Origin: an uncultured delta proteobacterium
GTDB lineage: Bacteria > Desulfobacterota > BSN033 > UBA1163
Reading direction: 5' to 3'
Assembly: GCA_963827685.1 (NCBI GenBank)
Contig: CAWHBU010000002.1
Location: 704,001-768,000 of the forward strand
Length of the DNA stretch: 64,000 bases
Made by a program: the position numbers and the translations under genes. The notes below the pieces were generated by a model. That model worked only from the letters and a program-made list of their open reading frames with translations, had not been told where the DNA came from and ran no database searches. Shown piece after piece: positions 1 through 64,000 of the stretch (position 1 is the first letter of the stretch; each line of letters starts with the position of its first letter).

Positions 1-797
1 AAGGTCTTCCCCTCATGGTTCATGATGGACCGAGCCAACAGGGAGAGAGTCTCCTGCTCCCTTTTGGAAAGCCATGCGTAGGCTTCATTCCATTGATTTC
101 TGAGGGCTTGAGCCTCTTCAATTCCGGCGGAAATCAATCCCTCGATAGGAAGAAGTGTTTTAAGGAAAGCCGCAAAAGCTATTTTCCTCAGGGGAGGAGA
201 GCCTTGAACGACCTCCCAGATACGGTGCTCCTCTTCAGTATCGGAAATGATGTGCTTGAGAAGGACCTGCTGGCTGAAACCAAGGCCTATTTTGGCAAGC
301 CACTGCATCACTTCCCGATCTTTAATGGCCACTGAGAGGAGGTAGACACTTTGTTGAAGAAGGGATAGATTAAAACCACAGGAAATTCCCGCCTCCTGAA
401 GCTTGCTTGAGAAACGAAAGGTGTAGAATTCCAGGGTGCCGTGGTGTAAGGCATGGCCGATCTCATGGTGAATAACACCCTGAATGATCACGCTAGGGAT
501 TCCTATCAGCCTTTCTTCGCAAACATGAATCCTCGGATAACCTCTCCATGCGTCATGGGTGGCCAGGAAATCCGTCTCTTCTCCCGTCACAATGCCGAGT
601 TCCTTCTTTTCTCTCTGACAGAAGGCTTGAAATTCCTTCATCGTCTTCCAAATCCTTACGCACAGAAGAGGAGGCGGAGATGGAAACTCTGCCATTTCCA
701 GAACCTCGTTGGCCCACAATCGAACCTGGGTCAAGAAGCTCTCGTCTATCTTCTCGTGGGCTACCATTTGAATCTGCGTGCCCATTCGACAACTCAT
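1..797 (-). CDS. Hypothetical zincin-like metallopeptidase-domain protein, truncated by the window edge (absent from the ORF track)
   Basis: Manual translation: ATG at 797 (alternative 785, AAGGAG upstream) opens a frame with no stop to position 1: MSCRMGTQIQMVAHEKID...VIHHEIGHALHHG...; contains an HExxH motif. Confidence 0.7.
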   Translation of the reverse strand, partial: MSCRMGTQIQMVAHEKIDESFLTQVRLWANEVLEMAEFPSPPPLLCVRIWKTMKEFQAFCQREKKELGIVTGEETDFLATHDAWRGYPRIHVCEERLIGIPSVIIQGVIHHEIGHALHHGTLEFYTFRFSSKLQEAGISCGFNLSLLQQSVYLLSVAIKDREVMQWLAKIGLGFSQQVLLKHIISDTEEEHRIWEVVQGSPPLRKIAFAAFLKTLLPIEGLISAGIEEAQALRNQWNEAYAWLSKREQETLSLLARSIMNHEGKT

Positions 798-915
798 CTC
801 CTTTTATCCGGGATATGGGGGCCAATATGACCAAAGGGAGTCTGACAAAGAACGGTGGAGAGACCGGTTCCCCGAAGGAAATGGTAGACCTCTACCATCT
901 CCTGATAGGAAGGTT

Positions 916-2361
916 GAGTCAATACCTTTTTTAGTTGAAATTCGATAATGGCTCCTTGTTGAGTTCATCAGGCCGCCTCCGCCACCTTCGGCATTTCTTG
1001 TTTTCCTCCCTGTCTCGCAATCTCCCTCTGGATAGAAATTCTTAACTGTGGAAGATATCTGTAACCCTTGACCTTTCTAAGTCTCGGCTCAATATCTAAA
1101 AGGGCTGCGGCTAACCACCGATGCTTCTGATCACTATTCTTCCAATAATCGACCTTGTCGGTCTTCTGACCAATGAGCGCCATCAAGGATTCGATACAGT
1201 TCGTGGTTTTAAAGCTGATTCCACATTCTCTAAGGAGTCCCAAACGATGCAGCGTCAAGGTCTCTTCACATCCTTCGTCTAAACTATTGACCGCCGATCG
1301 GTTGAGCAGCTGCAGTTCCTTACGAATCTTTAACAGTCTCTCCTTCGCCCTTTCATAGATGGGCTCCTCATAGGCCTCTTGAAGCTTCCGCCTCATCGAA
1401 GCCTGCATCGCCTTCGGAAGATAACTCACCACATTCTCCCGCTTGTGCCACTGGCATCGCTGCACCAAGGCTTTATTCCCAAAAACTTCATACACCGCTT
1501 TCCTCAACCCTTTCGATCCATCAATCACACATAAAAACCCTTCTTCCATCTCTAGCCCACGCTCCAGCAACCCCTGGAGCATTTCCCGGCCAACCCGCTC
1601 ATTCTCCGTCCCCGCCTGAATAAATCCTAAAAGAATCTTCTCCCCTTTGACGGTAATCCCCAATACCAAAATCATCTCATCTGCACCAAAACTCTTCCCA
1701 TCCAGAATCAATGCTACAAAATCATACCCCTCCAATCGACGCTCGCAAAGCTCCTTGAGCGCTTTTGCGCTGACTCGAATGTATCGCCTCGAAATCGTCG
1801 AACCACTCAAACCAAAAGCCTCCGGCACCGCTTCCGCACACTCCTCATAGTTCCGACAACTTAATCCATGGAGAACTCGTCTCAATACCCCTTCATCTGC
1901 CCCACGAGGCTCCTGTAACCGCTCATAACTCTTTAACCGTACCTCTTTCCCCCCACGCCTATCTCTCACCCTTGGCACCAAGATCGGAAGCTTCTGATCC
2001 GATAGATAAACTGACCCCCCTTGGCTCCCCCAACGATCATACCCAGGAACCCCCCGGCGCTTATATCTTTCCCCAGCTAAACTTCTGACTTCTTCCTCCA
2101 AAACCTCCTTCACATGCCACAACCCTACGGGGATCAATGCCTGGATTAACTCTATCTTCATATCCACATCCATCTGCTTCAATCCCCTATCACAAATCTC
2201 TTTCACCCGCGCCCGCCTAACCTTGACACCTCTACCAATCCGTAATATCTTCTCCATCACTGGCTCCTTTCTTGGTGGTTTTTCTTTTTCTTCCCAAAGT
2301 AAGAGATTACCACCATTTTAGGAGCCACTTCTCAAATTTCAACTAAATTTAGCACACCCTC
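916..2361 (-). mobile_element. Complete IS256-family insertion sequence (1446 bp)
   Basis: Imperfect terminal inverted repeats of about 40 bp (GAG..TTTAGTTGAAATTcGA..TGGCTCCT vs GAG..TTTAGTTGAAATTtGA..TGGCTCCT); 8-bp direct repeat GGAAGGTT at 908-915 and 2362-2369. Confidence 0.95.
968..2260 (-). CDS. IS256 (Mutator-type) DDE transposase
   Basis: Motifs VPRVRDR, LILDG, IDGSKGL, QRCQWHKRENV, TTNCIES. Confidence 0.95.
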   Translation of the reverse strand: MMEKILRIGRGVKVRRARVKEICDRGLKQMDVDMKIELIQALIPVGLWHVKEVLEEEVRSLAGERYKRRGVPGYDRWGSQGGSVYLSDQKLPILVPRVRDRRGGKEVRLKSYERLQEPRGADEGVLRRVLHGLSCRNYEECAEAVPEAFGLSGSTISRRYIRVSAKALKELCERRLEGYDFVALILDGKSFGADEMILVLGITVKGEKILLGFIQAGTENERVGREMLQGLLERGLEMEEGFLCVIDGSKGLRKAVYEVFGNKALVQRCQWHKRENVVSYLPKAMQASMRRKLQEAYEEPIYERAKERLLKIRKELQLLNRSAVNSLDEGCEETLTLHRLGLLRECGISFKTTNCIESLMALIGQKTDKVDYWKNSDQKHRWLAAALLDIEPRLRKVKGYRYLPQLRISIQREIARQGGKQEMPKVAEAA

Positions 2362-2690
2362 GGAAGGTTTGCCATCGAGGTAAATGGTGATGGTTTCCCA
2401 CGAAGGTCTTTCTTCCATTTTTACAGGTCATAAGGGCATGAGACATGACACGCTTGACAGCCGACGCAAGACACATACCGGCAAATCCACTTTCCACAAT
2501 ATTGGCAATCTTGACAGAGATTAGGATCTCTTTTTGAAATCTAAGGGGCCATAGCTGAAAATGATTTTATCACCCATTTGAGATGAAGTCATCTCTCGTT
2601 ATATAATGTTTATCGGCAAGGCATTCTGCAACGAATGGGCTGGAGAGATTACAGTACGTTTAGTTAAGGTTAAGTTTTTCTGAACTATCT

Positions 2691-3293
2691 ATGCCTCTTT
2701 ACTCCTTTACCAGTGATTTAAGCTACAGTGTTTTAGAGTTGTATTCTGAAATGGATAGACAAACGGCCGAATTCCGGAATGCAACTGGACTACGCTGTCT
2801 TCCCAGTTGTGGGCAATGTTGTGAATCTGCTCCGCCTGAAGCCACAGTGATCGAACTGCTTCCTGCGGCAGAGGAATTATTTTCTAGAGGAGAGGCCCAA
2901 CAATGGCTGGAACGCATTGCATCGGTTCGAGAGACTGGGAGATGCGTATTCTTCCAGCCGGACCCTTTGATCCCAGGAAATGGTCATTGTCAGTTATACG
3001 CGTTTCGGCCATCGGTATGCCGTCTGTTTGCCTTCGCAGCGATGAAAAATAAAAATGGAAAGCCAGAACTACTGACCTGCCGTCGCCAGAAAGAGCAGAT
3101 ACCTTTTCCTGTTAAAGGAGCCCAGGAAGCAATTTCGGGAGGAATGGCTGTCCCAAGTTTCGATTACTTTTTCTTTAAGATGGTAGCCCTTGAACTATCG
3201 CTCGGAAGGCAGCGGGTACCTATCAACCGGGCTCTTCATCTCGCCTTGGAAAAATATGGGCTCACGGTTCAACTGATGGAAGCAAATGGCTAG
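2691..3293 (+). CDS. YkgJ-family cysteine-cluster (CxxxCxxCC) protein
   Basis: CLPSCGQCC, then CVFF, CQLYAFRPSVCRLF. Confidence 0.85.
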   Translation: MPLYSFTSDLSYSVLELYSEMDRQTAEFRNATGLRCLPSCGQCCESAPPEATVIELLPAAEELFSRGEAQQWLERIASVRETGRCVFFQPDPLIPGNGHCQLYAFRPSVCRLFAFAAMKNKNGKPELLTCRRQKEQIPFPVKGAQEAISGGMAVPSFDYFFFKMVALELSLGRQRVPINRALHLALEKYGLTVQLMEANG

Positions 3294-3489
3294 AAATCCA
3301 GGGGAAGAAATGATAGATTAAGGCTTGGTGGAAGTCAGGGTCATAAACATCTCTGCCTTTTTTATGCACATTTCAACTAGAAATCGTTACCTTTCAGAGT
3401 AGCCTTAGAGTGAAGACTCGTAGGTGTAACTTTCAGATCAGGATTTATCTTGTCACTACCCATCAAAATCAGCATTGGTCAGGATAGAT

Positions 3490-4119
3490 TTAGGGTTTCT
3501 CATCCTGTGACTTACCACTAAGTGCCTTTTGTGCCTCGATTTCCTTCGTCCGCTTCACCGCTAACTTCACGAGGTAGACAATTTTCGGGCTCAACTCCGG
3601 AGCAGTTAAGGTCCTATTTATCTGGCCCTGCTCTTCCTCCTCTTTATCCCTGTGCTTTCCATTACCGAGGAGGCCCAAATTCTTGGCCATGTTGGTAAGA
3701 GAAGGATTCGGGTCCCATAACCGGACCTTTTTGGTATAACCAACAAGAATACGGTTCTCCCCTTTTCCCTGATATTCCTCAAAGGTCTCAACTCCCGCTA
3801 CTGCGGGTCCTATCTCGTCCGGCCATTCATGGGGAGGCAACAAGGTCCCATCAGGCCGATAAAGCTTCCGGATGTCAGCAAAACCAATTCGTGCCATCCT
3901 GGTCAACACTTCTACGGCATGGACCCCGATCTTCCGTAGGCGTTCTTCCATTGCACGATCTAAAGCTTGCCGAACTGTAGGAATCTGTAGGAGTTGATAA
4001 GCCATTTCAGACGCTCTCTTAGGGGAATACCCCGCCTTGATAGCCGCCTTGGTTCCATTAAAGTTTGTTTGATATTCGGCTACGAAAAGCCTTTGTTTTC
4101 TGGTAAGTTTAGCACGCAT
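3490..4119 (-). CDS. terS: Phage terminase small subunit
   Basis: LTRKQRLFVAEY..NGTKAAIKAGYS..A..LL N-terminus and GFADIRKL...KKVRLWD segment typical of Terminase_2. Confidence 0.9.
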   Translation of the reverse strand: MRAKLTRKQRLFVAEYQTNFNGTKAAIKAGYSPKRASEMAYQLLQIPTVRQALDRAMEERLRKIGVHAVEVLTRMARIGFADIRKLYRPDGTLLPPHEWPDEIGPAVAGVETFEEYQGKGENRILVGYTKKVRLWDPNPSLTNMAKNLGLLGNGKHRDKEEEEQGQINRTLTAPELSPKIVYLVKLAVKRTKEIEAQKALSGKSQDEKP

Positions 4120-4268
4120 CTTGTCTCCGCAAATCGGGCAATCAGATAGTCAAAAGATGAAGTTTTGTGAAGTAGCTGGTGCTCCCGATGGGCCGACAGA
4201 ATTCGGTAGTTTCAGGGTATTCTATGGCCTTTTTTACTGAGGCTTTCTGCAGTTGCTTCACCCGCGCG

Positions 4269-4472
4269 TTATTGTTTAACAACCTCGTTCTCATTTTGTT
4301 TTACAGACTCCTTCTGATTTTGTTTAACAACAACCTCCCATCCAGCCGCTATGAGCCGATAGAGAAAGAGTGTCAAAGTCTCCTGCCTCTTTTGGGCCTC
4401 TTCTAAGATCCGTTGCTTGGCGGCGGGAGGGACTCGAATCGCTATTATCTGCGTCCTTCTTTCTTTGCTCAT
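4269..4472 (-). CDS. Small putative ribbon-helix-helix DNA-binding protein
   Basis: RTQIIAIRV strand followed by two helices; tightly coupled to the upstream ORF. Confidence 0.5.
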   Translation of the reverse strand: MSKERRTQIIAIRVPPAAKQRILEEAQKRQETLTLFLYRLIAAGWEVVVKQNQKESVKQNENEVVKQ

Positions 4473-4477
4473 TCCCC

Positions 4478-4981
4478 CTAAAACCTCCTTTTGAATAATT
4501 GTTTACCTATCTTGGGATCGACACCAATTCTTAAGAACAACCCGTCAAATCTATGGCTTTCTTTTGAGCTTTCATAGGTGAGGTTATAGCAGTGCCGGCA
4601 ACCAAAATACTTACCGCCACCCAGATAAAGGACACCTACTCGGCGGTTACAAACTCTGCCATTGACCACCAAAGGACAAAGAAACCACCACCTACGGCCG
4701 CCGAAATTACAGGGAGTCCAATCAAGCGGTGCCTTATAATCAAGCTTAGTCTTATCGCCGGTGTGCCTGTCGGTTTGCGTGTATTGAAAGCGGATATATT
4801 CATCGCCTTCGACCGTTGAGACCATAAAGCCGATGCTTCCTGTTTTCTCACCTGCCCGGCTCCAGTTCATCCCGCCCCAGCGAATATCGCCGTTAAAGTA
4901 ATTGTGTTTGTTAAGGAATTTTGTCGTGATTGATTTGCATTCCTCAACCGTCCATCTGTCTGAATATGACCGTCTACCCAT
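4478..4981 (-). CDS. Mobile-element hypothetical protein with zinc-finger Cys motifs
   Basis: GGRRWWFLCP..CNRRV.VLY...FGCRHCYNLTYES, a pattern common in integrative elements. Confidence 0.75.
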   Translation of the reverse strand: MGRRSYSDRWTVEECKSITTKFLNKHNYFNGDIRWGGMNWSRAGEKTGSIGFMVSTVEGDEYIRFQYTQTDRHTGDKTKLDYKAPLDWTPCNFGGRRWWFLCPLVVNGRVCNRRVGVLYLGGGKYFGCRHCYNLTYESSKESHRFDGLFLRIGVDPKIGKQLFKRRF

Positions 4982-5592
4982 AAAATGTTTCTCTCTTTTC
5001 TTTTCCTAAATCATTAAGAAAAGTGTAGGTATAACTTTTCCTCTATCATTGTTTAACAGTCCTCATCCGGTCCGTATCTTATGAATCATGTGAATCATGT
5101 CCAGTCTCTTTTCCAGAGGAATTTTCTATTTCCGTTAATCACCAGTAATTCACAAGCAATCTGGGAGAAAGAGTATCCCGGGGAGTGGACGCTGCGGAGT
5201 GTTCCAGACGTCTGAAGATCTACGTGGTTCATAAGCGATTTTGAGGCCACAAAGGCCATTTAACCATTACCCCGCCCCTTTACCCCTACAACCCCCCGTG
5301 AGACTACCCCATTTGTAAGCCTTTCTAACCCCTTCCTGATAGCGTAGGAGGGGGTTTAAACGGGTCCTGACGGTGTGTGTGTCTGGGAAATCACCAGGGA
5401 GTTACTTCAATCGGTGTGGATCCCTATCTTCTGGAGACGCTCATCCGTCTGCTTTTTAATCGCCTCTAAAACCCAACTTTTACCAACCAGATGGTTAGCA
5501 ATTACCTCGGCAGTCTTGGCACTACCAACCCAACTCTTTGGTACTCCTGAATAAGCTGAAGTCAAGCCACGTCACCATGGCTTCCTCCCAGT

Positions 5593-5952
5593 CTAAGGCT
5601 CCGATTCTGTTGTTTCTGTCTGCGGCTGCGATCTCGGCAGGCTCGACAGCCAGTCTCTCATCTTCTGTTGGAACTCTGACGGGAGCTGCTTTCTCACCCG
5701 GCTCTCCACCGGAGGGCTGATCACTTCTTCGAACGCTGCCTCGGCGGCCTGGCTTGGGTTCTGCCCCCTTTTCTCCCTCGCCTGCTGGTTTAGCCAAGCC
5801 TGTTTCACCTTCATGCACAGTAGTTCCAGGAGCCTGTTTGGATCCTGCAGGAAGAGCTTTTCCACCTCCTGCGGGCGGTTCTCCATGAACCACTCCAGGC
5901 GGTCCGAGATCCACGGGTCGTCCCAGTATATTTTCATCTCGTCTGGACTCAC
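5593..5952 (-). CDS. Hypothetical protein
   Basis: 119-aa ORF, GGAGG upstream of the start, same strand as the element. Confidence 0.5.
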   Translation of the reverse strand: MSPDEMKIYWDDPWISDRLEWFMENRPQEVEKLFLQDPNRLLELLCMKVKQAWLNQQAREKRGQNPSQAAEAAFEEVISPPVESRVRKQLPSEFQQKMRDWLSSLPRSQPQTETTESEP

Positions 5953-6194
5953 CTGAAATCGCCTCCGTTACCTACCGATACCAGATGATCATGGGACCCC
6001 CCTCTCGGATCCGCAGAAAATCGACCAGTTGCAATTAAATTGCAATCCCAAGGGAGAGAAAAGGGTAGGGGTAGTGTCACTCAGTTCCAATAGGTACCGC
6101 GTGGCGATTCTTTTTTCCCCCAGAAGTCGCTCCCTTCGCCCTTTCTGTCTGCCTGAGTATTTCTCCCATCTTGCGCTCTGCTTCGCCACTCTCT

Positions 6195-6254
6195 TGTAGG
6201 CAGTTGTAGATCATGTAGACACTCTGTAGACAAAATGTAGTCACCTTGTAGACA
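6195..6254. repeat. Six phased TGTAG(AC) repeats, iteron-like
   Basis: TGTAG at 6195, 6205, 6214, 6225, 6236, 6247 (spacing 10, 9, 11, 11, 11). Confidence 0.8.
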
Positions 6255-6424
6255 GATTTTCCTCATTGTTCAATCCCTTTCATTGATGAGGGATTTTCCG
6301 GTTGACGCTCTAATCCATGCCCCGAATGTGTTGGAGGCTCCCCATGGGATCTGACTTCTCCTGGCCCCGAGTTGCAACCAATTGCAAGTCACGCATTAAC
6401 CTGGATCCCTTCCTTCTCTTCAGG

Positions 6425-6560
6425 ATGCTTATCGAGAATGTCCACCATGGTGGACAAACAGAAATTCTACCGACCAATGAACGTCAAACCCGTGCATTAT
6501 CTAAAATTCCCCCCGGGCAACAAATAGAGGTCTGGCAGAAAGCTGTCGAAACTGCACCAA
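6425..6560 (+). pseudogene. Gene fragment resembling a phage-type ILPTNERQxRxL..QxxVWQKAVETAP domain
   Basis: Recognisable motif embedded in an otherwise non-protein-like ORF (6317-6724). Confidence 0.45.
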
Positions 6561-6703
6561 GCCAGTTTATTGATAGGGTTATCGGGTTACCCTCCTTCTC
6601 TTTTAAGCGACTATTTCCTTGCCCACATCGACCGGGCCGTCAAAATTTTTTTTTGATTTTTGATTTTTTGTGGTCGCCACATGAATCCATACCCCTTACT
6701 CCC

Positions 6704-6750
6704 AAACCTAACCCTAAAACCTAAACCTAAACCTAAAATCTAAACCTAAA
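6704..6750. repeat. Tandem (A)AACCTA array, about 7 units, just downstream of rep
   Basis: AACCTA ACCCTA AAACCTA AACCTA AACCTA AAATCTA AACCTA. Confidence 0.8.
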
Positions 6751-6791
6751 AGAGGAGGAGGTTTCACCACCCATACAAGACTACACACCAG

Positions 6792-8183
6792 TTAACACCT
6801 CTTAAGAAGTTGGGAGATACCGGCTGCTGTCATACCCATTTGGGAAGCTATCTCCCTGTAACTCAAGCCCTTTTGTCTCATTTCAATGGCTTGTTTCTGT
6901 CGCTTTCCGACCTGAATGAGCCTTTGGGCCTCATATTCTGCCCTGGATAGCATTCCCCTGGCCCTTCGAATCTTTTTAATTGCCTCTTTCCAGCGCCGCC
7001 GCTTCTCTCCTTTGGAAATAAGAATCTTCATCTCCCGCTCTTCGTCTGGAGTGACATGGAGCATATCAAGAGCCCTTTGATTCGTGTATCGATACCGCTC
7101 CTGCTGCTTCTGCGCCTCTATCATTTCCGCCTTGAATCGTTTATAGATGAAAGAGACATGACTGCGAATTTTGGCCCCTGTCCAATGGGGAGCGAATTGT
7201 CTACTCAACGCTTCCAGCTCCTGAGATAGGCGAAATGGATGTTCAACTGTCGGCGGAGTGATCCAGCTTAAAGAAATCGCTGCAAGAAAAATAAATGGGT
7301 CTCGCTGGCCGTCCGGATTTCCATGCTCCCATCCTCGAAGTTTCGTAAGGGTCCGCATGTCCTCAATCCGATTCCAATGCAAAGATTCTTGAGTAAATTT
7401 CCACCGCATTGGGTCCACTTTGGTTGCTCTCTGTGCCCTGGCTGCTCTCATTTCAGCCCGCACCGATCTCAAGATTTCCATTTCTTCCCGCGTATAAGGG
7501 AGAACCTTATCGGCCAATATATCAAAATCGTAGCGGATGGGGTTGTATTTATCACCATTCACACAATTTACATAAAGAACCTTTACAAATTCGCCTGACT
7601 TCGTGTTGACCGTTCGATCGATCCTTAAAACCCTGCTGGCATCCAAGGCCATATTGTCAGCCCCAAAGGGTTCAAGTCTCTTGGCAAGATGCCTTTGAAC
7701 CGCATTCCATCTCGGAAGGGCGGCCCTTGGAAGAGACCCATCCGGTAGCCATTTGACTTGGAGCCCCCTGCCTGAAAACAAAACCACTGATGGAATAGGA
7801 ATTCCTTTATTCTGACAGTAGTTCAATAGCAAAGAAGTTGATTTCTCGGGTTTTAAATCGATTAAATTTCCAACTTTATACGTGTCAAGATCCAAAAAAA
7901 TAGTATTGATCCTCAATAGATTAGCCACCCTCCGATTTCTCCTAAAAAAATCGTTCACCGAGAGCCAACTATCCCAGCGCCTATCAATATGGGATAATAC
8001 AAAAGGCATTTCGGAGAGCAGGAAAGAGTCTTGGTTTACGCGATCCCCTCTTTTAACCAAGGTGGAAAAATACCCAGGTGAACCAGGATCATGGTAGAAA
8101 AGAGGCTCAAATATTAATTGGGAAGTATCCTGAAATTCGTTATTTAATGTGCCGTACAGACAACTCACCTCCTTTCTGGCCAA
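6792..8183 (-). CDS. Plasmid-type replication initiator (AEP/primase-like Rep with C-terminal HTH)
   Basis: FLDLD, PSVVLFSGRGLQVKW, GAD..ALDASRVLR..TVNTKS; C-terminal KGLSYREIASQMG HTH; start codon uncertain. Confidence 0.8.
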   Translation of the reverse strand: MARKEVSCLYGTLNNEFQDTSQLIFEPLFYHDPGSPGYFSTLVKRGDRVNQDSFLLSEMPFVLSHIDRRWDSWLSVNDFFRRNRRVANLLRINTIFLDLDTYKVGNLIDLKPEKSTSLLLNYCQNKGIPIPSVVLFSGRGLQVKWLPDGSLPRAALPRWNAVQRHLAKRLEPFGADNMALDASRVLRIDRTVNTKSGEFVKVLYVNCVNGDKYNPIRYDFDILADKVLPYTREEMEILRSVRAEMRAARAQRATKVDPMRWKFTQESLHWNRIEDMRTLTKLRGWEHGNPDGQRDPFIFLAAISLSWITPPTVEHPFRLSQELEALSRQFAPHWTGAKIRSHVSFIYKRFKAEMIEAQKQQERYRYTNQRALDMLHVTPDEEREMKILISKGEKRRRWKEAIKKIRRARGMLSRAEYEAQRLIQVGKRQKQAIEMRQKGLSYREIASQMGMTAAGISQLLKRC

Positions 8184-8192
8184 AAAATGAAA

Positions 8193-8600
8193 TTAGAATT
8201 TAATATCGTGTTCTTCTCTAATTTCGATATGATCATCTTTCAATTGGAGTGAATAAGGTTTACTTAGGAACTCTTGAATTTCATTTATGCCATACCCATT
8301 CTTTACGAGGGTCTCAACCATTGCCTCAAGTTTTGGGTCGTTAACGTGCATTTTGTCGAATTCTCGGTCTATAGTCGCCCACGGGCACTTGATCTGAGAA
8401 CCACACCGATCACAGAACATAAGCGCTGGGGTAAGGGTCCCATTGAACTGGGGACTTTCTGAAAAAAAGAAAGCGTTTAATGACGCGCTTTCCAATTCCT
8501 TATCGGTAAGGCATTTCATGCAGATACTTTTACCTTCCGGTATTCCATCTTTACATACTGTGACGCTGCATCCCCAAAGATCCTCTTTGTTTATAATCAT
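8193..8600 (-). CDS. Hypothetical protein with CxxC motifs
   Basis: CMKC, CDRCG; in the element operon. Confidence 0.6.
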   Translation of the reverse strand: MIINKEDLWGCSVTVCKDGIPEGKSICMKCLTDKELESASLNAFFFSESPQFNGTLTPALMFCDRCGSQIKCPWATIDREFDKMHVNDPKLEAMVETLVKNGYGINEIQEFLSKPYSLQLKDDHIEIREEHDIKF

Positions 8601-8639
8601 GGTTCCATCTCCTTCATCTGGCCATTGGCCGGTTAAGGG

Positions 8640-9044
8640 TTAAAGATTCACGCTCCTTTCAGAGGCCTTCATATGCTTTTCCCATATTAATGAAAGCGTG
8701 GGAATTACCACCATCTCGAAGATTTCTAAAGAATATTCTTCCCCGGCAAGGTCTTTGATGTCGCCTCCTGAATAGCCATTAACCAAGAGTGTTCTAACCA
8801 TTAAGTGCTCCACCCATTGAAACCACTGGCCCGCCGCGTGATCGAAGAGGAACCCGCCCCGGTGATGGTCAATGAAAAGTCGGGCATCACCATCCTCGTT
8901 TGAATTGAGTGCCTTTAGAATGGCCTCGCTCGAAAGGGTAGGTGATCCCGGTCCAGGATCTCCCGTGGTCGGTCCCCATTGTTCGGCCTCTTCCGCAACC
9001 CTGGCAAAGACAGCCCCTTGAATGGTTTCGGTTTGTGGGTTCAT
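8640..9044 (-). pseudogene. Truncated P4-family primase (D5_N-like) N-terminus fused to an unrelated tail
   Basis: NEDGDARLFIDHHRGGFLFDHAAGQWFQW is D5_N-like; no helicase domain follows. Confidence 0.6.
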
Positions 9045-9055
9045 CAGTTGCCTTT

Positions 9056-9286
9056 CTATTCGTCAAGAGATACGGTCCGGTGTTCAAGCCATTCGATAAG
9101 CTCATTGACAGGGTAGGCCACTTTGCGCCCGCATCGAATGCGGCCTGGAGGCCCCGCGCCCTGTGAGTCTAAATTCGCGATGTATTTTTCGCTCATAATA
9201 CCGCCGCTGAATGTCTTGATCTCCTGGCGGGCTACAAAAGGGGACGGCCATTTGTCGGCTAAACTTCGAAGGGTTACTTTTGTCAT
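9056..9286 (-). CDS. AlpA/excisionase-like small DNA-binding protein
   Basis: 76 aa; GAGPPGRIRCGRKVAYPVNELIEWL; typical position after int and a regulator. Confidence 0.8.
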   Translation of the reverse strand: MTKVTLRSLADKWPSPFVARQEIKTFSGGIMSEKYIANLDSQGAGPPGRIRCGRKVAYPVNELIEWLEHRTVSLDE

Positions 9287-9291
9287 AAAAA

Positions 9292-9321
9292 AACCTCCAA
9301 AGAAATTTGTTCTTGGAGGTT
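9292..9321 (-). promoter_or_regulatory. Hairpin covering the alpA ribosome-binding site, followed by a U-run
   Basis: Minus strand: AACCTCCAAGAA-caaat-TTCTTTGGAGGTT-TTTT..ATG. Confidence 0.55.
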
Positions 9322-9342
9322 ATCTTAAAATATGGGAAATGA

Positions 9343-9359
9343 CAGTAAGTAACTTACTG
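9343..9359. promoter_or_regulatory. Perfect palindrome, putative operator upstream of alpA
   Basis: CAGTAAGT-A-ACTTACTG. Confidence 0.5.
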
Positions 9360-9362
9360 CGA

Positions 9363-10160
9363 TTATTTTTTTAGTCCTTTTTTTAGACTATTCACATACC
9401 GCTCGAAGGATCGGAAGCCAATATCTCTCGGTCTTTTCCTTTCATCGCTAAAATATAGTGTAATTCGATTGTTCTTTTTTTCGTACACAAAATCACAGCC
9501 CTCAATGATATACCGCCCGCCGATATCCCCCGCTTCGAGTTTTCTTATAAGAAATTCCCACATCGAAAGACAGGTTTTCCTTTTGCTGTTCTGCCATGCA
9601 TACCTCACAAGCAGATTAAAGGCAGGCACCTTTTTTTCTTTCTTCCCCCCCCTTGCGGGTGCTGTCTTCGCCTTGATCCCCCTTACAATCATTTCATGGA
9701 GATTTGCCGAAACGGTAGCGAAGCACAACCTCAGCATATCGATTGCCGTTTGCTCGGCATCACCATTTAAAATATCTTTTCTTACCCTATGGACACAGAG
9801 AAAAACGTATGCAACATTTTGGAGTGCCATAGAGGTTAGAAGAGGCGAAAACAAGGAGGGGGAATCTTTCCGCTGTGGGTATAGGCGACTGAAATCTTTC
9901 ACATCAGAAGGGGTGCGCCACGCTTCTACTAGCTCCTCTGAGTAAAGGCCATTCTCTTCCAATATCTTTTTGGCTTCGTCTTCAAATTCTATGAGGAAAA
10001 ATTCAAGCGGTTTTAATTCTAAGTCTTGGTCTAAACAAAACGGAGACTCAAATAGCAAATTCTTAGTCCAATTATTGACTAAATCTATATCAAAATCGTT
10101 CCAACGATCAATTCGTTTTGGCTCGTTCTTCTTTCCGTCTGTCATCTCAGCCCCCTTCAA
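9363..10160 (-). CDS. Hypothetical protein between int and alpA (possible regulator)
   Basis: 265-aa ORF, basic C-terminus; assignment by position only. Confidence 0.65.
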   Translation of the reverse strand: MKGAEMTDGKKNEPKRIDRWNDFDIDLVNNWTKNLLFESPFCLDQDLELKPLEFFLIEFEDEAKKILEENGLYSEELVEAWRTPSDVKDFSRLYPQRKDSPSLFSPLLTSMALQNVAYVFLCVHRVRKDILNGDAEQTAIDMLRLCFATVSANLHEMIVRGIKAKTAPARGGKKEKKVPAFNLLVRYAWQNSKRKTCLSMWEFLIRKLEAGDIGGRYIIEGCDFVYEKKNNRITLYFSDERKRPRDIGFRSFERYVNSLKKGLKK

Positions 10161-10240
10161 GCTGCCCCTGTGTGTTTAGGGAAAAACGGGGTAGCATTCC
10201 TCGCTTATCGACCAGCTGTGATTATTTCCCCGTTTCTGAT

Positions 10241-11443
10241 CTAACGATTTCCTCTCAACGTAGCCACCTTGCTTTTTCTCCTGGCCTGCCGGATCCCCTT
10301 TTCAAATTCCTTCACGTCATTGGTTAGTCGTTCATCAGATAAGTGGCTGTATCGTTCCGTTAACTGACTGCTTCTATGGCCTAAAAGTTTTTGGACGTCA
10401 TACAGCCCGATCCCCCGGTCCACAAGCCAGCTCGCGTAGGTGTGTCGAAGCGAGTGGAAAGTCAATTTCTGTCGGCTGTCAGTAACCCCTTCATTCAGCT
10501 TACGGTCATCGATAACAGCCGCGAATATCTTGGAAGGGCGTTTCATCTTGTTTCCGTTGGGATCTGTAAAAAGCAAGTCCTCTCTGTTCCCTCTTATGCC
10601 AGCAAGAACCTTCCGGACCTCTTCTGTCATCCTGCCATATCGGGGAAACCCCCCTTTGCTGCTCCTGATCCCGATAAGTCCTCTACGAATGTCAATATCC
10701 GCGCCCCGAAGATTGGCAATCTCTCCAAACCTCAAACCACAATGAAGGGAGATCAAGGCGATCTGCCAAAGGGTCTGGTTTCGATTCCGTAACTCATTTA
10801 GGAACTGATCGGCTTCCTCATGTGTGAAATACCTGACTCGTTTGTTGTCAAACCGATCAAGACGGATCTTTTTTGTCGGACAATCCTCGGAGACGATCCC
10901 CTTTTCCTTGGCATCATTCCAAACCCGGCGAATCGTGGAAAAGACATATTGGATCATCCGCGGGGACCTTCCAGCGGTCAGCATATTCGTCTTAATCTTC
11001 TCAAGCTCAAGGACTCCGATCTCAATGAAGGGTAGGGCACCTATCATCGGCTTTATCCAATTTTCATAATGCGATTTTTTCTCTTTCGTCTCTCTCGGTT
11101 TTTCAATGGCTGCCAGCGGAACAAAGGTATCGATGAAGTAGTCACCGAAAGTGACACCTTGCTTCTCTTGTCTTTCTCTTTCTGCCCTGGCAACCTCTCG
11201 TTTCTCCAAAAGGGTCACAGGCTCCCCGGTCCCCTTCCTGTAAGCCTCTTGAAGTTCTGCAAGCTGGAGCCCTGCTTTCTGTGCCGTCCATCCCTTACTG
11301 GCCCATCCCAATGCCTCTTCAATTCTCCTACCATCGACGCGGTAACGAATAGAGAAGTATCGATCCTTAACAATGCCGTGCTTTCTTGTTGGGTGTTCGC
11401 GATACCTCACACCTTCGAATTCTGTTGAGATCCAACTTGACAT
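10241..11443 (-). CDS. Tyrosine recombinase / phage integrase
   Basis: CGLRFGEI (R), SKGG (K), FHSLRHT (HxxR), LLGH, TERY (Y). Confidence 0.95.
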   Translation of the reverse strand: MSSWISTEFEGVRYREHPTRKHGIVKDRYFSIRYRVDGRRIEEALGWASKGWTAQKAGLQLAELQEAYRKGTGEPVTLLEKREVARAERERQEKQGVTFGDYFIDTFVPLAAIEKPRETKEKKSHYENWIKPMIGALPFIEIGVLELEKIKTNMLTAGRSPRMIQYVFSTIRRVWNDAKEKGIVSEDCPTKKIRLDRFDNKRVRYFTHEEADQFLNELRNRNQTLWQIALISLHCGLRFGEIANLRGADIDIRRGLIGIRSSKGGFPRYGRMTEEVRKVLAGIRGNREDLLFTDPNGNKMKRPSKIFAAVIDDRKLNEGVTDSRQKLTFHSLRHTYASWLVDRGIGLYDVQKLLGHRSSQLTERYSHLSDERLTNDVKEFEKGIRQARRKSKVATLRGNR

Positions 11444-11482
11444 AAGATCACCCCCTCTTATATGATTTGCTGGTCGGGGAAT

Positions 11483-11604
11483 TGTCCCCCAGCGTGTCCC
11501 CCGGAGAGGTTAGGGACACGGATATTTAAATCCGTTGCTTCTTCATGCAAAATTATGGAACACGGATTCTTATCTGTGTAATTTTTGTCCCCCACCTGTC
11601 CCCC
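11483..11604. repeat. Integrase arm-type sites: two pairs of TGTCCCCC direct repeats
   Basis: TGTCCCCC at 11483, 11495, 11586, 11597, plus an inverted GGGACA at 11513. Confidence 0.7.
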
Positions 11605-11732
11605 AAAAAGCCCATGAAACAAAAGGTAGCAAAAGGAACTCATGGGAAGGATATTATCAACTAAATTATTGAATGTCAAGGAAAATATTGCAATAAAAGG
11701 AAGTTATAGGAATTTATAGGAAGGTGGTCAAA

Positions 11733-11779
11733 ACGGATTTCTAATCCGTGTGCCGCGTGTTCGAGTCACGCCAGGGGCG
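11733..11779 (+). tRNA. 3' half only of tRNA-Arg(TCT); att core of the integrated element, not a functional tRNA
   Basis: Anticodon arm ACGGA-TTTCTAA-TCCGT, T-arm GCGTG-TTCGAGT-CACGC, acceptor 3' strand CAGGGGC-G; no matching 5' GCCCCTG or D-arm upstream. Confidence 0.8.
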
Positions 11780-11802
11780 CTTTCCTTCTCTAGAAAAGAA
11801 AG

Positions 11803-13047
11803 ATGAAGGCTGAAGTCATTGCCATTGGATCAGAGCTTCTTCTCGGTCAAATCATCGATACAAACTCTTCTTACATTGCTAAACGCCTTGCAGAAAATGG
11901 GATTGAACTTGTTCAAACTGCAACGGTTGGAGACGATCTCCAGCGAATGAAAGAGGTAATCAGAGAAGCGATCAATCGATCTCAGATCGTCATCACCACT
12001 GGTGGCATCGGTCCCACGGAAGACGATCGCACCCGGGAAGCCATAGCTGAAGTTACCCAACGTCCTCTCACCTTTCAGCCTCATTTGATGGAACAGATTG
12101 AAACCCTCTTCAAAAAGAGGGGGTTTCGAATGGCTGAGAGCAATCGGAAACAGGCCTATATTCCCGGAGGGGCTATTCCCATTGAAAACCCCAAAGGAAC
12201 GGCTCCTGGGTTCATTGCAGAAACGTCAGATGGAGCCATCATTTCCATCCCGGGCGTCCCTTTCGAGATGGAACATTTAATGGAAAATACAGTCATCCCT
12301 TATCTTCGGAAACGATTTCATATCAGACATCAGGTTATCCAGTATAAGGTCTTGCGTGCCTGTGGCCTTGGAGAGAGCGCTATCGGCCTTCAGATCAAAG
12401 ATCTGATGAAGGAGACTACCAATCCTTCAATCGGGACACTCGCCTCAATGGGGGACATTAGGGTAAGAATCACAGCCAAAGCCGAAAATCTCGAAGAAGC
12501 CTCAAACCTGATACAACATATGGAAAAGGAAATCAGAAATCGACTCGGCATTCTGATCTATGGTGTGGATACCGAAACCCTACATGGAAATGTCGCAAAG
12601 GAATTGGAGAGGTTAACCCTCACATTATCTGTGGTTGAAACCTTCACAGGAGGAATCGTCTCTCAGAAATTGACGAGTACGGAGAGTAACTCTTTCATTC
12701 AAGGGGTAGTTCTCCCATCCGAAAATTCCCAAAGACAGTTTCTTAATCTGTCCTTGAAGGAATTCAACTCTCTCAGGAAAAATTCAAAAGGGTTTTCTGA
12801 TTTATTAGCTCAAAAATCTCGGAATGAGTTTAAGACGGATTTAGGGCTTGCCATGTTTGGAAAGATAGTGGAGAAACAAGGAGAGGGAGAATATCGAATC
12901 GAAACCTATTATTCCCTTTCAACTTCTGGCGGAATAGAAAACCAAGAATACTCAATGGGTGGTGAACTGTGGATGGTCCGAGAAAGGGCATCCATTATTG
13001 CGGTCGATTTCTTGCGAAAATACCTTCTTAAGATGAAAGACATTTAA
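11803..13047 (+). CDS. cinA: CinA-family competence/damage-inducible protein (MoCF-like plus CinA domain)
   Basis: AIGSELLLGQIIDTN, TTGGIGPTEDD.TRE, NPKGTAPG, PGVP.EM; the C-terminal CinA domain looks divergent. Confidence 0.9.
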   Translation: MKAEVIAIGSELLLGQIIDTNSSYIAKRLAENGIELVQTATVGDDLQRMKEVIREAINRSQIVITTGGIGPTEDDRTREAIAEVTQRPLTFQPHLMEQIETLFKKRGFRMAESNRKQAYIPGGAIPIENPKGTAPGFIAETSDGAIISIPGVPFEMEHLMENTVIPYLRKRFHIRHQVIQYKVLRACGLGESAIGLQIKDLMKETTNPSIGTLASMGDIRVRITAKAENLEEASNLIQHMEKEIRNRLGILIYGVDTETLHGNVAKELERLTLTLSVVETFTGGIVSQKLTSTESNSFIQGVVLPSENSQRQFLNLSLKEFNSLRKNSKGFSDLLAQKSRNEFKTDLGLAMFGKIVEKQGEGEYRIETYYSLSTSGGIENQEYSMGGELWMVRERASIIAVDFLRKYLLKMKDI

Positions 13048-13059
13048 GTCCGAAGCACT

Positions 13060-13124
13060 GTGAGAGCGTGAGGCGCAAGTCGCAAGGGGTTTGTACCCCT
13101 TACCCCTAACGCCTTACTCCTTAC
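13060..13124. repeat. Inverted heptamer-type array nested within a second degenerate inverted repeat
   Basis: GTGAGAGCGTGAGGCGCAAGTCGCAAGGGGT / ACCCCTTACCCCTAACGCCTTACTCCTTAC; outer AAGTCCGAA..TTCGGATTT. Confidence 0.55.
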
Positions 13125-13222
13125 GAATGAAAATTTCGATATTCGGATTTCGAATTTTGGAGAATACATTCGCCTGAACGGAGCTAAGAGTTTATCCACC
13201 AAAGTTGAAAGGATAGAAGACG

Positions 13223-13666
13223 ATGGCTCGTAAAACCATTCAGTGTCCAACATGTAAAAAAGAAATTGAAGTTTACCAAAACCCTATCCCTACAGTTGAT
13301 ATTATCATCGAGATGGAGTCAAAGGAAATTGTTCTGATCAAGCGTAAGAACCCACCTTATGGTTGGGCCATCCCAGGAGGTTTTGTAGACTACGGGGAAT
13401 CTTTGGAAAAAGCTGCTGTCAGGGAAGCAAAGGAAGAAACCAACCTGGATGTGAAACTAATCAGACAATTTCACACTTATTCAGATCCAAAAAGAGATCC
13501 AAGACATCACAGCATTTCAACGGTTTATATTGCAAAAGCTAATGGAATACCTCAAGCTAAGGATGACGCACTTGAAATTGGGACCTTTAATGAATCGAAC
13601 CTCCCGGAAGAAATCGCTTTCGACCACCGCTCTATCCTGAAGGATTATTTCAAACGAGTTTTTTGA
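13223..13666 (+). CDS. NUDIX hydrolase (ADP-ribose pyrophosphatase-like)
   Basis: Nudix box [24 protein letters not shown]; RDPR, AFDH. Confidence 0.92.
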
Positions 13667-14846
13667 GGGCCTCCTCAAGTCGATCTAATCCTGCTTTGAT
13701 ACCCTCCATAGAAGTCGCATAGGAAAGCCTCTCAAAGGGATCGACTCCGAATTCAACTCCTGGAACAACAGCCACTCTTGCCACGTCCAAAAAGAAATCA
13801 GCCAGGTGCGTGGAGTTCTCAATCTTCTTCCCCTGGTAAGACTTCCCGTAATATGAAGAAAAGTTTGGAAAAACATAGAAGGCACCCACAGGCTTATAAC
13901 AAGAGACCCCTGACATCTTGTTTAAACGATCCACAATATAGTTTCGTCTTTGAGCAAAGGCAGAAACCATCTTTTCCACTTCACTCTGTGGACCGATGAG
14001 GGCCTCTACAGAGGCCTTCTGGGCAATGGAAGTGGGGTTTGAGGTGCTTTGGCTCTGGATATTGTTCATAGCTGAAATAATCTCTTCGGACCCTGCGGTA
14101 TAGCCAATTCTCCAGCCAGTCATGGCATAGGTTTTCGCAACTCCATGGACAATGATCGTTCTTTTCTTAATCTCCTCATTGAGAGAAGCAATGCTTGTAA
14201 ATTTAAAACTATCGTAGACAATCTTTTCATAGATCTCATCCGAGATAACAAAAAAGTTTTTTGAAAGTGCAATTTCGGCAATCTTTTCCAATTCTTTCTT
14301 GGTATAAGCACTTCCCGTAGGATTGGATGGGCTATTGATGATCAAGGCTTTGGTTTTCGGTGTTATGGCCTTTTTCAAAGCCTCTGGTGTGATCTTAAAC
14401 TCATTCTTCTCCGTCGTTTCGACAATAACCGGTGTGGCGTTTGCCAGTGACACCATGGGAGGATAGGAAACCCAGTAGGGGGCTGGGATGATCACTTCAT
14501 CCCCCTGATCGAAGATAGCTTGGGCCAGATTGTAAAAGGAATGTTTGCCCCCGCATGAAACCAGGATTTCAGACCTTTTATAGGATAAACCGCTATCTCT
14601 TTGGAATTTCTTGATGATTGCGTCTTTTAACTCATCAATGCCTCCAACAGGTGTATACTTTGTGAAGCCTTCGTCAAGAGCTTTCTTCGCAGCCTGTTTG
14701 ATGTTTTCGGGAGTATCAAAATCTGGTTCCCCCGCACCAAAACTGATGACATGGATGCCCTGAGCTTGCATCGACTTTGCTTTGGCGTTGATGGCAAGGG
14801 TAGGGGAGGGTTTTAAGCTTTTCGCGCGATTAGAAAGAACAGACAT
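13650..14846 (-). CDS. aspC: PLP-dependent class I/II aminotransferase (aspartate aminotransferase)
   Basis: [29 protein letters not shown]. Confidence 0.9.
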
Positions 14847-14848
14847 TT

Positions 14849-15826
14849 CTACACCTCCTTGAATAGGATTTCTGAAATTTTATTAATCCTTTCGACGCCT
14901 TTGATCTCCTGTGGCATAAGAGGGAGCTCTATTAACCCAATCCTGTGAGAATATTGATTTTCCAATATCTGAATGTAATGCTGCTGCATTTCTTTTCTAA
15001 GCTTATGAAAATTGCAATCTGCCTCCTGAATGATATAGTTAATGATTAAATGGTTAACCTTAAGTTGATATTCATCAAAATCTTTGATGATCCTCTCTGT
15101 CTGTCTTACGCCGAGAGCTTCGGGTATGGTCACAATGATAAAGTCAGATTTTTGAGGATCTCGAATAAAATTGACAACTTTTTCTGCCAAATCCTCCCAT
15201 CCGCTAATAATTTCTAATAGAGATCTCTTGCCCTTTTTTAACTTCACACTTTCCTTTAACTTTTCAAAATAACTATATAGATTCATATAAAATTTTGTAG
15301 CAGCTTCAAGGTGTTTGAGAAATATCTGGGGAAGATGGAGCAGCCTCAGGGTGTGACCGGCAGGGGCTGTGTCCCAAACAACTAAATCATATTGGGCACC
15401 CTCGACCAACTCCAGAATGTAACTGAGCATGTATTCCTCTTCAATGCCGGGTGCCCCGCCGATATAATCAACAAAATCATAATCAAGTGAGGTAAAGGAT
15501 GAAACGACCTCATAGATTTCTGGCCCAAACCGTTCCTTCCATTTTTTCAAGACCACATCAGAACTGATCTCAATTCCAAATAAGCCCTTCGTATTTTTAA
15601 TAGGGGTTTCTCGATCACCGATCTCCATTTCAAAAATGTCTGAAAGGGAAGGGGTAGGGTCACTTGAAATGATCAAAGTCTTTTTCCCATGAAGGGAGAA
15701 ATGGAGGGCGATTGCAGAGGCACAGGTGGTCTTTCCCACACCTCCTTTTCCCCCGATCATAATCAAGCGCTTTTGTTCTCTGTCCAGGCGTTTTAATGAA
15801 GGGTTCATCACCGCCTCTAAAGGCAT
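14849..15826 (-). CDS. ArsA/Get3-family ATPase, single domain
   Basis: GKGGVGKTT, SSDPTPSLSD, PGIEE, DTAPAGHTLRLL. Confidence 0.9.
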   Translation of the reverse strand: MPLEAVMNPSLKRLDREQKRLIMIGGKGGVGKTTCASAIALHFSLHGKKTLIISSDPTPSLSDIFEMEIGDRETPIKNTKGLFGIEISSDVVLKKWKERFGPEIYEVVSSFTSLDYDFVDYIGGAPGIEEEYMLSYILELVEGAQYDLVVWDTAPAGHTLRLLHLPQIFLKHLEAATKFYMNLYSYFEKLKESVKLKKGKRSLLEIISGWEDLAEKVVNFIRDPQKSDFIIVTIPEALGVRQTERIIKDFDEYQLKVNHLIINYIIQEADCNFHKLRKEMQQHYIQILENQYSHRIGLIELPLMPQEIKGVERINKISEILFKEV

Positions 15827-15908
15827 TGATTTTAAAGATATTAAACTTTATAATAAATAATCTGTTTGGTCAAGATATTACATTTTGGTACACTTTTGGA
15901 GGAAAGTC

Positions 15909-16139
15909 TTGGCATTGGGAATGATCGAAATCGATTCGGAATTGTGTAAAGACTGTAAATTATGCATTTCTGTCTGTCCTCATCGATTAATAGAATCCTC
16001 TGATCGAATGAATCAAAAGGGTTATTACTCTGCCTTTTTTGTTGAAACACATTTGAAAAAAGAAGGCAGAAAATGCACAGGATGTGGTCTCTGCGCCATT
16101 TCATGTCCTGAAATTGCCATTGAGGTGTATCGTGCCTAA
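15909..16139 (+). CDS. 2-oxoacid:ferredoxin oxidoreductase delta subunit (2x[4Fe-4S] ferredoxin)
   Basis: CKDCKLCISVCP and CTGCGLCAISCP; TTG start after GGAGG. Confidence 0.9.
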   Translation: MALGMIEIDSELCKDCKLCISVCPHRLIESSDRMNQKGYYSAFFVETHLKKEGRKCTGCGLCAISCPEIAIEVYRA

Positions 16140-17202
16140 AGTTTTGATGCGCGGGAATCATGCCCTCGCCGAATCAGCCGTCCGTGCAGGTTGCCGATTT
16201 TATTTTGGATACCCTATCACCCCCCAGAATGAGGTCCCTGAATATATGTCCGAGAGGCTATCCAAATTGGAGGGGGGGGTGTTCATCCAGGCCGAAAGCG
16301 AGATCGCCTCAATCCATATGGTCATCGGTGCCAGCATGGCTGGAGGAAGAGCAATGACTTCCTCTTCAAGTCCTGGAATTAGCCTCAAACAAGAAGGTAT
16401 TTCTTTTCTCTCTGCTTTAGAGTTACCGGCAGTCATCGTCAACATGACTCGGGGAGGCCCAGGCCTGGGCAACATCGCTCCGGCCCAATCTGATTATTTT
16501 CAGGCCACAAGAGGAGGAGGGCATGGGGATTATCGAACTATTGTTCTTGCCCCCAACTCTTGCCAAGAGCTTGCCAATTTAACCTATGAAGCATTCGATC
16601 TCGCTGATAAATACAGGAACCCTGTTATTATCCTTGGCGACGGCATGCTCGGACAGATGATGGAGCCTGTTGAGTTACCACCTGAGGTTCAGATAAAGAA
16701 GTTGCCCCATAAAGATTGGACCCTGACAGGCGCCAAAGGAAGGCCAAGCCGATTTCTGCGATCACTTCTCTTAGACCCGATTGAAGAAGAGGAGCATAAC
16801 TGGAAATTGATGAGGAAATATGAAAGGATCATCAAAGAGGAGGTGAGATGGGAAGCCTCCTTTGCCGACGACGCTAAATTGATGGTGGTCGCCTTCGGGA
16901 TCGCAGCGAGAATTGCCAAAGGGGCGATCAAGAGGATGCGGGATGAGGGGCTGAAAGTGGGGCTCATCCGACCCATTTCTCTTTGGCCTTTTCCTTATAA
17001 GGCCATCAAGGAGTTTACGAAAAAGGTAAGGCACTTTTTTGTATTTGAAATGAATATGGGGCAGATGTTGGAGGACGTCAAGTTAGCACTCGAAGGAAAC
17101 GGAGAGATTCATTTCTATGGTAGACCGGGGGGAACCATTCTTACTCCCTTAGAAATTTCAAGGGTCATCTCGAGCTATTACTATCAGAAGAAATTAGGAT
17201 AG
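16132..17202 (+). CDS. vorB: 2-oxoacid:ferredoxin oxidoreductase alpha subunit (VorB-like)
   Basis: GYPITPQ, QAESE, TSSSSPGISLKQE, RGGPGLG; GTG start at 16132. Confidence 0.88.
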   Translation: MPKVLMRGNHALAESAVRAGCRFYFGYPITPQNEVPEYMSERLSKLEGGVFIQAESEIASIHMVIGASMAGGRAMTSSSSPGISLKQEGISFLSALELPAVIVNMTRGGPGLGNIAPAQSDYFQATRGGGHGDYRTIVLAPNSCQELANLTYEAFDLADKYRNPVIILGDGMLGQMMEPVELPPEVQIKKLPHKDWTLTGAKGRPSRFLRSLLLDPIEEEEHNWKLMRKYERIIKEEVRWEASFADDAKLMVVAFGIAARIAKGAIKRMRDEGLKVGLIRPISLWPFPYKAIKEFTKKVRHFFVFEMNMGQMLEDVKLALEGNGEIHFYGRPGGTILTPLEISRVISSYYYQKKLG

Positions 17203-17204
17203 GC

Positions 17205-17413
17205 CCAGCCGCTGCATAAAAAAATTCTAAAAGGCTGTTGGGTGTGGTGGAGAAGCTGTACAGCGGGACCTTTTAGCAGTTTGCTACCGTGTTTCCAAGC
17301 AAATTGCAGAGGTCACACTAGGTGATATCGCATGTTACCCATAAAACATATTAAAGAACCGCTTGGTAGAGGTTTGGAAGCAAACCCAACTGCCTTTTCG
17401 ATGCAACATCTGG
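17205..17413. repeat. About 210-bp MITE-like insert between the alpha and beta subunit genes
   Basis: Terminal imperfect inverted repeat CCAGccGcTGCATaaAAAA vs reverse complement CCAGatGtTGCATcgAAAA; GGATAG at both flanks. Confidence 0.45.
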
Positions 17414-17432
17414 ATAGAAAGGGACAATAGTA

Positions 17433-18191
17433 ATGAAAAAGGTATTTTCAAGACCGAAATCTCTCAAAAGAACTCCCTTTCACTATTGTCCAGGATGCGG
17501 GCATAGTCTCCTGCATCGAATCATTGGAGAGGTCATCGATGAGATGAACCTTCAAGAAAGAATCATTGGTATTCCCCCAGCAGGGTGTGCAGTGTTGGCA
17601 TATTTCTATTTTGACATTGACATGGGAGAGGCATCCCACGGAAGAGGAGCGGCTTTGGCTACAGGGATGAAAAGGGCGTTGCCGGATCGGGTCGTTTTTA
17701 CCTATCAAGGGGATGGGGATATTGCTGCCATCGGCACAGCCGAAACCATTCATGCCGCTGCTCGAGGAGAGAACTTCTCAACCATCTTTGTTAACAATGG
17801 CGTCTATGGAATGACAGGCGGGCAGATGGCTCCGACAACGATATTAGGTCAACACACCACCACTTCGCCCGGGGGGAGAAAAGAAAAAAGAGATGGGTTT
17901 CCCGTCAATCTCAGCGAAATGCTTGCCGTAGCCAAGGGAAGTGCGTATATCGAGAGGACAGCCGTCAATAGCCCTGCTAACATTTTGAAGACGAAAAAGG
18001 CAATTGCGAAGGCTTTTCGTGTTCAACTGGAAGGATACGGGTTTTCGCTAATCGAGGTCCTATCTCCTTGCCCTACCAACTGGAAGATGGAGCCTGTAGA
18101 AGCCTGCAAATGGATCGATGAGGTGATGGCCGTCCATTTTCCTCTCGGAGTTCTAAAAGATACCACTGGGGATAGAAAAAATGCTCATTAA
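17433..18191 (+). CDS. 2-oxoacid:ferredoxin oxidoreductase beta (TPP-binding) subunit
   Basis: YCPGCGH, QGDGD..AIG, NNGVYGMTGGQ, SPCPTNW. Confidence 0.92.
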   Translation: MKKVFSRPKSLKRTPFHYCPGCGHSLLHRIIGEVIDEMNLQERIIGIPPAGCAVLAYFYFDIDMGEASHGRGAALATGMKRALPDRVVFTYQGDGDIAAIGTAETIHAAARGENFSTIFVNNGVYGMTGGQMAPTTILGQHTTTSPGGRKEKRDGFPVNLSEMLAVAKGSAYIERTAVNSPANILKTKKAIAKAFRVQLEGYGFSLIEVLSPCPTNWKMEPVEACKWIDEVMAVHFPLGVLKDTTGDRKNAH

Positions 18192-18717
18192 GACCGTTTT
18201 TTCCGGATTTGGCGGACAGGGGGTGATCATGATGGGGTACCTCCTGGCGGTAGCGGGTATGTATGAAGAGAAAAATGTCACCTGTTTACCCTCTTACGGA
18301 GCTGAGGTGCGAGGGGGGACCGCCAATTGTACCGTCGCCATCTCCACGGATGAAATTGCCTCGCCAGTTGCCTCGGAGCCTGAATTTGCTGTTTTAATGA
18401 ACAATCCTTCCTTATTTCGGTTTCAGAACCAGGTCCAATCAGGGGGAACCGTCTTTTTAAATTCGAGCATGATCGAGTCAAGGCCCGTCCGGGGGGATTT
18501 AGAGATTTTTGAAATTCCAGTCAATGACCTTGCCAAAAAATTCCCGGGAGATAAAGTGGCCAATATGATCATGTTGGGAGCCTTCGTCAAGAAGTCAGGT
18601 CTGGTTTCGTTCGACACGGTGGTTCATGTCCTGAAAGATACTTTTGGAAATCGAAATCCGGGGGTACTCAAATCAAATAAATCCGCCCTGCAATTGGGAT
18701 ACGACTATCTGCAGTGA
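18181..18717 (+). CDS. 2-oxoacid:ferredoxin oxidoreductase gamma subunit
   Basis: SGFGGQG, PSYGAEVRGG, NMIMLGA. Confidence 0.92.
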   Translation: MLIKTVFSGFGGQGVIMMGYLLAVAGMYEEKNVTCLPSYGAEVRGGTANCTVAISTDEIASPVASEPEFAVLMNNPSLFRFQNQVQSGGTVFLNSSMIESRPVRGDLEIFEIPVNDLAKKFPGDKVANMIMLGAFVKKSGLVSFDTVVHVLKDTFGNRNPGVLKSNKSALQLGYDYLQ

Positions 18718-18721
18718 TACC

Positions 18722-18795
18722 ATGGATGATGAACAATAAACGACGAACGAAGAAGGATATGGCGAAATGTTCATTGTTCACAGTGCATCGTTCAT
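18722..18795. repeat. Inverted heptamer arrays with no enclosed gene
   Basis: ATGGATG ATGAACA ATAAACG ACGAACG ... TGTTCAT TGTTCAC AGTGCAT CGTTCAT. Confidence 0.65.
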
Positions 18796-18819
18796 TGTCT
18801 AAGAGGGAGGAAGCGTGCC

Positions 18820-19245
18820 ATGCCAGTTAAACAAATCTCTGTCAGTCTCGAAAATGCTCCAGGGAAACTTTCCGAAGTAAGTGAATATTTAGGCGAAAAT
18901 GGTATCAATATTATCGCCCTGAGTGTTGCCGATACCGCGGATATCAGTGCTGTTCGATTTGTGGCGAACGATCCTGAAAAAGCAGCGAATGTCTTAAAGA
19001 GCCATGGACATTCGATAAGAATAACCGATGTGTTAGCGGTAGAGACACCGAATCATCCGGGAGGTCTGAACGCTGTTTTAAAACCCCTTAAAGAAGTTTC
19101 CATTAACGTCAATTATCTTTATACATGCCTCGGAACAGGGGAGAAGACGGTTCTCATTGTGGGCGTGGACAAAATGGCCGAAGCCATGCAGGTTTTAAAG
19201 AAGAACTGGGTCCATATGTATGATGAGGAGCTCTATCGGTTGTGA
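18820..19245 (+). CDS. Tandem ACT-domain (amino acid-binding) protein
   Basis: QISVSLENAPGKL, GINIIALSVADT, NHPGGL, INVNYLY. Confidence 0.9.
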   Translation: MPVKQISVSLENAPGKLSEVSEYLGENGINIIALSVADTADISAVRFVANDPEKAANVLKSHGHSIRITDVLAVETPNHPGGLNAVLKPLKEVSINVNYLYTCLGTGEKTVLIVGVDKMAEAMQVLKKNWVHMYDEELYRL

Positions 19246-19251
19246 TCGAGC

Positions 19252-20100
19252 CTAAGCATAGCTATGGAGCCCTGAGATAATATAATTGACGCCGAAATAG
19301 GTAAATAAAACTGCCGCAAATCCAACAATCGACAGAATGGCTGCCTTTCTTCCCCTCCAATCTTTTGTAAATCGAGCGTGTAAAAAAGCAGCGTAAACAA
19401 ACCAGGTAATGAGAGACCAGGTCTCTTTGGGATCCCAACTCCAGTAACTTCCCCAAGCATAATTCGCCCATGCAGCACCCGTGATGATCCCCAAGCTCAG
19501 CATGGGGAAACCGATCACAATGGATTTGTAATTGATCTCGTCCAGGACAGGGGTCGAAGGCAACCATTTTGCCCCCCCCTCCTGAGGTGAACCTTTTCTG
19601 TCCCGAATTAAATAGAGGATGCTGACTCCAAAGGATACGGCAAAAGAAGCGTATCCAAAAAAACAGGTGGTCACATGAATGGTCAGCCAATTGCTCTGGA
19701 GGGCAGGCATCAGGGGGGTAATCTTTGCGTCAATGCCAGGGACGATAGAGGTCAGGGCGATAGCCAGGAAAGCAAAGGGAGTGATAAAAACCCCTACGAT
19801 CTTCTGCCGGTATTTGAATTCGAGAATCAGATAAATCAAAACGATGGTCCACGAGAAGAAGATCAAGGATTCATACATATTGGATAAGGGAACATAGCCA
19901 TAGCCCGTCTGATGTGTTTCCAACCAACGGACGACAAGGCCTCCTGAGTGGATGACGAGTCCAATGATCAGCAGGGAGGTGGAGAGGATCCCGAGTATTT
20001 TATTTCGTGTGGCCGTAAGGATGAGATAGCCTAAAAAACAAAAGAGATAGATAGCCATTGAAATATTAAAAAATGTTTGGCTTGAAAAGGAAAAAATCAT
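19252..20100 (-). CDS. ccsB: System II cytochrome c biogenesis protein (CcsA/CcsB/ResC)
   Basis: PALQSNWLTIHV, WANYAWGSYWSWDPKETW (WWD motif), GLHSYA; likely start ATG 20100. Confidence 0.93.
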   Translation of the reverse strand: MIFSFSSQTFFNISMAIYLFCFLGYLILTATRNKILGILSTSLLIIGLVIHSGGLVVRWLETHQTGYGYVPLSNMYESLIFFSWTIVLIYLILEFKYRQKIVGVFITPFAFLAIALTSIVPGIDAKITPLMPALQSNWLTIHVTTCFFGYASFAVSFGVSILYLIRDRKGSPQEGGAKWLPSTPVLDEINYKSIVIGFPMLSLGIITGAAWANYAWGSYWSWDPKETWSLITWFVYAAFLHARFTKDWRGRKAAILSIVGFAAVLFTYFGVNYIISGLHSYA

Positions 20101-20235
20101 ATTCCTGCTCCGCGATACACCACCGCATCCTTCCCCTTGTGAGGGGGAGGATGCGGTAAGAGTTATCATGAATTAATGTGTTTATATTATATCAAAAATA
20201 ACCGATACCAATTTGAATGTCAATTTTAATACAAC

Positions 20236-20306
20236 AACCCCCCTTCATCCCCCCTTAATTTAAGGGGGGAATAGAGGGGGGTTACAAGGGGGGATGAAGG
20301 GGGGTT
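20236..20306. repeat. Perfect 21-bp inverted repeat with G/C runs (REP-like)
   Basis: AACCCCCCTTCATCCCCCCTT ... AAGGGGGGATGAAGGGGGGTT, with an inner CCCCCCTTAA-T-TTAAGGGGGG. Confidence 0.8.
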
Positions 20307-20559
20307 AGGGGAGTTAGGTCCATCTATTTTAGACTCTTATTGTCCAACGAGGAAGCCTGCGGTAGAGTTGGACGGCGGACAACGCAACCTAACCCCCCAC
20401 ACCTCCCCTTAAGTTAAAGGGAGGGTAACCCACAAAAGACCCGGAATAACTTATTCATGTTAGGAAAAATCCAAAATCTCCCTCTTGAGGAAAAAGGAGA
20501 GAAGGGGGGGTTAACACTGTTTCAAGAAGGTAGAGAAAAGAAGGAGGGCAGGGGGGTGC

Positions 20560-21318
20560 CTATTTCTGCGCAGCGATTTTATCTTTTTTTAAAGCAACGG
20601 AAGCAGGAATCGTCTTTTTGCCTGGTTTGACCATTTCGGCAAGTTGGATTTCATAGGTTGCTTTCAGTAACAATACCCCGTCGTCTTTGTGTCGGTGAAT
20701 GAACTCTTCCATGGCTGAATATTCTTGTTTCTTAAAAATATTACGGCAATTCCTCAACAAATACATTAAATGGATGTCGTCTAATTTATAATAGATTTCG
20801 AGAGGACAGTGAGATTCCTCAGGAATCCTTTCTAAATCCCTAATATCGACATCTTCAGCAATTGCACGATACAATTTAAGAAAAGCATCGATTTTGTTTT
20901 GAGAAAGCGAGGGGGTCAATTCTCTTTTTAATTGTTTGGAAACTTCTTCAGATTGGATTTCGATGGTGGTACATTTCAGGGAGTAGTCTCCGGGGATCAA
21001 CAGGTATTTCAACGGTTCATCAATTTTCTCTCTAAATTTCTTAATCACAAATTTTTCTTTTCCATTGGTTGCCTTGAAAAAGGAAGCCTTGACAGGCTCG
21101 GAGTAGGACTTTTCGCTGACGAATGAGTCGTCAATGATTTTCAAATCTTCTAATTGATGTCCCTGATGATGGGTTAAGAAATCTTGATAATCATCTATCT
21201 CAATGCTTCGAAAATTCTCCAGGGACCGGTCGGGGTCAAATTTATATTCCGGGTATTGGTCAAAGGGCGTTTTCATGAAAATCGCGTCACAATTTTTACA
21301 GCGGATGAGCTGGTTCAT
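20560..21318 (-). CDS. Hypothetical protein, possible N-terminal Zn site
   Basis: CKNC ... HHQGH; 19 bp downstream of the HD-GYP gene. Confidence 0.75.
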   Translation of the reverse strand: MNQLIRCKNCDAIFMKTPFDQYPEYKFDPDRSLENFRSIEIDDYQDFLTHHQGHQLEDLKIIDDSFVSEKSYSEPVKASFFKATNGKEKFVIKKFREKIDEPLKYLLIPGDYSLKCTTIEIQSEEVSKQLKRELTPSLSQNKIDAFLKLYRAIAEDVDIRDLERIPEESHCPLEIYYKLDDIHLMYLLRNCRNIFKKQEYSAMEEFIHRHKDDGVLLLKATYEIQLAEMVKPGKKTIPASVALKKDKIAAQK

Positions 21319-21337
21319 TTAAATCTCTCGAGTCATT

Positions 21338-22471
21338 TCAATATAAGCTAGCAGGGACTCTCAGATGATCTTTCACGAGAAAGACTTCTTCCATCTCCTT
21401 CAAAACGTCTACGAAAAGAGAGACCAACTTTGGGTCAAATTGTTTTCCGGCGTTTTTCAGCAATTCATTCTTCGCATCTCCATTGGCAAGAGGTTTTCGA
21501 TAGGGGCGATCAGAGGTCATGCTGTCATAGGCATCGGAGATGGTGATAATTCTTGCCCCCAATGGGATTTGTTCTCCCATCAATCCGTCCGGATAGCCTG
21601 TTCCGTCATAACGCTCATGATGGTGCTGAATATAAGAAAGAATGTTGGAGGAGAGGTTTAAGGGCATTAAAAGTTCAATCGACTTTTTAGTGTGCTGCTT
21701 AATGATGGCCCAATCCGTTGGAGTCAGAGTTCCTTTCTTATTAATAAACCGATTGCTAATGCCGATCTTTCCAATGTCATGGAGATAAGAGGCAATTTGA
21801 AGCTCACTCCGCTCTTTAGGTGAAAAACCGAGCCGTTTGGAAATGAAATCCGAATAATAACAGACCCGTTCTGAGTGACCCGAGGTATACGGATCTTTCT
21901 CTTCAAGCGTGTAGGCGAGGACTTTCGCAAATTCCAAACAACTTTGGGTGTCTGAAAGGTTGATCTCATCCCATTTCCCGTCAGTGATTCCCTGGCTCTC
22001 TTTTTGGAGAAGGAAATCGGAATCGACGACAGGTTCTTTAAGCAATTGTTGATTAAAACAGTTACCAAGAATTTCTTTTACCTTCCGATTCAGTTTCCGT
22101 CGTTGAATCGATTTGTCAATAATGGATAAGATTTCGGGAACATTGAAAGGCTTCGGGATATAATCAAAGACACCGTAACGAATGCCCTCGATCGCACTTT
22201 TTAACGTTCCGTATCCTGTGATGATGATAACCATCACATCAGGATCAATCACTCGAATCTCTTTCAGGGCATCGATCCCCGTCAAGCCGGGCATCTTGAG
22301 GTCTAATGTCAGAACGTCCATTTCAATTTGTTGAATCATCTGAATAGCGGCGTATCCATTCTCAACGGCATACACGTTATAGTTTGGTTTTAAAACCATC
22401 CTTAAAGATTCTCTTGGCCCAATTTCATCATCGACAATGAGGATGTTCGGTGCGTTGGCTTTCGCTTCCAT
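21338..22471 (-). CDS. Response regulator with HD-GYP cyclic-dinucleotide phosphodiesterase domain (RpfG-like)
   Basis: REC (VDDE, LDLKMP, TGY, KPF); GHSERV, LHDIGK, HHERYDGTGYPDGL, DAYDSMTSDRPYR; start refined to ATG 22471. Confidence 0.93.
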   Translation of the reverse strand: MEAKANAPNILIVDDEIGPRESLRMVLKPNYNVYAVENGYAAIQMIQQIEMDVLTLDLKMPGLTGIDALKEIRVIDPDVMVIIITGYGTLKSAIEGIRYGVFDYIPKPFNVPEILSIIDKSIQRRKLNRKVKEILGNCFNQQLLKEPVVDSDFLLQKESQGITDGKWDEINLSDTQSCLEFAKVLAYTLEEKDPYTSGHSERVCYYSDFISKRLGFSPKERSELQIASYLHDIGKIGISNRFINKKGTLTPTDWAIIKQHTKKSIELLMPLNLSSNILSYIQHHHERYDGTGYPDGLMGEQIPLGARIITISDAYDSMTSDRPYRKPLANGDAKNELLKNAGKQFDPKLVSLFVDVLKEMEEVFLVKDHLRVPASLY

Positions 22472-22520
22472 TGGCTCCCCTTCCCAATTCAAAATGAGAA
22501 TCAGATAAGAGATATACTTA

Positions 22521-22536
22521 AGCAAAAAGTTTGCCA
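22521..22536 (-). promoter_or_regulatory. Sigma-54 (-24/-12) promoter for the HD-GYP gene
   Basis: TGGCAAACTTTTTGCT, canonical GG-N10-GC spacing, AT-rich upstream region. Confidence 0.7.
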
Positions 22537-22687
22537 TCTGTAGGCAAGACATATTATTTCATTAAACTAATAACTCTTTGAAATTAAAAAGGAATTGTTA
22601 ACTAATCTGGAGGGACAAACCTCGTAGGGATAGGGGTAATTTAATATTTTTCAAAATTGAACAGAAATCAACAATTTTGTAATGATT

Positions 22688-24073
22688 TTAGTAGTCTTTA
22701 AACTTATTCTGATCAATGCCTAATTTGTCCATTTTATATTTTAATATTCGACGGCTAATCCCCAAGATTTCTGCAGCATGAGATTGGACATAATTGGTCC
22801 TTTTTAGGGCGTCTAAAATAACCTCCCTTTCAAATTCTTCTTCGGCCTGTAAGAAGGAGACTTTTCCGTCTAAAATAGATTCTTTTAATCCATTGATTTT
22901 AGGAATATTCTTAAAAGAAAGAGGCAATTCATTCAATTGAATATATTCGTTGGATGTCAAGGCAATCACCCGCTCGATTAAATTCTCCAATTCCCGAATA
23001 TTTCCAGGCCATTCATATTGCATCATCAATTCTAAAGCCTCTTTACTGATCCCTTTCACATTCTTATTATTTTCGACACCAAATTTTTTTATAAAATGAT
23101 CAATCAGCAAGGGGATGTCCTCTTTCCTTTCCCTCAAAGGGGGAATCAGGATGGGGACAACGTTGATTCGATAATAGAGATCTTCACGAAAAGTTCCTTT
23201 TTTGATCAGCTGGTTCAAATCTTTATTGGTCGCCGTAATCAGCCTGACATCGACCTTGATCGTCTTCGATCCCCCAACGCGATTGAATTCTCTTTCTTCC
23301 AGAAACCTGAGGATTTTGGCCTGGGTCGCTAAACTCAACTCCCCGATCTCATCGAGGAAGAGGGTCCCTTGGTGGGCGACCTCGAAGCGACCTAACTTTT
23401 TCTCTATGGCATTGGTGAACGCCCCTTTTTCATGGCCGAATAATTCACTCTCAATCAGTGTTTCTGGAATGGCGGCGCAGTTAATGGTGACAAACGGATA
23501 ATTTACCCGATTGCTATTATAATGGATGGCCCGAGAGATCAGTTCCTTTCCTGTTCCGCTCTCTCCCATGATTAAAGCAGTCGATCTCGAATCAGCGATT
23601 TGTTTGACCACTTTAAAAACGTCCTTCATCAATTTGCTTTTCCCGATGATATTTCCGAAATCGAAACTTTTTTCCATTTCTTCGCGACGATATTTAACCT
23701 CTCGCTCCAGGGCCTTCGTGGATAAAGAGCGGCTGATAATGAGACGCAGTTCGTCAATATCGAATGGTTTGGTTATGTAATCATAGGCTCCAAGCTTCAT
23801 CGCTTCGACGGCCGTCTTCACGGTTTTCGTGGCCGTAATCATGATCACAATCATATCCGCGTCATTCTGTTTGATTCTTTCTAACACTTTTATCCCATCG
23901 AGGTCGGGCAAAATGATATCGAGGAGGATGACGTCTGGGGAGTGCAATTTGACTTGGAGAAATGCCTCTTCCGCGTCTTTAGCTAAAAACACCTCATAAT
24001 CATTCTTTAAAACCATCTTGAGAGATTCTCTGGCACCAACCTCATCATCAACGACTAAAACACTTTTCACCAT
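22688..24073 (-). CDS. NtrC-family sigma-54 response regulator (REC-AAA-Fis)
   Basis: GESGTGKE, ESELFGHEKGAFTNA, FLDEIGE, FREDLYYR, WPGNIREL; start refined to ATG 24073. Confidence 0.95.
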   Translation of the reverse strand: MVKSVLVVDDEVGARESLKMVLKNDYEVFLAKDAEEAFLQVKLHSPDVILLDIILPDLDGIKVLERIKQNDADMIVIMITATKTVKTAVEAMKLGAYDYITKPFDIDELRLIISRSLSTKALEREVKYRREEMEKSFDFGNIIGKSKLMKDVFKVVKQIADSRSTALIMGESGTGKELISRAIHYNSNRVNYPFVTINCAAIPETLIESELFGHEKGAFTNAIEKKLGRFEVAHQGTLFLDEIGELSLATQAKILRFLEEREFNRVGGSKTIKVDVRLITATNKDLNQLIKKGTFREDLYYRINVVPILIPPLRERKEDIPLLIDHFIKKFGVENNKNVKGISKEALELMMQYEWPGNIRELENLIERVIALTSNEYIQLNELPLSFKNIPKINGLKESILDGKVSFLQAEEEFEREVILDALKRTNYVQSHAAEILGISRRILKYKMDKLGIDQNKFKDY

Positions 24074-24168
24074 CTCACCCCTCGACATCGTCTCCCTCTT
24101 TGAGATTTCTGAAAAAATCGACAAATCTCTATTAAGAGAGCCCATAGCAGTTCTTCAGAGCTCTCTTT

Positions 24169-25716
24169 TTAGACATTCCCAGGTTGATAATAAATTAACT
24201 TCCTTCTTTCAATGGGAAACTTCAAAGAAATAATTGTCCTCGGTTTCTTCTCATTGACTTCGAACTTCATCATCCCTCGGTTCTTTTGAATAATCTCTTT
24301 AATAAGTCGTAATTCCAATTCAACGGCTTCTTCTTTTTGAACCCCGGGGATTCCCAACACGGTCTCAAATTGTTCAATGGGCTTTTTATAACCCGTGAAA
24401 ACGATCAATACCTCAACATACCCCCCGTTCTTGTAATGAAATGTTTTAACGCCGGCGGGTTCTGTTTGCAGATCAAAGGATTTGGTCAAGAATCCGATGC
24501 TCCCACCGGGAGGGATGGAAGGCATGGCATATTGAAGAAGAGCATTTAAGATATATCTGAGCTGCTCATCATGAACAATCGTCTCAGGAAGGTCCTTCTC
24601 GAATTTCTTAAATATTTTTATCTTTTTATCTTCCAGTTGTATTTCATGTCTTTTTAAGACCTCTTCAAGGATGAAGTGAACCGTGTCCTTTTTTTCAATG
24701 GGGGTATTGATTTTAATATAAGTGAGAAGACCGTTCAGCACATAATCGATCTTCTCGATATCTTCCGTGACAATCCTGTAAAAATGTTCTCTGAATTCCC
24801 CATCGTTGAATTTCTCTCGTAAAAGTTGAGTAAAGGTCTTGATAGAGACCAAGGGATTTTTGATACGATGAACTAATTCAATTAAAAAGAGTAATAAAAG
24901 ATTGGCATTCTGTTCAGAGGAGAAGCTTCGTGGTTTCGATTCGGTTGATTCCACATCTGCCTTTTTCAGAAAGGTGCTAAAGGATTTATTTTCACTTTCG
25001 GTTTCGAAAAGGAGGTCCTTTTCTGTTAGATTGTTGCCTTCTGAAAACATGGCACTTCGAATAATGACTTGCTCCAGTTCTCTCAGGTTCCCGGGCCACC
25101 AATAGTTCTGAAATAATTTAAGAACGTTGTTAGAAATTTCTATTTTATTTATTTTCATTTTTTTAGAGTACTCTTTCAAAATATGTTGAGCAATCGTTGA
25201 AATCTCTTTGGGGCGGTCTCTCAGGGGGGGAATATGGATCGATAGAGCATTTAATCGGTGGTATAAATCCTCTGAAAATTTGCCCTGGGAAACTTTTTCT
25301 TTCAAATTTTCTGAAGACGATGCGATGAATCTGAGATTTTTGATGACCCTTCTGTCGGTGCCATTTTGGAAAAACCCGTCTTCAAGCAGGTCCAGCAGCT
25401 TTGACTGGTTGGATTGTCCCAATTCCCCAATCTCCTTTAAGTAAACCGCAGCAGGGATGGTTCCGAAATTGTTTTCCTTAAAGATACGGATAAACTGGTC
25501 ATTGAATGAATCCTCTGTTTGAGTCTTACAATCGATCTTGTGAAAACGATAGTATTTCCAATCTCCAGCATAATGGATGATCTTCGCAACCAATTCTTTT
25601 TCTGTCCCGTGCTCGCCCTGGATGAAAACGGGAACATTAGTATGAGCAGCCTTCTGGGTGAGCGGAATAATCTGAGATGGAATGATTGGGGAATGAATCA
25701 ACTCTTGGTAATTCAT
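24169..25716 (-). CDS. Degenerate sigma-54 activator AAA domain fused to a degenerate HisKA/HATPase module
   Basis: GEHGTEKE, YLKEIGEL, no GAFTGA, WPGNLREL; C-terminal ELVHRIKNPL without G-boxes. Confidence 0.8.
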   Translation of the reverse strand: MNYQELIHSPIIPSQIIPLTQKAAHTNVPVFIQGEHGTEKELVAKIIHYAGDWKYYRFHKIDCKTQTEDSFNDQFIRIFKENNFGTIPAAVYLKEIGELGQSNQSKLLDLLEDGFFQNGTDRRVIKNLRFIASSSENLKEKVSQGKFSEDLYHRLNALSIHIPPLRDRPKEISTIAQHILKEYSKKMKINKIEISNNVLKLFQNYWWPGNLRELEQVIIRSAMFSEGNNLTEKDLLFETESENKSFSTFLKKADVESTESKPRSFSSEQNANLLLLFLIELVHRIKNPLVSIKTFTQLLREKFNDGEFREHFYRIVTEDIEKIDYVLNGLLTYIKINTPIEKKDTVHFILEEVLKRHEIQLEDKKIKIFKKFEKDLPETIVHDEQLRYILNALLQYAMPSIPPGGSIGFLTKSFDLQTEPAGVKTFHYKNGGYVEVLIVFTGYKKPIEQFETVLGIPGVQKEEAVELELRLIKEIIQKNRGMMKFEVNEKKPRTIISLKFPIERRKLIYYQPGNV

Positions 25717-27890
25717 CGTTTTTCAAAGATACTGGAAATATTCTGACTATTTTCTAAATCTCTCTTTCGTCTTTTGAAATGATCCTGATTGACCGGCAAA
25801 TTGATAAAAAAGGAAGATCCCTCGTCCAGCTGACTCTCCACAACAATATAGCCTCTATGGTCCTGAATGATCTGATGCGAGATGGATAGCCCTAATCCGC
25901 TTCCTGCGCTTTTCGTGGTGAAGAAGGGATTGAAGATGTCTTCTAAATGCTCCCCTGGGATGCCACAACCTGTGTCGGCAAACTCAATCTGGACATAAGG
26001 TTCTCCCGCTGGTTTTGTAAAGGATCGGGTTTTAACTGTAATGGTTCCATTCTCGTGGGTGGCCTGAATTGCATTTAACAAGATGTTCAAGAAAACTTGT
26101 TTAATCTGTTCCCGGTCAATCTGGACACGAGGTAAATCGGAGGCATAATTCTTAATAACGTTAATTTGTTTCTTCTTTGCTTCTGTCGAAACTAAGAGGA
26201 TCATTCCATCTAAAATCGTGTTGATCTCCTCCAACTCCAACTTTGGATCGGAAGGTCTAGCAAAATCGAGAAGCTCGTTGACCAACGAAGAAATCCGATC
26301 TACTTCGCCGGAGGCAATCTTCAGGAATTGGTCTCGGAATTCTTCGTCGTCAAGCCGGTCTGGAAGTAATTGTGTTAATGTCTTAATGGCGACAAGGGGA
26401 TTACGAATTTCATGGGCCAGCCCAGCAGTAAGGGTCCCCAGAGAAGCAAGACGGTCTGCCCTTCGAATATAGGATTTTGATCTCTTCAAATCTTCATAAA
26501 GCCTTGCATTCTCAATAGCGATCGCTGTTTGGTTCGCCAGGGTGTTGAGTAATTCAATATCTTCATCGGAATAAATATCCTTATTAAACTTATGGCTTAA
26601 ATTAATCATCCCGATAAGCTGTCCCTTCCAAATGAGGGGAATACTCACTTCTGCTTCTAATAAAGACATTTTCTTAATAAGATTATTTAATTCTGGGATA
26701 TTGGCTCCCTTGGCCATTTCTTCCCGAATAATAATCTCTCTTAGTTTTTGTAGATAGCGGGGTAGGGGATCGTCTTTAGGAAGTTGAGAGGTTGAAGCGG
26801 TTAGTTTAATATTCTTAGACTCAAATAGACTATACCCTCCCTTTTCCTCATTCACTAAAAAGAGCGAGGCTTTCTCAACTCCCATGGTCTGGGTGATTGT
26901 TTCAATAATGTTTTTGGAAAGAGATTGTAAATCGAGGATGGAAACCATGGCCTTGCTGAATTTTCCCAATGTTTCACGGTAGTCGTAACGACCTTTAAAC
27001 AAAAAGTGTTCTACTGCTTTTTCTGTTTGACCCTTTATCCTGTAAAATAAAATGGTGATCAAAAAGAGGAGTGCAACAATAATAGCCGAAAATAGATAAC
27101 TGATCTTATTGAAAAAGACCTTTTGACTCAGAAGGATGAAAACAAATGACGGGACAAACAGAAGTGCCAATAGAAGAACATAAGTTGTCCCTTTCTTTAA
27201 AACAATATTAATGTCCATCAACCGATGTCTGATAATTGCGTAGGTTATAAAACTAACCATAATTATTGTTGTTGCAGGTCCCAAATGACTGAGTCGTGAC
27301 GTTCCGAATAAGGGCAAAATTAAGTTTAACGTAACTGCCGGGATGGTCGTTATAAAAGTTCCCAGAAAACAATATTTAATTTGAATACGTTCTAATCCAA
27401 CCGAATTTGTGTAGGATTTAATTAGAAAAAATATCGCTCCAAACATACCCGCCAATAAATAAATTGAAAAAACTTTGTGGCCAATACCGTAAGTTGCTTT
27501 GAGCGTTTCCCAACGAACGGAGCGTACCATCAATCCAGTAAGAGAGGTTATTACAAATATAGAGGATACAGAAGCAATGATAACGATTGCCCAACGAGAG
27601 ACGTTACGTTTTTCTCTGGGGAAAATTAATGAAAAATAAAGGAAACTGGAAGGAATAATGCTTGCTGCCACAAAACTCATTCTTATCCATAACAACCTCC
27701 ACCATGCATCTTCAACCAAGTAAACCATTAAGATGCTAAACGCCCAGCCTGCCAGCGCCCACGTAAAAATAGAGAATGAAATGTTAACCCGGCGGTGAAG
27801 AGAATTTTTCGAATAAACCAATAAACCCAGTGCAGCATTCAGCAAAAAAGCACTTGATAAAGCGATGTTCGGGATATTTAACTGGTCCAT
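25713..27890 (-). CDS. Membrane sensor histidine kinase (7TM-type N-terminus, GAF, HisKA, HATPase)
   Basis: About 9 hydrophobic segments ending YAIIRHRLMDI; LANQTAIAIENARLY; AHEIRNPL; NAIQA, DTGCGI, FFTTK, GSGLGL. Confidence 0.93.
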   Translation of the reverse strand: MDQLNIPNIALSSAFLLNAALGLLVYSKNSLHRRVNISFSIFTWALAGWAFSILMVYLVEDAWWRLLWIRMSFVAASIIPSSFLYFSLIFPREKRNVSRWAIVIIASVSSIFVITSLTGLMVRSVRWETLKATYGIGHKVFSIYLLAGMFGAIFFLIKSYTNSVGLERIQIKYCFLGTFITTIPAVTLNLILPLFGTSRLSHLGPATTIIMVSFITYAIIRHRLMDINIVLKKGTTYVLLLALLFVPSFVFILLSQKVFFNKISYLFSAIIVALLFLITILFYRIKGQTEKAVEHFLFKGRYDYRETLGKFSKAMVSILDLQSLSKNIIETITQTMGVEKASLFLVNEEKGGYSLFESKNIKLTASTSQLPKDDPLPRYLQKLREIIIREEMAKGANIPELNNLIKKMSLLEAEVSIPLIWKGQLIGMINLSHKFNKDIYSDEDIELLNTLANQTAIAIENARLYEDLKRSKSYIRRADRLASLGTLTAGLAHEIRNPLVAIKTLTQLLPDRLDDEEFRDQFLKIASGEVDRISSLVNELLDFARPSDPKLELEEINTILDGMILLVSTEAKKKQINVIKNYASDLPRVQIDREQIKQVFLNILLNAIQATHENGTITVKTRSFTKPAGEPYVQIEFADTGCGIPGEHLEDIFNPFFTTKSAGSGLGLSISHQIIQDHRGYIVVESQLDEGSSFFINLPVNQDHFKRRKRDLENSQNISSIFEKR

Positions 27891-27891
27891 T

Positions 27892-29175
27892 TCATGATAC
27901 CAATTTCTCAGCTGGAATTTTCTTTAGGATTAGTGCCGTAAGCCTGCCACCAAATCCGTGCGCGTTAACAAGAACATTTTGAACCTGCTTCTTCAAAAAA
28001 TGATCCGGGACGTAATTAAGATCACACTCCGGAGAGGGGTTTCTAATATTTATCGTCGGAGGAATTATACCGTGGTTTATACTTAAGAGCGAGGAAATGA
28101 TTTGGAAAAGGCCAGTGGTTGAGAGAGAGTGACCTGTGTTAGGTTTCAAGGATGTCATTGGAATATTGTATGCCAATTCACCAAACACTTCTTTGATTGC
28201 TTTAGTTTCGCCGATATCATAAGATAGTAAGCCGTTTCCATGAGCGTTAATATAATCAATTTCTTCAGCACGCATATTGGCTTTTTTTAAGACTTGGCTG
28301 AAATTTAAACTCATCGTCTCATTATTCGTGTCCACTCCAAAAAGATTGAAGGCTTCGTTTAATGCAGAATAACTTGCTATTTCGCCGTAGATTCTTGCTC
28401 GTCTTTTCAAGGCATGTTGGAATTCTTCTACCAATAAACAACCCCCTCCCTCTCCCAAAACCATTCCATCCGCATTGATATCATAGGGTTTCAGCGCTTT
28501 CCAGGGCTCCTTATTTTCCCGCGAGAGAAACCCAGTGGCACTAAATAAAGCCTGAATGTAAGGTGTGATTGGAGATTCGCCTGCGCCAACGACGACTGCA
28601 TCCGCATCCCCAAGGCGAATCGCATTAGTCGCCAAATAAGCAGCATCCAGTCCCGAATTGCAACCGGCCGAAATCGTGGTGTTTGGACCTTTTAAATTGT
28701 ATTCGCAACTAATAATCCCACTTGCGGAATGTGTTGAAATGGCGACAACCGCATACGGATTGATTCTTTTCACACCTTTCTCCAGGAAAATGTTATGCTG
28801 AATTTCAATGACATCCCCGCCACCTATGGCCGTTCCAACAAAAACTCCCATCTTATAAGGATCTTCCTTGCAGAAATCTATTCCTGAATCCTCGACCGCC
28901 ATTCGTGAGGCTGCAAATGCGAATTGAGCAAATCTACTCAACCTCTTCGCAGTCTTATGATCCATGAAATCGGTGGGGTCGAAATCTGGTACCTCAGCAG
29001 CCACCTGACAGGGGTAAGATGAAGCATCGAAATGGGTTATTCTTCTAACGCCTGATCGGCCATGCACCAATGAATCCCAAAAGTTATCTATTCCAATACC
29101 ATTAGGAGCAACAACACCCATTCCTGTTATCACGACTCTTCTACCATCAACCAATTTCTTCCCCTCTTGGCTCAA
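27892..29175 (-). CDS. Stand-alone beta-ketoacyl synthase (FabF-like, divergent)
   Basis: RRVVITGMG, AGCNSG (Cys), NAHG (His), TGHS (His), GEGGG, GFGG; the start may be TTG 29154. Confidence 0.9.
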   Translation of the reverse strand: MSQEGKKLVDGRRVVITGMGVVAPNGIGIDNFWDSLVHGRSGVRRITHFDASSYPCQVAAEVPDFDPTDFMDHKTAKRLSRFAQFAFAASRMAVEDSGIDFCKEDPYKMGVFVGTAIGGGDVIEIQHNIFLEKGVKRINPYAVVAISTHSASGIISCEYNLKGPNTTISAGCNSGLDAAYLATNAIRLGDADAVVVGAGESPITPYIQALFSATGFLSRENKEPWKALKPYDINADGMVLGEGGGCLLVEEFQHALKRRARIYGEIASYSALNEAFNLFGVDTNNETMSLNFSQVLKKANMRAEEIDYINAHGNGLLSYDIGETKAIKEVFGELAYNIPMTSLKPNTGHSLSTTGLFQIISSLLSINHGIIPPTINIRNPSPECDLNYVPDHFLKKQVQNVLVNAHGFGGRLTALILKKIPAEKLVS

Positions 29176-29476
29176 GGAAATGATGCGTAAATGACAATGG
29201 TATTATTATAGACATTTTTGTAATTTGTCAACAATTTTGTACAGAATTTTAGGGTAGCTCCTTTGAAGCTAAAAAGTGAACAAAGTTATAAATCTCTTTC
29301 CTTAGTATCGGTTAGCTCTTCTTCCTTCCCTCCAATCGTTATTACGGTTCCAAAAAGCTTCGGTAAAAGGGGACGGAAAATTGATAAACGATTAAATTTG
29401 TGTTAAATTGTACTCACATGCAAGGTGCCCGCTTACGTATCTCTTCATGACATTCGAAGATATTTGAGGCCGATTA

Positions 29477-30892
29477 ATGACAAAGAAGTTTATTGTTCTC
29501 ATTCTTTCGGTCGTTCTCTTATTAGTGGTCCTCGTTCTAATTCGGTGGAGATTAGAGCCTGATATCAACCAGGAACGTTTCAAACCTTTTACACCCAAGG
29601 ACGTTGTTCGCCTTCCCCCCTTCAAACGGTTCATGGTGAACGCGATGCTGCATGCTGTTCGCTTCTCCGGTCGCTGGGACTATCCTCGTGTGACCGACGG
29701 CGACTTTCCAAACATGACCTTCGTGGATAAACTGTATTGGTTCTATAAAAGCCAATATCCGGTTTGCAGGGGAGAGCGGGGTAGAGACCTGGAGGAATTC
29801 TTTGCCCAAAATCGGCGCAGGAAAATCTCGCCTCCGTCAGGTTTTATCCCCCAACAGAGCATCACTCTGAGTGCAGTCGGCGACCTCATGCAGCACGATG
29901 CGCTCGCGGGGCAACACTATTCACCCTATCAAACCATTGCCGATATGGTTTTTTCCGCTGACGTATCTTTTGCGAATCTGGAATCGCCTCTGACTGGTCA
30001 AGATTTAAAGAACCTGTCCGTTCGAGAAGACGAATCGCCGGCGTTGTGCATGTCTCGTTCCCAGTTCGAACGACTCAAAGGAGACGGGTCTCGTCATTTC
30101 ACGGTAATGGCCACTGCATGCAACCACTCTCTGGATTTCGGCGAAGAAGGCGTTTTGACCACGAGATCCTCTCTCACAAAAGCGGGGATCCGCCCCGTAG
30201 GGACCAACGAAGGCGTAGAGGGAGAGGGGCGAGGAGAAATTATCGAGACAAAGAGTGTACGCATCGGATTCATCGCAGCCACCTTCGGCCTCAACGGCAA
30301 ACCTCTACCGGAGAACAAAGAGTATCTGGTCAACCGGATTGCGCTCAATCAGGTTTCAGGAGCGGCAGATCTCAGTCTGCTTGAGACCCAAATTGCCTGG
30401 TGTCGCCGCCTGCACTGCGATTTCATTGTGGCCTCCCTGCACTGGGGCCTTGAGTACGAGTTTTTTCCCACCTCGCAGCAGATTACGCTCGCCCACCGGA
30501 TTATTGAACTTGGTACGGACCTCATTCTAGGCCACCATCCTCATGTTATTCAACCCATTGAATACTACACGCCGAAGCGAGATCCGTACAGGATCGCACC
30601 AATCTATTATTCTCTCGGGAACCTCAGCAATCCCTTTGAAACGCCATTCATGACCCTTTCTCTGTTGTCCTTGATTGAGCTGGCAAAAGGAGCGTTTAAT
30701 GGAAAGAGTGTCACTTACATCCAGAAGGTTACCAACATCCCAATCATTCAGGAACTGCATACCGGTGAGTTATCGGGTATTGAATTCCGGCCATTGTTAG
30801 ATTCTCTTAATGATCCGACGGCAACACCATACAGGAGGAAGTTTACCCATCAGGCGAAGACCTACGCGGATCTTGTTCTGGGTAAAGACTAG
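29477..30892 (+). CDS. CapA/PGA_cap-family metallophosphoesterase with N-terminal membrane anchor
   Basis: AVGDLM, NLESP, ACNHSLDFG, LHWG.EY, GHHPHV, YSLGN. Confidence 0.88.
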   Translation: MTKKFIVLILSVVLLLVVLVLIRWRLEPDINQERFKPFTPKDVVRLPPFKRFMVNAMLHAVRFSGRWDYPRVTDGDFPNMTFVDKLYWFYKSQYPVCRGERGRDLEEFFAQNRRRKISPPSGFIPQQSITLSAVGDLMQHDALAGQHYSPYQTIADMVFSADVSFANLESPLTGQDLKNLSVREDESPALCMSRSQFERLKGDGSRHFTVMATACNHSLDFGEEGVLTTRSSLTKAGIRPVGTNEGVEGEGRGEIIETKSVRIGFIAATFGLNGKPLPENKEYLVNRIALNQVSGAADLSLLETQIAWCRRLHCDFIVASLHWGLEYEFFPTSQQITLAHRIIELGTDLILGHHPHVIQPIEYYTPKRDPYRIAPIYYSLGNLSNPFETPFMTLSLLSLIELAKGAFNGKSVTYIQKVTNIPIIQELHTGELSGIEFRPLLDSLNDPTATPYRRKFTHQAKTYADLVLGKD

Positions 30893-31417
30893 CGGACAGA
30901 AGGCAGGAGCTAATGACTTGGAGCAAGAGTCTGCTGAAATATTATGGGGACGATTCTCATTTTCATTTTAAATAACCAATCCTTACAAAATATTTTTTGG
31001 TCTACCCCTCTTTAACCTTCGAGCGTCTGTCGACCTTTTCAGAATATTCCTTATTGTTAGAAAATCTTCCCCTGATGTAGGCTTTGCAGGAATTAGTAAA
31101 CCGGCAAGACATAATTGCCGTCGAAATAATATGCACGCGTGCCTGTATAGACAGCAAACAAGTCGGGGATGAATGTTTCTTGCTGGCCGATGAATCAATC
31201 TCAGATCAATTTTGTAATAATGCAATGCATTTTACGTCACGGATGTATTAGGGGATTGGTCGTTTAACTTCAATTACTTTCTTGTCTATTGTACTCTTTG
31301 TCCATTCATTGATAAGAGATGGAATTTTCCATTAATCATAAGGGGTTACAAAACACCTTGAATGGATTAAGAATATATGCTAATTTTAGTTAATTGGTTA
31401 ATTTTGAGGAGAATAGT

Positions 31418-31657
31418 ATGCACATCGATGAAGACAAAAAATTTGATAAAAGAAACATTGTCATGAATATCAAGAACGGGATAGTTACCCAAAAGGATTA
31501 CGAAATCTTCCTATCAAAGTTGCCGGATGCAAGTGACAAACTATTTAATCCCGAAGAAACCTCGACTGATGAAAGCGAAATCGAATCAAAAAGAGAGAGT
31601 GAAATATCTTTTAAAAAAAGGGGGATAAAAAAGAAGGTAAAAGGAAAAGGGAAGTAA
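31418..31657 (+). CDS. Small conserved hypothetical protein
   Basis: GAGGAG then ATG 31418; FDKR..NIKNG....DY..FL..LPD pattern. Confidence 0.65.
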   Translation: MHIDEDKKFDKRNIVMNIKNGIVTQKDYEIFLSKLPDASDKLFNPEETSTDESEIESKRESEISFKKRGIKKKVKGKGK

Positions 31658-31658
31658 T

Positions 31659-32108
31659 TATCTGTGATTCAGACATTAGTCCATAGACCTCAGACATTAG
31701 ACCGAAGTGGAGGAAATGGCCAGAGATTATACAAAGATAAAGGCATGGCAGTTAGCAGATGCATTGGCACTCTTGGTATATAAGGCCACGAAGGAATTTC
31801 CAAAGAGTGAGATTTGGGGGTTGACATCTCAGATGAGAAGAGCTGCTGTATCCGTGCCAGCAAATATAGTAGAGGGCTCAGCCAGGAAGAATAGGAATGA
31901 ATACTTACAATTTTTATATATCGCTATTTCATCGTTAGCAGAATTGAATTACTACATCCGGTTTACAAACGAATTGGGATATTTAGACACCAATAGATAT
32001 AAACAATTATGGGCAACAGCTCAAGAAGGTTTGAGGACCCTGCAAGGGTTAATTTCTTATATCGAAAAGTCTGGTGTCTAAAGTCTAAAGTCCATTGTCT
32101 GAATTGTG
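31659..32108 (+). mobile_element. Four-helix-bundle gene cassette with inverted heptamer arrays and an 11-bp flanking direct repeat
   Basis: Five 7-mers at 31668-31702 inverted relative to five 7-mers at 32069-32103; AGGGAAGTAAT at 31648-31658 and 32109-32119. Confidence 0.65.
31707..32081 (+). CDS. Four helix bundle protein (23S rRNA IVP / Avd-like family)
   Basis: AWQLA...FPKSE.WGLTSQMRRAAVSVPANIVEG..R..RNEY.QFL.IA.SSL.E. Confidence 0.93.
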   Translation: MEEMARDYTKIKAWQLADALALLVYKATKEFPKSEIWGLTSQMRRAAVSVPANIVEGSARKNRNEYLQFLYIAISSLAELNYYIRFTNELGYLDTNRYKQLWATAQEGLRTLQGLISYIEKSGV

Positions 32109-32120
32109 AGGGAAGTAATC

Positions 32121-32459
32121 ATGCCAATTTATGAGTATCGTTGTAATCAATGCAATAGGGAATTTAGCGAATTATTTCTGAACCCTAAGGATATCCGTAA
32201 GGTTAGCTGTAAATACTGCCGTAGCCGAAACCTGACCAAATTAGTTTCTTCATTTCGTGTCCATCAAACTGAAGAATCGCGGTTACAAAACTTTGACACC
32301 TCAAAGCCCCAAGGGGATGAGTTCTATAAAGATTCAAGAAATGTAGGACTTTGGGCCAAGAAAAGGATGAAAGAATTTGGTGTAGATATGGGATCTAAAA
32401 TGGATGAAATTGTTGAAAGAGGCCGGACGGGAAAGATTCTTGAGGATTATAACAAATAG
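32121..32459 (+). CDS. FmdB-family zinc-ribbon protein
   Basis: MPIYEYRCNQC...CKYC. Confidence 0.88.
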   Translation: MPIYEYRCNQCNREFSELFLNPKDIRKVSCKYCRSRNLTKLVSSFRVHQTEESRLQNFDTSKPQGDEFYKDSRNVGLWAKKRMKEFGVDMGSKMDEIVERGRTGKILEDYNK

Positions 32460-32604
32460 GTTCAAAGTTTTGGGGTTAAGGTTACGGTTAAGATGCCCGT
32501 TTAGTTTAAGGTCAGAGGGTTACGTCAAGTTCTTAAAAATAACGACCTAACCGAACAAGGATACGGGCGTCGTTGCCCTTGCCGTTGGACGGAACTTATT
32601 TTCT

Positions 32605-33723
32605 ATGCAAGTGATGGAAGACAAAGACTATTATAAAATTCTCGGAGTATCAAGGGATGCTACCGAGGATCAAATAAAGAAAAGTTACCGAAAAATTGCG
32701 ATGCAGTACCATCCCGACAGAAATCCTGCTAATAAAGAGGCAGAGGAAAGATTTAAGATGGCTTCAGAAGCTTATGAAGTCCTTAGAGACCCTCAGAAAA
32801 GGGAGACTTATGATCGTTACGGGATAGAAGGTTTGAAAGGCACTGGGTTTACGGGTTTTAGGGGATTCGAGGACATCTTCTCCGCCTTTGGAGACATATT
32901 CGAAGACTTTTTTGGGTTCGGCACGACCGGCAGACGCAGGACCAGGGCTCGTCCAGGTGCGGATTTGAGATATGACCTCAAGATCTCATTCCGTGATGCG
33001 GCCTTCGGTAAAGAAACCGAGATCGAGATACCCAAGAATGTCCTGTGTGACGTCTGCAATGGAACCGGGGCCAACCCCGGGACTTATCCTACCCAATGCC
33101 CGAGTTGCAAAGGGACAGGACAGGTTACTCGCTCACAAGGATTTTTTACAATCAGTACGACCTGCGGCCACTGCCATGGTGAGGGAAATATCATTTCACA
33201 CCCCTGCAAAGAGTGCCGGGGGCATGGAAAGCTAAGAAAGAATAAAAAAATCCAAATAAAAATACCTCCTGGCATTGATACCGGATCTAAATTAAGAATC
33301 CGCGCTCAAGGAGAAGAGGGAGAAAGAGGAGGTCCTGCAGGAGACCTTTTCCTCTTTATTTATGTAGAACCGGACGATTTCTTCTCAAGGGAAGGAGATG
33401 ATATTATTTGCCAGATACCTATCAGCTTCGCTCAAGCTGCTATGGGAACGGAAATTGAGGTTCCTACCTTAAATGGTAAGAAGAATTTAGCCATCCCTAA
33501 GGGGACTGAAAGTGGCGAGATTTTGAGGATAAAAGGAGAAGGATTCACGAAAATAAGAGGTTATGGCCGGGGAGATCAAATTGTTCAGGTTATCGTAAAA
33601 ACCCCCAAGAATCTAACAAAGAGGCAGGAAGAAATATTGAGAGAATTTGAGGAATTGAGTAAAAAGAAGGATAAGGAAGGCGATGGGTGGAAAGGGTTGT
33701 TCAAGGCTAAGGTTGAAAGTTAA
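32605..33723 (+). CDS. dnaJ: Molecular chaperone DnaJ
   Basis: J-domain with HPD, G/F region, four CxxCxGxG repeats. Confidence 0.95.
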
Positions 33724-33749
33724 CATAATATATCTTATCAGACACTATT

Positions 33750-34358
33750 TTGGAATCCAAGAATAAAATCACAGGCATTATTCTTTGCGGCGGTAAGAGC
33801 ATCCGGATGGGCGAAAACAAAGCCTTTATCAAAATTGAGGGGATCCCAATTATCAACAGAATTCACGACTTATTTACTGAGTTGTTTCAAGAGGTCATTA
33901 TCGTCACTGACCAAAAAGAATTTTTTACAAATTTTGACTCAAAAATTTGTCGGGATTTGATCCCCAATAAAGGCGCATTAGGAGGTTTATATACAGGAAT
34001 ATTCTTGTCCACTTTCCCTTATTCTTTTTGTGTTGCCTGCGATATGCCCTTCATAAAAGGAACCTTGATTCAATATTTAATTAGGAATATACAGGATCAG
34101 GATGTGATTGTCCCTCGAACAAAGGATGGTTTGCAGCCTTTGCACGCCATTTATTCTAAAAATTGTTTAGATCCAATAAAGAAGATTATTAAGAAAGGAA
34201 AGTTCAAGATTATCGATTTTTATAATGTGGTCAAAGTCAAAATCGTAGAAGAAAATGATTTCGCTTCCTTAGACCCACTCAGAGAGTCATTTATTAATGT
34301 GAATACACCGGAAGAATTGCTTTCTATTCGAAGAGATAAGGAATCGCCTTTAAAATGA
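33750..34358 (+). CDS. mobA: Molybdenum cofactor guanylyltransferase
   Basis: ILCGGKS.RMG.NKA, GALGG, ACDMPF, NVNTPEE. Confidence 0.9.
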   Translation: MESKNKITGIILCGGKSIRMGENKAFIKIEGIPIINRIHDLFTELFQEVIIVTDQKEFFTNFDSKICRDLIPNKGALGGLYTGIFLSTFPYSFCVACDMPFIKGTLIQYLIRNIQDQDVIVPRTKDGLQPLHAIYSKNCLDPIKKIIKKGKFKIIDFYNVVKVKIVEENDFASLDPLRESFINVNTPEELLSIRRDKESPLK

Positions 34359-36259
34359 AGAGGAAAATAGCTTTTTGTTTCGTTTGTATATTTCTTGCCT
34401 CGGGCCTTTTTTTTGTTCGAGAAGGTCACCCAAAAAGTATTACCGAAGATAAACAGTTGATATGGGTAGGTATCGGAGCGTTTAAGGATGGTTTTTATGA
34501 TGTTGCTGAAAAACAATTTACGAATTTTATCAATACTTATCCGAAGCATGAAAAGGTTTTTGACATTTATTATCTTTTGGGAAGGACTTTATTCATTAAG
34601 GGAAAATTAAAAGAAGCCAAGAAGGTTTTTTCAAAAATTATCAATGAAGGTAGTCATTTTGAAAACATGGATTATACTTTTTTGAGAATGGCAGAGTTGG
34701 AGATGAGGTTAGGCAATCGAGAGGAGGCAGTGAAACTTCTCCTCGCACTCATTAAGAAATTCCCAGCATTTAACCAGATCGATTATTCTTATTATCTTTT
34801 GGGACTGCTTGAACTCGGATCGAATCAATTGACTGCTGCAGAGTCGACTTTTAAGAAGGTCTCTCAGGGCTCGAAAAATGATGAATTGATTCGTTCCTCG
34901 GTTTTTTGGTTAGGCATCTTGTCCTTTAAGCAGAAACAATATGAAACGGCAGCTGGTTATTTTCAGACCCTATGGGAAAATCCTAAGTCTATTCCCCCTG
35001 AATACTTAAAATATGCCTTATTCTGGCTCGGCGAGTCACAATTGAAATTAGGCAGAATTGATGAAGCCAAACGCCGTTACCAGACATTTAATGACCGATT
35101 TAAGAACGATCCTCTCGTCCCAGAGGCCTCCTGGAGGATGGGTTTTTGTGAATACCAATCGGGGAATATCAAGAATTCCATAGAGACTTTCCAATTATTT
35201 AAAAATCAATTTAAGGATTCATCCCTTCTCTTATATACCCACTATTTGCTCGGGAAAATGTTCCTGATGAACGGCGATCCCCTCTCTTCGATAAAAGAAT
35301 TGAATATAATTCTCAATTCATCACAAGAAAATAGCTGGGGAGGAGCCTCCCTCCTTGCCCTCTATTGGGATTATGTCCAATTGGGTGAACTGGATGGAGC
35401 CAATCGAATTTTCCAGCGATTACAAAAACTAAACCATTTCGAGGATGAGAAATCGTTTGTTCAATGGTTGAATGCCGAAATGTTTTTTGCTGGTGGGGAA
35501 ATATTGGAATCCCTCCCGTATTATTTCAACGTTCTCAATACAGGATTTAGAGAAAAAGCCCTCTTCCAGATTGGAAAAGGATATTTTTTTGAAAATAAAT
35601 TTAGAGAATCCATTACCAATTTAGATATCCTGCTCCTTGAATTCCCAAATTCCAAATATCTTGAAGAGGGTTTATTTATTAAAGGGGAATGCCTCGTCAA
35701 ATTAGGGAATTTGGACCAGGCATTAGAAACTTACAGCCTCATCGCCCGACAAAATAGGAACAATTTTTGGCACCTATTTGCTCTCACTCAGATAGGAACC
35801 CTCTATTCATTTCGAAATGAACAGGACAGGGCCGAAAATGCCTTTAGGAAAGTGCTGGAGGATTTCCCCAACCATCCTCTGTTTTATCGGGCCGCGTTAC
35901 AATTGGGAAACCTATATTTTAACAAGAAAAATGTTGTTGAAGCCGCCCATTATTACTCAATCGTTCTGAAGGGAAATATGTTGGAATTATTTGGGGAGGC
36001 CTACTTCAGTTTGGGGGAAATATTTTATCAGCAAGGGAAATATGAAAAAGCCCTTAACAGTTTCGAAACGGCGATGCGATATTTGAAAGAAACCTCTTCA
36101 TGGTTTTTTCTCACTCATTTAGAGATTGGGAATCTAAAAAGGAGAGGGGGAAAATATGAGGAGGCTACAAAATCCTACTTGATCATCCTCGATCAATCAA
36201 AAGATGAAGAGATGAAGAACGCTACGAGGGAATTATTGAACCGGATGGAATCCCGCTGA
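34355..36259 (+). CDS. Secreted tetratricopeptide-repeat protein
   Basis: N-terminal signal-like segment; many YLLG/FWLG..A...F TPR helices. Confidence 0.85.
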   Translation: MKRKIAFCFVCIFLASGLFFVREGHPKSITEDKQLIWVGIGAFKDGFYDVAEKQFTNFINTYPKHEKVFDIYYLLGRTLFIKGKLKEAKKVFSKIINEGSHFENMDYTFLRMAELEMRLGNREEAVKLLLALIKKFPAFNQIDYSYYLLGLLELGSNQLTAAESTFKKVSQGSKNDELIRSSVFWLGILSFKQKQYETAAGYFQTLWENPKSIPPEYLKYALFWLGESQLKLGRIDEAKRRYQTFNDRFKNDPLVPEASWRMGFCEYQSGNIKNSIETFQLFKNQFKDSSLLLYTHYLLGKMFLMNGDPLSSIKELNIILNSSQENSWGGASLLALYWDYVQLGELDGANRIFQRLQKLNHFEDEKSFVQWLNAEMFFAGGEILESLPYYFNVLNTGFREKALFQIGKGYFFENKFRESITNLDILLLEFPNSKYLEEGLFIKGECLVKLGNLDQALETYSLIARQNRNNFWHLFALTQIGTLYSFRNEQDRAENAFRKVLEDFPNHPLFYRAALQLGNLYFNKKNVVEAAHYYSIVLKGNMLELFGEAYFSLGEIFYQQGKYEKALNSFETAMRYLKETSSWFFLTHLEIGNLKRRGGKYEEATKSYLIILDQSKDEEMKNATRELLNRMESR

Positions 36260-36299
36260 TCCGATTCGCTGCATTCGTTTCTCCGAGGGTGGTGAAAAA

Positions 36300-36764
36300 A
36301 TGGAATGGGAAAGGGTTGCCATTGAAAAGATGGGTATCAAAGACCTGGATGAGGTTCTCTCCATAGAGAGTTCCAATTCCCTCACGCGTTGGTCGAAAAA
36401 TATGTTTGTCGAAGAGATGCGAAATCCTTTTGCCTATTCTTTTGTGACAAGGATAGCGGACGGACCCAAACAACCGGTGATCGGTTTTATCTGTTTCCGG
36501 AACATGACAGACGAATCCGAGCTTCTCAATATTTGTGTGCACCCCCATTATAGACAACTGGGTGTTGGCAAAAAGCTGATGACATTTTATATTGATTTTA
36601 GCCTTCGAGAGGGAATGAAATGTTTTTATCTCGAAGTCCTTTCCTCAAATCAGTCAGCGATCCATCTCTACCAATTGTTTTCTTACCAATCATTTGGGAG
36701 AAGGAAGAAATTCTATCAAGGGAAGTTTGATGCACTCCTCATGATGAAAAAAGTCCAAACATAA
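36300..36764 (+). CDS. rimI: Ribosomal-protein-alanine N-acetyltransferase
   Basis: NICVHP.YRQLGVG, LEV..SN..AI.LY, RKKFY..DALLM. Confidence 0.88.
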   Translation: MEWERVAIEKMGIKDLDEVLSIESSNSLTRWSKNMFVEEMRNPFAYSFVTRIADGPKQPVIGFICFRNMTDESELLNICVHPHYRQLGVGKKLMTFYIDFSLREGMKCFYLEVLSSNQSAIHLYQLFSYQSFGRRKKFYQGKFDALLMMKKVQT

Positions 36765-36765
36765 C

Positions 36766-37581
36766 ATGCCCCTCCAGACGAACGGAACGGTTATAAAAAA
36801 TAGGAGAATAAAATCCCTCTATTTTATCTTAGGGATCTATTGCCCTCCGATTGCCAATCAAATCAAGCCTGGCCAATTCGTCATGCTTAAGGTTTCTGAC
36901 GATTGCTCTCCTCTCTTGAGACGGCCCTTTAGTGTTTACAAAAGCTACCCGGTCAGCCATCCGGAAAAGAGAAAAAGGGGCCGTTTATTCATCCTGTATA
37001 AAAAAGTGGGGAAAGGGACTCGAAAGATGATGACCTTGAAAAAAGGACAAAAGGTCGACCTCATCGGTCCTTTAGGAAACGGTTTCACATTACCTCCCCT
37101 CCCCTCTTCCACAAATATTCTTCTAATAGGAGGGGGGGTAGGCATCGTTTCACTATTTCCCTTGACAGAGGTATCAGGAGGCGGAAAATTATTTGTTTTT
37201 ATCGGTGGAAAGACTCAACATGATATTTTATGTGTGGAGGATTTTAAGGAATTCAGTTCAAATATTTTTATCGCTACAGAGGATGGAAGTCTGGGTGTCC
37301 AAGGAACGGTCGTTGATCTTTTCATATCACAAAGAAAAAAGTTTAAAAAAAATAAGAAATACTATCTTTATGCCTGTGGTCCAGTCGCGATGTTAGAGGC
37401 CCTGGCAAAAAACGTAGAATTCAAAAATTTTTTCTGCCAGGCCTCTCTCGAAGCAAGAATGGGATGTGGCTTCGGAGCCTGTTGGGGATGCGTCGTCAAA
37501 ACGAAACATCCTAAAACACCTTATCAACGGGTCTGCGAAGATGGCCCCGTTTTCCGTTTAAAGGATATCGTCTGGGAATAA
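36766..37581 (+). CDS. pyrK: Dihydroorotate dehydrogenase electron-transfer subunit
   Basis: PGQFVM, RRPFS, GPLGNGF, GGGVG, CGP, MGCGFGACWGC, VCEDGPVF. Confidence 0.93.
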   Translation: MPLQTNGTVIKNRRIKSLYFILGIYCPPIANQIKPGQFVMLKVSDDCSPLLRRPFSVYKSYPVSHPEKRKRGRLFILYKKVGKGTRKMMTLKKGQKVDLIGPLGNGFTLPPLPSSTNILLIGGGVGIVSLFPLTEVSGGGKLFVFIGGKTQHDILCVEDFKEFSSNIFIATEDGSLGVQGTVVDLFISQRKKFKKNKKYYLYACGPVAMLEALAKNVEFKNFFCQASLEARMGCGFGACWGCVVKTKHPKTPYQRVCEDGPVFRLKDIVWE

Positions 37582-37591
37582 GAACGGTTCT

Positions 37592-38506
37592 ATGCAAGAT
37601 TTTGATCTCACTGTAAAAATTGGGAAGATGGTACTCAAGAACCCCGTGATCGTTTCTTCGGGGACATTTGGGTTTGGTGAGGAATTTGAAGATTTCTTCG
37701 ACCTAAACCATCTGGGTGCAATCATTCCTAAGGGAATTTCGTTAAAATCCATGAAGGGGAATCCTCCGCCTCGAATTTTTGAGACAGAAGGTGGGATCCT
37801 CAATTCCATCGGACTTCAGAACCCTGGTTTTCAAGAGTTTATCAAAAATAAATTACCTTATTATAAAGATTTGAAAACCCATCTTATTGTCAACTTTTTT
37901 GGGAATACTGAAAAGGAATATGTTGAATTGGCAAGACGTTTTGATAGCGTTCCCGGTATTTCAGGCCTTGAGATGAACATCTCCTGCCCCAATATCAAAA
38001 GGGGTGGAATTGTTTTTGGCACCGATCCACAAATGGCCTACCATCTTGTCAGGGCGGTGAGAAAAGCGACAACATTAACTTTGATTGTTAAGTTATCACC
38101 CAACGTGACGGATATTGCCTTAATGGCTAAGAGTGTCAAAGAGGGAGGAGCAGATGGTGTCTCCCTTGTGAATACCTTCAGGGCTATGGCCGTTAATATC
38201 CATACGAGAAAACCAGAATTGGGAAATATTATTGGAGGCCTCTCAGGCCCGGCCATTAAGCCGATTGCATTAAGAATGGTTTGGGAGGCCAGTCAGGCAG
38301 TTCACATCCCTATTATTGGGATGGGGGGCATTATGAATGCCGAAGATGCGATCGAATTCATTCTGGTGGGGGCTTCAGCGATTCAAATTGGAACGGCCAA
38401 TCTAATTAATCCAAGAACTGGGATAGAAGTCATTCACGGGATAAAGAAATACCTTGCCCAAAACAAAATAAACTGCATCCAAAAATTAATTGGCGCTTTC
38501 GGATAA
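37592..38506 (+). CDS. pyrD: Dihydroorotate dehydrogenase, family 1B catalytic subunit
   Basis: SGTFG, NSIGLQNPG, NISCPN, KLSPNV, GGLSGPAIKP. Confidence 0.95.
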   Translation: MQDFDLTVKIGKMVLKNPVIVSSGTFGFGEEFEDFFDLNHLGAIIPKGISLKSMKGNPPPRIFETEGGILNSIGLQNPGFQEFIKNKLPYYKDLKTHLIVNFFGNTEKEYVELARRFDSVPGISGLEMNISCPNIKRGGIVFGTDPQMAYHLVRAVRKATTLTLIVKLSPNVTDIALMAKSVKEGGADGVSLVNTFRAMAVNIHTRKPELGNIIGGLSGPAIKPIALRMVWEASQAVHIPIIGMGGIMNAEDAIEFILVGASAIQIGTANLINPRTGIEVIHGIKKYLAQNKINCIQKLIGAFG

Positions 38507-38579
38507 AAACCCCCTGCCTCATCCTTGGAAGAAACACCAGGGGGCTCTTCCCGATGAGAAAGCTTAGAAATGGAACCCC

Positions 38580-41396
38580 TTAAACTTCATCTTTCATGAT
38601 CTTTGGCGAGACAAAGATCAATAAATCTTTTCTATTGTCCTGCTTGTTTTCTCTTTTGAATAACCAGCCGAGTAAGGGAATCTTGTTGAAAAGAGGAACT
38701 CCTTCATTCTGAACTTCTTTGTCAATCGTGTAGATCCCTGCAATCGCAACGACCCCGCTGTCTTTGATCAAAACCTCGGAGATCGCCTCCTTTTTATCAA
38801 TGCTGGGTACTCCCTGGACCGTGATAGATGTATCCGGAGCATCCTTCTTCACCTTAATAATCAATTTAATAGTCCCATCGTTTGTCACATGAGGGGTAAC
38901 GGTTAATTTGATATTGGCATCGATAAAGTCAGTGGTGACGGTTCCTTCTGTCGTTAACTTCAGATAAGGAATCCTGAGCCCCTGTTCGATAGATGCCTCT
39001 TTGTTATCGAGAGTGGCGATTTTAGGACTTGAGATAATCTTAACGTCGCCTTTGTTTTCATGAGCCGAGAGAGTGATATCCAATTCTTGTATTGTTCCAC
39101 GGCTGAAAATGGCTGAAAGGACACCGGCTGCCCCACTACCCGTGCTGCCTAAACCTGTCCGGGGAATGGCAGCGAGATCGACAACTCTATTGACTGTGCT
39201 TCCAGGAGTTCCCAGAACCGTGCTGGACGAACCTCCAAATGCCTTGGCTTTTGCTCCTCCGAGCAAAAATCCCCATTGAACGCCCAATTCATTTTGAAAC
39301 GAAAGGTTGGCTTCGATGATCCTTGCTTCGATCAGGACCATGGGCGTTTTTGTATCCAGTAATTTTACTAAATTTTTGACAGCTGGAATGGTTCTAGAGA
39401 TATCTTTGATAATTAATGTATTGGTTCTATCATCGACCTTGACATCCCCTCGCTCGCTCAGAACACTCTTCACCTGGGGCATGATTTCTTTCGCCGTAGC
39501 ATAGTTGACCGGGATGAGCTCATGCACCAGCGGCTCCAACCCTTCTCTCGATTTTTGCTCCTGCAGCCTGGCTTGGTCTTCTTTTCTCAGCGCCTCCACC
39601 GGGGCAATTCGCACCACATTCCCAGCTCGTCGCTTATCGAGGTTCTTGGATTGCAAAATGATCTCAAGGGCTTGATCCCAGGGTACATCGACCAGTCTCA
39701 TGGTAATTTTTCCGGTCACCTCATCCGCCACAATGATGTTTAAATTACTTACTTCAGCGATTAACCGAAGAATATTTTTAACATCCGCATCTTTGAAATC
39801 GAGAGATAATTTTCTTCCTGTATAAACTTTCTGTGGAACTCCTTCTTCCGAAACCTTCTTCTCCTCTTCCACCTTCTTTGGCACAGGAGTTGGAGAAACA
39901 GGTTTTTCTTCGGCCTTCATCTTCTCCTTTGTCATTTCCGGTACGGGTTTCTCTTCTTTCTTAACTTCCGGTGCAGGTTTCTCTTCTTTCTTTGTTTCCT
40001 CTTTCTTAGGCTCTTCCTTTTTGACTTCAACGACCGCCTCCGCTTTCTTCACCTCCGGTGCGGGAACTTCTGCTTTCGCCTCGATCTTTTTGGCCTCTTC
40101 TTTGATATCGATAAAGATTTCTTTGCCTTCTTGGGTTGTTTCATAAGAGGCTTCTTCTGCTAATTTAACGAGGACTCGGATATCGTTTGCTTTTCCCACC
40201 TTGACATTCTTAAGATCGACATAATTGACAACGCTCTTGAAGGAACTCGTATCCAATCCTCTCAATAGATTTTTGGGAACAAAGGCATTCTTCACGTTAA
40301 TAGCGATCATATTCTTTGAAGGGCTGGAGGATTCAAATTGAGGATTCTCTGCGGAGAGGGAGAGGACGATTCTTGATTTATCACCTGTCTGCCTAAAATC
40401 GATACTTGTCAGAGTGCTTGGCTCACCCGGTTTCGGACGACTTTCCACTTGAGCTTTTGGAGGAAGGGCGGGAGACTCCTTGGCCGATTTTTCCTGAACA
40501 TAAATTTGCGGTTCAGAGGGTTGTGGAATATTCCCAAGGGAAACGATCAACTTATCATCGATCCGGTTGACCTGGTAGGGGGGGAGTTGAAGTTTTTGAG
40601 AATCGAAAACCAACCTCAGTTTATCCGAGTAATGTCCAACGCGCACCCCCTTGATCAGGGGATTCTTGACCTTAAAGGAGGTCTTACGGGTATCCACTCC
40701 CCAAATGTCTAAGACCAGTCTTGGAGGCGAATCCAACTTAAAGGCATTGAAGTTCTCAATCTTCCCGTCTGCCAAGACATTGAAAATAACAGAATCTTTT
40801 TTCTCCTCAAATAATACATTGACCACTTTCTTAGCCTTATTCATAGGCGGTGGGGTGGGCAGAGGTTCTTCTTTCTTTGTTTCTATAGTGGGAGCTTCCA
40901 CCTTCGTTTCTTTTAAGGCTTCTTCCTCCTTTTTAACTTCCTTCTCCCCTGCGACTTTTTTTACCTTTTCAACATCAATGATGAGATTCTTTTCTTCCTT
41001 TGAAATATTGTAGTTGGTCATTTGAAGGAGACTGATTTCGATTCTTCCTTTGTCGTCATATTGTGTGGTCAGCACTTCTCCAATCGTTCCGTTATCGATT
41101 TGAAGGGGGCTTTTAATTTGTCTTAAGTCAATATTTGGCACATCGATAGCAATCCTGAGAGGGTCGGACAATAATTTATAAAATGGGGGGAAGATCGGTT
41201 CAGATCCTTCAATTTGAATTCTTGTATAATCTTCCCCTTCAGTGAATGATATCTTTTGAATAATTGAGACCTTGGCAGCCGTCGCCGGGGTTTCCGGTTT
41301 GGGCGTCTGCATCACGGCCTTCTCGGCGGCACAGCCTGTTATCAAGAGCAAAAAAACAACCCCCAAAGTCATTATTAGGATCTGAGAACGTTTCAT
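38580..41396 (-). CDS. pilQ: Type IV pilus secretin with AMIN domains
   Basis: Lipoprotein-like N-terminus, AMIN repeats (PLRIAID, PPRLVLD), SLDFKDAD, VPWDQAL, secretin C-terminus VPLFNKIPLLGWLFK. Confidence 0.95.
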   Translation of the reverse strand: MKRSQILIMTLGVVFLLLITGCAAEKAVMQTPKPETPATAAKVSIIQKISFTEGEDYTRIQIEGSEPIFPPFYKLLSDPLRIAIDVPNIDLRQIKSPLQIDNGTIGEVLTTQYDDKGRIEISLLQMTNYNISKEEKNLIIDVEKVKKVAGEKEVKKEEEALKETKVEAPTIETKKEEPLPTPPPMNKAKKVVNVLFEEKKDSVIFNVLADGKIENFNAFKLDSPPRLVLDIWGVDTRKTSFKVKNPLIKGVRVGHYSDKLRLVFDSQKLQLPPYQVNRIDDKLIVSLGNIPQPSEPQIYVQEKSAKESPALPPKAQVESRPKPGEPSTLTSIDFRQTGDKSRIVLSLSAENPQFESSSPSKNMIAINVKNAFVPKNLLRGLDTSSFKSVVNYVDLKNVKVGKANDIRVLVKLAEEASYETTQEGKEIFIDIKEEAKKIEAKAEVPAPEVKKAEAVVEVKKEEPKKEETKKEEKPAPEVKKEEKPVPEMTKEKMKAEEKPVSPTPVPKKVEEEKKVSEEGVPQKVYTGRKLSLDFKDADVKNILRLIAEVSNLNIIVADEVTGKITMRLVDVPWDQALEIILQSKNLDKRRAGNVVRIAPVEALRKEDQARLQEQKSREGLEPLVHELIPVNYATAKEIMPQVKSVLSERGDVKVDDRTNTLIIKDISRTIPAVKNLVKLLDTKTPMVLIEARIIEANLSFQNELGVQWGFLLGGAKAKAFGGSSSTVLGTPGSTVNRVVDLAAIPRTGLGSTGSGAAGVLSAIFSRGTIQELDITLSAHENKGDVKIISSPKIATLDNKEASIEQGLRIPYLKLTTEGTVTTDFIDANIKLTVTPHVTNDGTIKLIIKVKKDAPDTSITVQGVPSIDKKEAISEVLIKDSGVVAIAGIYTIDKEVQNEGVPLFNKIPLLGWLFKRENKQDNRKDLLIFVSPKIMKDEV

Positions 41397-41995
41397 GATT
41401 CTCCTCCTTCTTCAACTTTATGAAGAAATAGTGAAATCTCATTCGTTTTTGTTTGGCCAAAAATATCCTGGTAGGCCTCCTCAATGATCACTTTATCCTT
41501 AAGGATTTTGGTCACCTTTCCATCATTTTTCCCAATCCACGTCCCTTTCTTTAAGAAATAACCTTTCCCCGCGACATCTTCGACAAGGGCAATATTCCCC
41601 TCCGGAGCGCAAATGATAGCCACGAGTTTTAATTGGCTGATATCGAATTTTTGCAAAGGGGTGAGAGCCGTCCTCGACCCTCCTCTGACAGAGGCTAATT
41701 GGATAAAGGGTTTAAAGGGATCTGGCTTTCCTGCAGGGTTATAGGAATATTCTGCCTCTTCCTTTTTCTCCGGCTCTTTTTTTTCAGCCACTTTGGTGGG
41801 TTCTTCCTTCTTTTTCGCCACTGCAGGAGATTTTGTTTTTGAGGGAAGAGAAGATGGAGGTGTTCCTCCCCCGCATCCCCCTATCAGAAAGAGGAAGGCT
41901 ATCGGTAAGGTGATCCACCAGCGGCCTATCTCATTTCTTTCTGGTTTTGGAAATCTCTTCGTCCTCTTTTTCCTTTGAAACGGCTTTCTTTTCAC
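41393..41995 (-). CDS. pilP: Type IV pilus assembly lipoprotein
   Basis: YNPAGKPDPF, PLQKFDISQLKLV, GKNDG. Confidence 0.9.
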   Translation of the reverse strand: MKRKPFQRKKRTKRFPKPERNEIGRWWITLPIAFLFLIGGCGGGTPPSSLPSKTKSPAVAKKKEEPTKVAEKKEPEKKEEAEYSYNPAGKPDPFKPFIQLASVRGGSRTALTPLQKFDISQLKLVAIICAPEGNIALVEDVAGKGYFLKKGTWIGKNDGKVTKILKDKVIIEEAYQDIFGQTKTNEISLFLHKVEEGGES

Positions 41996-42593
41996 TTTTC
42001 TTTTCCTCGCTTTTCTTTTCTATGAATCGGTACGTATTGATCATACAGGATGTCTTCAACAAGATCTCGGGGTCACCCTTTCCCTTAATATCTTTTGCCT
42101 TTGTCATATTGAAATCAACGACGTTAATAATTCTTGGGAGCTTACTCACCTTATCGAAAAAAATTCCAATATTATGATAGTTTCCCAGCGCTACCAGCTC
42201 GATCGGAACTGTGGCAAGAAATTGTTGAGGTATTTCAGGTTTAGGTTTGAATAGCGTAAATTCAAGATTCGATTCTTTCCCCAGGCCGGATATGGTTTTC
42301 AGTATCTCAGGGATCTCTTTCTCATTAGGAAGTTGTGTCAAGGCATCCTTCAGTTGCTCATTCAGCTTCGCCACCTGTTCGTTAAACTTTTGGAGATCGC
42401 CAGCGATGGCTTTACTAGTGCTTAATTCACTCTCCAATTTATTCAACTCCCCCTTCGCCACCTTCAGGTCATCCTGTATGGGGATGATAACGAAATACAG
42501 ATATAGACCTGCTATGACAAACAAGATGGCGACCAATATTAAAACCTTTTTAGGTGTCGGGAGTTTTAAGATAGAATCCATTGTCAGTGCCAT
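41931..42593 (-). CDS. pilO: Type IV pilus alignment protein
   Basis: QLPNEKEIP.IL, G.YH.IG.FFD.VSKLPRII. Confidence 0.92.
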   Translation of the reverse strand: MALTMDSILKLPTPKKVLILVAILFVIAGLYLYFVIIPIQDDLKVAKGELNKLESELSTSKAIAGDLQKFNEQVAKLNEQLKDALTQLPNEKEIPEILKTISGLGKESNLEFTLFKPKPEIPQQFLATVPIELVALGNYHNIGIFFDKVSKLPRIINVVDFNMTKAKDIKGKGDPEILLKTSCMINTYRFIEKKSEEKKSEKKAVSKEKEDEEISKTRKK

Positions 42594-42608
42594 TTGATCC
42601 CCTCTCCT

Positions 42609-43145
42609 TTATGTCAAAATGATCTCACACGAAAGAATGAATTTCTTCAACTTAATCTTGCTCTGTTCAACCTGCTCACTCACAATGAGATCGACATTCT
42701 TAAAAAGCTTCGATTTCCGAAGATTGGTCATGAAATTGACAATCGTTTCATCATCCAAGGCTATCCCTTCGATTTCCAATTTTAACCCTACTTTCTTCAG
42801 GGATTCGAGTTGAAGTTTTTCCGGTCTATTAGTACTCAATTCGTCTAAAACCTTGCTTACTTTCTCTTTTCTTAATGAGTTGATAATATCCAACCTATTT
42901 TGCAACATTTTCTGTTCTTCTTTCTTTTTTGCAACTTCCGTGGTTAGTGATTTGTAGTGAGCGATATCATTTTTTGTCTTTGCTATCTGTGTCCGTGTAT
43001 CTTCCCTTTCCTTCCCTAATCTCCATTGGATAAGACCAAGGAGGACTAATAAAAGGACGATGAAAAGAATGAGAACAATGAACTCCTTCCCCAACCCAGC
43101 TCTTTTCTTTTCTTTCCTTGCCAGAAGCAAATTGATCTTGATCAT
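42609..43145 (-). CDS. pilN: Type IV pilus alignment protein
   Basis: MIKINLL motif, TM segment, operon position. Confidence 0.92.
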   Translation of the reverse strand: MIKINLLLARKEKKRAGLGKEFIVLILFIVLLLVLLGLIQWRLGKEREDTRTQIAKTKNDIAHYKSLTTEVAKKKEEQKMLQNRLDIINSLRKEKVSKVLDELSTNRPEKLQLESLKKVGLKLEIEGIALDDETIVNFMTNLRKSKLFKNVDLIVSEQVEQSKIKLKKFILSCEIILT

Positions 43146-44200
43146 CGATCCCCTACCTTTCTTGAGGCAAGACCCACTCCGACAGCCATGATCGGCCCAA
43201 TTTCTCTTAAATATTCAAGATCGAAATTTCTCCCACTGTAATCAACTTTCTTAAATGGATTTACGAGTTCAACCGGTATTCCAATCTGTTGTTGCAGAAT
43301 GATATCAAAATCTTTAATCTTCGACCCTCCCCCACTCAAATATAACTTGCCGATTTTTTCGTAGGTGGTGGTGGATTGAAAGAAATCTAAAGAATTTCCT
43401 ATCTCGACGGCTAATGATTCAGAGGCTGTTTTCAATACGTTTTGCATAATCGGTTGAGAGCTGAGATCGACTTTGGTCCCCACTTTAATTTTTTCAGCCT
43501 CATCATGGTCGACATGGAGCTGTCTTTGAATTTCTTCTGTAATCTGATTTCCGCCTTTAAAAATATCTCTGGTAAAGGCAGAGGTATTGTTCTTAATGAT
43601 ATTAATGTTCGTAACACTTGCCCCCATATTAGCGATCGCAACAGTCTCCCCTTCTCCCATTTCATAATTAATAGCCAACATATTTTCCAAGGCGAAAGAG
43701 TCAAGATCAATGATGACAGGGTTTAATCCAGATTCCATAATCACGGAGACATAATCATTGATAATATCCTTTTTGGCCGCTACTAAGACCACGTCCATGA
43801 CTTCCGGGTTTTCCGGCGACAACCCAAATATTTGGAAATCGATATTGACATCATTGATATCAAATGGAATGTATCTTTCAGCTTCCCACTGGATAGATTC
43901 TTCAAGCTCGGCTTCTGTCATAAAGGGCAGGGAGATCTTCTTGACAATGACAGAATGGCCAGAGACAGAGGTTACGGCATCTTTCGATTTTGTCTTGGAA
44001 GCCGCGATAACGTCCCGTATGGTGTCGATAATCGTGACCGAATCCATCAGGGCTCCGTCGACGATTGCCTCTGGAGGCAGAGGAGAGATTGCCAGGTTTT
44101 GCAACTTATAGCCATTCTTGTCCTCTTTTAATTCCACTAGTTTAATGGAACTGCTTCCAATATCTAACCCGATGACATCTTTCTTTTTACCCCACATCAT
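43142..44200 (-). CDS. pilM: Type IV pilus actin-like protein
   Basis: GLDIGSSSIK, EA..YIPF, LSGGGS, AVGVGLA. Confidence 0.95.
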   Translation of the reverse strand: MMWGKKKDVIGLDIGSSSIKLVELKEDKNGYKLQNLAISPLPPEAIVDGALMDSVTIIDTIRDVIAASKTKSKDAVTSVSGHSVIVKKISLPFMTEAELEESIQWEAERYIPFDINDVNIDFQIFGLSPENPEVMDVVLVAAKKDIINDYVSVIMESGLNPVIIDLDSFALENMLAINYEMGEGETVAIANMGASVTNINIIKNNTSAFTRDIFKGGNQITEEIQRQLHVDHDEAEKIKVGTKVDLSSQPIMQNVLKTASESLAVEIGNSLDFFQSTTTYEKIGKLYLSGGGSKIKDFDIILQQQIGIPVELVNPFKKVDYSGRNFDLEYLREIGPIMAVGVGLASRKVGDR

Positions 44201-44361
44201 TTTCCCCCTCATTTTTCAATATAGTGGATTGAGATAAATTATTAACAAATTTTCTAAAAAGTCAAGCAAAATATTTTAGTCCTGTATAAAATTCTAATAT
44301 ATACTCATTCAAACTTAATAAACTGTTTTAGAATTCTTCAATAACCTGTGAATACTCCATT

Positions 44362-45738
44362 TCAATTCTCTAAGAGATTATATTTTTTGATCTTTGCCCT
44401 CAGGGTGGCCCGAGAAATACCTAATAATTTTGACGCCTTTGATTTATTCCACTCTAATCTTTTTAATACCTTAGAAAGATGTATCTTTTCCGCATTTTCT
44501 AAAGACATATCGGGGGGGATTTCAGATATTTCATGTTTCGTATTTCCATGGATCATTCTTTCAGTTTGTTTCAATTCAAATGGAAGGTGCTTTGGGGTGA
44601 TAACCTCTTGGTCTGTTAAAATCATCGCTCTTTCGATGACATTCTTTAATTCCCTTACGTTCCCTGGCCAAGCATATTGAATCATTAGTTTCTTCGCTTC
44701 CTCAGAAAAGCCCTTAATATTCTTACTATATTCTCTATTATTCTCTTCGATAAATAAATTTGAAAGTAATAAGATATCCTCCAGCCTATCACGAAGGGGA
44801 GGCATCTCCACGACCATTACCTTCAATCGATAATACAAGTCTTTTCGGAAAAACCCTTCTTTTACCATCACTTCTAAATCTTTGTTGGTGGCGGCAATGA
44901 TACGAATGTCCACCTTTATCTCTCTTTCCCCTCCTACCCTCATAAAGGTTTGGTTTTCAAGGACTCTCAGGATCTTGGATTGTAAGAAGGGGTTCATATC
45001 TCCAATTTCATCTAAAAAGACTGTCCCGCCATCGGCTAATTCAAAAAGGCCTTTCTTTGTGTTCTTGGCATCAGTAAAAGCCCCCTTCTCATATCCAAAA
45101 AGTTCTGACTCCAATAAAGAATCCGGTATAGCACTGCAATTGATTTTCATCAGGGGTTTATCACTTCGATGGCTATTATAATGAACGGCATTCGCGGCCA
45201 ATTCTTTCCCTGTGCCGCTCTCGCCCTGAATCAACACAGACGTCTTATGAGTTTTGCTAATCATTCCAATTAATTCTTTAACATAATGAATTTGAGGACT
45301 CACCCCATAAATATGACTGTTTTGGTATTTCTCTTTTTGCTGTCGATGGAGTCTTCTCACTTCATTGATTAAACTCTTGGTTTCTAATCCTTTTACAATT
45401 AATAATTTTAGTTCTTCCAATTCAAAGGGCTTATTAATATAATCGTAAGCCCCAGATTTCATGGCGGAAACTGCCGTTTGTACATCAGAGAAGGCGGTCA
45501 TCATAATGACTAAAATCTCGGTATCAAATTCTTTAATTCTTCTCAACACCTCTAACCCATCGATATCAGGTAATCTCATGTCCAGAAGAATGAGATCGAT
45601 GACATTCTTTTTGATCATCTCAAGGGCACCATTGCCCGAGCCGACGGAAAAGATCTCGTACCCTCTCTTCCTCAAAACATCAGAGAGCGTCTCTTGCATC
45701 ACCCCATCATCATCCACAATAAGAATAGATGGCTTCAT
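44362..45738 (-). CDS. NtrC-family sigma-54 response regulator
   Basis: REC, GESGTGKE, GAFTDA, Fis HTH; ATG 45738 overlaps the kinase stop. Confidence 0.93.
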   Translation of the reverse strand: MKPSILIVDDDGVMQETLSDVLRKRGYEIFSVGSGNGALEMIKKNVIDLILLDMRLPDIDGLEVLRRIKEFDTEILVIMMTAFSDVQTAVSAMKSGAYDYINKPFELEELKLLIVKGLETKSLINEVRRLHRQQKEKYQNSHIYGVSPQIHYVKELIGMISKTHKTSVLIQGESGTGKELAANAVHYNSHRSDKPLMKINCSAIPDSLLESELFGYEKGAFTDAKNTKKGLFELADGGTVFLDEIGDMNPFLQSKILRVLENQTFMRVGGEREIKVDIRIIAATNKDLEVMVKEGFFRKDLYYRLKVMVVEMPPLRDRLEDILLLSNLFIEENNREYSKNIKGFSEEAKKLMIQYAWPGNVRELKNVIERAMILTDQEVITPKHLPFELKQTERMIHGNTKHEISEIPPDMSLENAEKIHLSKVLKRLEWNKSKASKLLGISRATLRAKIKKYNLLEN

Positions 45739-46895
45739 GACTTTTCCAATGTTTCTGGCAAATTTATGACAAAAGAGGTTCCTTTCTCCCATTGGCTTTC
45801 CACCTTGATGGTTCCTCCATGTTTCTTAATGATCTGATAAGTGATGGAAAGGCCCAACCCAATCCCCTTAGATTTCGTAGTGAAGAAAGGATCAAAAATT
45901 TTATGAACAATATGAGAAGGTATACCTCTTCCGGTATCCGAAATGACGACCTTGATAAAATTTTGCTTAGCTCCTTTCAAGGAGTTTGAGATCATTGGAC
46001 TGGCCTCGATTGTCAGTTCACCACCGTTGGGCATGGCCTGAATCGCGTTTAAAAACAAATTGAGGAAAACTTGATGTATTTGGGTTTTATCGACTTTGAT
46101 CTTGGGAAGCTGGGGATGATAGGTTTCAATAAAACGAATTCCTTTATCAGCGATCTCTTTAATAAGAAATGGAATGATCTCATTGATGATATCCTTAATA
46201 TGGCAATAAACCAGATTCAAATTTTGTGGCTTGGCAAATGAAAAGAAAGTCTTAAGGAGGTCATTGAGTCGGTCAATCTCTTTAGTGATGCGATGCAAAT
46301 ACTCTCTTCTTGAATCGTCTCCAGACATCTCCTCGCCAAGGGCTTGGGCGGTTGTTTTAATCCCAGCGAGCGGATTTCGTAGCTCATGGGCAATCCCTGA
46401 AGCAAGTTTTCCCAATGAAACAAGTCTATCCATTCTCAATATTTCCTCTTGGATTTTATAAATATTTGTCAAATCCCGAAACACGACAATCTTCCCTATT
46501 CTTTCCTCCCGGATACTTAAATGATTGTTTATGGTAAACCCAACTGGAAATTCGGTATTGTCCTTCTTTCTCATCCATCCTTCTTTCCTAGTATCCAGAT
46601 CATCCGGATTATTAAGAAAAGAAGGAGATGCACTCTGTTTTTCCTTCAAACTGAAAATGCTGAAGGGCCTACCGATCAGCTGCTCTTTGGAGTACCCTAA
46701 AATCCTTTCCCCCGCCCTATTGATGTAAGTGATTGTATCGTTCATCTCTGTGATAATAATTCCGCTTCCAATGCTCTGAATAATACTTTCTGTAAAATTC
46801 TTTACGTCTACCAGTTCCTGTGTCAGGTTTTCGATAATTTCTTCCTTTTGGGCAATCTTTTCTTCGATTTCATTGGTTGAAATATTCGGATCCAT
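45735..46895 (-). CDS. Cytoplasmic PAS sensor histidine kinase
   Basis: PAS (NRAGERILGY), AHELRNPL, NAIQAM, DTGRGI, FFTTK, GIGLGL. Confidence 0.93.
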   Translation of the reverse strand: MDPNISTNEIEEKIAQKEEIIENLTQELVDVKNFTESIIQSIGSGIIITEMNDTITYINRAGERILGYSKEQLIGRPFSIFSLKEKQSASPSFLNNPDDLDTRKEGWMRKKDNTEFPVGFTINNHLSIREERIGKIVVFRDLTNIYKIQEEILRMDRLVSLGKLASGIAHELRNPLAGIKTTAQALGEEMSGDDSRREYLHRITKEIDRLNDLLKTFFSFAKPQNLNLVYCHIKDIINEIIPFLIKEIADKGIRFIETYHPQLPKIKVDKTQIHQVFLNLFLNAIQAMPNGGELTIEASPMISNSLKGAKQNFIKVVISDTGRGIPSHIVHKIFDPFFTTKSKGIGLGLSITYQIIKKHGGTIKVESQWEKGTSFVINLPETLEKS

Positions 46896-46910
46896 AAAAC
46901 AATCTATGCC

Positions 46911-48227
46911 TTAAAACTTTTTTAAATCTAAGATAGGAATCTCCACCGGTTGCTCTCGGTATGTGGAATGGATAACCCCTGAGAAATATTCGCCAGCCTC
47001 TCCCTTCTTCTCAAAGAGGGTGGATAATTGTTTAAGTACTTGATCCACCATCAAGCCCTTATATTCCCCATTATCTTTGACAGTGAGTATTCTCATCTCC
47101 CCAGTAGGCTCTCCTCCTGAGATCGAAAATATCTTCTTTAAATTGATCATTCTTACCTCTACATCTTTTAAGCGAACCTTCGATTGGTCTGAATATTTTT
47201 CATGAAAGTTTATCGGGACTTTAAACAATTTAAATACTTTTTCAGTTTCCACCCCAAATAATTTTTCATCTATCTTAAAAATCGTTACGCTTACAGGTTT
47301 GGGTCCTGCCTCCAAAGATGGTGCGGGGGGTTTTCGAGTCGTCTCCTCGAGTCTGGATATTTGTTGTTTCATCGTTCTAAAGATTTCTTCGACCTTTTCC
47401 ATAAATAAATTCATTTTGTTTGACATGTCTTCGGTCTTCTTCTCGCCAGGAATGGAGACCTCTGTCTTTTCAACCCCTCCCCCTCTGCCGAAGGGAGGTT
47501 GGATGGTTCTGGCACCTTTCACCCCTTCCAAACAGGAGAATCTCGCATTGATCCCAAGATGAGCCAGTTGTTTATAAATATTGATTTCACCATCTGTTTC
47601 CCTTCTCATGAGGAGCTTGATGGTTTCCTTTGAATCCAAGAGGAATTTGATCCATGGTGGCCGGATATTTTCTTCATTCCTAATCATGTGGCTCAAAATT
47701 TCTTCCATATAACTTAAAATCGCTGTCATATCGGGCTTTTGTTTGAACAATTCCCGCAAGGCAACGACTTCTTCCATTGTCGTCTTAAGTTTCTCGTCTG
47801 TAATTTCCCATTCTAACGAAAGAAGTTGGGCTTCCATTTTCTCAACCGATTTTAACAATGGAACGGGGGTGGAAGAAGGAGGGGGAGAACTCTCTTGATC
47901 AAAAGTTTTCTCTAATTCAAATTCTTGAGGAGGCTCCAAGAGAGAAGTTTTCATGGAAGGCTCTAAAATGGGAGGTTTCATAGTCGGTTCTAAGATAGGG
48001 GACCTTATGGAAGGCTCTAAGCCGGGAGGTTCCATAGAGGGTTCTAAGATGGTAGGCTTCTTAGAAGGCTCTGAAACAGCAGATTTCATGGATGGCTCTA
48101 AGAGAGGAGATCCCACCGATCCGCTTTTTTCCGCGCCTCTTTTGTTCTCTACGAACAGTCGATCCACGGCATCGTCAATCTCTTCATCGAGACCTTTAAA
48201 ATCCTCTTCTCCCGTCACCTTATCCAT
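46911..48227 (-). CDS. Hypothetical protein: acidic N-terminus, Pro-rich 9-aa repeats, C-terminal CheW-like domain
   Basis: C-terminal FK.D.KLFGV....V...GLMVDQV...IPILD resembles CheW. Confidence 0.7.
   Translation of the reverse strand: MDKVTGEEDFKGLDEEIDDAVDRLFVENKRGAEKSGSVGSPLLEPSMKSAVSEPSKKPTILEPSMEPPGLEPSIRSPILEPTMKPPILEPSMKTSLLEPPQEFELEKTFDQESSPPPSSTPVPLLKSVEKMEAQLLSLEWEITDEKLKTTMEEVVALRELFKQKPDMTAILSYMEEILSHMIRNEENIRPPWIKFLLDSKETIKLLMRRETDGEINIYKQLAHLGINARFSCLEGVKGARTIQPPFGRGGGVEKTEVSIPGEKKTEDMSNKMNLFMEKVEEIFRTMKQQISRLEETTRKPPAPSLEAGPKPVSVTIFKIDEKLFGVETEKVFKLFKVPINFHEKYSDQSKVRLKDVEVRMINLKKIFSISGGEPTGEMRILTVKDNGEYKGLMVDQVLKQLSTLFEKKGEAGEYFSGVIHSTYREQPVEIPILDLKKF
47919..48107 (-). repeat. 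Seven tandem 27-bp coding repeats (consensus PILEPSMKP)
   Basis: PLLEPSMKS AVSEPSKKP TILEPSMEP PGLEPSIRS PILEPTMKP PILEPSMKT SLLEPPQEF. Confidence 0.85.
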
Positions 48228-48256
48228 CTTCTATCGCCTCTCCTTATTACCTCTTA

Positions 48257-48883
48257 TTACCTCGATTGCTTATCCATTAACATGACCTTTCTGCTGACTT
48301 CTTTCACAACGAGTTTGCTAATTTCTCTCAGGGTTTCGAAGACTCCAGTTCCTTTCAAAGCGCTAGCCGGGCAGGACGGTACTTTCAGCATCGAATTGAG
48401 ATCCTTCTCCAAAATATCCATGGGAAGAATCTCAGAATCTGTTCCATCTAAATCGCGTTTATTATATTGAATCACCAGTGGGACGCTTCTGATGCTAATC
48501 CCTTTCTCTGCTAAATTCTTGGCTAAATTAATGAGACTTTCAATATTCTTTTTCCGCTGCACTTTTAATGAATCGGCAACAAAGACGACTCCGTCCACCC
48601 CTTTTAGAACTAATTTCCTTGTTGCGTCATAATGGACCTGTCCAGGAACCGTATAGAGTTGAACCCGTATATCAAAGCCTCTGATTTTCCCTAAACTCAA
48701 CGACAAGAAATCGAAGAAGAGTGTCCGATCCCCTTTTGTATCGATCGAAACCATTTTACCTTTGATATCTTCCATGGTCCGCCCATAAATATATTGCAGA
48801 TTAGTGGTCTTTCCACAAAACCCTGCACCATAATAGACAATTTTGCATTGAATCTCATCTTTACTAAAATTAATGAAAGGCAT
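48257..48883 (-). CDS. mglA: MglA-family small Ras-like GTPase
   Basis: KIVYYG.G.CGKTTNL, RTLFFDF, LYTVPGQ, QYNKRD. Confidence 0.92.
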   Translation of the reverse strand: MPFINFSKDEIQCKIVYYGAGFCGKTTNLQYIYGRTMEDIKGKMVSIDTKGDRTLFFDFLSLSLGKIRGFDIRVQLYTVPGQVHYDATRKLVLKGVDGVVFVADSLKVQRKKNIESLINLAKNLAEKGISIRSVPLVIQYNKRDLDGTDSEILPMDILEKDLNSMLKVPSCPASALKGTGVFETLREISKLVVKEVSRKVMLMDKQSR

Positions 48884-48901
48884 TAAAGTCTTTTCCTCTC
48901 T

Positions 48902-49338
48902 TTAAGAAGATCGAAATGAATCGCTGGGTTTCAACCTTCCTTTTTCAAAGATGGACGAAAGAATTTTTGAGAGTTCGTCGATAATCTTATTAATTTGTAG
49001 CCGAATCAAGCCAAGAGAGGTCTTATCATCAAAGAGGGTGACCATGATGACATGCTCACCAATGGCAGAAAAATAGACATTTTCACATCTTCCCTTATGG
49101 AATAGAAGGGTGAATTCTTCTTCTCCCAACATTCGAGCAATTTCCGCAGTGGCTCCAAAGTTGGCTGCTGTCAAAGCAGAAAGGGATATAATGTCGATCT
49201 CGGTGTATTCCCTTCATGCGCAATCAGCTGACCCGATCGATCGATGAGCAGAACAGAATGTGCCATCGATGAGGATACCATTTTATTTAAACAATCGTTT
49301 ATTTTTATTATATCCTTTTCTGTAATGACGATATTCAT
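48902..49338 (-). pseudogene. mglB: MglB roadblock/LC7 protein with a 1-bp frameshift near 49200
   Basis: ATG 49338 gives MNIVITEKD...VLLIDRSGQLIAHEGNTP; the continuation IDIISLSALTAANFGAT...SLGLIRL is in another frame. Confidence 0.85.
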
Positions 49339-49384
49339 AGGGATTAACTTTCCCTGAGCCCACGCACTCGGTATGACCGCTTAC

Positions 49385-50074
49385 TTAGGATTTATCATCG
49401 TTTCGTCGCATGGCCTCGACAAGCAGATGCTCCCAATTCTGATAGATCGTCTGAACGGGAGGAGTGGCACCAACATTTGAAAGAAATTCTCCCTCCTGCC
49501 AACTTAAAATCTTGTAAAAGGCATCTGTTCCTTTTTGTTCCCCGCATTCGGCGTGGATAATCTCCCCTTCATTCAAATAGATAACTCCCTTTTCTCCGTT
49601 TCGGGTGATAATCAGCGCGGTGGTTAACCGACTCAGGCAATTGATTTGAATGATGTCTGTGAGTTGAAGACCAAAAACTTTCCCCCGAAATCCTTTCTTC
49701 TTGCCGATCAGATCAATAATAATTTTTCTTAGATCGGAGATCTCAAAAGGCTTTTCCACATAATAGAGGGATCCCCTTTGATTGGCTTCTTTCTGAACAT
49801 CGGCGGACCCATAGGCGGTCATAATAATGACTTTCGTTTGAGGGTATTCCTTTTTAATCCTCACGAGAAGGTCTAATCCATTAATATCCGGCATTCTTAT
49901 GTCGGAGATCACTAAATCAATCCTATTCTTCTCAAGGAAATTTAGAGCCTCTCTTCCATTATTCGCAATGATCACCTCATAATTATCCTTGTCTTTGGAA
50001 AGACTTCTTGCCATGCTCCATGTTAAAGTCTCTTCATCATCCACAATTAAAACCTTCTTTAAGCTCTCCGCCAT
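49385..50074 (-). CDS. Response regulator with C-terminal DUF4388 (PATAN-like) domain
   Basis: REC followed by GFRG....QLTDIIQ...G.IY...GEIIHA....G..AF..IL.W..G.F. Confidence 0.85.
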   Translation of the reverse strand: MAESLKKVLIVDDEETLTWSMARSLSKDKDNYEVIIANNGREALNFLEKNRIDLVISDIRMPDINGLDLLVRIKKEYPQTKVIIMTAYGSADVQKEANQRGSLYYVEKPFEISDLRKIIIDLIGKKKGFRGKVFGLQLTDIIQINCLSRLTTALIITRNGEKGVIYLNEGEIIHAECGEQKGTDAFYKILSWQEGEFLSNVGATPPVQTIYQNWEHLLVEAMRRNDDKS

Positions 50075-50135
50075 TTTCTTAAAATCTTCTTATTAAACCA
50101 TTGGCTATAATTTATCAGGATTCTTGAGTAAGATA

Positions 50136-50151
50136 AGCAAAATGAGTACCA
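50136..50151 (-). promoter_or_regulatory. Sigma-54 promoter for the RR-mglB-mglA operon
   Basis: TGGTACTCATTTTGCT, GG-N10-GC spacing, AT-rich upstream region. Confidence 0.65.
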
Positions 50152-50544
50152 AATTATGTTAAATAAAATATTAATAAAATAAATAATAATTTCAAATAGT
50201 TATTATAATTTTTCAAATTGGCGTCATTATAACAAAAATTACCAGGATGGTCAATATTTAACCATTGGTAAAATTAATTCTATCAATTCTATCCTTGACC
50301 GATTAGAAGAGAAAAGGGCGATCAATTCAGGAGGAAAGACGAGTTGGATTTGAACATAAATCTTAAAGACCTTTTGAAAGTAATATTCCGCGCAAACAGG
50401 TTTCTCGTCACAATCAATTAACAGGTGGGAAAAACAGGAAATTTTCTTTTTTCCAGTCGATAGAATTTCTCTCCATTTTTTTAAAAGCTTGACTTTTTTA
50501 AGCTAATTGGCTAATTTTTAATTAAAATTTTTTAGAGGGAAGAT

Positions 50545-51459
50545 TTGAGTATTGATAAAGAAAGCATATTAGACATCGCACAAAAGTACATCCTAAAAGG
50601 GCAACCCCAAAAGGCGATCAAGGAGTATTTAAAATTAGTTGAGGCCGAACCTCAAGATAAGCGATTGCACCTAAAATTGGGGGATCTCTACTTAAAGAAT
50701 GGAGAGGAAGATAAAGCAATACAAGCATTTCTGAAGGTGGCCGACCTTTATGGACAAGAGGATTTGAATTTTCGAGCCATCTCTATCTATAAGAAGATTC
50801 TTTCGATCAATCCAAAATTCATTGAAGCGTTTCATAAGATTGCGAAATTATATTTGAAGGAAGGACTGGCAGGGAACGCAAAGAATTACTACCAGGGTAT
50901 TCTGGAGATTAATCCGAATGACCCCGAGGCAATAAGGGCTCTTAAGAACATTGAGAGTCCTCAACAGCCTAAGGAAAGAGCCATCATCCCACCGGTACCA
51001 GCAGATTCCCTACTCTCCAGGCATCCTTCTCCTTCTGCCAGGGATGCTTCGATGTTATCCTCTGAACCTGGAATCTCCACCCTCGATAAGGATTCAGAGA
51101 TGCATTATCACTTGGGTGTTGCTTATAAAGAGATGGAACTCTTCGATTACGCCATCACCGAATTTGAATTGGCCTCGTCAGCCCCCTCTATGAAATTTGA
51201 TTGTTATATTATGCTGGGAAATTGCTATATGGAGAAGGGTGATTATTATAAGTCGATTGAGTGCTATAGAATGTCCTCTAAGATACAAGGATTATCTAAG
51301 GAAAAATTGGCTTGGCTCCACTTCAATCTGGGTCTGGCCTATGAAGCAAGCGGAAAGGTTACAGAGGCGCTCGATACCTTCAATCTTGTTCTAAAATTGG
51401 ATCATTCCTTCGCTGGAGCGAGGGAAAAGATCAAAAAGCTTCAATCCCCCCAAAGATAG
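50545..51459 (+). CDS. Tetratricopeptide-repeat protein
   Basis: N- and C-terminal TPR clusters (HYHLGVAYKEMEL, FNLGLAYE). Confidence 0.85.
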   Translation: MSIDKESILDIAQKYILKGQPQKAIKEYLKLVEAEPQDKRLHLKLGDLYLKNGEEDKAIQAFLKVADLYGQEDLNFRAISIYKKILSINPKFIEAFHKIAKLYLKEGLAGNAKNYYQGILEINPNDPEAIRALKNIESPQQPKERAIIPPVPADSLLSRHPSPSARDASMLSSEPGISTLDKDSEMHYHLGVAYKEMELFDYAITEFELASSAPSMKFDCYIMLGNCYMEKGDYYKSIECYRMSSKIQGLSKEKLAWLHFNLGLAYEASGKVTEALDTFNLVLKLDHSFAGAREKIKKLQSPQR

Positions 51460-51758
51460 AGGACAGGATCCACCCACACCTCGATCAGTGCAAATCGTTT
51501 CTTATTCAACTCTAATTCGTCTCTCATAGCCCTGGCAAAGGATCCCTGCCCTGTAGGTGTGGGATTACTTGCCAAGGGTGGGATGAACCTAAAGAAGTAT
51601 ATTTTGATGGCGTAAAGGAAATGAGAAAGATGGAGCAAGGAAAATAATGGTTCCCCCTCAAAGAAGTTATCTCAGCCTGAATATGAAGTGTTCGGGAAGA
51701 ATAATGGAACCGTTCCAAAATGGTGAGCCAGAGGACTAAATTCCCTTTGACAAGACAA

Positions 51759-52952
51759 TCAAAATATTTCTCTCCATCGGGTTACTTTTAAAGGAGGGAT
51801 AATATCTCTTAATTTATTTGATACGGCACTGCAAGATATAATCCCTGCATTTCCATCAATGTCTACCTCCATCGTGGTGTTTTCTCCTGATATGATACCT
51901 CCTGTCACATTCTTTTCTCCACTCCCCGTAAAGCTTACCGCTCCGGTGGCCAAAATAACCCCATACCACGTAAACCCTCCATTAATCTCAAGATTCCCTT
52001 CGACAAGGAGAATGCCTGCTCCGTGGGAATCTCCAGCCAACTTTAATGTTTTGTCCCCATTCATATTGAAATAAACAATATTCATCGGTCCTGCGTATGT
52101 TATGGGGACAGTCGTACCACTACTGGTTGGTGTTCCCCAGCCATCAGAATACCCAGTTAATGTCTGATCTCCACTATAACTGTACTTGAAATTGGCATCG
52201 CCTTTTATATAATTTAGCATCTCCTTAATGGGCAGGTTAGTAGGGGGTGGATTACTTGTTAGGGTAACTTTAGGGGGTAAACCGTTTATGGAAGGACCAC
52301 CCGATTCCGTAATGGGTGAGGCGGTGGTGGTAATAATGCCAGGTTTATTATTCACTGACCCACAACCATCATTTCCATTTATATAAATTGAACTTCCATG
52401 AATATGAACAGGCACCTCGGAATAAAGAGCAGCAGGGGGATCATAATTAGGGCTTTTCTTTAGCTCAACTTCTAATACTTTACTTCCCCCATCTGCTGTA
52501 AACCCATAGCTCTTCAGTAAATATATTGGGGCCCCACCATATTTAACCACTTGATTCGCAGCATCTATTTTATGTTTTATTTCCACTCCAAAATCTAATT
52601 GATTTTGTAGACTCGGGATCGAATTTGGATCACTGGAGACATAACCTAATTGCGCTGCCCCCTTCCCTGGATATTTGGCAAGGAGAACTTTCCAGTTAGG
52701 GTTTGATGGGCCACTGTCAGGTATATGATCTGTTGCACTGTCCCTAAATCTGCCCATAAATTCGTTTATCCCCGCCTCCGCAACATAAAAGGCTTGTACA
52801 GATGCCCTTTCGTTGCCAGAAATGAGCACGTCATATGTGCTATCATTGAGAGCACTAATCCCAATAAGCGTTAGGATTAAGAGCAATAGCATCCCTAATA
52901 CTAAGGCAATCCCCTTTTCTTCTCTTAATCCTTTTACTTTCAATTTCCACAT
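51759..52952 (-). CDS. pilX: PilX-like minor pilin, long form
   Basis: EKGIALV..L.LL.LTLIG, AFYVAEAGI; start refined to ATG 52952. Confidence 0.75.
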   Translation of the reverse strand: MWKLKVKGLREEKGIALVLGMLLLLILTLIGISALNDSTYDVLISGNERASVQAFYVAEAGINEFMGRFRDSATDHIPDSGPSNPNWKVLLAKYPGKGAAQLGYVSSDPNSIPSLQNQLDFGVEIKHKIDAANQVVKYGGAPIYLLKSYGFTADGGSKVLEVELKKSPNYDPPAALYSEVPVHIHGSSIYINGNDGCGSVNNKPGIITTTASPITESGGPSINGLPPKVTLTSNPPPTNLPIKEMLNYIKGDANFKYSYSGDQTLTGYSDGWGTPTSSGTTVPITYAGPMNIVYFNMNGDKTLKLAGDSHGAGILLVEGNLEINGGFTWYGVILATGAVSFTGSGEKNVTGGIISGENTTMEVDIDGNAGIISCSAVSNKLRDIIPPLKVTRWREIF

Positions 52953-52968
52953 CCCACGTATGAAATGG

Positions 52969-53766
52969 TTACAATCCCATGTTCCGCACTTTAATATTAG
53001 AGGATAATATCCTTCTTCGATATCCATTTCCTCCCTTGTAGTCAGGGTCTGGCATATTTGTTTTTACCGTGACTTTCACTCCAATCATTCGGATATCTGG
53101 TGGGTTCGCAGTGATATTTCCATCTGAATCAAAATAGGTGAATTGAAGACTTTCCATATTCTCGGCCAAAGGTTGGGCACCACCACCGGTATTCTCGTTC
53201 CTTCGGAGCGCGATTTTGCCACCACTGAGACCAAGGCTATAAGTGATCGCTTTGACTAAATAGACAGGCTCGTTGATGACATGGTCCTCTGATAAGGAAG
53301 TGGTCAAGGTAATTGTGTCTGTTATAACACCTTGGATTGAATAATTATTCAGACCATTAAGGCACAAGTATTTCTTTTTATCTGTGTTAAATATACTTGC
53401 ATTCGTCACTCTCAACTGATTAACGCCCTTTGTTATGGTTTGTTTTAATACGCCAACCTGATCCGCCAAGACGATGGTGATCGAGTTGTCCGCTGGCGTG
53501 ATGATGTCCGTAAATCCATTAATATTACCAAAAATAGCCAAAAAATTGCCTCCATACCCTGCCATCCTAATCTCTCTGGTCATTTGACCAATCGCGATCC
53601 TTACATTTTGCTGCATATCTACCACTTGATTCTGAACAGAATAGATTTTTTGTTGGCTTATAAATATTCGGTACAAAGCGGCAATCAGGATACTACTCAA
53701 TACCAAAGCAATGAGTAATTCTATGAGCGTTAACCCATTTTTCTTTCTGAAAGCACTCCAGCTCAT
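52969..53766 (-). CDS. pilW: PilW-like minor pilin
   Basis: G|LTLIEL prepilin site, EIRMAGY; start refined to ATG 53766. Confidence 0.8.
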   Translation of the reverse strand: MSWSAFRKKNGLTLIELLIALVLSSILIAALYRIFISQQKIYSVQNQVVDMQQNVRIAIGQMTREIRMAGYGGNFLAIFGNINGFTDIITPADNSITIVLADQVGVLKQTITKGVNQLRVTNASIFNTDKKKYLCLNGLNNYSIQGVITDTITLTTSLSEDHVINEPVYLVKAITYSLGLSGGKIALRRNENTGGGAQPLAENMESLQFTYFDSDGNITANPPDIRMIGVKVTVKTNMPDPDYKGGNGYRRRILSSNIKVRNMGL

Positions 53767-54140
53767 TATTTTGACCTGATCGTTGAAAAAGAAATGCTGT
53801 GATTCCCTCGATCTCTCCATTGGACAGTAACGGTAATCGTCTTCATCGAATTTCCTGCATCTTCCACAATAGTATACTGCCTGGAGAAGATCGTACCTGA
53901 TATCGTGCCTTCATTGTGCTGTCCGCCACTTAGATTGGAATCCCTATAGGATAGATTTTTCAAATGCTCCAATTTGTCTTGAGCAAGAATAGTGGCCTGG
54001 GTGACATTGCTGCTAAAATAGCCACCCTTTGTTGAAGTGACTTGCATTGCGGCAATTCCGAGGAGGCCGATGGCCAAGATGATCAAGCCAGCGGCAACTT
54101 CGATTAGGGTAAAACCTTCTTCTTCCAAAAATCTAATCAA
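53766..54140 (-). CDS. pilV: PilV-like minor pilin
   Basis: G|FTLIEV, ILAIGLLG, ATILAQDKLE. Confidence 0.8.
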   Translation of the reverse strand: MIRFLEEEGFTLIEVAAGLIILAIGLLGIAAMQVTSTKGGYFSSNVTQATILAQDKLEHLKNLSYRDSNLSGGQHNEGTISGTIFSRQYTIVEDAGNSMKTITVTVQWRDRGNHSISFSTIRSK

Positions 54141-54585
54141 CTATTCTTACCCTTCCCGTAGCAGGAGTGAGAGTGATGCTTCTCTGGATTTTCTTTTTCT
54201 CATTTTGCAGTGCGACACTTCCACCAGACGATGTAGAATTAGGATTAAATACAGCTTGAGAAGCATCTCCGAAATCAGCATTAATAAATGTAATCCCTGT
54301 AGGTAAATTCTGCGTGGCCCCCTCGTTTACCCAGGCCCCTAAAGTTGTTTGATATTGCAATACGTAATTATTATTTGCGAGACTGAAATCAACACGGTAT
54401 CGTGTGTGGGTTGAAACCGCTCTCATCTGAGCCGTTCTCATGGTGGATACAATCTCTCTCGTTGCACTCCTCAAGCGGTAGTTCGGCAACCATGCACCGA
54501 TGTTAGGAGCCAGTAACACAGCCCCGATGGCAATGATAACGAACACAACAACTAATTCAATGAGTGTGACGCCTTTTTGATCCAT
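54133..54585 (-). CDS. FimT/FimU (GspH-like) minor pilin
   Basis: G|VTLIEL, RTAQMRAV, FNPN, TGRV. Confidence 0.82.
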   Translation of the reverse strand: MDQKGVTLIELVVVFVIIAIGAVLLAPNIGAWLPNYRLRSATREIVSTMRTAQMRAVSTHTRYRVDFSLANNNYVLQYQTTLGAWVNEGATQNLPTGITFINADFGDASQAVFNPNSTSSGGSVALQNEKKKIQRSITLTPATGRVRIVD

Positions 54586-54619
54586 TTGTTTCTTGAGCCG
54601 GTGATACCCTACTGGAACA

Positions 54620-54647
54620 ATTCTATTGGATTAAACACTTTTGTCAA
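54620..54647 (-). promoter_or_regulatory. Sigma-70-type promoter for the second minor-pilin cluster
   Basis: TTGACA-N16-TAGAAT, 34 bp upstream of ATG 54585. Confidence 0.5.
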
Positions 54648-55079
54648 TAATATTTTTTGACTCTTTCCAGAATTCGCTGGTGGGAATGAGCGAAAAGTGA
54701 GCAAGATTAAAACGGGCAGGAAAGATGCCTTGGCCATCGCTCAATTCCTTTTGGTCCACCATAGCAAAGTTTCCCAGGTCTCTTATTTCCAGAACACTCA
54801 GGATCTCAAGGATGTTGCAAGAGAACGGGAATCTCTGGTAGGAATGATGGCTGGGTGGGAGAAGAACGTGAGGAGGCAGTTGAGGTATCGTTGACTACTA
54901 ATCTTTAACGCAGAATACTCTCGGAAGTCACCAATTACGGATGGAAATACGCACGAAAGGGGCAGAGCGATTTATGACCCTGCCTTTGTTCTGTGGCATT
55001 AAAATGTTATTTGCTCTTGAGACCTCTTTGGGAGCGGGCAAGCCGGGCCATGGAAAACCTGGCTATCACTCAAGCCCCA

Positions 55080-55328
55080 TCACTTCAACACACCAAGTTT
55101 TGTCACTATATTTCCGTCTATAGTGGCCTGAACCATATCTCCGACTTTGACATTGACCTGAGCCGCTTTATTGCTCAGTGAATATTCGGTTCCATTAATA
55201 GTAATCTTGTTCGCGGCTTTATTGAGTGCTTGAATTTTCCCTTCAACCTTGTCTTGGGCAAAGGAGGGTAAACTGATGGCCACCACCACTGCGAAAACCA
55301 AAAAAAATACCGGTAGCTTCTTCGTCAT
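55080..55328 (-). CDS. Small secreted OB-fold-like protein (DUF5666/DUF1344-like)
   Basis: AGGAGG ribosome-binding site, signal peptide ending SFA, VEGKI...VKVGDMV. Confidence 0.65.
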   Translation of the reverse strand: MTKKLPVFFLVFAVVVAISLPSFAQDKVEGKIQALNKAANKITINGTEYSLSNKAAQVNVKVGDMVQATIDGNIVTKLGVLK

Positions 55329-55510
55329 CTTTATCACCTCCTTTCCCTTCATTTGGAGCATCCCTGCGTTTACAAAAAAGGGTACAACTGCATATTGGCG
55401 TCAGTAAAAGAGAATAGGAAGCTTCATTGATCCATAATGACCGAATCCATCGCCAATGGCCCCAAAATATAATTTCAACCAGGAAAGAACCGTTATCTCG
55501 ATAAATGAAT

Positions 55511-55960
55511 CTATTGAATTGTTACCTTTCCTGTTGCCGATCCGATACTGATTTTTCTTTGTGCTCCTTTCGTATTTAGTAAAGTGACATTTCCGCCGGC
55601 GGGAGTAAATGTGGAATCAGGGTTAAATATGGCTGTACCACCCGGCAACCCAGTGATATTAACCGTAATCCCAGAAGGAGCTGTCTGGACGGGGCCATCG
55701 TTAAAAACCAAACCTCCTGTAGTGTATCGAAGAACATAACTGTTTGTACCAACAGTGAAATCAACCAGGTATTGCCTTCCATTATTCGAGATGGCCTTCA
55801 TCTGGGCGCTTCTCATAGTTGAAACAACATCTCTTGTGGCACTCCTTAAACGGTAGTTCGGCAGCCATCCACCGATATTGGGAGCCAACAATAAAGCCCC
55901 AATTGCAATAATGACAAACACCACAACCAATTCAATTAATGTAACCCCTTTTTTATTCAT
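55511..55960 (-). CDS. FimT/FimU (GspH-like) minor pilin
   Basis: G|VTLIEL; N-terminal half nearly identical to 54133-54585. Confidence 0.82.
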   Translation of the reverse strand: MNKKGVTLIELVVVFVIIAIGALLLAPNIGGWLPNYRLRSATRDVVSTMRSAQMKAISNNGRQYLVDFTVGTNSYVLRYTTGGLVFNDGPVQTAPSGITVNITGLPGGTAIFNPDSTFTPAGGNVTLLNTKGAQRKISIGSATGKVTIQ

Positions 55961-55986
55961 CTCTTTACCCCCACCAGTTTCCAATA

Positions 55987-56928
55987 TCATCTAAACTGAA
56001 TGTCTAAGGTATATCTTTGAAAACTCTTGGCCCCATCCCTATCGGAGGCTTCGATCTCTATGGATTGTGGTCCCTGATCCCCTTTCCGGATCTCCCACCG
56101 GAGTAAACCAGTGTCTTTATCGATGTCCATTCCTTTTGGTCCAGTTTTTAGAGCAAAAATAATAGGGTCGCCATCCGGATCCTCTGCTTTCACTTGATAA
56201 GTATAAATATTCCCGTTTAAGTTGGTCGGGGGAGAGGAGACAATGATAGGAGGGCTCTTTGCGATTAGAATTGCTTCTGATTTTTTAGGCTTACCAGATG
56301 CTTCTCCGTCGTTAGGAGTTACGGTCACAGTAATCGAGTCTCCCTTTCTAAATCGATTTGCTTCTAAAATGCCGGCGTCTTCTCCGGATAAAACGATGCC
56401 ATTCTTCTCCCATTTGTAGAGATAAGTAATCGAATCTCCATCCGGATCGGAACTTTTCACGACGGCCTTTAAATGACTATTTGCATAAGCTAACTTTGGT
56501 TCGATATAGACTTCCTCAACAACAGGTGGCATGTTAAGGATCTTTACTGGACCCGACAAAAAGGGCTCCCCGTCCACTTTCCCATCCGATGGAATGACCT
56601 TCACCCGAATGAGATCTCCCTTTTTAAAATTTCCACTTTTCAGACTTTGTCTATTTTCTCCTGAAATCTCATTATCGTTCTTGATCCATTGATAACGATA
56701 GGTCAAGGGATTTCCATCTGGGTTATGGCTCTGGATGAATAGACTTAATTCGCTCTCTTTATTTGGTTGATTGGGTGAAATGGTGATGGAAGTAATCACA
56801 GGGGGCGAATTGGTCTTAGATTGGATCTCCGTCCCCTGCTGTCCATCGCAGGAGATATTTATCCCCGGAAGAAAGAGAAGAAGAAAGATCAATGGCAAAG
56901 GGGAGATATTTATCTTCTTTAATAACAT
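55987..56928 (-). CDS. Ig-like repeat lipoprotein in the pilin operon
   Basis: Repeated N.PP.I...DPDGD.ITY.Y.W.KN modules; INISC lipobox-like; start refined to ATG 56928. Confidence 0.75.
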   Translation of the reverse strand: MLLKKINISPLPLIFLLLFLPGINISCDGQQGTEIQSKTNSPPVITSITISPNQPNKESELSLFIQSHNPDGNPLTYRYQWIKNDNEISGENRQSLKSGNFKKGDLIRVKVIPSDGKVDGEPFLSGPVKILNMPPVVEEVYIEPKLAYANSHLKAVVKSSDPDGDSITYLYKWEKNGIVLSGEDAGILEANRFRKGDSITVTVTPNDGEASGKPKKSEAILIAKSPPIIVSSPPTNLNGNIYTYQVKAEDPDGDPIIFALKTGPKGMDIDKDTGLLRWEIRKGDQGPQSIEIEASDRDGAKSFQRYTLDIQFR

Positions 56929-56959
56929 ATCAAAGCAATTTTTCTTGACGGGTTCGTCA

Positions 56960-57170
56960 CCCACGCCTGCGTGCCGAAACACGGCACTTCGGTGTGCAGG
57001 CACGAATCCCGCCAGTGGCGGGAAAAATCCCCAAGTATTATCCTCCCCCTTGATGGGGGAGGATTGGATTAAGGTGGGGGTGATCATGGTATATTCTCCC
57101 TCACCCCCACCCTCTCCCCTGCCTTCGCCGAAGCGGCTTCGCGCAGGCAGGCACCAGTGGAGAGGGGGCA
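56960..57170. repeat. Cluster of nested REP-like palindromes
   Basis: GCCTGCGTGCCGAA..TTCGGTGTGCAGGC; ATCCTCCCCC..GGGGGAGGAT; CCTGCCT..AGGCAGG (57118-57151) inside CCCTCTCC..GGAGAGGG. Confidence 0.75.
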
Positions 57171-57230
57171 ATCCGTTTATTTTCCGAGCCGATAGCAATC
57201 AATAAGCAATATGGAATTGACCCGATTATT

Positions 57231-60200
57231 TTAGAAAACGAGTCTCCAATCAAGTGGCCAGATAGCATTGGTCATTGTAAGCTGTGGTGAAAAAACGCCT
57301 CCGGCCACACCTCCGTATCCTGTTACCGTACCATTAATGACGGCGATGATAATCCCGGACGGGATGCCGGCCCCGACATTCATTGACCGGTCCGTCACCG
57401 AAATCGTTGAATTGTTGTCCAGGTCAAACATCGCATTTCCAGTCTGATATTGCATGACATAGACGTTTCCCGATCCTGTACCAAGCGAACAGTGAGTATT
57501 AAGGTTGGTAGGGGTGGGCGTAAAAGTGGTGTAATATACCGCTCCGCCCAAAACAACGGCCGCACCACTACACTTTTCACCAGGATTTGGGTTTTCACCA
57601 GCACTCTGGTTCAGTCGGATATACCACCCCATACTTGATCGCAAAGTACTAAGGGGGGTTCCATATGAAGTGACATCAGTCAAGCTACTTTCTGTTAATG
57701 CGGTGAGAGGATTCGGAAGAGTATCATAGTCCTTGATCGCATAGAGTTTGTTGACGCCAGAGGTAGTACCATTGGGCTTTTCTCGATCCCCGGTGCCAAA
57801 AAAGAGCATATCATAAGTTCCACTTCCTATATTATTTTCAAAAGTGACATCAGGAGGATATAATATCTTTCCGCTGCCTTTGAAGATGATCTCCCCTGTC
57901 CAACTGGCAGTATTGGTCATATCGCCAATATCGAATCTCCAAATCTCTCCCCCAACATCCCCGACATAGAGCCTTTCAATGAGACCTTCTCCATATCCAT
58001 ACTTGTCTAAGACATCTATCGGGGTAATATCACTGGGGATACAATATTTCATATTCGAATCATTACTATGTGAGTATTTCCAAACTTGGCTTCCATCCAT
58101 GATATCAACAACATAAATGGCCCTTCCAGATGTATCTGTTCCGGCTGGAGTTGTATCCTCAGCCGAGGTTGGCTGTGTATTATCATATCCGCCGCCGATA
58201 AAAGCCACCCATTTTATTTGGGTCCCATTCTTAATTTTCCCAAGTATCGGGGTGCTCCAACTTTGTCCCATCTCCGAATAAGGGAACTGACCACCGACGT
58301 TGAGATCAGGGCCGATATACCAAAGATATTGGGGGTGATACGGGTCAGTGACGTCAAGAGCATAGTAACGATTTCCTCCCCTTCTCTCCCCAAAGATGAG
58401 AATAGTTTGGGTCAGGCCGGTATTAGGATTCGTGCCGGTCCAAGCTTTTGGAGACCCATCAACAAAAAGTTGTACGGAAGTGTAGTTTTTATTAAAATTG
58501 TCCAACTTTGGCAATAAGTCAGGAGGGATAAACCCCCATAATTCAGTCCCGTCGTCGGAACCAACGCCATTGGTATCCTTGAAGGCATGAAGCATCCCAT
58601 CATTGGCTCCTGCGTAAATCACGTCATAACTTGCGTAATGGATCACCACAGGCCTTGAATGAATAAAGGCTCCCAGGATCCAGTCTCTTTTGGTACCAGG
58701 CCCAGTGCTCCAACTCCAGGGGTCCCATCCGTGGATAAAATCGATGACGTTGTCTCTCTCGGTGGTAGTGGTTACTCCTAATGTCGTCGTGCTTATCTTG
58801 CCTTGAGGATGATCGGGATATGTATTCGATAAACTGAAGGCGTTTGATGAATCCGTCAGATTCGTATTCGTTCCCATATACGTGTAGATATTTCTTGAGT
58901 CTGGATAGCTCGTTAAACTTGCTAAAAGGACTGCGCCTACCCCTCCTTTCTCGACTTCCCCTCCGTCAGCGGAGGTGCTCCAATAAGACTGGGCGGTCGA
59001 TAAAATTATACTCTCGTTGTGGGGAATAGCGAGGTTGCCATTCATATCAATCACATCGCCAACCTTTAATGTTGGAGTATCGGTTGATTGAATTCCATAT
59101 TTTTTGATATTTCCTTTCCACATCGTCGTGGTCGTCGGTTTAAACATTCCTAAATACATACGATTTTCGGAGCTGGTACTCTGAAATTGGCTGATTGGGA
59201 CCACAGGGGCCACATACGAAGTCGATTGTGCAAGAAGTGTGATGATAAAGTTTCGAATGTTCTTAATTGCATCGTCGAGTTGGCTTTCGTTCTGTGCAAT
59301 AAAGGCATATCCGGATATTCCATACTGTCCAGGGTCATTGGTATTAGCATAATAATATTCATATCCACCGACTAGTCCGCCATCAGTATTTGCAGAATCC
59401 ATACATTGTGTAACATTCAATGGGTAGATCTGGCCGAACGGTATGGAGTACGTCGCGGTTATGGATTGGGTCGCGTCAGTATTCCTTGTCCTTCCATAAT
59501 AGGCAGCCCAGTTGAGCGTATTTTGCAGGTAAGTAGGCATGGCTGAACCAAACCCTACAACAAAAACGTAATATCCTGCATTGGCCAGTGCCCTTGCCTG
59601 AGCAACTGTCTCTCTTCTTCCCTTATATTGAATGGTTTGGCCTTCTTGTCCATTATTACCACAGGCATACGTGTCATCTCCGTCTGTAATGAGAATCACA
59701 AACTTCTGACGGCAAGCTGCATCATCATCACCGTTCTTTGAATAATCAAGGTAGTATTTAGCCTCTTGCAGCGCCGCAGCAAGCGGGGTTCCTCCTGATG
59801 CACTCTCTCTGGCAACGCATGTACCGGAACCGGAACTTGTTGAGGTACAACTCGTGCTACTGTTACAATAAATTGTATTGTAGGAAGTATTAAAAGGATA
59901 GATAAGTGTATTACAGCCGCTGCTGTAACTGCTGGTGTTGGTTTCGGGATAGCCTGTAACCTCAGCAGAACTCGAACCGCAATTATAATACCTCATGTAT
60001 CCCATTCTGATCTTCAAATAAGTTTGGTCCTTTGAGTCAATGATTCCATCAGGAATTCCATTACCGCTTCCATCGTCTGTATCAAGAAAGTTGAAAACGG
60101 CCTTCTTTGCAAGAGCAAGCTTACTGCTGCTGCAATTCGTAGTATGCCCAGTTCCAGAGGATCGATAGTAAGGACCTAAGCATGTTGAGTCGCCCCATGT

Positions 60201-60701
60201 CGCATTATTTTGACCATTGTCACACGAACTTGTATGGGGGCTGGCATTTGTCGGATAATATGCAACATTATCTCCACAATTATTAGTCCAACTGGTGCAC
60301 GTTCCAGGATCATAGTATAGTGGTGAGGGGACATGACCAGTGCAGTCGTGATTATGCCCAGTTCCAGAGGATCGATAGAAAGGACCCGTGCATGATGAGT
60401 TACTCCATTTTGCACCACTATTCGAACACGAACTTGTATAAGGGGATGCGCTTGTCGGATAATATGCAACACTATCTCCACAGCTATGAGTCCAATGTGT
60501 GCACGTTCCAGGATCATAGTATAGACCGCCGCCCCAAGGTGGATCGTCCATGCTCCCTGATAAGTCAAGAAGGATCAAAGCGTCAGGGGGGACCTGTTGC
60601 ATGACCTGAGTAAGAATATAAAGATCCGTATCATCGGCAAAGGCATGGGAAAAAGAAATTAGAGAAATCAATAAAAGTGATAAATAGACTATTTTCTTCA
60701 T
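57231..60701 (-). CDS. pilY1: PilY1/PilC pilus tip adhesin (vWA plus beta-propeller)
   Basis: Signal peptide, DLSGSM MIDAS, GGTPL, ITDG; GANDGMLHAF, ELWGFIP, VDGSP, GQSWSTP, FGTGD, GWYI. Confidence 0.9.
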   Translation of the reverse strand: MKKIVYLSLLLISLISFSHAFADDTDLYILTQVMQQVPPDALILLDLSGSMDDPPWGGGLYYDPGTCTHWTHSCGDSVAYYPTSASPYTSSCSNSGAKWSNSSCTGPFYRSSGTGHNHDCTGHVPSPLYYDPGTCTSWTNNCGDNVAYYPTNASPHTSSCDNGQNNATWGDSTCLGPYYRSSGTGHTTNCSSSKLALAKKAVFNFLDTDDGSGNGIPDGIIDSKDQTYLKIRMGYMRYYNCGSSSAEVTGYPETNTSSYSSGCNTLIYPFNTSYNTIYCNSSTSCTSTSSGSGTCVARESASGGTPLAAALQEAKYYLDYSKNGDDDAACRQKFVILITDGDDTYACGNNGQEGQTIQYKGRRETVAQARALANAGYYVFVVGFGSAMPTYLQNTLNWAAYYGRTRNTDATQSITATYSIPFGQIYPLNVTQCMDSANTDGGLVGGYEYYYANTNDPGQYGISGYAFIAQNESQLDDAIKNIRNFIITLLAQSTSYVAPVVPISQFQSTSSENRMYLGMFKPTTTTMWKGNIKKYGIQSTDTPTLKVGDVIDMNGNLAIPHNESIILSTAQSYWSTSADGGEVEKGGVGAVLLASLTSYPDSRNIYTYMGTNTNLTDSSNAFSLSNTYPDHPQGKISTTTLGVTTTTERDNVIDFIHGWDPWSWSTGPGTKRDWILGAFIHSRPVVIHYASYDVIYAGANDGMLHAFKDTNGVGSDDGTELWGFIPPDLLPKLDNFNKNYTSVQLFVDGSPKAWTGTNPNTGLTQTILIFGERRGGNRYYALDVTDPYHPQYLWYIGPDLNVGGQFPYSEMGQSWSTPILGKIKNGTQIKWVAFIGGGYDNTQPTSAEDTTPAGTDTSGRAIYVVDIMDGSQVWKYSHSNDSNMKYCIPSDITPIDVLDKYGYGEGLIERLYVGDVGGEIWRFDIGDMTNTASWTGEIIFKGSGKILYPPDVTFENNIGSGTYDMLFFGTGDREKPNGTTSGVNKLYAIKDYDTLPNPLTALTESSLTDVTSYGTPLSTLRSSMGWYIRLNQSAGENPNPGEKCSGAAVVLGGAVYYTTFTPTPTNLNTHCSLGTGSGNVYVMQYQTGNAMFDLDNNSTISVTDRSMNVGAGIPSGIIIAVINGTVTGYGGVAGGVFSPQLTMTNAIWPLDWRLVF
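60132..60524 (-). repeat. Tandem duplication of a Cys-rich module of about 60 aa in PilY1 (period 204 bp)
   Basis: LYYDPGTCT.WT..CGD.VAYYPT.ASP.TSSC...W..S.C.GP.YRSSGTGH...C occurs twice (starts 60524 and 60320). Confidence 0.9.
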
Positions 60702-60721
60702 TGTAATCTATCTCCTCCCTG

Positions 60722-61228
60722 CTATTGGACAGGCAACAGTCTCATGACATCTTCCATGAGCTCAGTTCTTGCTCCACAACCTGCTGTACCTTGCCCGGTA
60801 GATTGCACTTGATAATATGCATAACCAAGATTGACAGCAGAAAACCCGCCTCCTCTCGGCGGGCCTGATTGGTTCAGAAAAGCATCAATGTGTCCTGTAA
60901 CAGAAGGACAAGGAGGATAAGGCTGTGGAATACTCGCATCGCCAAAGGGGTTGTCATACCGAGACGTGGTATTCTGAACCAAAACATCATCATATTTGGT
61001 CAGGTCGAAGTTTGTGGAATAGGACGTGATTGCGTTGATTCCAGCATCCGCAGCATAAAATGCATCCGTTGCGCACCTCTTGTTTCCAGAGATTTTGATC
61101 TCAAAGATGGAGGTATAACTCGATGCAAGAGCGATCAGGGTGATGACAACCAACATGATGAGAGCAACGACCAGAGCAGCACCCGATTCTTTTTTTACAA
61201 TAGTATTCGTTTTTAAAGCCATATGCAC
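60722..61228 (-). CDS. pilX: PilX-like minor pilin
   Basis: ESGAALVVALIML, AFYAADAG. Confidence 0.8.
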   Translation of the reverse strand: MHMALKTNTIVKKESGAALVVALIMLVVITLIALASSYTSIFEIKISGNKRCATDAFYAADAGINAITSYSTNFDLTKYDDVLVQNTTSRYDNPFGDASIPQPYPPCPSVTGHIDAFLNQSGPPRGGGFSAVNLGYAYYQVQSTGQGTAGCGARTELMEDVMRLLPVQ

Positions 61229-61261
61229 TCCCCTTCGTCCCTATTCTTTATTGCTCTTTGA

Positions 61262-62002
61262 TCAATACGCCTGATATCTTTTGAAAAACATATTTCTCGG
61301 AGTGACCACAGAAGTTAAAGTTCGCGGTGAAACCATCTTCGTCACATCCGAATCAACCGGAGATAACCCCGTGGATGCAGGGTTTGCAGTTAAGGTAACG
61401 TAGATGGCCAACACTTTCGCCGTCCCCACATTTGCAGCTGCAACGAAGGTATTGTTGGGGACAGCGGCGGTGTTGTCGACAATGCCGCTCACCGGATCTA
61501 TGTTATCTATGACTCCATCTCCGTTTGCATCGATACCATAGCTGAAATTGAGGTTAGTTACATTACTTAACAGCGTCTCTGGAACGCCGTTGAGAGTCCG
61601 TGTCAAATCTCCTCCTGGCCCTGGCCACGCATAAGTCACTGTGGATACGGTGGGGCTGCCCATGCCCACACTCGGGATATATTCATAATTGACAGTGATA
61701 CTCGTATTACTAAGAGGAGTCCCAATCGCGCCATTGCTGATCACGCCTGAATCATCGAAGCTTCTATTTTTAAACCCTGCCATTCGTATGTCTCTTACCA
61801 TAATTTCCATGGCGCCCCTGACATCCTGTTGAACTTCAGCCACCTGATCCTGAACCGTGTAGGCCCTGGTTTGGGCAATAAAAACTTTGTAAATGCCTCC
61901 AATCACTATCGCGCAAATGACCAATACCACTAACAGTTCGATAAGGGTAACCCCTTTCTTATTAAGTATGGACTGTTTTTTTAACGGATTGTTTTTCATC
62001 AT
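61262..62002 (-). CDS. pilW: PilW-like minor pilin
   Basis: G|VTLIELL, DIRMAGF, PRN C-terminus. Confidence 0.8.
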   Translation of the reverse strand: MMKNNPLKKQSILNKKGVTLIELLVVLVICAIVIGGIYKVFIAQTRAYTVQDQVAEVQQDVRGAMEIMVRDIRMAGFKNRSFDDSGVISNGAIGTPLSNTSITVNYEYIPSVGMGSPTVSTVTYAWPGPGGDLTRTLNGVPETLLSNVTNLNFSYGIDANGDGVIDNIDPVSGIVDNTAAVPNNTFVAAANVGTAKVLAIYVTLTANPASTGLSPVDSDVTKMVSPRTLTSVVTPRNMFFKRYQAY

Positions 62003-62032
62003 TTCTCCAAAAAAAAGTGAACCGCGACTCCC

Positions 62033-62434
62033 CTAAGAAAGAGGAATTGCTGAAACAATAGTAATTGAGTGAGGTGTTGTATCGGTCCAGCTAACCGTAA
62101 CGGTAATGATGTCAAGTGTATTGTTGGGATTTGGGACGGCAATATAGCTTCTGGTATAAGTGATCCCCGTGGAACCGACAGGGGGAACTGCACCGGGAAC
62201 CTGATCTGGAGACACCGTTATATTAACCGGGATACTTCCCAACGGCGTCAACCTTAACTTCTCAAGCAAGTCCTGAGCGAATGTGGCAGCCTCTGTCAAG
62301 TGGCCTCCAGAAGCATTATTCTTCGTACTCGTAACCATCAAACCAGCGAGAGCTAATAATGCGATAGACAAAATAACTAAGGCCACAAGTACCTCGATCA
62401 AAGAAAAACCTTCTGATTTGCTTGAAAGCTTCAA
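62033..62434 (-). CDS. pilV: PilV-like minor pilin
   Basis: G|FSLIEVLVAL; TTG start 62434 after GGAGG. Confidence 0.82.
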   Translation of the reverse strand: MKLSSKSEGFSLIEVLVALVILSIALLALAGLMVTSTKNNASGGHLTEAATFAQDLLEKLRLTPLGSIPVNITVSPDQVPGAVPPVGSTGITYTRSYIAVPNPNNTLDIITVTVSWTDTTPHSITIVSAIPLS

Positions 62435-62470
62435 AATTTTACCTCCCCAAAATGGTTTTGAGTTTATTAA

Positions 62471-62486
62471 TGCAAACCCCATACCA
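62471..62486 (-). promoter_or_regulatory. Sigma-54 promoter for the pilV-W-X-Y1 operon
   Basis: TGGTATGGGGTTTGCA, GG-N10-GC spacing. Confidence 0.7.
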
Positions 62487-62703
62487 ATAGATTCCCACTT
62501 CGGTAAGGAAAAGGATTGTAGTATGAAATTGTTTAATAGATTTGGTGGGTTACAAGCTAAGAACAACCATTAGAGAAGGGAAAATCTGCACGTGTGGTTC
62601 TTGCTCCTTATGAAAAGTTTTAATTAATTGAGAAAAAATTGCATAGCTTCAAAGGAGGGTTGTTTTTACATGAACCCGATTCGCCTGTTTCATGCTTGAT
62701 GAT

Positions 62704-64000
62704 CTACAGTTCATTTTCAACAATCCCATATTCTTTGATCTTATAGAGCAGCGCACGATGACTGATTTCGAGCAATTTCGCAGCATGGGTATGATTTCCT
62801 TTTGTCTTTCTTAAAGCCTTTTTAATTAAATTGATTTCTAAAGTCTTGGACGTTTTTTTAATAGAATATTCTTCATCGGGCTGCGGCTCCACTTGAAACT
62901 CGTCTTTGAAATTTTGGATTTCGTTGGGTAAATTTTCCAACTCAATATTATTTTTCTCTGACAATACGATAGCCCTTTCGACTGTATTCTCCAGTTCCCT
63001 TACATTTCCGTACCACTTATAGTTGATCAATGTTTCCAGAGCATTGTGATCGATATTCGCCACATTCTTGTTCATGGCTTGATTATATTTCTCAATGAAA
63101 TGTTGGATGAGCAAAGGGATGTCCTCTTTTCTTTCTCGGAGAGGTGGAATGTGGATAGGAAGGACGTTGAGCCGATAGAATAGGTCCTCTCTGAAACGAC
63201 CTTCGTTTACCTCCTTTGACAGATCTTTAACGGTGGCGGCCACTATTCTCACGTCGATCTGAATGGGCTTTGATTCTCCTATCCTCCTTATCTCTCCATC
63301 TTGAAGCACACGCAAAAGTTTCACCTGGAGTTGACCGGGTAAATCTCCAATCTCATCTAAAAAGAGCGTTCCGCCATCCGCCTCTTCAAATAGGCCCTTT
63401 TTCGTCCGAATGGCATCGGTAAAGGCCCCTTTGGCATGCCCGAAGAGCTCGCTTTCTAATAAGTTCTCTGGAATGGCTCCGCAATTGACAGCGATAAAAG
63501 GATTTGGGGATCGGGCGCTGTTATAATGTAGTGCTCTGGCCACCAATTCTTTCCCTGTCCCGCTTTCTCCCGTGATGAGCACGGTGGATTTATATTGAGA
63601 TACTTTTTTAATCACATCGAATATTTTTTGCATTTGTTCATTTTTGCTAACGATATTTTCAAAACTATATTCCTTCCCCACCTCTTTTCTCAAAAGTTGA
63701 TTTTCTTTCCTTAACTGTTCCCTCTCTTCTGCCTTTCTCAAGGTGAGAATAATTTCATCAGGCTTAAAGGGTTTTGAGATGTAATCATATGCTCCGAGTT
63801 TCATCGCTTCAATAGCAGTATCCATCGTTCCATAGGCCGACATCATAATGATCGACGCCTCCACGCCGGTCTTTTTTATCTCTCTCAAAAACTCTAAACC
63901 ATCCATACGGGGCATACGGATATCACAAAGGATCTGATCAAAGGGAGAGGCAGCGGCCTTCTGCAGGCCCTCCTCCCCGGTCGAAGAGACTTCCACCTCG
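62704..64000 (-). CDS. NtrC/PilR-like sigma-54 response regulator (5' end outside the window)
   Basis: REC tail, GESGTGKE, GAFTDA, Fis HTH. Confidence 0.92.
   Translation of the reverse strand, partial: EVEVSSTGEEGLQKAAASPFDQILCDIRMPRMDGLEFLREIKKTGVEASIIMMSAYGTMDTAIEAMKLGAYDYISKPFKPDEIILTLRKAEEREQLRKENQLLRKEVGKEYSFENIVSKNEQMQKIFDVIKKVSQYKSTVLITGESGTGKELVARALHYNSARSPNPFIAVNCGAIPENLLESELFGHAKGAFTDAIRTKKGLFEEADGGTLFLDEIGDLPGQLQVKLLRVLQDGEIRRIGESKPIQIDVRIVAATVKDLSKEVNEGRFREDLFYRLNVLPIHIPPLRERKEDIPLLIQHFIEKYNQAMNKNVANIDHNALETLINYKWYGNVRELENTVERAIVLSEKNNIELENLPNEIQNFKDEFQVEPQPDEEYSIKKTSKTLEINLIKKALRKTKGNHTHAAKLLEISHRALLYKIKEYGIVENEL

Follow-up and report, generated by a model that had tools for sequence, protein, structure and literature searches.

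A 450-bp unit has put itself between the stop codon of a small upstream ORF and the ATG of a zinc-ribbon gene, duplicating 10-11 bp of its target. It is very likely a real, laterally acquired mobile insertion, and it probably represents the full-length, ORF-bearing form of a family of small mobile elements with foldback (hairpin) arms. It would belong with those intervening sequences (IVSs) of 23S rRNA that carry an ORF, yet it sits in a protein-coding operon. The analysis documents for it a target duplication, empty sites, lateral arrival and dispersed copies without the ORF. Among open-access papers and bioRxiv preprints, we found no literature linking PF05635/S23p genes to heptamer arrays outside 23S rRNA. 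The genome under study (G000) is 94.5% complete, and positions are those of the window, the whole 64,000-nt stretch of DNA that was analyzed.

The unit (31659-32108) is bounded by AGGGAAGTAAT on both sides. It holds an array of five AGAC-type heptamers, then a four-helix-bundle (4HB) gene (PF05635/TIGR02436), then an inverted array of five heptamers of the GTCT type. The features of the locus are as follows.

31394..31657, plus strand: upstream host ORF, 87 aa with a Lys/Glu-rich tail, without a Pfam or NCBIfam family
31648..31658, unstranded: left copy of the target-site duplication, AGGGAAGTAAT, from direct reading and a repeat search; present as a single copy at the relatives' orthologous junctions
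31659..32108, plus strand: inserted cassette of 450 bp, comprising terminus, left array, 4HB gene, right array and terminus
31659..31667, plus strand: left terminus TATCTGTGA, common to the ORF-less copies (..CTGTGATTCAGAC)
31668..31702, plus strand: left array of five 7-nt units with a conserved AGAC core (AGTC in one unit) and three variable bases, namely TTCAGAC (31668-74), ATTAGTC (31675-81), CATAGAC (31682-88), CTCAGAC (31689-95) and ATTAGAC (31696-702)
31716..32081, plus strand: 4HB protein gene, 121 aa, with PF05635 and TIGR02436 profile matches
32069..32103, plus strand: right array of five 7-nt units (GTCT or GTCC plus NNN), inverted relative to the left array, namely GTCTGGT (32069-75), GTCTAAA (32076-82), GTCTAAA (32083-89), GTCCATT (32090-96) and GTCTGAA (32097-103)
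32104..32108, plus strand: right terminus (..GAATTGTG); most other copies end instead in ..GAATTGCAG
32109..32119, unstranded: right copy of the target-site duplication, AGGGAAGTAAT, from direct reading, a repeat search and the relatives' junctions
32121..32459, plus strand: downstream FmdB-type zinc-ribbon protein, 112 aa (PF09723, TIGR02605), followed by dnaJ (32605-33723)

The initial annotation had described inverted heptamer arrays with the stop of the gene inside the right one, and an 11-bp flanking repeat. Direct reading of the units confirms the arrays, and the repeat is indeed found at 31648-31658 and 32109-32119, within a direct-repeat family of 14 nt at 93%. The inverted arms (31667-31702 and 32069-32104) are 36 nt long and 75% complementary. 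The TAA of the 4HB ORF (32079-32081) lies inside the second right unit, and the right array encodes the last four codons and the stop. GGAGG is found 5' of the 4HB ATG (31716). On the host side, the last codons of the upstream ORF and its TAA (31655-31657) are inside the left duplication copy, and the right copy forms the purine-rich stretch 5' of the downstream ATG. Through the duplication, the upstream ORF keeps its stop codon and the downstream gene regains its purine-rich leader.

The cassette has no transposase: according to the ORF listing, the 4HB ORF is the only one in the 450 bp. A promoter scan returned three sites in the region versus 5.8 expected, none of them within the cassette; the unit would lack a promoter of its own and be transcribed from the host operon. 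Throughout G000, the 4HB ORFs of the cassettes share the strand of their upstream neighbor in 17 of 17 called cases and of their downstream neighbor in 16 of 17, and the downstream neighbor of ORF-less copies is likewise on the same strand in 11 of 13. Fifteen of the 18 cassettes are on the G-rich strand and three on the C-rich strand, a skew that is confounded with gene orientation.

Orthologues of the zinc-ribbon gene are present in 24 relatives. The upstream ORF is directly 5' of it in 22 of these 24 loci, and the 4HB gene is absent from the junction in 23. The cassette is missing from every one of the 11 same-genus genomes that have the orthologous junction, and four of these (L020, L022, L025 and L028) carry a single exact GGGAAGTAAT just 5' of the ATG. 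Removing 31659-32119 in silico yields ...GGGAAGTAATC ATGCC..., which is identical to the junction of L028. The clean operon junction that the initial annotation had predicted for this deletion thus matches a real one, and the comparison of relatives that it had proposed reveals junctions without the cassette, with one repeat copy in four. Its broader claim of a minimal, transposase-less unit inserted at a gene junction is supported by the empty sites, by a second verified empty site belonging to an ORF-less copy, by dispersed deletion derivatives and by the cassette at other sites in other phyla. The observations named as telling against it are not borne out: relatives do have empty sites, and all 18 family members in G000 have short-period inverted flanks.

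The only other occupied genome, G023 (another genus by assigned labels), carries the cassette at the same junction. Nucleotide identity between G000 and G023, in 60-nt bins, is 82-95% in the cassette and 50-78% in the flanking genes, with a step at the cassette borders, and pS is 0.278 for the 4HB gene versus 0.854 for the zinc-ribbon gene. The 4HB gene has a dN of 0.043 against a dS of 0.35 relative to the G023 copy, which contains an in-frame TGA. In each genome both repeat copies carry a local variant, G in G000 and A in G023. By these divergences, the cassette shared by the two genomes is far younger than its flanks, and the same junction was reached by a second independent arrival. Metagenome contigs from other loci share sequence only from 31660-31662 to 32104-32106 (loose ends). 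Contigs of four DNA metagenome runs span the occupied form; their possible empty-site ends, at 30 and 16 letters, are too short for proof.

Relatives of this 4HB protein number 456 confirmed cases in a reference-genome scan, and those at 79-90% protein identity come from records titled Deltaproteobacteria, Dehalococcoidia and Thermodesulfovibrionales. A 90% identical protein in a record titled Deltaproteobacteria bacterium has the same termini and lies 5' of a different gene, and the Dehalococcoidia copies at 83/82% are flanked by the 10-bp repeat TGTTTGGAGA.

The arms stand out from chance. The cassette has an inverted-repeat score of 13.5, and none of 400 random places in the genome scored as high on the same ungapped measure (mean 8.4, sd 1.1, maximum 13.0). 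The arms are predicted to be able to pair in RNA, with an arm-to-arm duplex of -34.6 kcal/mol versus -16.6 ± 3.6 for shuffled sequences (0/500 mononucleotide shuffles as low); the folding stability of the whole 491-nt stretch is ordinary (z -1.03). An exact 11-mer direct repeat at 400-520 nt spacing occurs in 28 of 3000 random 560-nt windows, so the 11-bp repeat by itself is weak evidence. It is convincing because it is placed exactly outside the arms and because relatives have empty sites.

The arms also match 14 other loci in G000, where the copies are ORF-less or internally deleted. One still has the 5' part of the ORF, matched over about 115 nt, and composite forms without an ORF recur at several sites. 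The copy on contig C6 (about 1000-1200) has the TTGTG end of the cassette and an 11-bp flanking repeat, and for the ORF-less copy m4 the congener G004 shows an empty site. Direct repeats, read by eye, are present at 10 of 15 inspected sites and measure 7-14 bp, mostly 9-11 (11, 11, 8 at a site whose empty form is known, 7, 10, 9, 8-10, 7, 13 of 14, and 10 bp); none was seen at the other five sites read. Apart from the cassette itself, no well-matched pair of termini in G000 spans more than about 200 bp. A search with 12-nt termini and up to two mismatches gave 387 hits, mostly chance, and only the nine exact ones were used. Copies in genome G042 retain ORF stubs and differ in their internal deletion breakpoints. 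The family decays into ORF-less copies with common termini, and at least one ORF-less form recurs at several sites.

Five relatives are rich in arm copies, with 10-16 matches each. We found no close homologue of this 4HB protein in these five genomes (best 41% identity), and three of them have no homologue at all at E 1e-10; all five have other PF05635 genes. ORF-less copies therefore persist in genomes that lack the cognate gene. Decay following loss of the full-length element would explain this, and so, equally, would mobilization by something else. We read the copies as independent decayed insertions, which lend no support to the idea that the protein acts in trans.

Period-7 arrays are the commonest in the genome, with 117 at a strict threshold versus 7 to 56 for periods 5, 6, 8 and 9. 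This census is crude, as its pairing rule recovered four of the 18 cassettes, and it was left out of the ORF-less element counts. About seven longer period-7 "pairs" were rejected as cassettes; each proved to be an ordinary gene whose two flanking spacers both contain a hairpin.

The protein encoded by the cassette matches PF05635 with 113.4 bits (cut-off 33.8) and TIGR02436 with 109.7 bits (cut-off 24), and it belongs to the "23S rRNA intervening sequence protein" or S23p family. To our knowledge, structures of this family were solved some twenty years ago and a function is still lacking; we know of no enzymatic activity for a 121-aa four-helix bundle, and none is evident. PDB relatives, by sequence similarity only, are 2gsc (E 3e-19) and 2rld (E 0.005), with five chains in each entry, and PMC4990558 states, citing Lin 2006, that S23p is a pentamer. 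A PADLOC profile search of the protein for known anti-phage defense returned 0 families at E 0.01.

All 18 PF05635 genes in G000 have inverted short-period arms whose unit is peculiar to each family. The arm score is at least 13.5 in 17 of the 18, a value reached by none of the 400 random places, and at least a dozen different arm families are present, each around a 4HB gene. Short-period arms and clean direct repeats had both been expected around family members. The arms hold for all 18, and clean direct repeats do not (1/18): an exact repeat of at least 9 nt outside the arms is found only at the present cassette among the 18 ORF-bearing ones. A cassette with GTGTCCG arms and one protein type occupies two junctions, both in G004. 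At two junctions other than the present one, the arms run right up to the stop and start codons and no duplication is visible.

In 60 of the 80 relatives compared (47-90% identity), GAC recurs 5' of the ORF three or more times at an exact spacing of 7 or 8 nt; in a control region, no trinucleotide is so spaced in more than 2 of 78. These 80 fetched loci were chosen by the presence of a 4HB gene and are no test of cassette gene content. In L110, a relative at 61% identity, the arms are of the GGCAGCA type and not of the GAC type.

We tentatively propose that the 4HB protein may bind its own 7-nt arrays as an arm-binding factor. Our reasons are that each 4HB subfamily has its own unit, that the (A/G)GAC core accompanies this subfamily in different phyla even where protein identity falls to about 50%, and that conservation tracks the 4+3 motif pattern and not base pairing. 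Protein and arm type travel as one unit, so the correlation by itself is no proof of recognition. Bound to its own arrays, the protein would set end specificity, and a separate activity would cut and join DNA. A bolder and more doubtful speculation is that PF05635/TIGR02436 proteins might be the end-recognition proteins of a large, unrecognized class of mobile elements without a known recombinase. A ring-forming protein would then read its own 7-nt array, here NNNAGAC with five units per arm, and insertion would be directed to rRNA helix tips and to junctions between stop and start codons, duplicating about 9-11 bp of target.

It is also conceivable, if rather unlikely, that the cassette is a passenger moved in trans by an unlinked DDE-type transposase whose cuts are staggered by about 9-11 bp; in that case the 4HB gene would be cargo with another role, for instance acting on its own transcript. 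The clustering of direct repeats at 9-11 bp is what a staggered-cut enzyme would give, and ORF-less copies in genomes without the cognate 4HB gene point in the same direction. So do the CTG...CAG termini and the internal-deletion derivatives, as termini of this type and internal deletions are classical for class II elements. However, a search of G000, at 94.5% completeness, revealed no longer element bounded by these termini, the only gene found inside is the 4HB gene (18/18 in G000), and the dozen or more arm families around 4HB genes are unlikely to be served by one or a few transposases. Spread at the RNA level, with arms forming an RNase III stem that frees a small mRNA and uncouples the cistrons and with dissemination by reverse transcription or recombination, is improbable. 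It would suit the predicted pairing of the arms, the RNase III excision documented for the rRNA counterparts in PMC4990558, and the strict co-orientation of the cassettes with host genes, which includes the three on the C-rich strand and is echoed by the bias of the ORF-less copies. Yet the arms have no G:U excess (26 G:T versus 25 A:C mismatches), which leaves sense-RNA-specific pairing without support, and the units keep the 4+3 motif, not complementarity. Sense arms are more stable than antisense arms in 14 of 18 cases (p 0.054), a noisy comparison in which duplexes computed with 200-nt flanks ran far past the arms. Rfam gives no match at E up to 1, and the cassette carries no poly-A or other retro-signature. 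The sole reverse transcriptase in the genome combines RVT_1 and group II intron maturase domains and is encoded on another contig (C4); nothing in the genome points to mobilization through RNA. The 23S rRNA gene, also on another contig, is without a period-7 array. Target duplications and defined termini suit DNA transposition instead.

Two explanations remain. Short direct repeats can recombine into precise deletions, and the more distant G023 has the cassette at the same junction, as expected if the gene were ancestral and had been lost in relatives by deletion between the 11-bp repeats. This is very improbable: many independent precise losses would be needed (11/11 congeners and 11 further relatives), the cassette is much younger than its flanks, both repeat copies show the local variant of their genome, and the same cassette type is found at unrelated sites elsewhere. 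Hardly credible is a remnant of a diversity-generating retroelement (DGR) in which the 4HB gene is the Avd accessory gene. The protein does show weak profile similarity to PF22296 (35.5 bits) and NF033474 (32.2 bits), but both scores are below the curated cut-offs (40 and 80). Moreover, no reverse transcriptase is nearby, the only one in the genome is intron-type, and the genome has 18 such genes, each with its own arms.

The small foldback element with its own ORF, our preferred reading, has partial counterparts in several known systems. Work by Ralph and McClelland from 1993 is reportedly a reference for intervening sequences, as given by a citing paper. The 23S rRNA IVSs (Coxiella burnetii; Leptospira and Xanthomonas-type S23p) likewise have a same-family gene in the loop of a terminal-inverted-repeat stem. 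The Coxiella IVS furthermore has tandem heptamers (GACAGAT) just 5' of the ORF, and the sizes agree at about 430-450 nt. The cassette has the terminal inverted repeats around an S23p ORF that define an IVS but not the position in 23S rRNA: IVSs are located in a 23S rRNA helix, whereas the cassette is at the stop/start junction of a protein-coding operon. For Coxiella, PMC4990558 shows RNase III excision, describes the GACAGAT repeat upstream of S23p, relates that the ORF was long suspected to serve mobility, and concludes that S23p is probably not made there. By analogy, the arms of the cassette transcript would form a stem that is cut by RNase III, and the insertion would then be nearly harmless to the operon; the chances for and against such processing of this cassette look evenly balanced.

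Inverted repeats, target duplication and dispersed copies, the hallmarks of MITEs and other non-autonomous class II elements, are all present. MITEs and mobile insertion cassettes, of which MIC231 of the IS231/IS4 group is an example, similarly have terminal inverted repeats, target duplication, many copies and internal deletions but no transposase. Unlike MITEs, the cassette has tandem 7-nt arrays as arms, and the small gene in its full-length form is always of one kind. No autonomous, transposase-bearing parent with the same ends was found in G000, where the only ORF-bearing relative encodes a 4HB protein. REPIN/RAYT and IS200/IS605-type elements also place a small gene between inverted repeat units and leave gene-less doublets in intergenic regions. 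They rely on a Y1 transposase and leave the target unduplicated, whereas the present family has 7-14-bp duplications and a four-helix-bundle gene. An IS200/IS605-type or REPIN identity was rejected, given the 11-bp duplication with empty sites and no Y1 gene in or beside the cassette. One hot-spot junction in genome G012 (L088) does harbor a RAYT-like gene together with REP-type hairpins, as a separate element.

Eukaryotic foldback transposons likewise have long inverted arms made of short tandem repeats, in numbers that differ from copy to copy; they belong to another domain of life and differ in size, and no sequence or protein relation is claimed. Avd of DGRs shares the four-helix-bundle fold family and weak profile similarity with the cassette protein, which differs in scoring below the family cut-offs and in having no linked reverse transcriptase or template repeat. 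Bacterial heptanucleotide repeats, such as TAACTGA in Beggiatoaceae (PMC4679880) and GGGAATC in Xanthomonas and GGGGA(C/T)T in Nostoc (PMC4692102), are intergenic and often right 5' of start codons. Xanthomonas has about 70 convergent (inverted) pairs, reminiscent of the cassette arms (PMC4692102). In these papers, terms for four-helix-bundle or S23 genes have 0 occurrences and the arrays are not treated as arms of mobile cassettes, unlike here.

In these bacteria, operon junctions are hot spots at which several hairpin elements come and go, and this turnover matters for annotation and for interpreting operon structure. The present locus is unusually clean, with a recent insertion, an exact 11-bp duplication, many empty sites and decayed copies, and it makes both the mobility and the role of the protein directly testable by experiment. 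The protein family is very large, with 18 copies in this genome alone, and heptanucleotide repeat arrays are a long-noted, unexplained trait of many bacterial genomes. If the end-recognition speculation were true, 23S IVSs, many heptanucleotide arrays and many intergenic hairpin repeats would be one element type, full-length or decayed.

The window carries a 450-bp cassette (31659-32108) in which inverted arrays of 7-nt units enclose a gene for a four-helix-bundle (4HB) protein. Direct reading of the window agrees with the initial annotation as to its repeats, arrays, ORF and the stop codon lying in the right array. The features of the cassette and its surroundings are:

31394-31657 (+), upstream neighbour, conserved 87-aa host ORF of no family
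31648-31658, left flanking direct repeat (family D3), AGGGAAGTAAT
from 31659, short left terminus, first part of the 450 bp, TATCTGTGA
31668-31702, left array, five 7-nt units, TTCAGAC ATTAGTC CATAGAC CTCAGAC ATTAGAC
31716 (ATG) to 32079-32081 (TAA), 4HB ORF of 121 codons, GGAGG ahead of the ATG
32069-32103, right array, five inverted 7-nt units, GTCTGGT GTCTAAA GTCTAAA GTCCATT GTCTGAA
after the right array, right terminus, TTGTG
32109-32119, right flanking direct repeat (family D3), AGGGAAGTAAT, separated from the left copy by the 450 bp
32121-32459 (+), downstream neighbour, FmdB-type zinc-ribbon gene, followed by dnaJ

The right array encodes the final four codons and the stop of the 4HB ORF, whose product matches PF05635 (113.4 bits, cut-off 33.8) and TIGR02436 'four helix bundle protein' (109.7 bits, cut-off 24). 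Among solved structures its closest relative is 2gsc (E 3e-19), whose entry contains five chains. A promoter scan placed no promoter-like site within 31659-32108, and the 450 bp encode no transposase. The arms reach an ungapped inverted-repeat score of 13.5, against an average of 8.4 (sd 1.1) and a maximum of 13.0 at 400 random places in the same genome (G000). The arm-to-arm duplex is calculated at -34.6 kcal/mol versus -16.6 +/- 3.6 in shuffles (0/500 as low); the 491-nt region as a whole has unremarkable stability (z -1.03). Exact 11-mer repeats at comparable spacing occur in 28 of 3000 random windows (about 1%), and the flanking repeat carries weight only because of its position and the empty-site and family evidence.

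Empty sites were sought by searching the zinc-ribbon protein in 40 relatives, and 24 loci with a clear orthologue (55-87% identity) were examined. The upstream ORF directly adjoins the zinc-ribbon gene in 22 of the 24 (the upstream region differs in one), a 4HB gene occupies the junction in a single locus, and the cassette is absent from all 11 same-genus genomes having the orthologous junction. Empty junctions read ...ggggaagtaatc ATGCCG in L028, ...agggaagtaata ATG in L020 and L022, and ...agggaagtaatt ATG in L025. The comparison suggested by the initial annotation yielded empty sites, each of these four loci having the duplicated word once as an exact GGGAAGTAAT, and L028 reads exactly the clean junction predicted on deletion of 31659-32119. 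Metagenome contigs bridge the occupied junction; in them the sequence common to other loci starts at 31660-31662 and stops at 32104-32106, and two short loose contig ends weakly resemble empty alleles. The documented event is an insertion with a duplication of ~10-11 bp. The stop-to-ATG interval, 2-3 bases in other congeners, contains ~30 extra bases (..ATCCGCTATCCGAATTG..) at L027 (G012), possibly left over from another heptamer family.

The sole other occupied genome among the 24 loci is G023 (L026), by its labels another genus; L097 (record title Syntrophaceae bacterium) shows the same occupied junction. In the flanking genes G023 is further from G000, at 77% protein identity for the zinc-ribbon gene and 61% for the upstream ORF, than are the 11 empty congeners. 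In 60-nt bins the cassettes of G023 and G000 are 82-95% identical and the flanks 50-78%, with the step in identity coinciding with the cassette borders. Synonymous difference is 0.278 for the 4HB gene (dS 0.35, dN 0.043) versus 0.854, a saturated value, for the zinc-ribbon gene. Within each of the two genomes, the left and right flanking repeats agree in carrying the variant local to that genome. We read this as two separate arrivals at one junction, implying some preference for the target, and consider it far less likely that the cassette inserted once long ago and was then precisely lost many times. Codon 87 of the 4HB gene is an in-frame TGA in the G023 copy, which is probably decaying.

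G000 encodes 18 PF05635 genes, every one of them between inverted arms made up of short tandem repeats; the repeat period is mostly 7 nt and in some cases 6, 8 or 9. Unit sequences vary between cassettes (GTGATTC, GGCAGAA, GAGTTTA, GCGGAAT and others), and 17 of the 18 score above all 400 random controls. The 4HB ORFs are co-oriented with the upstream neighbour in 17 of 17 called cases and with the downstream neighbour in 16 of 17. The test for 7-bp-periodic inverted flanks and direct repeats in these genes was positive for the arms but not for the repeats: only the window's cassette has a clean one (1/18), which fits its being young. Cassettes 1, 4, 8, 13 and 15 (e.g. C3:846715-847235) bear, besides the enclosing arm, a complete small hairpin of one direct and one inverted array on one side of the ORF, which may be a nested ORF-less copy. 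In one gene cluster (C4:504000-523800), numerous consecutive intergenic spacers contain GCGGAAT-type arrays, which makes ordinary genes there appear enclosed by inverted arrays.

The arms of the window's cassette match 14 further G000 loci. These elements of 130-200 bp share the termini ..CTGTGATTCAGAC ... GTCTGAATTGCAG/TTGTG, and one retains the 5' part of the 4HB ORF (~115 nt matched); some copies enclose a second, differing heptamer hairpin. One composite ORF-less form occurs at three places in G000 and one in G042; at least one ORF-less form has been amplified. The ORF-less copy m4 (C4:302504-302668) has an empty site in G004, where its duplicated TAAGGAGAG.. word is single. Copies in G042 keep both ORF ends and differ in their internal breakpoints, and are thus independent decayed insertions. 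Of 15 sites judged by eye, 10 show direct repeats and five show none; the repeat lengths are 11 (window cassette), 11 (C6 copy), 8 or more (m4), 7 (m2; 9 of 10), 10, 9, 8-10, 7, 13 of 14 (G042) and 10 (Dehalococcoidia).

Proteins of 79-90% identity with like arms occupy unrelated sites in records titled Deltaproteobacteria bacterium, Smithella, Dehalococcoidia and Thermodesulfovibrionales, which indicates that the cassette crosses phyla. Two Dehalococcoidia records (L098, L099) share one site and the same 10-bp flanking repeat with greatly differing unit numbers, the L098 right arm extending beyond 130 nt; arrays thus expand and contract. Coxiella strains likewise vary in array length, according to the available text of PMC4990558. 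The cassette has spread laterally and decayed into ORF-less copies, and together with the empty sites this supports its original reading as a mobile insertion.

Two further junctions are hot spots whose contents differ between congeners:

in front of a recN-like gene: GAGTTTA cassette; different GTGTCCG cassette; 82-bp GTGATTC-type hairpin; 95-bp GGAGTTG-type hairpin; REP-like palindrome
behind an epimerase-like gene: GTGATTC cassette; GTGTCCG cassette; RAYT-like gene with REP hairpins; DUF559-like gene between two-family arms

At both, the arms run right up to the stop and start codons, with no visible duplication. In G004 the GTGTCCG cassette, with a single protein type, occupies both junctions, which is a duplication to a new site. 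At the junction occupied by a 4HB cassette in G000, L088 (G012:C192:540-1700) has a RAYT-like (IS200-like Y1) gene with REP-type hairpins on either side, set between remnants of GTGTCCG heptamer arms. The arms around a DUF559-like gene in L089 (G009:C295:1-1030) are mosaic, GTGTCCG-type on the left and GTGATTC-type on the right, which suggests that the junction was occupied several times in succession. At L069:4689-4799 (G000:C3:850688-850798), a 110-bp repeat that is unrelated to the cassette and multicopy in every congener was inserted with a ~9-10 bp duplication (GGAGCT..A); G010, G011 and G004 have the empty site.

No longer element with the cassette's ends was found in G000. A diversity-generating retroelement was rejected, as none was found; the sole reverse transcriptase gene (L095:1496-2773; G000:C4:392995-394272) is of group II intron type (RVT_1 + GIIM) and lies on another contig. 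Within the units of the window's cassette, conservation tracks a motif, with AGAC fixed and three bases free, rather than pairing, and arm mismatches are not biased towards G:T over A:C (G:T 26, A:C 25, other 62). Of 80 relatives (47-90% identity), 60 have at least three GACs spaced exactly 7 or 8 nt apart upstream of the ORF; in a control region, any given trinucleotide is so spaced in at most 2 of 78. This protein subfamily keeps its GAC core from phylum to phylum, and other 4HB subfamilies of G000 carry other units. A sequence-specific factor travelling with the arms would explain both the motif pattern and the persistence of GAC, and the 4HB protein is the candidate because nothing else travels with them. 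From these patterns, we infer that it may recognise its arms. Against this count the joint inheritance of protein and arms as one cassette, one relative with foreign arms (L110), and genomes full of decayed copies without a cognate 4HB gene. In a transcript, the arm stem could be cut by RNase III, which cuts such stems in Coxiella (PMC4990558, available text).

The cassette is classed as an IVS-type foldback cassette outside rRNA. Closest in print are the ORF-bearing intervening sequences (IVSs) of 23S rRNA. As described in PMC4990558, these encode a protein of the same family, end in inverted repeats and have heptameric repeats ahead of the ORF, and they were long ago suggested to be mobile. 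The cassette differs in its operon location, documented duplication and empty sites, and dispersed decayed copies. The 23S rRNA gene of G000 (C7:12618-15662) is ~120 nt longer than the Rfam model and has no period-7 array. The available text of two heptanucleotide-array papers (TAACTGA, PMC4679880; GGGAATC, PMC4692102) makes no mention of the 4HB family, and our searches of an open-access library yielded no paper joining the two. The window's cassette family adds double arrival at the same site, cross-phylum copies and hot-spot turnover, and its mechanism of movement is worth testing.
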